NCBI GenBank assembly: GCA_027340875.1
Contig: DAIENX010000046.1
Location: 1 to 15,045 of the forward strand
DNA: 15,045 nucleotides
Source: Elusimicrobiota bacterium
GTDB taxonomy: Bacteria > Elusimicrobiota > Elusimicrobia > Elusimicrobiales > UBA9959
Reading direction: 5' to 3'
Under the pieces are notes generated by a model. It was not told the origin of the DNA and did not search any database. It saw only the letters and a program-made list of their open reading frames with translations. This document shows positions 1 through 15,045 of this stretch, piece after piece. Each line of letters begins with the position of its first letter. Position 1 is the first letter of the stretch. The position numbers and the translations under genes were made by a program.

Positions 1-219
1 GACGGCGTGCAGTACCTGGCCAGCGGCCTGACAGGCTTCCTGATGGGCCACTTCCTCGACAAGTGGGGCTGGGGCTCCTGGGTGTGGATGATAATGCCGT
101 TCTCGCTCATCGGCGCGCTCCTGATGACGCGTCTCTGGAACGAGACCCCGCTGAAGAGGCCCGTCCCGGCGGAGGACACGCTCGAGGAGCACCGCCCGCT
201 CGTGGAGGACGAGGCCTAA
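1..219 (+). CDS. MFS transporter, C-terminal fragment (5' truncated by the window edge); possibly GlpT/UhpC-like (OPA family)
   Basis: Frame 1 is open from base 1 (DGVQYLASGLTGFLMGHFLDKWGWGSWVWMIMPFSLIGALLMTRLW). It has two hydrophobic helices with a G-x-x-L-D-x-x-G-W loop typical of the last MFS helices. Stop TAA at 217-219. Confidence 0.65.
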   Translation, partial: DGVQYLASGLTGFLMGHFLDKWGWGSWVWMIMPFSLIGALLMTRLWNETPLKRPVPAEDTLEEHRPLVEDEA

Positions 220-238
220 GTCTTCCGTTACGGACAGT

Positions 239-268
239 AAAAAACCGCGGGCTTCCCCGCGGTTTTTT
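239..268. terminator. Bidirectional Rho-independent terminator between the convergent MFS gene and acr3
   Basis: AAAAAA-CCGCGGG-cttc-CCCGCGG-TTTTTT: a perfect GC stem with an A-tract before it and a T-tract after it. Confidence 0.9.
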
Positions 269-290
269 ATTTACCCCTGTTACGGGAAGC

Positions 291-1355
291 TCACGCCGAA
301 CTTTCGGGGGCCGGGAACCAGCCGCGCGTACGCACGCAGGCGGAGCAGACAGACAGCATCACCGGCACCTCCACCAGCACGCCCACCACGGTAGCCAGCG
401 CCGCGCCGGAGCCGGGGCCGAACAGCGCTATCGCCGTGGCGACGGCCAGTTCGAAGAAGTTGCTGGCCCCTATAAGCGCGCCTGGAGCGGCCACAGGGTA
501 TTCCACCTTGAACCTGCGCATCAGCCAGTAGACCAGGCCGGAGTTGAAGTAGACCTGCAGCGTTATCGGCACGGCTATCAGCAGCACGTGCGAGAAGCGG
601 GACGTGATGTTCTCCGCCTGGAAGGCGAAGATGAACACCAGCGTGGCCAGCAGGGCCAGCACGCTGACCGGGTGGAACTTCGGCATAAAGGCCGTCTCGA
701 ACCACTCTTTCCCGCGGGACCTGACCAGCGCCGCGCGCGTCAGCGCCCCGGCGGAGAGCGGGATCACGATGAAGATGAACACGGCCCACAGCAGCACGGA
801 GAAAGGCACCACCAGCGATGAGGCGCCGCTGACCAGGAACTTCACTATAGGCGCGAAGGCGGCCAGCATGATGAGGTCGTTCACCGCCACCTGCACCAGC
901 GTATAGGCCGGATCGCCGTCGGTCAGATAGCTCCAGACGAAGACCATGGCCGTGCATGGCGCGGCGGCCAGTATTATGACGCCGGCTATGTACTGCTCGG
1001 CCAGCTCGGGGCCTATCCACGGCGTGAAGACGTGCTTGAAGAAGACCCAGCCGAGCAGCGCCATACTGAACGGCTTCACCAGCCAGTTCACGAACAGCGT
1101 GATAAAAAGACCCTTGGGCTTTCTTCCGACGTTATGGAGCGAGCCGAAGTCTATCTTGAGCATCATCGGGTAGATCATCAGCCACAGCAGCACGGCTATC
1201 GGGATATTGATGTGCGACTCCGTGCCGAATTCCATGCGGCGCAGCCAGTCGACAACGCCGGGCGCCGCCTTGCCTATCAGGACTCCCACGGCCATGCAGG
1301 CGGCCACCCAGACCGTAAGGTACCGCTCGAAAACGTTCAGTCTCTTTTCGCTCAT
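291..1355 (-). CDS. acr3: Arsenite efflux transporter, Acr3 family (354 aa)
   Basis: Family motifs FERYLTVWV, LLWLMIYPMM, NWLVKPF, AAAPCTAMVFVW, GASNFFELAVA and VVGVLVEVPVML. Highly hydrophobic. 4-bp overlap with arsC. Confidence 0.96.
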   Translation of the reverse strand: MSEKRLNVFERYLTVWVAACMAVGVLIGKAAPGVVDWLRRMEFGTESHINIPIAVLLWLMIYPMMLKIDFGSLHNVGRKPKGLFITLFVNWLVKPFSMALLGWVFFKHVFTPWIGPELAEQYIAGVIILAAAPCTAMVFVWSYLTDGDPAYTLVQVAVNDLIMLAAFAPIVKFLVSGASSLVVPFSVLLWAVFIFIVIPLSAGALTRAALVRSRGKEWFETAFMPKFHPVSVLALLATLVFIFAFQAENITSRFSHVLLIAVPITLQVYFNSGLVYWLMRRFKVEYPVAAPGALIGASNFFELAVATAIALFGPGSGAALATVVGVLVEVPVMLSVCSACVRTRGWFPAPESSA

Positions 1356-1768
1356 ATCGCCAGTCCTTTCACGAATTCCTTTATCTCGTCGCGGACGCGG
1401 CGGTATACCGGCAGCGCGGCTTCGTCGGAGGCGCCCTTGCCCGCCACCGCGCCAGGGTCGTCGAAGCCCCGGTGGAGCTTTTTCCCCTTTCCCCAGTAGG
1501 CCGGGCAGGTCTTTTCGGCGTTGGAGCAGACCGTAACTACCAGATCGAATTCCATATCCTTTAACTCGGCCACGCCCTTAGGACGGTGGGAGGAAATATC
1601 TATCCCCGCCTCGTACATCACCCTTATCGCGCGGGTATCCACGGCATCCCCCGGCGCCGTGCCGGCGGAGAACGGCTCGACTTTGCCGCCAAGCAGCGCC
1701 CTGGCCCAGCCTTCCGCCATCTGGCTGCGGCACGAGTTGCCGGTGCAGAGAAAAAGTATCCTCTTCAT
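1352..1768 (-). CDS. arsC: Arsenate reductase, thioredoxin-coupled LMW-PTPase type (138 aa)
   Basis: P-loop CTGNSCRSQMAE, redox Cys pair VTVC...CP, and FDDP motif. Lies between arsR and acr3. Confidence 0.93.
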   Translation of the reverse strand: MKRILFLCTGNSCRSQMAEGWARALLGGKVEPFSAGTAPGDAVDTRAIRVMYEAGIDISSHRPKGVAELKDMEFDLVVTVCSNAEKTCPAYWGKGKKLHRGFDDPGAVAGKGASDEAALPVYRRVRDEIKEFVKGLAI

Positions 1769-2046
1769 TTTCCCCTCTTCAATGCCGGCAGCAGCCAGCT
1801 CAGCGCGGCCCGGCTTTCCCCCTTAGGCGAAGCCGGCAGCCTGCAATGCACCCAGCGGCCCAGCTTGCGCGTCTCTATCAGGCCGGCGGCCTCCAATATG
1901 GAGAGATGCTTGGAAACGGTGGAAGGAGCGAGTTTAAGCCCTTCGGTAACATGGCAGACGCAGAGCTCCCCCCGCTTGAGCAGCTTCAGTATCTTCAGGC
2001 GGGTCTCGTCGGCGGCCGCCTTGGTTATCCTCAGTATGTCCTGCAT
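1765..2046 (-). CDS. arsR: ArsR/SmtB family metalloregulatory repressor (93 aa)
   Basis: ADETRLKIL...ELCVCH...STVSKHLSILEAAGLI..RKLGRWV winged HTH with an alpha3 ELCVC metal-binding motif. First gene of the ars operon, 4-bp overlap with arsC. Confidence 0.92.
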   Translation of the reverse strand: MQDILRITKAAADETRLKILKLLKRGELCVCHVTEGLKLAPSTVSKHLSILEAAGLIETRKLGRWVHCRLPASPKGESRAALSWLLPALKRGK

Positions 2047-2061
2047 ATGCCCCCGGGCCTG

Positions 2062-2088
2062 ATTTCGTCATTTCGCCACATAACGAAT
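2062..2088. promoter_or_regulatory. Candidate ArsR operator (imperfect inverted repeat)
   Basis: TTCGTCA (2064-2070) -N10- TAACGAA (2081-2087; reverse complement TTCGTTA), a 6/7 match. Also a direct repeat ATTTCG(T/C)CA at 2062-2070 and 2070-2078. Located in the arsR/hgcA spacer. Confidence 0.5.
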
Positions 2089-2092
2089 TATA
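2087..2092 (-). promoter_or_regulatory. -10 box (TATAAT) for arsR-arsC-acr3
   Basis: ATTATA on + reads TATAAT on -, 40 nt upstream of the arsR ATG. No strong -35 is evident. Confidence 0.6.
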
Positions 2093-2093
2093 C

Positions 2094-2099
2094 TATAAT
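2094..2099 (+). promoter_or_regulatory. -10 box (TATAAT) for hgcAB
   Basis: Perfect TATAAT followed by 7 nt and then ATG 2107. Only a weak -35 (TTTCGC, 2071-2076, 17-bp spacer). Confidence 0.6.
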
Positions 2100-2106
2100 A
2101 TCCTTC

Positions 2107-3087
2107 ATGACAGGGAAAGACAGCAGTACCGCCGCCGCGGCCGCCTCAGGCATTCCCTCCGTTACCCGGGAATACGGCCCGGCCGACCGGCTTGCCTCCT
2201 GGAAGGCCCGCTGGGGCATTGGCCGCATGAAGATGCGGATAAAGCCCGGCCTCTACGCGCTGGGCTCGCCGGGCCCGGACTCCCCGGTCTTCGCTTCCGC
2301 CAACTACAGGCTGAGCTTCGACGCTCTGCGCTCTTCGGTCAAGGACAACGCCTGGCTGCTGGTGCTGGACACCAAGGGCATCAACGTCTGGTGCGCGGCC
2401 GGCAAGGGCACTTTCGGCACTATGGAGCTTACCCGCTCCATAATGGAGAGCGGCCTGGAGAAACTGGTGGCCAGGAAGGAGATAATACTGCCCCAGCTGG
2501 GAGCTCCCGGAGTGGCCGCCCACAGGGTCAGCGCCTATACCGGCTTCAGGGTCGTCTACGGCCCAGTGCGCGCGGCGGATATTCCGGAATTCATGGCCGC
2601 CGGGAAAAAGGCCACTCCGGAGATGCGGCTGGTCCGCTTCGGCTTCGCTGACCGCGTCATCCTCTCCCCGCTCGAACTGGTCTATTTCGCCAAATTCCTG
2701 CTTCCGGCAGCGGCGCTGCTCTATTTCCTCGGCCTGAAAGCGGACGCGCTGCTGACCATCGCCACGCTTATTTCCGGAACCCTGCTGGTGCCAGCCCTGC
2801 TGCCCTGGCTGCCCGGCCGCGCATTCGCCGTAAAGAGCGCCGCCGCCGGGGCGCTCGCTCTCGCCGCGGTTTACCCCTTCCTTTCGCAGGACCTGCTGCA
2901 CGCCTGCGCCCGCGCGCTTATCTATCTGCCGGCGGCCTCGTTCATAGGACTGCAGTTCACCGGCACCTCCACCTACACCTCCCTCTCGGGGGTAATGAAG
3001 GAGATGCGGTTATCCCTGCCGGTACAGGCGGCGAGCCTGCTGGCCGGGATAGTACTGCTGGTACTGGGGGGGTTCCTATGGGCCTGA
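2107..3087 (+). CDS. hgcA: Mercury methylation corrinoid protein HgcA (326 aa)
   Basis: Cap-helix motif GINVWCAAGKGTFG (Cys codon TGC 2392-2394, residue 96), plus PGLYALG, ANYRLSFD, LPQLGAPGV, YGPVRAADI, and a C-terminal multi-TM domain with LPGRAFAVK and FTGTSTYTSLSGVMKEM. Followed by hgcB. Start set at ATG 2107 rather than 1846, which would overlap arsR. Confidence 0.97.
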   Translation: MTGKDSSTAAAAASGIPSVTREYGPADRLASWKARWGIGRMKMRIKPGLYALGSPGPDSPVFASANYRLSFDALRSSVKDNAWLLVLDTKGINVWCAAGKGTFGTMELTRSIMESGLEKLVARKEIILPQLGAPGVAAHRVSAYTGFRVVYGPVRAADIPEFMAAGKKATPEMRLVRFGFADRVILSPLELVYFAKFLLPAAALLYFLGLKADALLTIATLISGTLLVPALLPWLPGRAFAVKSAAAGALALAAVYPFLSQDLLHACARALIYLPAASFIGLQFTGTSTYTSLSGVMKEMRLSLPVQAASLLAGIVLLVLGGFLWA

Positions 3088-3374
3088 AATACCTGCGCGG
3101 TGTCTCCACGCTGAAGCTCGACGAGGCGAAGTGCACCGGCTGCGGAATGTGCGTGCAGGTCTGCCCTCACGCGGTGCTGGCGATGAACGGGCGGAAAGTC
3201 CGCATAACCGACATCGACCTCTGCATGGAATGCGGCGCCTGCGCCGGGAACTGTCCCGTAGAGGCGCTGAGCCTTAAGAAGGGCGTAGGGTGCGCCGCCG
3301 CCGTGATAACCGGCTTCATCAAGGGGACGGAACCGGTCTGCGGCTGCGGAGAGGGCGGGGACGACTGCTGCTGA
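3078..3374 (+). CDS. hgcB: Mercury methylation 2x[4Fe-4S] ferredoxin HgcB (98 aa)
   Basis: Two CxxCxxCxxxCP motifs (CTGCGMCVQVCP, CMECGACAGNCP), the HgcB signature C(M/I)ECGAC, conserved GVGCA and terminal CC. 10-bp overlap with hgcA. Confidence 0.96.
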   Translation: MGLKYLRGVSTLKLDEAKCTGCGMCVQVCPHAVLAMNGRKVRITDIDLCMECGACAGNCPVEALSLKKGVGCAAAVITGFIKGTEPVCGCGEGGDDCC

Positions 3375-3391
3375 GCGTATCTTTCCCGGAA

Positions 3392-3513
3392 ATGAACTCA
3401 CTCCCCGGGCTAAAGCCCGGAGTTTCCCGCATTGCAGAGAACTTGGCCTCCGCTTCGCTCCGGGCTGCCAGAAATCCCCGGCCTTAAAAGACCGGGGATT
3501 TCTGGCAAGTTTG
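3392..3513 (-). mobile_element. Non-autonomous IS200/IS605-family derivative (PATE/MITE-like), about 122 bp, no ORF
   Basis: Minus strand reads TTTAA|CAAACTTGCCAGAAAT-CCCCGGTCTTTTAAGGCCGGGG (left-end hairpin) ... GAAA-CTCCGGGCTTTAGCCCGGGGAG-TGAGTTCAT| (right-end hairpin). Subterminal hairpins, an AT-rich target 5' of the left end, and no target duplication. Confidence 0.65.
3466..3507. repeat. 16-bp perfect inverted repeat (left-end hairpin of the element)
   Basis: TGCCAGAAATCCCCGG (3466-3481) -ccttaaaaga- CCGGGGATTTCTGGCA (3492-3507). Confidence 0.95.
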
Positions 3514-3522
3514 TTAAAGGAT

Positions 3523-3548
3523 ACGCCGCCCCCTCCGGGCGGCGTTTT
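3523..3548 (+). terminator. Rho-independent terminator between convergent hgcAB and the ABC-F gene
   Basis: ACGCCGCCC-cctcc-GGGCGGCGT-TTT: a 9-bp stem with a short U-tract on + and a weaker tail on -. Confidence 0.7.
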
Positions 3549-3561
3549 CATCGGGAGATAG

Positions 3562-5361
3562 TTACTCTTCGCGGGCGCGGGCTTCCAGCTCCTCCCAGCG
3601 TTCGAACAGGGCCGCAACTCTGGTCCTGGCTTCGTCCACCTTCAGCTGTCGGCGGTGCAGTTCCTCCGCGTCCGTGGCTATGGCAGGGTCTTCCAGCGCG
3701 GACTCGGCGTTCGCCACCTTATCCTCGGCGGCCTTTATCGTGCGTTCCATGTTGCGCAGCTCCTCGGCCTCTTTCCGACCGAGAGCGGGAGCTTTCTTCT
3801 CCGCCGGGGCGGCGGCAGCGGCAGCCGCGGTGTCGCGCCCGGCCTGCCAGTCCTCCCACTGCTCCAGCCCGCCGAAATAGCCGTGCCCGCCCCTTCCGTC
3901 TAGGCCCAGCACCGCTCCGCAGACGCGGTCCAGCAGGTAGCGGTCGTGCGTCACCAGCACCAGCGCGCCGGCGAAATCCTTTAGGCTGTTCTCCAGCACC
4001 TCCAGCGAACGGATGTCCAGGTCGTTGGTGGGCTCGTCCAGCAGCAGCAGGTCGGCCGGCCGGCGCATCAGCCCCGCTATCATCACGCGCGACTGTTCCC
4101 CGCCGGAAAAGGAAGAAAGCGGCATGTCCAGCTGCTCGGGCCGGAACAGGAAGCGGCGCGCCCAGCTGTTAACGTGCACGAAGGCCCCGTTGTACTCTAC
4201 GTGCTCGCCCGCCGGGCAGAGCGCGCGGCGCAGCGTGAGCCCCGGGTCCAGGCTGTCCCGGTGCTGGTCGAACACCACTACCCGCAGGCCTTCGGCCAGC
4301 TTTACCCCGCCTGAATCCGCAGGCAGCTGCCCCGCCAGTATCTTCAGCAGCGTGGTCTTGCCGCTGCCGTTGCCGCCTATCAGGCCCAGCTTATCGCCGG
4401 GGCGCAGGGCCAGGTCCAGCGGGCCGAAGAGCCGGCGGCCGCCCAGGGTCTTGGAGACGCCGGCGGCGCTCACGAGCCTGTTGGCCTGCCTGTCCCCGGC
4501 CAGGAAATCTATGGTGGTAGCCCGGCCCTGCGCGTTGCGGTATTCCAGCTCGGAAAGCTCGCCCAGCAGGCGGCCCGCGCGGTCGATGTGGGCCTTCTGC
4601 TTGGTGGTGCGGGCGCGCGCGCCGCGCCGCAGCCATTCTATCTCGCTGCGCACTATGTTGCGCAGCGAATCCTCGCGCGCGGCCTGCGCGTCCAGGAAGA
4701 TCTCCCGGTTCTCCAGGAACTTAGTGTAGCTGCCGGAGCTGCTGAAATGTCCAGACGGGTAGCGCCGGTCCAGCTCTATCATGCGGGTGCAGACGCGCTC
4801 CAGGAAGCGCCGGTCATGCGTGACCACGAGGAAAGAGAAAGAAAGGCCGGTCAGCAGCTTCTCCAGCCACAGCACCCCCTCCAGGTCCAGGTGGTTGGTG
4901 GGCTCGTCCAGCAGCAGCAGGTCCGGCTCGCGCAGGGTAGCCGCCAGTATGCCGAGGCGCTTGCGCCAGCCGCCGGAGAGCTTCGCCACTTCCTGCGCCG
5001 GGTCGCCAAAGCCGGCCCGGTCCATGCCGGCGGAAATGCGCGTCCCTATCTCGTGATCTTCCAGCCCCAGGTCCGCCAGCCCGGCGGCTAGGCGGTCCCG
5101 CACGGTGAGCCCCGGCGGCGCCTCCTCCACGCGGTCCTGCTGCGCCAGGTAGCCCACGCGCAGCCCGCGGCGCGGCGCCAGGCTGCCGGAGTCCGGAGTT
5201 TCCAGGCCGGCCAGTATGCGCAGCAGCGTGGATTTGCCGGTGCCGTTGGGGCCGATCAGGCCGGTACGCTCCCCCTCGAACAGGCCGAAGGAAAGGCCGG
5301 TGAAGAGCGGGCGCGCTCCGAAGCTCTTAGCCAGCTCCTGGCAGCTCAGCAGTATGGCCAT
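3562..5361 (-). CDS. ABC-F family ATPase, Uup-like (599 aa)
   Basis: Two NBDs (GPNGTGKST/LSGGW/LLLLDEPTNHLD; GGNGSGKTT/FSGGE/LLLLDEPTNDLD), linker EIEWLRRGARARTTKQKA, a C-terminal coiled coil ending ..RWEELE, and no TM segments. Confidence 0.9.
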   Translation of the reverse strand: MAILLSCQELAKSFGARPLFTGLSFGLFEGERTGLIGPNGTGKSTLLRILAGLETPDSGSLAPRRGLRVGYLAQQDRVEEAPPGLTVRDRLAAGLADLGLEDHEIGTRISAGMDRAGFGDPAQEVAKLSGGWRKRLGILAATLREPDLLLLDEPTNHLDLEGVLWLEKLLTGLSFSFLVVTHDRRFLERVCTRMIELDRRYPSGHFSSSGSYTKFLENREIFLDAQAAREDSLRNIVRSEIEWLRRGARARTTKQKAHIDRAGRLLGELSELEYRNAQGRATTIDFLAGDRQANRLVSAAGVSKTLGGRRLFGPLDLALRPGDKLGLIGGNGSGKTTLLKILAGQLPADSGGVKLAEGLRVVVFDQHRDSLDPGLTLRRALCPAGEHVEYNGAFVHVNSWARRFLFRPEQLDMPLSSFSGGEQSRVMIAGLMRRPADLLLLDEPTNDLDIRSLEVLENSLKDFAGALVLVTHDRYLLDRVCGAVLGLDGRGGHGYFGGLEQWEDWQAGRDTAAAAAAAPAEKKAPALGRKEAEELRNMERTIKAAEDKVANAESALEDPAIATDAEELHRRQLKVDEARTRVAALFERWEELEARAREE

Positions 5362-5400
5362 TGAAGATAGTTTTCTTTACGCGCGTAGTCGCCGGGAAGC

Positions 5401-6432
5401 CTACTTTTTGGCGCCGCCCAGGCCGGCGAGGTAGGCCTCCACCAGCCGCACCGTGGCGTTAAGGCCTTTTATGTGCGTGCGCTCCACTCCGTGCGAGGCC
5501 GAGACTCCGGGACCTATGACGGCCACGCGCACGTCGTAGCCGGCCCCGATGGCCGCGTGCGCGTCGGAGCCGTAATACGGGAAGATGTCCACCACGTGGG
5601 CGATCTTCTTCCTCTTCGCCAGGTTCACCAGCCGCTGGCGCAGCTCGTAGTCGTGCGGGCCGGTGGAATCCTTGGCGCAGATGGAGACCGCGGTCTCGTC
5701 CCCGTTCACCTCCCGCCCCACCACGCCCATGTCCACGGCCAGCATCTCCTTCACGCAGGCCGGTATGCCGGAACTGGCGCCGTGCCCGACCTCCTCGTAA
5801 TTGGAGAAAAAGAAGGCCGCGGGGACCTTCTTCAGGCGCGGCGCCGCCTTCAGGATGACCTCCGCCAGCACCGCGCAGCCGGCCTTGTCGTCCAGGAAGC
5901 GGGAGCGGATGAAGCCGGTGCCGGTGGCCTCGAAGCGCGGGTCGAAGAATACGTAATCCCCCGCGCCTATCCCCAGCTTCTTCACTGCCGCCGCCGTCTT
6001 CACCTCGGCGTCCAGCCTGATATGCATGTTGTCCGCGGAGCGTTCGGTCTTGCCGATGTTCCTGTTGACGTGGGCCGCCGGGTTGTCGCAGAGGAGCGTC
6101 CCGCGCCACTGCTTACCGGAGGAGCTGCGCACCGTCACGTATTCCCCCTCGAAAGAGTTCCACGGCCAGCCGCCTATCTGCGTGACGCGCAGCGTGCCGT
6201 CCCCCTCGATGCGCGTCACCATGGCCCCGAGCGTGTCCACGTGCGCCGCGCAAACGGCCAAGGGCTCCGGGTGCTCGCAGACGAGCAGCGCGCCCTTGTT
6301 GGTGATCTTCGGGGACAGGCCGGCGGCGCGGAATACCTCCGCCAGGAAATCTATCGCCTCGCGCGTATAGCCGCTGGGCGAGTTTATCGCCTCAAGCCCG
6401 CGCAGTATTTCCACTATTCCGGGTTCTTTCAT
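5401..6432 (-). CDS. M42 family metallo-aminopeptidase (343 aa)
   Basis: SPSGYT, AHVDTLG, RFLDDKAG, YEEVGHG, VDMG and SHGVER metal-ligand motifs. Strong SD AGGAGG upstream (about 6438-6443). Confidence 0.9.
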   Translation of the reverse strand: MKEPGIVEILRGLEAINSPSGYTREAIDFLAEVFRAAGLSPKITNKGALLVCEHPEPLAVCAAHVDTLGAMVTRIEGDGTLRVTQIGGWPWNSFEGEYVTVRSSSGKQWRGTLLCDNPAAHVNRNIGKTERSADNMHIRLDAEVKTAAAVKKLGIGAGDYVFFDPRFEATGTGFIRSRFLDDKAGCAVLAEVILKAAPRLKKVPAAFFFSNYEEVGHGASSGIPACVKEMLAVDMGVVGREVNGDETAVSICAKDSTGPHDYELRQRLVNLAKRKKIAHVVDIFPYYGSDAHAAIGAGYDVRVAVIGPGVSASHGVERTHIKGLNATVRLVEAYLAGLGGAKK

Positions 6433-6473
6433 GCCAACCTCCTGTCCCAGTTAAAGGGCCTAGGATAATATAC

Positions 6474-6516
6474 AAAAATGCGCGGCCCGGGCGGGGTTTC
6501 CGCCCGAAGCCGCGCA
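6474..6516 (-). terminator. Rho-independent terminator ending the TetR-efflux-DUF1858 operon
   Basis: Minus strand TGCGCGGC-TT-CGGGCGG-aaacc-CCGCCCG-G-GCCGCGCA followed by TTTTT. Confidence 0.75.
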
Positions 6517-6531
6517 GAAGAAGGGTCCCGG

Positions 6532-6762
6532 CTAGCTCTTTACGGTGAAACCCTTGGTCTTAAGGACCGCCGCGACCTCCTCCAGGTCTATGCCCAGGCG
6601 CCCGCAGCCGGCGCGCACGGTCATCTGCTTGCCGTGGGACTCCCTCATCACGGGGTTCTTCACCCCCATGAAGCCCAGCGCGAAGAGTATGTCTATCAGC
6701 TCCGGGTAGTCCGTCGTCAGGTCGTACAGCGTCCTGTCCAGGTCCACGATCTTTGCGGCCAT
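6532..6762 (-). CDS. DUF1858 domain small protein (76 aa)
   Basis: Pattern DLDRTLYDL...YPELIDIL..LGF....NP.MR...GK.MT...G....GID. It lies 1 bp downstream of the DUF438 gene, the usual pairing. Confidence 0.75.
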   Translation of the reverse strand: MAAKIVDLDRTLYDLTTDYPELIDILFALGFMGVKNPVMRESHGKQMTVRAGCGRLGIDLEEVAAVLKTKGFTVKS

Positions 6763-6763
6763 A

Positions 6764-7921
6764 TCAGTCCACCAGCCTTTTTTCGCCTTTTATCTTCTGC
6801 AGCTCCGTTATATCCTGCGTCACTTCCAGGGAACCCAGGTATTTCCCTCCTTCGCCGCGCAGCGCGAAGTAGCGTATGTGTATCACCCTGCCCTTCATGT
6901 TTATCCAGAACTCCTCGAAGTTCTTCGTGCCGGTCCGGAAGCCGTTAAGTATCTTCTCGACGGCGGCCAGGCTCTTCGGCGGGTGGCAGTTCTGCACCTT
7001 TCGCCCTATCACCGACCGGGCCCGCAGGAAGATCCTGTCAGAGCCCTCGGAGAAATACCGCACGGTGTCGTCCGCGTCCACGAAGGTAAGGTCCACCGGC
7101 AGCGTGTTGAGCAGGGAGGTCAGCTCCCCCAGGGACAGGCTGCCGCTCGGCAGGCTTACCGCGGCCCCCGCGATAGAGGCGGTATTCTGGGCTATGTCCA
7201 GCGCCTCCATCGTTCCCGCCGGCGGCGGGATGAAGACGTAGCCGGTCTGCGCGCTCTCGCGGAAGATCTCGGCCCAGTCGGAGGCCTTCAGCTTCTCGAG
7301 GGAGGTCGGGAAAAGGATGTTCTCCTCCTTGAAGATCATCGCGTCTATCTCCTCCAGCAGCGCCAGCGCCGCGGCCGGGAAGTCCGCCGGGGAGGCCGAG
7401 GACGCTTTTTTGAACATCTCCCGGACCTCGTCGTGCTTGCCCCACATCACCTTGGAGGGCCCGTAGAAGCCGGCCTTCTCCAGGTACGGGAACAACAGGT
7501 GCTCCTTGCGCTCGTAATGTTTAATGACCGCCCGCAGTTCTTCCACTACGCTCCTCAGGCCGGCCGTGTCCCCGCCCGCCTTAATGCCGGGAAGCAGCGC
7601 CTTGCCCGCCTCGACGCGCTTCCTGATCTCGGCGTTCTCCGCCTTGAACAGCGCCACCGGGTGGGCCGGCGACTCCGGGTCGGCCATGTTCTTCTCCAGC
7701 GCCCCGTCGAACAGCAGCGCGTGCACGTTGCAGAAGCGCTTTATCTCGTCCGGAGTGACGCCGTCGGCCAGCAGCGACTGTTCCAGGTCGAAGATCTCCT
7801 GCGACGTGACGGGGCCTATCTCCGCCTCGAAGCGGTTCTTCGCCTCCGCGAGCGGCAGCCCCTTGTGCAGCTCGCCCAGTATCTCCTTCAGCGCCCTTTT
7901 TCTGTCAGGTCGTCCGCCCAT
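6764..7921 (-). CDS. DUF438 + hemerythrin-like + PAS (PAS_10) domain protein (385 aa)
   Basis: N-terminal LHKG...EI..LEQ.L...G....EI.RFCNVHA (DUF438). Central HPV..F..EN, HY.RKE.LLFP, MWGKHD and MIFKEENILFP (hemerythrin-like). C-terminal LPVDLTFVD..D.VRYF...RIF.R...IGRKVQNCHPP (PAS_10). Confidence 0.85.
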   Translation of the reverse strand: MGGRPDRKRALKEILGELHKGLPLAEAKNRFEAEIGPVTSQEIFDLEQSLLADGVTPDEIKRFCNVHALLFDGALEKNMADPESPAHPVALFKAENAEIRKRVEAGKALLPGIKAGGDTAGLRSVVEELRAVIKHYERKEHLLFPYLEKAGFYGPSKVMWGKHDEVREMFKKASSASPADFPAAALALLEEIDAMIFKEENILFPTSLEKLKASDWAEIFRESAQTGYVFIPPPAGTMEALDIAQNTASIAGAAVSLPSGSLSLGELTSLLNTLPVDLTFVDADDTVRYFSEGSDRIFLRARSVIGRKVQNCHPPKSLAAVEKILNGFRTGTKNFEEFWINMKGRVIHIRYFALRGEGGKYLGSLEVTQDITELQKIKGEKRLVD

Positions 7922-7930
7922 AGGTCCTCC

Positions 7931-8269
7931 TTACGCCTTTATCATTATCAGCGCCATCTTGAAGCGCTTGGCGGCCTTCAGCGCGTGCGGCCTGCGGGCC
8001 GGCATGATGATGAACTCGCCGGCCTTGACCCTGTGCGGCTTGCGGTCTATCAGTATCTCGGCCTCGCCGTCCAGAATCTCCACCATCGCGTCGAACGGAG
8101 CGGTATGCTCGGAAAGCCCCTGGCCCTTGTCGAAGGAGAAGATGGTCACTGTGCCCATCTGCTTCTGGATAATGGTCCGGCTCACCACCGCGTCCTTGTC
8201 GTAGGCGACCAGGTCCTTCGCCTTCAGGGTCCGGCCTGTCACGTCTTCCTTTTTTTCGATCCTTTTCAT
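7931..8269 (-). CDS. Cupin domain protein (112 aa)
   Basis: FSFDKGQGLSEHTAPFDA.V.ILDGEA...G....MPA..PHAL.A..FKM.L single cupin barrel. SD GGAGG at about 8274-8278. Confidence 0.85.
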   Translation of the reverse strand: MKRIEKKEDVTGRTLKAKDLVAYDKDAVVSRTIIQKQMGTVTIFSFDKGQGLSEHTAPFDAMVEILDGEAEILIDRKPHRVKAGEFIIMPARRPHALKAAKRFKMALIMIKA

Positions 8270-8277
8270 ACCGCCTC

Positions 8278-9381
8278 CTAGTTCAGCGTCTGTCTGAATC
8301 TGTTGTAGGCCAGCCCCGCGGCCGCGGCCGCCATCAGGGCCAGCGCCCCAATGTTCGCGAGGAACACGTGCATGTCCCCGCCTTTCAGCATGATATTGCG
8401 CAGCAGCCGCATGAAATACATCAGCGGGTCCAGGTAGGCCGCGGCTATTATGGCCGGCGGCATGTTCTCCACCGGGTACATGATGCCGCTCATCAGGATG
8501 GCCGGGAACAGGAACATGAAGCCGCCCAGCATCGACTGCTGCTGGCTGCGCGCTATCGAGGAGATGGAGGTACCTATGCTGACCGTGGTTATCACGAAGA
8601 CGAACGCCGCGGCGGCGAACTGCCAGAGCGGCCCGCGCACCGGCACGCCGAAGACCAGCCAGGCCGCCGTCATCACCAGCGCGGCCACGACGAGTCCGAG
8701 CAGGATGAACGGCAGCGTCTTGCCGATCAGGATCTCGGCGTTGGTCAACGGGGCCGAGACTATGGTCTCGAAGGTGCCCATCTCGCGCTCGCGCGTCAGC
8801 GACATGGCCGTCAGGATTATCGTTATCAGGCAGATGACCATGCTCATCACTCCGGGCACCAGGAACAGCGCGGACTCCATGGCCGGGTTGTAGAGCACGC
8901 GCACGTCGAAGGAAAGAGGAGACGGAGGCCCCGCCCCGTATTCCCGCCTGAGGAAAGCCGCCAGGATATTACGGGAATAAGCCTCTATCACCCTGCCCTT
9001 CGTGGCGTTCGAGGCGTCCACCAGCAGCTGCAGCTTTCCCGCCCCCCTGGCCGCGGCCCGGCCCAGCCCGTCCTTAGGCGTTATCAGCACCGCGTCGACC
9101 CGGCCGGAGGTTATCAGCTCGTAAGGGTCCTCCGAAGGCGAGAAGGAGGCCGGTTTGAACCAGCCGGAGGAGTAAAAGCCTTCCGCCAGCCTTTCGCAGG
9201 CGGCGTCGCCGGGCCGGCTGAAGACTGCCAGCTTTATGTTCTTTATCTCCGTGGAGAGAGCCAGGCCGAAGACGGTCATCTGTATGACCGGGGCGCCGAA
9301 CAGCAGCGCGCGCATGCGCACGTCGCGCAGCGTCTGCCGCAGCTCCTTCTTTATGAACGCCCTCAGCGTCGGGGTCATCAT
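8278..9381 (-). CDS. ABC-2 type permease, YbhR-like (367 aa)
   Basis: KKELRQTLRD, LYNP, FLVPG, REREMGTFE...P....EILIGKTLPF and SGIMYPVENMP motifs. Confidence 0.9.
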   Translation of the reverse strand: MMTPTLRAFIKKELRQTLRDVRMRALLFGAPVIQMTVFGLALSTEIKNIKLAVFSRPGDAACERLAEGFYSSGWFKPASFSPSEDPYELITSGRVDAVLITPKDGLGRAAARGAGKLQLLVDASNATKGRVIEAYSRNILAAFLRREYGAGPPSPLSFDVRVLYNPAMESALFLVPGVMSMVICLITIILTAMSLTREREMGTFETIVSAPLTNAEILIGKTLPFILLGLVVAALVMTAAWLVFGVPVRGPLWQFAAAAFVFVITTVSIGTSISSIARSQQQSMLGGFMFLFPAILMSGIMYPVENMPPAIIAAAYLDPLMYFMRLLRNIMLKGGDMHVFLANIGALALMAAAAAGLAYNRFRQTLN

Positions 9382-10487
9382 GGTTCCAGGTCCGTCTTGA
9401 ACTTTTCCAACGCCAGCGTCAGCAGCAGCAGGCTGAGAACGGTGAGCGCGAGGAAAGGCACGGCGAGCTCCCTAAGCCCGGCGCCTTTAAGATAGATCCC
9501 GCGCGCGGCCGCCATGAACCAGCGCGGCGGCAGTATCATAGTGAAATACCTGAAAAAGGCCGGCATGCTCTCCACGGGGAAGATAAAGCCGGACAGCAGC
9601 ATGCTGGGGAGCAGCCCCGTTATCATGGAGAACTGCATGGCCACCTGCTGCTGGCGGGTCGCCACCGAGATGAACAGTCCCTGCGACAGCGCGGCCACTA
9701 TGAACAGCACGCAGGCCAGCAGGAACAACAGATGGGAACCGGCGAACGGCACGCCGAACACCAGCCGCGAGGCGAGGTAGACGAAGAAGACGCCGATCAG
9801 CACCAACAGGCCGTACGGCGCCAGCTTCCCGATGATTATCTCCATAGGGCGCACCGGCGTGGAGAGCAGCAGTTCCATGGAGCCGTTCTCCCATTCCCTG
9901 GCCACCGTAAGCGCGGTGAGAAGGATGGCCAGCAGTCCTATGATTATAGCGGCCAGGCCCGGTATGGTGAACCAGCGGCTGTTGAGCTCGGGATTGTAGA
10001 GGAACCTGGTTTCGAGGCTCAAAGGCGCAGCGGGGCGCGCGCCGGCGAGGCGGGCGGAGGCGGCCGTCTGTATGCCGGGCAGGTAGCCCATCATCACCGC
10101 GGCTTTCGAGTTGTCGCTGCCGTCTATGACGAACTGCGCCCCGGCGGGCTTGCCGGAGCCGAGGTCCCTGGAGAAGCCCGGCTTGATGAAAAGCGCAGCG
10201 GCCGCTTCGCCGGAGTCCAGCATCTCCACGGGGTCCGCCGACGGCGTCAGCCGGAAATAGCCGGAGGCGGAGAAGATCTCCTGCAGGCGGCGCGCGGCCG
10301 GGCCGTTGTCCCGGTCGGAGACCGCGAGCGAGAGGTTCTTCACCTCGAAATCTATAGCGTAGCCGAAGAAAGTGACCAGCATCACCGGCAGCCCCAGCGC
10401 CAGGGCGAGAGTGAACGGGTCGCGCAGGACGTGCATGACCTCCTTGCGCGCGACCGACCAGGCCCTGTGGACGTTGAAAGCGCTCAT
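9378..10487 (-). CDS. ABC-2 type permease, YbhS-like (369 aa)
   Basis: RKEVMHVLRD, FGYAI, IDGSD, LYNPEL.SRWF.IPG, AREWENGSME.LL.TP and LSGFIFP..SMP motifs. Confidence 0.9.
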   Translation of the reverse strand: MSAFNVHRAWSVARKEVMHVLRDPFTLALALGLPVMLVTFFGYAIDFEVKNLSLAVSDRDNGPAARRLQEIFSASGYFRLTPSADPVEMLDSGEAAAALFIKPGFSRDLGSGKPAGAQFVIDGSDNSKAAVMMGYLPGIQTAASARLAGARPAAPLSLETRFLYNPELNSRWFTIPGLAAIIIGLLAILLTALTVAREWENGSMELLLSTPVRPMEIIIGKLAPYGLLVLIGVFFVYLASRLVFGVPFAGSHLLFLLACVLFIVAALSQGLFISVATRQQQVAMQFSMITGLLPSMLLSGFIFPVESMPAFFRYFTMILPPRWFMAAARGIYLKGAGLRELAVPFLALTVLSLLLLTLALEKFKTDLEP

Positions 10488-11407
10488 CGCTCCCTCCCCT
10501 CCACCAGCCGTATGAACACATCCTCGAGGGAAGGCTTTATCGCCCTGCGGGAAACGCCGGCGGGCAGGCCCGCCAGGGCCTCCTCCATTGAGACGGTATC
10601 AGCGAACGCGGCGTGCCAGCGCATGCCGTGCGGCGACAGCTCCAGCAGGCCGCGCGCGTCCTTCAGCCCGCGCAGGAAGCCTTCGGGGGCCGGCCCGTTG
10701 AAGTCCAGCTCCGCCATCGGCCCGGGGAACGCGGAAGCCTTGAGCTCGTCCGGCGAGCCCAGCGCTATCAGCCTGCCGGTGCGCATCAGGGCTATGCGGC
10801 CGCACTGCTCCGCCTCGTCCATGTAATGCGTGGTCACTATCACCGTCTTGCCGAGCGCGGTGACCTTGCGTATCAGCGCCCAGAACCTGGCGCGCGCGAC
10901 CGGGGCCACTCCGGAGGTCGGCTCGTCGAGAAACACTATCTCGGGGTCGTGCAGCATGGCCGCGGCCAGCGCCAGCTCCTGTTTTATGCCGCCGGGCAGC
11001 GAGCGGACCATGGTCGAGAGCGGCCTGTCGAAGCCCGTCAGCTCGAAGAGCTCTTTCCTGCGCTTGCGGGCGTAGGCGGTGTCCAGTTTCCGCAGGCCGG
11101 CAGCGAAGTCCAGGTTCTCCCCGACAGTGAGGTCGTTGTAGAGGGTGAACTTCTGGGACATGTAGCCCACGATGCCTTTTATCGCCCTGCCTCCGTCGGA
11201 AAAATCCAGGCCGCCCACAGTGGCCGCACCCGAGGTGGGGACCAGCAGGCCGCAGAGCATGCGTATCGTGGTGGTCTTGCCGGCTCCGTTGGCCCCGAGG
11301 AAGCCGAAGATCTCCCCCTTGTTGACGCAGAAGGAGACATGGTCCACGGCGGTGAAGTCGCCGAACTTTATGGAGAGGCCCTTTACCTCGAGGGCGCAGG
11401 AGCTCAT
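10484..11407 (-). CDS. ABC transporter ATP-binding protein (similar to the YbhF C-terminal half, 307 aa)
   Basis: FGDFTAVD, GEIFGFLGANGAGKTT, GYMSQKF, degenerate signature LPGG, FLDEPTSG and TTHYMDEAE. Start moved to ATG 11407 (ATGA overlap with the upstream stop, SD-like AGGGGG). Confidence 0.9.
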   Translation of the reverse strand: MSSCALEVKGLSIKFGDFTAVDHVSFCVNKGEIFGFLGANGAGKTTTIRMLCGLLVPTSGAATVGGLDFSDGGRAIKGIVGYMSQKFTLYNDLTVGENLDFAAGLRKLDTAYARKRRKELFELTGFDRPLSTMVRSLPGGIKQELALAAAMLHDPEIVFLDEPTSGVAPVARARFWALIRKVTALGKTVIVTTHYMDEAEQCGRIALMRTGRLIALGSPDELKASAFPGPMAELDFNGPAPEGFLRGLKDARGLLELSPHGMRWHAAFADTVSMEEALAGLPAGVSRRAIKPSLEDVFIRLVEGRER

Positions 11408-12123
11408 CTCGCCGCCCCCTTTATGAATATCTCCTCGAAGCTGGAGGCGCCGGCCTCCCTCAGCACGGTCCGGGGCTTGCCGGAAGCCAGCAGGCGGCCC
11501 GATTCCAGCAGGTGCACGCGGGAACAGCGCTCGGCCTCGTCCATGTACGCCGTGGAGACCACTATCAGTATCTTCCGCTCCGCCAGCCCGTAGAGCAGCT
11601 CCCAGAACTCGCGGCGGCTGATGGGGTCCACGCCGTTGGTGGGTTCGTCGAGCAGCAGCGCCGCCGGGGACTGCAGCAGCGCGCACATAAGCCCGAGCTT
11701 CTTGTACATGCCGCCGGAGAGCTGGCCGGCCCTGCGCTCCCTGAACTTGCCCAGCCTCGTTATCTCCAGCAATTCGGCGGAGCGCTTTTTGTACTCCTCA
11801 GGAGAGAGGCGGTAAAGCTCGCGGAAGAACTCCAGGTGTTCGCTGACCGAGAGGTCCGGGTAGAGGCTGGCCTGCTGCGGCATGTAGGCCAGTACCGGCC
11901 GCACCTCCCCCAGCGGCTTCTCCGTCCCGTCGAGGAAATAACGTATATGCCCGACTGACGGACGCAGCAGCCCGGCCAGCAGGCGCATCGTGGTGGTCTT
12001 GCCTGCCCCGTCCGAACCTATCAGGCCGTGCAGCAGGCCGGCGGAAAAGTCGAAGGAGACCCCGTCCAGCGCCCTGGCGCGGCCGAAGTATTTCTTCAGC
12101 CCTTCCGTACGTATCGAGTACAT
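11404..12123 (-). CDS. ABC transporter ATP-binding protein (similar to the YbhF N-terminal half, 239 aa)
   Basis: GLIGSDGAGKTT, YMPQ, LSGGM, LLDEPTNGVDP.SRREFW and STAYMDEAE. Confidence 0.9.
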   Translation of the reverse strand: MYSIRTEGLKKYFGRARALDGVSFDFSAGLLHGLIGSDGAGKTTTMRLLAGLLRPSVGHIRYFLDGTEKPLGEVRPVLAYMPQQASLYPDLSVSEHLEFFRELYRLSPEEYKKRSAELLEITRLGKFRERRAGQLSGGMYKKLGLMCALLQSPAALLLDEPTNGVDPISRREFWELLYGLAERKILIVVSTAYMDEAERCSRVHLLESGRLLASGKPRTVLREAGASSFEEIFIKGAAR

Positions 12124-12124
12124 G

Positions 12125-12847
12125 TCAGTCCGGCAGCTTTACCTCTAGGGTCATGCCCGGCTTCAGCGCGCCGTCGGGGTTCGGGAAGGAGACCTTCACC
12201 GCGAACACCAGGCGCGTGCGCTCTTTGCGCGTCTGCACGTTCTTCGGAGTGAACTCCGCCTCCGGGTAGATGACGGAGATCCTCCCTCTGTACTCCCTGT
12301 CCGCCGCCTCCGGCAGGTACCCGCTCACCTCCATGCCGGTGCTGATCCTGGCCAGCATGTCGTGCGGCACGTAGATGTATTCCCAGACCTCGGAGAGGTC
12401 GGCCACGGTTGCCAGCCTGGTGCCCGGCGCGACCAGCTCGCCCTTCTCGTGGTAGGAATAGAGCAGCCTGCCGTCCACCGGGGACTTGATAGCGCACCAG
12501 TCCACCTTCAGCGCGGAATCGTCGCGCCGGTACTTCAGGCGGTCGTAGCTTTCTTTCGAGGCTGATCCAGACTTGTATAGTTCCGCCGCCCTTTTGAAGT
12601 CGTCGTCCGCTATGCCGGCGGCCAGTCTCAGGTCGGCGCAGTCGAGAGCGGCTATGACCTGCCCCTTCTTCACGCTCTCGCCCTCTTTCGCGCCGTAGCG
12701 CTCTATGACACCGGGGATGCGGGCGGAGAGGTCCGTCTCCGTAGCCTCGATGGTGCCAGCGTAGCGGAAAGCCCCGTTGTTCCTCATCTTCAGCAGGACG
12801 AGGGAGCCGACCACCGCTATTATCAATACAGGTATTTTCTTCTTCAT
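12125..12847 (-). CDS. HlyD-family membrane fusion protein, YbhG-like (240 aa)
   Basis: N-terminal anchor, GTIEA, EGE.V.KGQ lipoyl-like half motif, I.SP.DG, and AEFTPKNVQT..ER..LVF.VK...LKPGM. Confidence 0.88.
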   Translation of the reverse strand: MKKKIPVLIIAVVGSLVLLKMRNNGAFRYAGTIEATETDLSARIPGVIERYGAKEGESVKKGQVIAALDCADLRLAAGIADDDFKRAAELYKSGSASKESYDRLKYRRDDSALKVDWCAIKSPVDGRLLYSYHEKGELVAPGTRLATVADLSEVWEYIYVPHDMLARISTGMEVSGYLPEAADREYRGRISVIYPEAEFTPKNVQTRKERTRLVFAVKVSFPNPDGALKPGMTLEVKLPD

Positions 12848-12849
12848 GT

Positions 12850-14196
12850 TCAGTTCACGCTCCCGGTAAGGCTGTCCAGCACCGCCAGTTTCAGAAGTAT
12901 CTCGGCGTTAGCGGACGCGGCGGTGGTCTTGGCCTGCAGCTCCTTCAAGTTGGCGCTCTCCACCTCCAGCCAGGTCAGGCTGCCGGCCTTGTACGCCTCG
13001 TAGGCCAGTTTCGCCGCGGCGGACGCATCGTCCACCGCGTCTATATTTATGGACTGCTCCTCCATCAACGCCGAATAATCGTCCAGCGCCGAGTAGTATT
13101 CGCGGGCCGCGGCGCGGGCGGCCTCGTCCCGGCGCTCCTCCGCGGCCTGCGCGTTCAGCAGGCTTTCCTTTTCCCGCTCCCCCAGCCGCCCCTTCTCGAA
13201 CAGCGGCATGCTCAGCGAAAGCCCCGCGTAGTTCTGCAGGAAGGAGTACAGGTTCGGCCCGTTCGGATAGTCTACCGAGCTGCGCGCGGTAAACGTTACG
13301 CGCGGCAGCTTCTCCGCCTTGTAGGCCCCGGCGGAAGCCCTGAACGCCCTGCCGTTCTCCTCCAGCGCCAGCACGGCCGGCTGGGAGGCGCCCAGCTCCC
13401 GCTCGGCCGCGGGCAGCAGGCGGGGCAGGATGTCCAGGTACGACTCCGCGCCCACCACCAGCCCGGCGAACGTATCGCCCGCGTAGTCGTGGCCGGCCAT
13501 CCTGGAATCTATCGGCAGCCCCGCTCCGGCCGGCGGCTCGATCCCGGTCACGAAAGAGAATTCCTTTATCACGTCGGCCAGCGCCGCGCGCGCGCGCAGC
13601 AGGTCCCTGCGGCGCTCGGTGACCTCCTGCCTGGCCCTGATGCCGTCCAGCCGGCTGCGGGTGCCGGCCTTCACGCCGGCCTCCACGTCGGAGAGCTGGC
13701 TCAGGGAGAGTTGCAGGTTCTCCGCTATGAGATAGACCTTCTCGAGCGCCAGCTGAAGCCGGAAATAGGCCGAGCGGGCCGACAGCAACGCCTGTCTGCG
13801 GGCCGCCTCCTCTTCCTCGGTGCGCGCCGCGGCCAGCCGGCCGGCGGCCTCGCGGCCGTAGCGCAGGGCCCCGGCGTCCAGCGTCCAGTAGGCGGTCGGG
13901 CCTAGGGAATAGCCCCAGTTGTCGCCCAGCGGCTTCGCCCCGCCCATTACCGCGGGCAGCGATATCTCCGGGATCACCGCCGTATATCTGAGAGCGCCTT
14001 CCAGGCTCAGGCGCGGGTAAAGAAGGCTGGAGGCGGCCGCCTGGGCGGCCCTGGCGGCCCCGGCGGAAAGCCTGGCCGCGCGGTACTGCCCGGAACGGGC
14101 CAGCGCGCCGTCCTCGGAGGCCTTCAGGGACACCCTGAACTCCACGGCGCCAGCGGGCACGGATAAAGTAAGGAATATAATAAGCAGCTTCTTCAC
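12850..14196 (-). CDS. TolC-family outer membrane efflux protein (448 aa)
   Basis: Signal peptide MKKLLIIFLTLSVPAGA from GTG 14196 (GTGA overlap with the tetR stop). YPRLSL, KLPRV, GLSLSMPLF and AYEAYKAG.....LEV repeats typical of the OEP fold. Confidence 0.82.
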   Translation of the reverse strand: MKKLLIIFLTLSVPAGAVEFRVSLKASEDGALARSGQYRAARLSAGAARAAQAAASSLLYPRLSLEGALRYTAVIPEISLPAVMGGAKPLGDNWGYSLGPTAYWTLDAGALRYGREAAGRLAAARTEEEEAARRQALLSARSAYFRLQLALEKVYLIAENLQLSLSQLSDVEAGVKAGTRSRLDGIRARQEVTERRRDLLRARAALADVIKEFSFVTGIEPPAGAGLPIDSRMAGHDYAGDTFAGLVVGAESYLDILPRLLPAAERELGASQPAVLALEENGRAFRASAGAYKAEKLPRVTFTARSSVDYPNGPNLYSFLQNYAGLSLSMPLFEKGRLGEREKESLLNAQAAEERRDEAARAAAREYYSALDDYSALMEEQSINIDAVDDASAAAKLAYEAYKAGSLTWLEVESANLKELQAKTTAASANAEILLKLAVLDSLTGSVN

Positions 14197-14822
14197 AGGC
14201 CCACCCCCCTGAGAGCTATTTCGGCCCGCTCGGCTATGCCTTCCTCGGAGAAGACCTCGTTCATCACGCTCTTCAGCGGCGTGCCGGAAAGCATTTTGAC
14301 CCCGTTGCGCTCCATGATGCCGCCTACGATCACCGGGAATACCATGACCGGCAGCAGCGCGGCCACCATGTAAGGCACGGAACGCCCCTTCAGGGCGCTG
14401 GCCTGACGGCATTCGGCGGCCAGCAGGGCCACCTGCATCACATGCTCGGTGAAGTTGCCGCTGAAGAAGTCGAAGGCCTCCTTCTTGCCCTGCGCCAGGT
14501 CCGAGAAGATCATCGGCGCCGCCTTGCGTATGCCTATAGCGAAGCGGGCCACTTCCACCAGCGCGTTCTTGAGCCTTTCCCGCGGCGTGCCGGCGGCGGA
14601 TACCCCCGCCTTGAAATGTAGCATAAATTCCGCGTACATTTCCTTCATCACGGCCTTCACGAACTCGTCCTTGGATCCGAAATAATAACGGAACATCGCG
14701 GGATTAACGCCGGCCAGGCGACAGGCCTCCCGCAGGCTGAAGCCGGTCAGCCCTTTTTCCTGTATCAGGCGCCTGCCGGCAGCCTTGAGCTTTACGTCCG
14801 TCCCTGACGGGGGTCTTGCCAT
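14193..14822 (-). CDS. TetR/AcrR family transcriptional regulator (CecR/YbiH-like context, 209 aa)
   Basis: N-terminal HTH KG.TGFSLRE.C..AGVN.AM..YYFGSKD. First gene of the efflux operon. SD AAGGAG. Confidence 0.9.
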   Translation of the reverse strand: MARPPSGTDVKLKAAGRRLIQEKGLTGFSLREACRLAGVNPAMFRYYFGSKDEFVKAVMKEMYAEFMLHFKAGVSAAGTPRERLKNALVEVARFAIGIRKAAPMIFSDLAQGKKEAFDFFSGNFTEHVMQVALLAAECRQASALKGRSVPYMVAALLPVMVFPVIVGGIMERNGVKMLSGTPLKSVMNEVFSEEGIAERAEIALRGVGL

Positions 14823-14837
14823 ACCTTCTCCTTATCG

Positions 14838-14869
14838 TTATACGACTGTTTAATTATACATCCGTATAA
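14838..14869. promoter_or_regulatory. Two tandem 16-bp palindromic operators (TTATAC-N4-GTATAA), probable TetR sites
   Basis: TTATAC-GACT-GTTTAA (14838-14853, 1 mismatch) directly abuts TTATAC-ATCC-GTATAA (14854-14869, perfect arms). Together they cover the -10 box and the start site. Confidence 0.75.
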
Positions 14870-14881
14870 CAACTCCGTCAA
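14853..14881 (-). promoter_or_regulatory. Sigma70-type promoter of the tetR-efflux operon
   Basis: Minus strand TTGACG (14881-14876) -17 bp- TATAAT (14858-14853). Confidence 0.85.
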
Positions 14882-14905
14882 TCCCCTATTAGGGCTAAGA
14901 GGCGC

Positions 14906-14935
14906 AAAAAAAGCGCCCCGGTCACCCGGGGCGCT
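14906..14935 (-). terminator. Rho-independent terminator after the Gly-rich RNA-binding protein gene
   Basis: AGCGCCCCGG-4 nt loop-CCGGGGCGCT 10-bp stem followed on - by a T-run (AAAAAAA at 14906-14912 on +). Confidence 0.88.
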
Positions 14936-14958
14936 CAAGACCGTTAAAGGATCTTAGA

Positions 14959-15045
14959 TTACCACTTGTCGCCGTAGCCGCCGCGGCCACCGCGATCGCC
15001 GCGGCCGCCGCCGCCGAAACCGCCGGAGCGGGGGCGGGCTTCCAT
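14959..15045 (-). CDS. C-terminal fragment of a Gly/Arg-rich protein, probably an RRM RNA-binding protein (5' part outside the window)
   Basis: Minus strand translates ...MEARPRSGGFGGGGRGDRGGRGGYGDKW* (TAA at 14961-14959). It resembles the RGG tail of bacterial single-RRM proteins and is followed by a strong terminator. Confidence 0.6.
   Translation of the reverse strand: MEARPRSGGFGGGGRGDRGGRGGYGDKW

Follow-up and report, generated by a model that had tools for sequence, protein, structure and literature searches.

An Elusimicrobiota divergon of arsenic-resistance genes and hgcAB with a shared predicted ArsR operator, and with hgcAB in the ars-operon slot that arsM holds in family relatives

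Why do microbes keep hgcAB? The question is a long-standing one, and the control of hgcAB expression limits the prediction of methylmercury formation. We analyzed a 15,045-nucleotide stretch (the window; positions 1 to 15,045 of contig DAIENX010000046.1, assembly GCA_027340875.1) from an Elusimicrobiota bacterium, in which hgcA and hgcB lie head-to-head with three arsenic-resistance genes, both arms being intact:

239–268, no strand: hairpin flanked by an A/T tail at either end, predicted terminator for both directions, lying between an MFS gene and acr3 (z of the fold −5.9 on one strand and −5.8 on the other)
291–1355, minus strand: acr3, arsenite efflux permease, 354 aa (TIGR00832, 379 bits; cut-off 283)
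1352–1768, minus strand: arsC, probable arsenate reductase of the LMW-PTP fold, 138 aa (TIGR02691, 118 bits, below the cut-off of 174; PF01451, LMWPc)
1765–2046, minus strand: arsR, "type A," 93 aa (NF033788, 86 bits; cut-off 55; ELCVC motif)
2107–3087, plus strand: hgcA, 326 aa, with an intact cap-helix motif that includes Cys96 (NF040863, 385 bits; cut-off 275)
3078–3374, plus strand: hgcB, 98 aa, 2[4Fe-4S] ferredoxin with C-terminal Cys-Cys (NF040864, 119 bits; cut-off 99)
3523–3548, plus strand: GC hairpin followed by four T, possible hgcAB terminator (z = −2.65; 5 of 200 shuffles fold as well)

The arms diverge from a 60-bp spacer (2047–2106), exactly as the first-pass annotation of this DNA had described, and neighboring genes within each arm overlap by 4, 4, and 10 nt. 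Proteins of the ArsC family reduce arsenate to arsenite, and those of the Acr3 family export it. TIGR02691 is the best family for this ArsC, and the orthologue in G391, a genome of the sister family, likewise scores below the cut-off; arsC sits between arsR and acr3 in relatives too, and the gene context fits. The HgcA cap-helix motif is defined as N(V/I)WCA(A/G)GK; the window HgcA carries it and passes the curated HMM cut-off, while the adjoining HgcB has two 4Fe-4S motifs and the C-terminal cysteines that have been reported to be important. Because the same layout is found in 23 further genomes of the family and in G391, 24 in all, the locus is not an assembly artefact. The same annotation had the unit bracketed by terminators: folding and two-sided tails bear out the hairpin beside acr3, whereas the one beyond hgcB is weaker, and a simple terminator scan of the window listed neither. 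It had also noted that arsM is missing from the window, an absence that extends to the whole assembly (92% complete; best NF008823 score 46 bits against a cut-off of 263). The genome has no match to CobS, although it carries a cobalamin riboswitch and encodes 10 B12-binding domains; the host therefore probably scavenges B12.

What could control the two arms? The spacer contains the following elements:

2064–2071, no strand: additional half-site of the operator, conserved among type A divergons (sequence comparison)
2072–2087, no strand: predicted ArsR operator, palindrome TTCG-N8-CGAA (exact form upstream of 65 of 80 arsR homologues; top PWM site)
2087–2092, minus strand: predicted TATAAT −10 box toward arsR (sequence)
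2094–2099, plus strand: predicted TATAAT −10 box toward hgcA, 7 nt before the ATG, with a predicted leaderless mRNA (sequence, conserved spacing)

Using a PWM trained on 47 sites, with two hgc divergons left out, we found the window operator to be the best match of the genome (30.9 bits, runner-up 18.7). The runner-up (C24) falls inside a coding region, and no further ArsR regulon was found. The predicted operator lies across the putative start of arsR transcription and also across positions −35 to −20 of the predicted hgcA promoter. A reverse-facing TAnnnT box lies 6 nt from the operator in 2/2 hgcA-facing contexts vs. 0/58 other non-redundant contexts. The hgcA ATG stands 6–7 nt past TATAAT in all six type A genomes, and across the window genome the TATAAT-to-ATG distance peaks at 6–8 nt (29, 14, and 12 sites, vs. 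1–6 sites at 0–5 nt), while control hexamers give a flat profile. In type A, the promoter toward hgcA matches −35 weakly and lacks an extended −10. Other candidates were set aside: a −10 TATACT (TCGTCA 18 nt upstream) picked by a simple promoter scan, in favor of 2094–2099 with its conserved spacing to the ATG; a 9-8-9 repeat (2063–2088) as the type A operator, superseded by the 16-bp core after comparison of arsR upstream regions; and five weak type A operator matches in G287, which belong to a repeated element away from any ars gene.

Is this arrangement conserved? The divergent layout of arsR-arsC-acr3 and hgcAB is kept in relatives, occurring in 24 of 25 hgcA-carrying genomes of the family and in G391. 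Outside Elusimicrobiota, 18 of 71 informative hgcA loci are co-directional and none is divergent, in agreement with the annotation's remark that ars genes near hgcAB usually run co-directionally. One family genome (G335) has hgcAB without ars genes nearby, and one copy in G417 has the operator but no arsR. The HgcA sequences of the order form one clade, with one genus's HgcA nested within another's. Some relatives have the same divergent layout with a second, different ArsR (type B) and its own 26-bp palindrome, which contains both −10 boxes. On the HgcA tree the two regulator types are intermixed, and a single clade for the type B arsR genes linked to hgcA is rejected (AU p = 0.003). The divergent layout persists across regulator swaps. 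The type B hgcA-facing box reads TATTAT or TAGTAT in 20 hgcA-facing copies and one remnant, whereas the hgcA-side box starts with A in 12/12 copies without hgcA. This T/A state has only two independent pairs on well-supported branches, and it can be explained by the base nearest hgcA traveling with hgcA in recombination. In family f2, nine type B matches with three mismatches have no ars or hgc neighbors and were taken as chance.

These comparisons bear on the earlier proposal that a single ELCVC-type ArsR controls both arms: both predicted promoters lie under an operator typical of the clade, and a −10 toward hgcA is found only in loci with hgcA. Judged from comparative sequence, repression of both arms by one ArsR is well supported, and their co-induction by arsenite is likely, since one palindrome overlaps both predicted promoters. 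One ArsR dimer would bind the single palindrome at 2072–2087, overlapping the two back-to-back predicted promoters. Arsenite would bind ArsR at Cys29 and Cys31, perhaps also Cys68, and cause release from DNA, as the ELCVC class suggests; arsR-arsC-acr3 and hgcA-hgcB would then be switched on together. Transcription of the ars arm would begin near 2080, and that of hgcAB at about the ATG of hgcA, yielding a leaderless mRNA for hgcAB. We put at roughly 75% the probability that this is an ars-hgc divergon under one ArsR operator, in which HgcAB forms an inducible arm of the response to arsenic and mercury methylation is a by-product; that role for HgcAB appears most likely because the layout survives regulator swaps and hgcBA-arsR holds the slot of arsM (below). 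If so, exposure to arsenic would directly drive these bacteria to methylate mercury. Might ArsR act on the ars arm only, with hgcAB constitutive or turned down when the leftward promoter fires? The operator lies directly over the leftward start but, seen from the −10 box of the rightward promoter, 7–22 nt upstream; the polymerase footprints at the two boxes overlap. We regard this as improbable, given an operator over the −35 to −20 region of the predicted hgcA promoter and a type B palindrome that takes in both −10 boxes. Because the opposing boxes are only 1 nt apart, competition of RNA polymerase could still uncouple the arms. Observations elsewhere favor the shared control: in a lake, arsR-like genes were associated with lower hgcA expression, and arsenic raises hgcA transcripts in strain ND132 (below). 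The locus offers a handle on arsenic control in the form of a defined predicted operator, two predicted promoters, and single-base natural variants.

How does the divergon compare with known systems? In Pseudodesulfovibrio mercurii ND132, As(III) and As(V) both raise hgcA transcript levels, and an ArsR-like gene is co-transcribed with hgcA, according to the accessible part of a preprint (bioRxiv 10.1101/2022.10.17.512643). There, as in the window, an ArsR-family gene (arsR2) adjoins hgcAB; however, the ND132 regulator is co-transcribed, has a four-Cys site unlike that of ELCVC ArsR, and has no other ars gene adjacent in the part of the description available, whereas the window has a three-cysteine ELCVC ArsR heading arsC-acr3 on the opposite strand and an identifiable shared predicted operator. 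Metagenome-assembled genomes with hgcAB flanked by acr3, arsC, arsM, or arsR share the proximity to ars genes (PMC7438021, PMC11984097, PMC10349881); the accessible text of these reports describes proximity alone, with no divergent layout, operator, leaderless promoter, or arsM exclusion, although examples may be drawn in their figures. The canonical arsR-arsC-acr3(-arsM) operon with an alpha-3 ELCVC ArsR agrees in gene set, in its CxC site, and in having an autoregulatory palindrome immediately downstream of the −10 box, but lacks the bidirectional operator region, the C-terminally short ArsR with Cys68, or hgcAB where relatives have arsM.

What, then, stands in this slot when hgcAB does not? 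Of the 80 genomes in the family, 24 carry hgcA only, 27 arsM only, 28 neither, and a single one (G430) both; within genera, 9.5 overlaps would be expected, and none of 100,000 permutations gave a value as low as one. In the family arsM immediately precedes (hesB)-arsC-acr3 and in most cases follows arsG or arsE, and at the 26 other hgc loci arsG or arsE directly follows hgcB in 14 and arsM in none. The hgcBA-arsR cassette thus occupies the ars-operon slot that arsM holds in family relatives, with arsM and hgcAB on opposite sides of arsR. That the two gene sets share one slot and are almost mutually exclusive is the new observation here; as they are alternatives across the family, the missing arsM is more telling than first noted. 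Genomes with either state interleave on an rpoB tree (G358/G373, G256/G409), and in G423 arsM is present and hgcA deleted. With rpoB found in 47 of the 80 genomes (G000 not among them) and 44 in the tree, however, phylogenetically independent pairs number at best 4 to 0 (median p = 0.125), and independent contrasts are too few. Sister genomes of three other genera (g14, g25, g54) show the same complementarity. Outside the phylum, 11 of 78 hgcA-carrying genomes encode ArsM, vs. 1 of 25 in the family, a difference that is not significant (p = 0.28); operons of arsR-arsM-hgcA occur (L136, L179), and G177 has an ArsM-like gene right after hgcB (243 bits; cut-off 263). Coexistence in other lineages rules out a universal exclusion.

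Does HgcAB do the work of ArsM? Its place in the slot of arsM suggests that it may do a related job, and the swap names a specific candidate function while giving matched pairs of closely related genomes in which one has hgcAB and the other arsM. On the divergon under one ArsR operator one can build the reading, adding a substrate, that HgcAB is a cobalamin-dependent replacement of ArsM that methylates arsenite with SAM-derived methyl groups, one of the two sufficing. The near exclusion, the shared slot, the interleaved states, and the hgcA deletion in G423 argue for it, as do the reported use of SAM as methyl source by HgcAB and the methylation of As(III) by methylcobalamin without an enzyme, according to a review. 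HgcAB and the As(III) SAM methyltransferase ArsM (NF008823) share the methyl donor and, in the family, slot and regulators; they are unrelated proteins, HgcAB being membrane-bound and cobalamin-dependent, with a hypothetical arsenic activity. Against replacement stand the few independent pairs, the nonsignificant difference from other phyla, the arsM-hgcA operons, the G177 gene and G430, and the lack of an arsP homologue for methylarsenite export in the window genome. In the accessible part of the preprint, no mono- or dimethylarsenicals were detected from ND132, which has hgcAB but lacks arsM, and the knockout did not increase sensitivity to As(III) (bioRxiv 10.1101/2022.10.17.512643). These data and the coexistence elsewhere speak against the annotation's suggestion of a native role in metalloid methylation; arsenic methylation by HgcAB stays a hypothesis, and replacement of ArsM is, in our judgment, doubtful.

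Two further readings fit parts of this pattern. HgcAB might act on arsenic otherwise, for example, with its Co(I) form stripping methyl groups from methylarsenicals and passing As(III) on to Acr3. A genome that excludes arsM would in this way escape a futile cycle or a contest over SAM. In keeping with this reading are the link to Acr3 in a genome that has no ArsP, the ND132 phenotypes (no methylarsenicals detected, and reduced As(V) tolerance of the knockout), and the cobalt-dependent dehalogenation by HgcAB described in the accessible text of its source. Operons with arsM and hgcA would be futile cycles, however, and this is the least probable of the readings weighed here. Alternatively, hgcAB may have inserted once beside arsR with loss of arsM, the haplotypes being swapped as alleles by recombination in their shared flanks, so that hgcAB borrowed an inducible promoter with no arsenic chemistry. 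Allele swapping at one locus gives exclusion by linkage alone, and the single HgcA clade with one genus nested in another is what cassette transfer predicts; substrates or roles unrelated to arsenic have been put forward, namely halomethanes (in the accessible text of that proposal) and methylmercury as an antimicrobial. However, there are two different regulator-operator pairs, each with its own hgcA-facing −10 box; the type B arsR genes linked to hgcA do not form a single clade; three other genera repeat the complementarity; and arsM and hgcAB flank arsR on opposite sides, therefore a single insertion would not remove arsM. We treat such hitch-hiking as a possibility below even odds. Just as tentatively, HgcAB may natively handle arsenic, as a cobalamin-dependent, non-homologous stand-in for ArsM or its antagonist, swapped repeatedly with arsM in Elusimicrobiota and placed under two ArsR operators through purpose-built leaderless promoters, with mercury methylation an arsenic-induced side reaction.

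Which ligands could the regulator of the divergon use? Cys29 and Cys31 (the CxC of ELCVC) are present in 81/81 aligned rows, the window protein included, which has one further cysteine, Cys68. At 93 aa it is short (clade median 121), and it lacks the C-terminal Cys found in 69/81 rows; its inducer may therefore differ. The window ArsR has neither a third ligand as in R773 (Cys37) nor the C-terminal Cys of its clade, and by its sequence Cys68 may substitute; in R773 ArsR two cysteines suffice. A PDB search with the protein returned distant ArsR-family structures only. Cys68 was rejected as a general mark of hgc-linked ArsR, occurring in 6/6 other type A divergons, 1/20 co-directional regulators, and 5 loci without hgcA. 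It lies 39 residues from the first cysteine, the same spacing as in ND132 ArsR2 by the numbering in the accessible part of its published description.

Is the head-to-head pairing of an arsenic-resistance operon with hgcAB real, and how widely is it kept? The locus is a real, conserved variant of a known ars/hgcAB association. The window is the entire contig C40 of its genome (G000), and the five genes named by the first-pass annotation—acr3, arsC, arsR, hgcA, and hgcB—are intact at the coordinates it gave, with the starts of the two arms 60 bp apart, as it had described. Curated cut-offs are passed by acr3, arsR, hgcA, and hgcB, while arsC matches the thioredoxin-type family with a score below the cut-off; the assembly contains no second close copy of any of the five. 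HgcA carries its cap-helix motif with Cys96 intact. Among the matches listed, the titled HgcA records nearest to that of the window are from Elusimicrobiota. The terminators proposed to bracket the unit held up unequally: the left hairpin (239-268) is a convincing bidirectional candidate and the right one (3523-3548) a weaker candidate. Between hgcB and the latter, at 3400-3510, lie two strong REP-like hairpins (z -5.3), and the only other place in G000 that one of their arms partly matches is on contig C66. These hairpins could serve as a terminator or stabiliser of hgcAB mRNA.

HgcA exceeded the cut-off in 27 of the 401 phylum genomes sampled and in 25 of the 80 genomes of the window's family. 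The divergon (arsR and hgcA head-to-head), whose conservation in relatives had been proposed as a check, is present in 24 of these 25, the sole exception being G335; one family genome (G417) has two hgc loci, one without arsR, and a sister-family genome (G391) shares the layout. Across the phylum's more distant hgcA loci it is absent (0 of 13), and 8 of these loci have ars genes nearby. In a GTDB sample (the best 80 of at least 595 loci), both Elusimicrobiota loci were divergent. Of the remaining 78, we set aside 7 with <600 bp upstream; among the 71 informative loci, arsR adjoined hgcA co-directionally in 18 and divergently in 0, bearing out the expectation of a usually co-directional order, with ArsR called by a custom-built HMM that distant regulators may escape. 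Thus, in the samples searched, the divergon looks specific to the window's order. Among individual loci, hgcA is apparently frameshifted near its 5' end in L055 (G385) and has an in-frame TAG close to the match end in L046 (G335), where ars neighbours are absent; another divergon, L035 (G072), has acr3-hgcA-hgcB on one strand and arsR on the other, facing away.

What might control the two arms? The spacer and the genes on either side of it are laid out as follows:

291-2046, minus strand: acr3<-arsC<-arsR
2072-2087: TTCG-N8-CGAA palindrome, predicted operator
2087-2092 and 2094-2099, opposite strands: TATAAT boxes adjoining the palindrome
2107-3374, plus strand: hgcA->hgcB

An exact TTCG-N8-CGAA palindrome lies no more than 110 nt upstream in 65 of 80 metagenomic arsR homologues. 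A matrix built from 47 sites, with two metagenomic hgc divergons excluded, ranked the window palindrome as the top site of G000 (30.9 bits; the runner-up, 18.7, is intragenic). Boxes were read by sigma-70 promoter geometry. The box-to-hgcA-ATG distance is 6-7 nt in all six genomes with this type of ArsR and operator (type A). Across G000, TATAAT-to-ATG distances peak at 6-8 nt and control hexamers are flat, which makes leaderless starts look common there. In a non-redundant set of operator contexts, a reverse-facing box at the fixed offset occurs in 2/2 that face hgcA versus 0/58 of the remainder; with a looser offset, one more (L332) is gained. We put at roughly 75% the reading that ArsR would bind the palindrome, that As(III) would release it, that both arms would then fire, and that the hgcAB mRNA would be leaderless—a regulatory design that is unusually testable. 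The operator also contains a minus-strand ATG at 2081, 5 nt past the -10 box of the leftward arm, from which a 16-codon frame extends over the arsR start; the equivalent frame in G391 and G323 ends on the arsR ATG. The frame may act as a uORF, itself leaderless and coupled to arsR, or may simply be a by-product of the palindromic sequence. Operators of the window's type also precede co-directional arsR-hgcA(-hgcB-acr3) in L328 and L329.

In 19 family genomes the regulator is a different, longer ArsR (type B), 36-51% identical over the matched part. Its own 26-bp palindrome encloses both -10 boxes, and in several genomes the start codons of both arms, separated by 20 bp, may be formed by the palindrome's two ends. 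The hgcA-facing box begins with T in 20 hgcA-facing copies and the G423 remnant, and with A in 12/12 copies without hgcA; this state gives just 2 independent pairs on strong branches, and the base could be carried along with hgcA by recombination. A single clade of hgcA-linked type B arsR was rejected (AU p 0.003). On the HgcA tree, sequences of the window's order form one clade within which types A and B interleave, indicating that the head-to-head wiring has, by this phylogeny, outlived replacement of regulator and operator. In type B loci, L033 among them, an IscA/HesB-like gene separates arsR from arsC and a gene resembling those for phosphonate-binding proteins comes after acr3, at hgc and arsM loci alike; both genes are absent from G000. 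A third ArsR type heads a large operon (L251-L273), with its own conserved palindrome, TTGCCAAAT-n-GCCAAA, beside a TTGACA -35 box.

How does hgcAB relate to arsM? In the family, the two occupy a common slot. The typical arsM-bearing order is arsR-arsP-arsE-arsF-arsG-arsM-(hesB)-arsC-acr3, and hgc-bearing genomes have an hgcBA-arsR cassette at arsM's point; directly after hgcB, we found arsG or arsE in 14 and arsM in 0 of 26 other hgc loci. The window's flanking genes, for an MFS protein and an M42 peptidase, correspond to those of hgc and arsM loci alike, and G423 has arsM plus an hgcA missing most of its 5' part. The reported lack of arsM extends from the window to the whole G000 assembly, which has no ArsM over the cut-off, although a missing match is not proof of absence because all genomes are incomplete assemblies. 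ArsM exceeded the cut-off in 28/80 family genomes: 24 had hgcA alone, 27 had arsM alone, a single genome (G430) had both, and the other 28 had neither. Co-occurrence was depleted by Fisher's test (p 4e-5) and within genera (1 overlap observed vs 9.5 expected; 0/100000 permutations as low; 4 vs 11, p 7e-5, with three sub-cut-off ArsM-like fusions added), tests that exaggerate the signal, since related genomes do not count as independent. Across the 44 genomes of an rpoB tree, hgcA and arsM states interleave (6 and 10 changes), but independent pairs reach 4 to 0 at most (median p 0.125); complementary sisters occur in three further genera, a pattern spotted post hoc.

HgcAB might serve arsenic methylation in ArsM's stead, a reading we find rather doubtful. 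It is chemically plausible, since SAM is the methyl donor of HgcAB and As(III) can be methylated by methylcobalamin in a purely chemical reaction. Against such an exchange, phylum-wide overlap reached only p 0.058 (ArsM in 0/27 hgcA-bearing genomes vs 47/401 overall), G177 has an ArsM-like gene, slightly below the cut-off, immediately 3' of hgcB, and outside the phylum 11/78 hgcA-bearing genomes (from the best 80 of at least 595 loci) have ArsM, two of them in the order arsR-arsM-hgcA. G000 has no homologues of arsP, arsE, arsF, or arsG. In a study of Pseudodesulfovibrio mercurii ND132, methylarsenicals were below detection and a knockout raised sensitivity to As(V), not to As(III) (bioRxiv 2022.10.17.512643). 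That hgcAB is a hitch-hiker beside the ars genes is somewhat easier to credit, if still tentative; another arsenic reaction, such as demethylation, seems improbable.

Neighbouring ars and hgcAB genes have already been published (PMC7438021, PMC11984097, PMC10349881), as has ArsR-linked, arsenic-responsive hgcA expression (bioRxiv 2022.10.17.512643). In the available text of these and further papers on the link (PMC10083202, PMC6950371, PMC11588087, 10.64898/2026.04.26.720869), few of the sources covered being subscription papers, we found no description of divergent arsR/hgcAB or of hgcAB/arsM mutual exclusion; a divergent example could sit in figures or supplements (e.g., Fig. 6 of PMC7438021 or Table S4 of bioRxiv 2022.10.17.512643). 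Within that scope, hgcAB in place of arsM is a comparative pattern without a counterpart in print.

Several minor observations concern other loci. In another order, a radical SAM gene and hgcAB follow acr3 in L034 (G178), where arsM follows acr3 in L276 and L277 of the same genus (G090, G269), possibly a second case of slot sharing. Five copies of an intergenic repeat of ~90 bp or more, unrelated to ars genes, occur in G287 (L058, L061-L064). In the window, DUF1858, DUF438-hemerythrin-PAS, and cupin genes stand side by side at 6532-8269 and may form a module that senses oxygen or NO.

Follow-up and report, generated by a model that had tools for sequence, protein, structure and literature searches.

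The hgcAB locus and its neighbours

The window, i.e. the whole stretch of 15 045 nucleotides that was analysed, is the entire contig C40 of a 2.8-Mb Elusimicrobiota genome (92.45% complete, 5.49% contamination). Two adjacent genes, hgcA and hgcB, overlap by 10 bp (3078-3087) and lie head-to-head with an arsR-arsC-acr3 operon, with 60 bp between the two start codons. The features of this region are collected in Table 1.

Table 1. Coordinates of the genes and predicted elements of the hgcAB region in the window.
Feature	Position	Strand	Description
acr3 arsenite efflux transporter	291..1355	-	354 aa; TIGR00832 379.1 bits (cut-off 282.8)
arsC-like arsenate reductase	1352..1768	-	138 aa; LMW-PTPase fold; PF01451; TIGR02691 117.8 bits, below cut-off 174.3
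arsR-family repressor	1765..2046	-	93 aa; NF033788 86.2 bits (cut-off 55)
Imperfect 10-8-10 palindrome	2062..2089	.	likely operator of the type B ArsR, from conservation and co-occurrence
TATAAT box toward arsR	2087..2092	-	predicted -10; unchanged in 5/5 aligned loci
TATAAT box toward hgcA	2094..2099	+	predicted -10; 7 nt before ATG; no Shine-Dalgarno
hgcA, corrinoid methyltransferase	2107..3087	+	326 aa; NF040863, predicted helices and Foldseek
Cap-helix motif NVWCAAGK	2383..2406	+	residues 93-100 of HgcA
hgcB, 2x[4Fe-4S] ferredoxin	3078..3374	+	98 aa; NF040864 119.3 bits (cut-off 99)
136-bp stretch with 20-bp inverted repeat (3466-3507)	3388..3523	.	likely small insertion; hairpin z -6.0
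9-bp GC-rich hairpin with short T tail	3523..3545	+	possible terminator; between the converging hgcB and uup-like genes

The start of hgcA was placed at 2107 because the match to the HgcA model NF040863 begins at residue 16 of the resulting protein and because an ATG located 7-8 nt past the TATAAT box is conserved in 5/5 aligned loci. A simple gene caller proposed 2227, a start that was discarded since both the HMM match and the conserved ATG are upstream of it. A longer frame from 1846 would overlap arsR in antisense and was also rejected. The TATAAT box lies 7 nt ahead of the ATG, a Shine-Dalgarno motif is lacking, and the hgcA start is likely leaderless.

Further along the window, the genes at 8278-14822 (minus strand; TetR-TolC-HlyD-two ABC ATPases-two ABC-2 permeases) form an ordinary efflux operon. 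DUF1858, DUF438-hemerythrin-PAS and cupin genes stand in a row at 6532-8269 (minus strand) and recur beside the ars island in relatives. The plus-strand reading of 5401-6432 (MKEPG...) is a 343-aa open reading frame with no Pfam or NCBIfam match. The gene caller puts the coding frame on the minus strand, so these blank scans may have been run on the wrong strand. The 343-aa translation resembles an M42-type metallo-aminopeptidase. The Rfam search gave no match within the window.

Identity of HgcA and HgcB

In a profile search, the product of 2107-3087 reached 384.6 bits with NF040863 (cut-off 275), and HgcB also exceeded the curated cut-off of its own model. The codon for Cys96, the predicted cobalt ligand, occupies 2392-2394. 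Residues N93, V94, W95, C96, A97, A98 and K100 do not vary across 93 aligned HgcA sequences, which were themselves chosen by the NVWCAAGK motif. Cys96 corresponds to Cys93 of Pseudodesulfovibrio mercurii ND132, named as required in the text of PMC7305189. The AlphaFold2 model of HgcA, computed from the 93 sequences, has a mean pLDDT of 92.2 and predicts five C-terminal membrane helices (187-207, 211-234, 240-258, 263-287 and 293-325), in agreement with hydropathy. Foldseek ranks the deposited HgcAB model 9a0b first (E 3.5e-19, 40% identity), followed by CFeSP chains. HgcB carries two CxxCxxCxxxCP motifs at residues 19 and 49, the second of which reads CMECGACAGNCP. Its further cysteines are Cys72 within GVGC, Cys88, Cys90 and the terminal pair Cys97-Cys98. 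Cys72 and Cys97/98 have Cys73 and Cys94/95 as ND132 counterparts, which passages of PMC7305189 and PMC11588087 name as needed.

The pair could alternatively be an AcsC/CdhE-like or fused HgcAB-like paralogue accompanied by a generic ferredoxin, and thus not a methylator. It is true that Pfam assigns the two products to CdhD and Fer4 and nothing more specific, and that the relatives retrieved by a PDB sequence search are CFeSP chains alone. However, both specific models are over cut-off, whereas HgcA stays under those of the fused HgcAB-like proteins (NF043039, 188.1 bits for a cut-off of 285, the pair being two separate ORFs) and of AcsC/CdhE (70.7 bits for a cut-off of 306, the match being confined to model positions 322-447). 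HgcB is encoded by a gene of its own and has Cys72 as well as the terminal cysteine pair, and HgcA has its membrane domain. These observations make the paralogue explanation extremely improbable. In the HgcA tree, which comprises 109 rows and has no AcsC or fused outgroup, the window protein is nested among HgcA of many phyla. Eleven near-duplicate loci were omitted from this tree and a length filter removed frameshifted or cut loci. The nearest named HgcA loci are mostly Elusimicrobia records (65-71% identity).

The preliminary description had reported a complete hgcAB pair with an intact cap helix around Cys96, a membrane domain, a 10-bp overlap and an HgcB with two 4Fe-4S motifs, GVGC and a terminal CC. 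Coordinates, frames and motifs were all confirmed, and every known essential cysteine is present in both proteins, in keeping with the view that the genes are intact. Its warning that automated pipelines mislabel the pair as a CdhD-like protein plus a ferredoxin holds for Pfam but not for current NCBIfam, which names both genes. Positions 2107-3374 are almost certainly a true hgcAB pair, whose products would very probably be able to methylate mercury.

Host genome and source

The host encodes a MetK over cut-off and ten B12-binding domains, including IcmF and lysine aminomutase over cut-off, whereas its BtuF/BtuC-like genes and TonB receptor remain below cut-off. Cobalamin riboswitches were seen at two host loci, one with the TonB receptor (C72) and one with the BtuF/BtuC-like genes (C58). 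The cobS gene was not found in this 92.45% complete genome, and HgcAB activity would thus depend on scavenged cobalamin. With the sequence tests passed, and with metK, enzymes that depend on cobalamin and a likely uptake system for B12 in the host, the earlier designation of this organism as a methylmercury producer stands as a prediction. A [FeFe]-hydrogenase was not found in the same 92.45% complete genome, and the sole heme-copper oxidase hit is a NorB/qNOR-like protein of 754 aa. A merB profile search of the host gave no match, and neither did its control profiles.

A mis-binned contig was considered and is unlikely: its GC content is 64.7% versus 63.6% for the genome, an MFS gene continues on contig C50 and the flanks are syntenic in relatives. 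In keeping with a host that is probably an Elusimicrobiota, five of seven hgcA loci from this phylum have flanking proteins that match the genome at up to 80-87%. Four DNA runs from one study, labelled 'mine drainage metagenome', contain 83-92% of the sampled words of the stretch and are possibly its source. Among the sequencing runs listed as containing the stretch there is no RNA run.

Downstream of hgcB

A terminator of its own had also been attributed to the pair. A strict scan detected no convincing terminator behind hgcB, and what is left of this claim is a possible one, the 3523-3545 hairpin, which has a z of -3.1 and was equalled in stability by 1 of 200 shuffles. Between this hairpin and hgcB, contigs of four runs join position 3387 to 3524 with 15 other letters, and the short form is also found in genome G023. 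The 3466-3507 hairpin was rejected both as the hgcAB terminator and as a genome-wide repeat: it has a single further weak copy in the genome, on contig C66, and is missing from related contigs.

The divergent ArsR and its predicted operator

The window ArsR, designated type B, carries Cys29-x-Cys31 within ELCVCH, plus Cys68. ELCVCH and WVHC are conserved in 4/4 full-length type B proteins. The protein heads arsC/acr3 and possesses two of the three alpha-3 cysteines of the R773 ArsR; its inducer is not certain because one of them is missing. Among the 26 full-length hgcA loci of the family, 24 have an arsR gene immediately next to hgcA in head-to-head orientation, which encodes a type A ArsR (128 aa) in 19 and type B in five. 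The two loci without a directly adjacent arsR are the first copy of G008 and that of G101. A third ArsR clade is found at the head of an arsP-arsE-arsF-arsG operon, and each of the three clades is preceded by a palindrome of its own. That of the third clade is conserved and located inside a TTGACA-type promoter ahead of the arsP operon.

The two exceptional genomes differ in their layout. G008 has two hgcAB copies from different sub-clades, one with a type A palindrome and no adjacent arsR, the other with a type B module. In G101 (contig C15), a TAG stands close to the end of hgcA and hgcB follows after a gap of about 300 bp; neither ars genes in the vicinity nor an acr3 in the genome were detected.

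The 2062-2089 palindrome was not reported by a repeat search over the window, its arms being imperfect. Its pattern has a single site in the host genome, even allowing one mismatch. Five of the 80 family genomes have it, in every case in the gap separating arsR from hgcA; the reversed control gave no occurrence. The block 2064-2100 is near-invariant among the five type B family loci while the flanks diverge. A metagenome scan returned 12 matches, nine just ahead of arsR and three without a recognised neighbour. Since most of the metagenome matches sit ahead of arsR, the palindrome appears to track the type B ArsR with or without hgcAB.

The boxes on its hgcA side behave differently. An hgcA-facing box (TATAAT or TACAAT) is present in 8/8 hgcA-linked type B loci (five family genomes, G429 and two metagenome contigs) versus 0/7 arsR loci without hgcA, and the double TATAAT box occurs once in the genome. 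At the centre of the type A palindrome, an extended -10-like TGc-TA[T/G]TAT faces hgcA in 21/21 hgc-linked sites, whereas an A replaces its first T in 7/7 sites without hgcA (five genomes); this count omits two arsM loci with a type A arsR that have no exact pattern match. The compared loci are kin, the family HgcA being one clade, so that a small number of events may underlie the 21-versus-7 and 8-versus-7 splits. Two unrelated repressor-operator pairs nonetheless both put the hgcA promoter onto the operator. Regarding the promoter formerly assigned to hgcAB alone, this comparative evidence backs the TATAAT at 2094-2099. A consensus promoter scan, on the other hand, performed at chance level, with one promoter-like site versus 0.5 +/- 0.7 by chance and a poor -35 for hgcA. 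The promoter is probably not exclusive to the pair, as it adjoins a likely ArsR operator common to hgcAB and the divergent ars operon.

The palindrome could instead serve ArsR autoregulation alone, next to a constitutive hgcAB promoter that is simply adjacent. Palindromes do precede arsR without hgcAB (seven metagenome loci and five genomes), and hgcA expression was initially thought to be constitutive according to passages of PMC11984097. Yet the palindrome lies just 17 bp ahead of the hgcA start codon and would be overlapped by a sigma-70 polymerase sitting on the 2094-2099 box. Moreover, the overlap of operator and promoter is repeated with a different repressor and operator in the type A loci. 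Autoregulation alone is accordingly rather unlikely, and hgcAB is probably under the control of the adjacent ArsR. The most plausible picture of the locus is that of a complete hgcAB pair in a predicted mercury methylator, with one ArsR operator that would repress transcription in both directions.

Alternation of hgcAB and arsM in the ars island

The hgcA gene is over cut-off in 25 of the 80 family genomes, including G003 (frameshift) and G101 (stop near the end), and in 27 of 401 genomes drawn from the phylum. For arsM, 28 of the 80 exceed the NF008823 cut-off. The two are found together in a single genome, G035, which is 63% complete and has two arsM copies. Two further arsM-positive genomes contain a partial hgcA, truncated by a contig end in G098 and by an internal deletion in G004. 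Among acr3-positive genomes, arsM is present in 1/24 with hgcA versus 27/37 without, and ten have neither gene.

In relatives devoid of hgcA, the same chromosomal place is occupied by an ars island with the order arsR-arsP-arsE-arsF-arsG-(arsR_A)-arsM-(hesB)-arsC-acr3. In hgc-positive genomes, the interval between arsG and arsC contains a reversed hgcAB, arsR_A and hesB, and arsM is found in 0/26 hgc loci. An IscA/HesB-like Fe-S carrier gene lies between arsR and arsC (e.g. L107:1097-1405), and a PhnD-like binding-protein gene often follows acr3. The IscA/HesB-like gene was discarded as an hgcB-specific partner: it is found in 19/26 hgc loci but also in 9/28 arsM loci, and is absent from the window. 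Degraded copies were observed as well. On contig C305 of G004, all that remains of hgcA is its last ~70 codons, right behind an intact type A palindrome, hgcB being kept and arsM located elsewhere. The hgcA genes of G003 (contig C93, near residue 46-49) and of locus L280 are apparently frameshifted.

A ribosomal-protein tree was built for 61 of the 80 genomes, leaving aside two without an rplB hit and 17 of genera without hgcA. On this tree, hgc and arsM each change 15 times. In 13 independent pairs differing in hgc, with G004 and G098 set aside, arsM differed in the opposite direction in 8.0 and in the same direction in 0.3 (median p 0.008). With acr3-positive genomes only, the counts are 8.5 versus 0.0 (p 0.004). 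If the three distant ArsM-like domains of hgc-positive genomes are included, the test weakens to p 0.039, and to 0.07 if G098 is also treated as hgc-positive. Species relatedness is accounted for by the pair test; replacement within one slot is not.

The family HgcA proteins form one clade (support 99; 28 rows, including one sister-family genome and one metagenome contig), and the hgcAB tree deviates from the species tree. The arsC and acr3 genes group by species rather than by cassette, e.g. in all seven genomes of genus g17. The single hgcA clade, together with arsC and acr3 following the species, suggests that hgcAB was acquired once and that the central piece was then repeatedly swapped or reciprocally lost.

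The alternation may then be purely mechanical, with cassettes having common flanks swapped by recombination, or with arsM lost once from the hgc haplotype. This would imply no functional link to arsM and would be compatible with shared ArsR control. The single well-supported HgcA clade agrees with it, as do the grouping of arsC and acr3 by species, which leaves only the central piece changing, and the discordance between hgcAB and species trees, with G008 having two copies. However, none of the five type B loci has arsM either, and their HgcA proteins occupy separate places in the clade. In addition, the order arsR_A-arsM-hesB (G007, G096, G009) could accommodate both genes and still 0/26 hgc islands contain arsM. 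We give the mechanical explanation an even chance.

A second explanation is functional. HgcAB would stand in for ArsM as an arsenic-controlled SAM-dependent methyltransferase that methylates arsenic or transforms it in another way, mercury methylation being a side reaction. The sharing of one genome only by hgcA and arsM, their common position in the arsG-arsC interval of one island and the opposite behaviour of arsM in the independent pairs are all in its favour. So are the use of SAM by HgcAB (text of PMC11588087) and the higher As(V) sensitivity of the ND132 knockout (passages of bioRxiv 10.1101/2022.10.17.512643). According to the same passages, however, neither mono- nor dimethylarsenicals were formed by ND132 when As(III) or As(V) was supplied, with 20-30% of the arsenic unrecovered, and the As(III) sensitivity of the knockout was not increased. 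Outside the island, three hgcA-positive genomes also have a distant ArsM-like domain, scoring 189-192 bits for a cut-off of 263. In G253, from another family of the phylum, arsR-hgcA-hgcB is followed by an ArsM-like gene with a sub-cut-off score of 243 bits. An hgcAB next to arsM is described for other taxa in passages of PMC7438021, and the ten acr3-positive genomes with neither gene fit poorly as well. Substitution for ArsM is consequently doubtful. Equally doubtful is the broader proposal that HgcAB took over both the slot and the regulator of arsM, with arsenic handling as the selected function and methylmercury as a by-product. The alternation within ars islands nonetheless hints at an arsenic-related role of hgcAB. 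Other native roles have been put forward in passages of the literature, namely halomethane dehalogenation (bioRxiv 10.64898/2026.04.26.720869) and the use of methylmercury as an antimicrobial (PMC10083202).

The ArsM-like sequences mentioned above have particular contexts. The three distant domains (G030, G014 and G006) lie within open frames of ~500-750 aa, and the arsR-hgcA-hgcB-ArsM-like unit of G253 (contig C11; NF008823 cut-off 263) is encoded on the same strand.

Putative regulation, chemistry and history

When bound at 2062-2089, ArsR would cover its own transcript start and, in the hgcA promoter, both the spacer and the -35 region. It would be released once As(III) binds to Cys29/Cys31, and arsenic efflux and hgcAB would be switched on together. 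The proposed chemistry is taken from published work on ND132 and assumed to carry over. The two [4Fe-4S] clusters of HgcB would keep the cobalamin of membrane-bound HgcA reduced, SAM would methylate the cobalt ligated by Cys96, and the methyl group would pass to Hg(II) held on the HgcB cysteines Cys72 and Cys97/98. SAM would be supplied by MetK and cobalamin by uptake. As for its history, the family may have taken up hgcAB once, into the ars-island slot that arsM fills in relatives. The pair would thereafter have stayed coupled to an ArsR via two different repressor-operator modules.

The pair itself is one more predicted methylator on a known list, and its value lies in its context. It has long been asked what makes microbes retain hgcAB. 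In this family the question can be approached by a natural comparison, as close relatives harbour either hgcAB or arsM at the same slot and the 60-bp region with its predicted operator is delimited. Should hgcAB be induced by arsenic here, methylmercury production by these organisms could increase in arsenic-rich anoxic waters.

Comparison with known systems

It is already known that hgcAB occurs in Elusimicrobia and that it is linked to ArsR and to ars genes. Passages of PMC7438021 and PMC11984097 describe MAGs in which hgcAB is flanked by acr3, arsC, arsM or arsR, and list Elusimicrobia among hgcA-positive groups; hgcA in Elusimicrobia also appears in passages of bioRxiv 10.1101/2020.03.10.983866. 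In a lake, hgcA genes preceded by arsR had lower hgcA/gyrB ratios (text of PMC11984097). The text passages of PMC7438021 and PMC11984097 describe these MAGs without operator, orientation or hgcAB/arsM alternation. Searches of the open literature, figures and supplements aside, gave no report of this alternation or of this operator. The head-to-head layout, the located and predicted shared operator across two repressor types and the alternation with arsM may thus be new. Among 80 hgcA loci from many taxa, an arsR within ~900 bp is co-directional in 21 and divergent in eight, seven of the latter being close Elusimicrobia-type loci.

The window HgcAB closely resembles that of P. mercurii ND132 as described in passages of PMC7305189 and PMC11588087. 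Both have a cap-helix cysteine, five membrane helices, two CxxCxxCxxxCP motifs, a lone cysteine ~12 residues after the motifs, a terminal cysteine pair and adjacent genes. The differences are that the window host is an uncultured Elusimicrobiota, that its hgcA start is likely leaderless and that its activity is predicted.

The ArsR of the Escherichia coli plasmid R773 shares with the window ArsR two alpha-3 cysteines with CxC spacing, which are said to suffice for arsenic binding in passages of bioRxiv 10.1101/2022.10.17.512643. The window protein differs from it by the lack of the third alpha-3 cysteine and has a conserved Cys68 in the wing instead. The passages of that preprint also report that the ND132 hgcAB is under the control of an ArsR-like regulator and that the hgcA transcript level does not predict the methylation rate. 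The ND132 arsR2-hgcAB and the window are alike in having an ArsR-family gene beside hgcAB with control proposed or shown. In these passages, arsR2 is upstream of and co-transcribed with hgcAB, has its four cysteines outside helix alpha-3 and has no adjoining ars genes. By contrast, the window arsR is divergent, codes for a CxC motif in alpha-3, heads arsC-acr3 and has a predicted operator shared with hgcAB.
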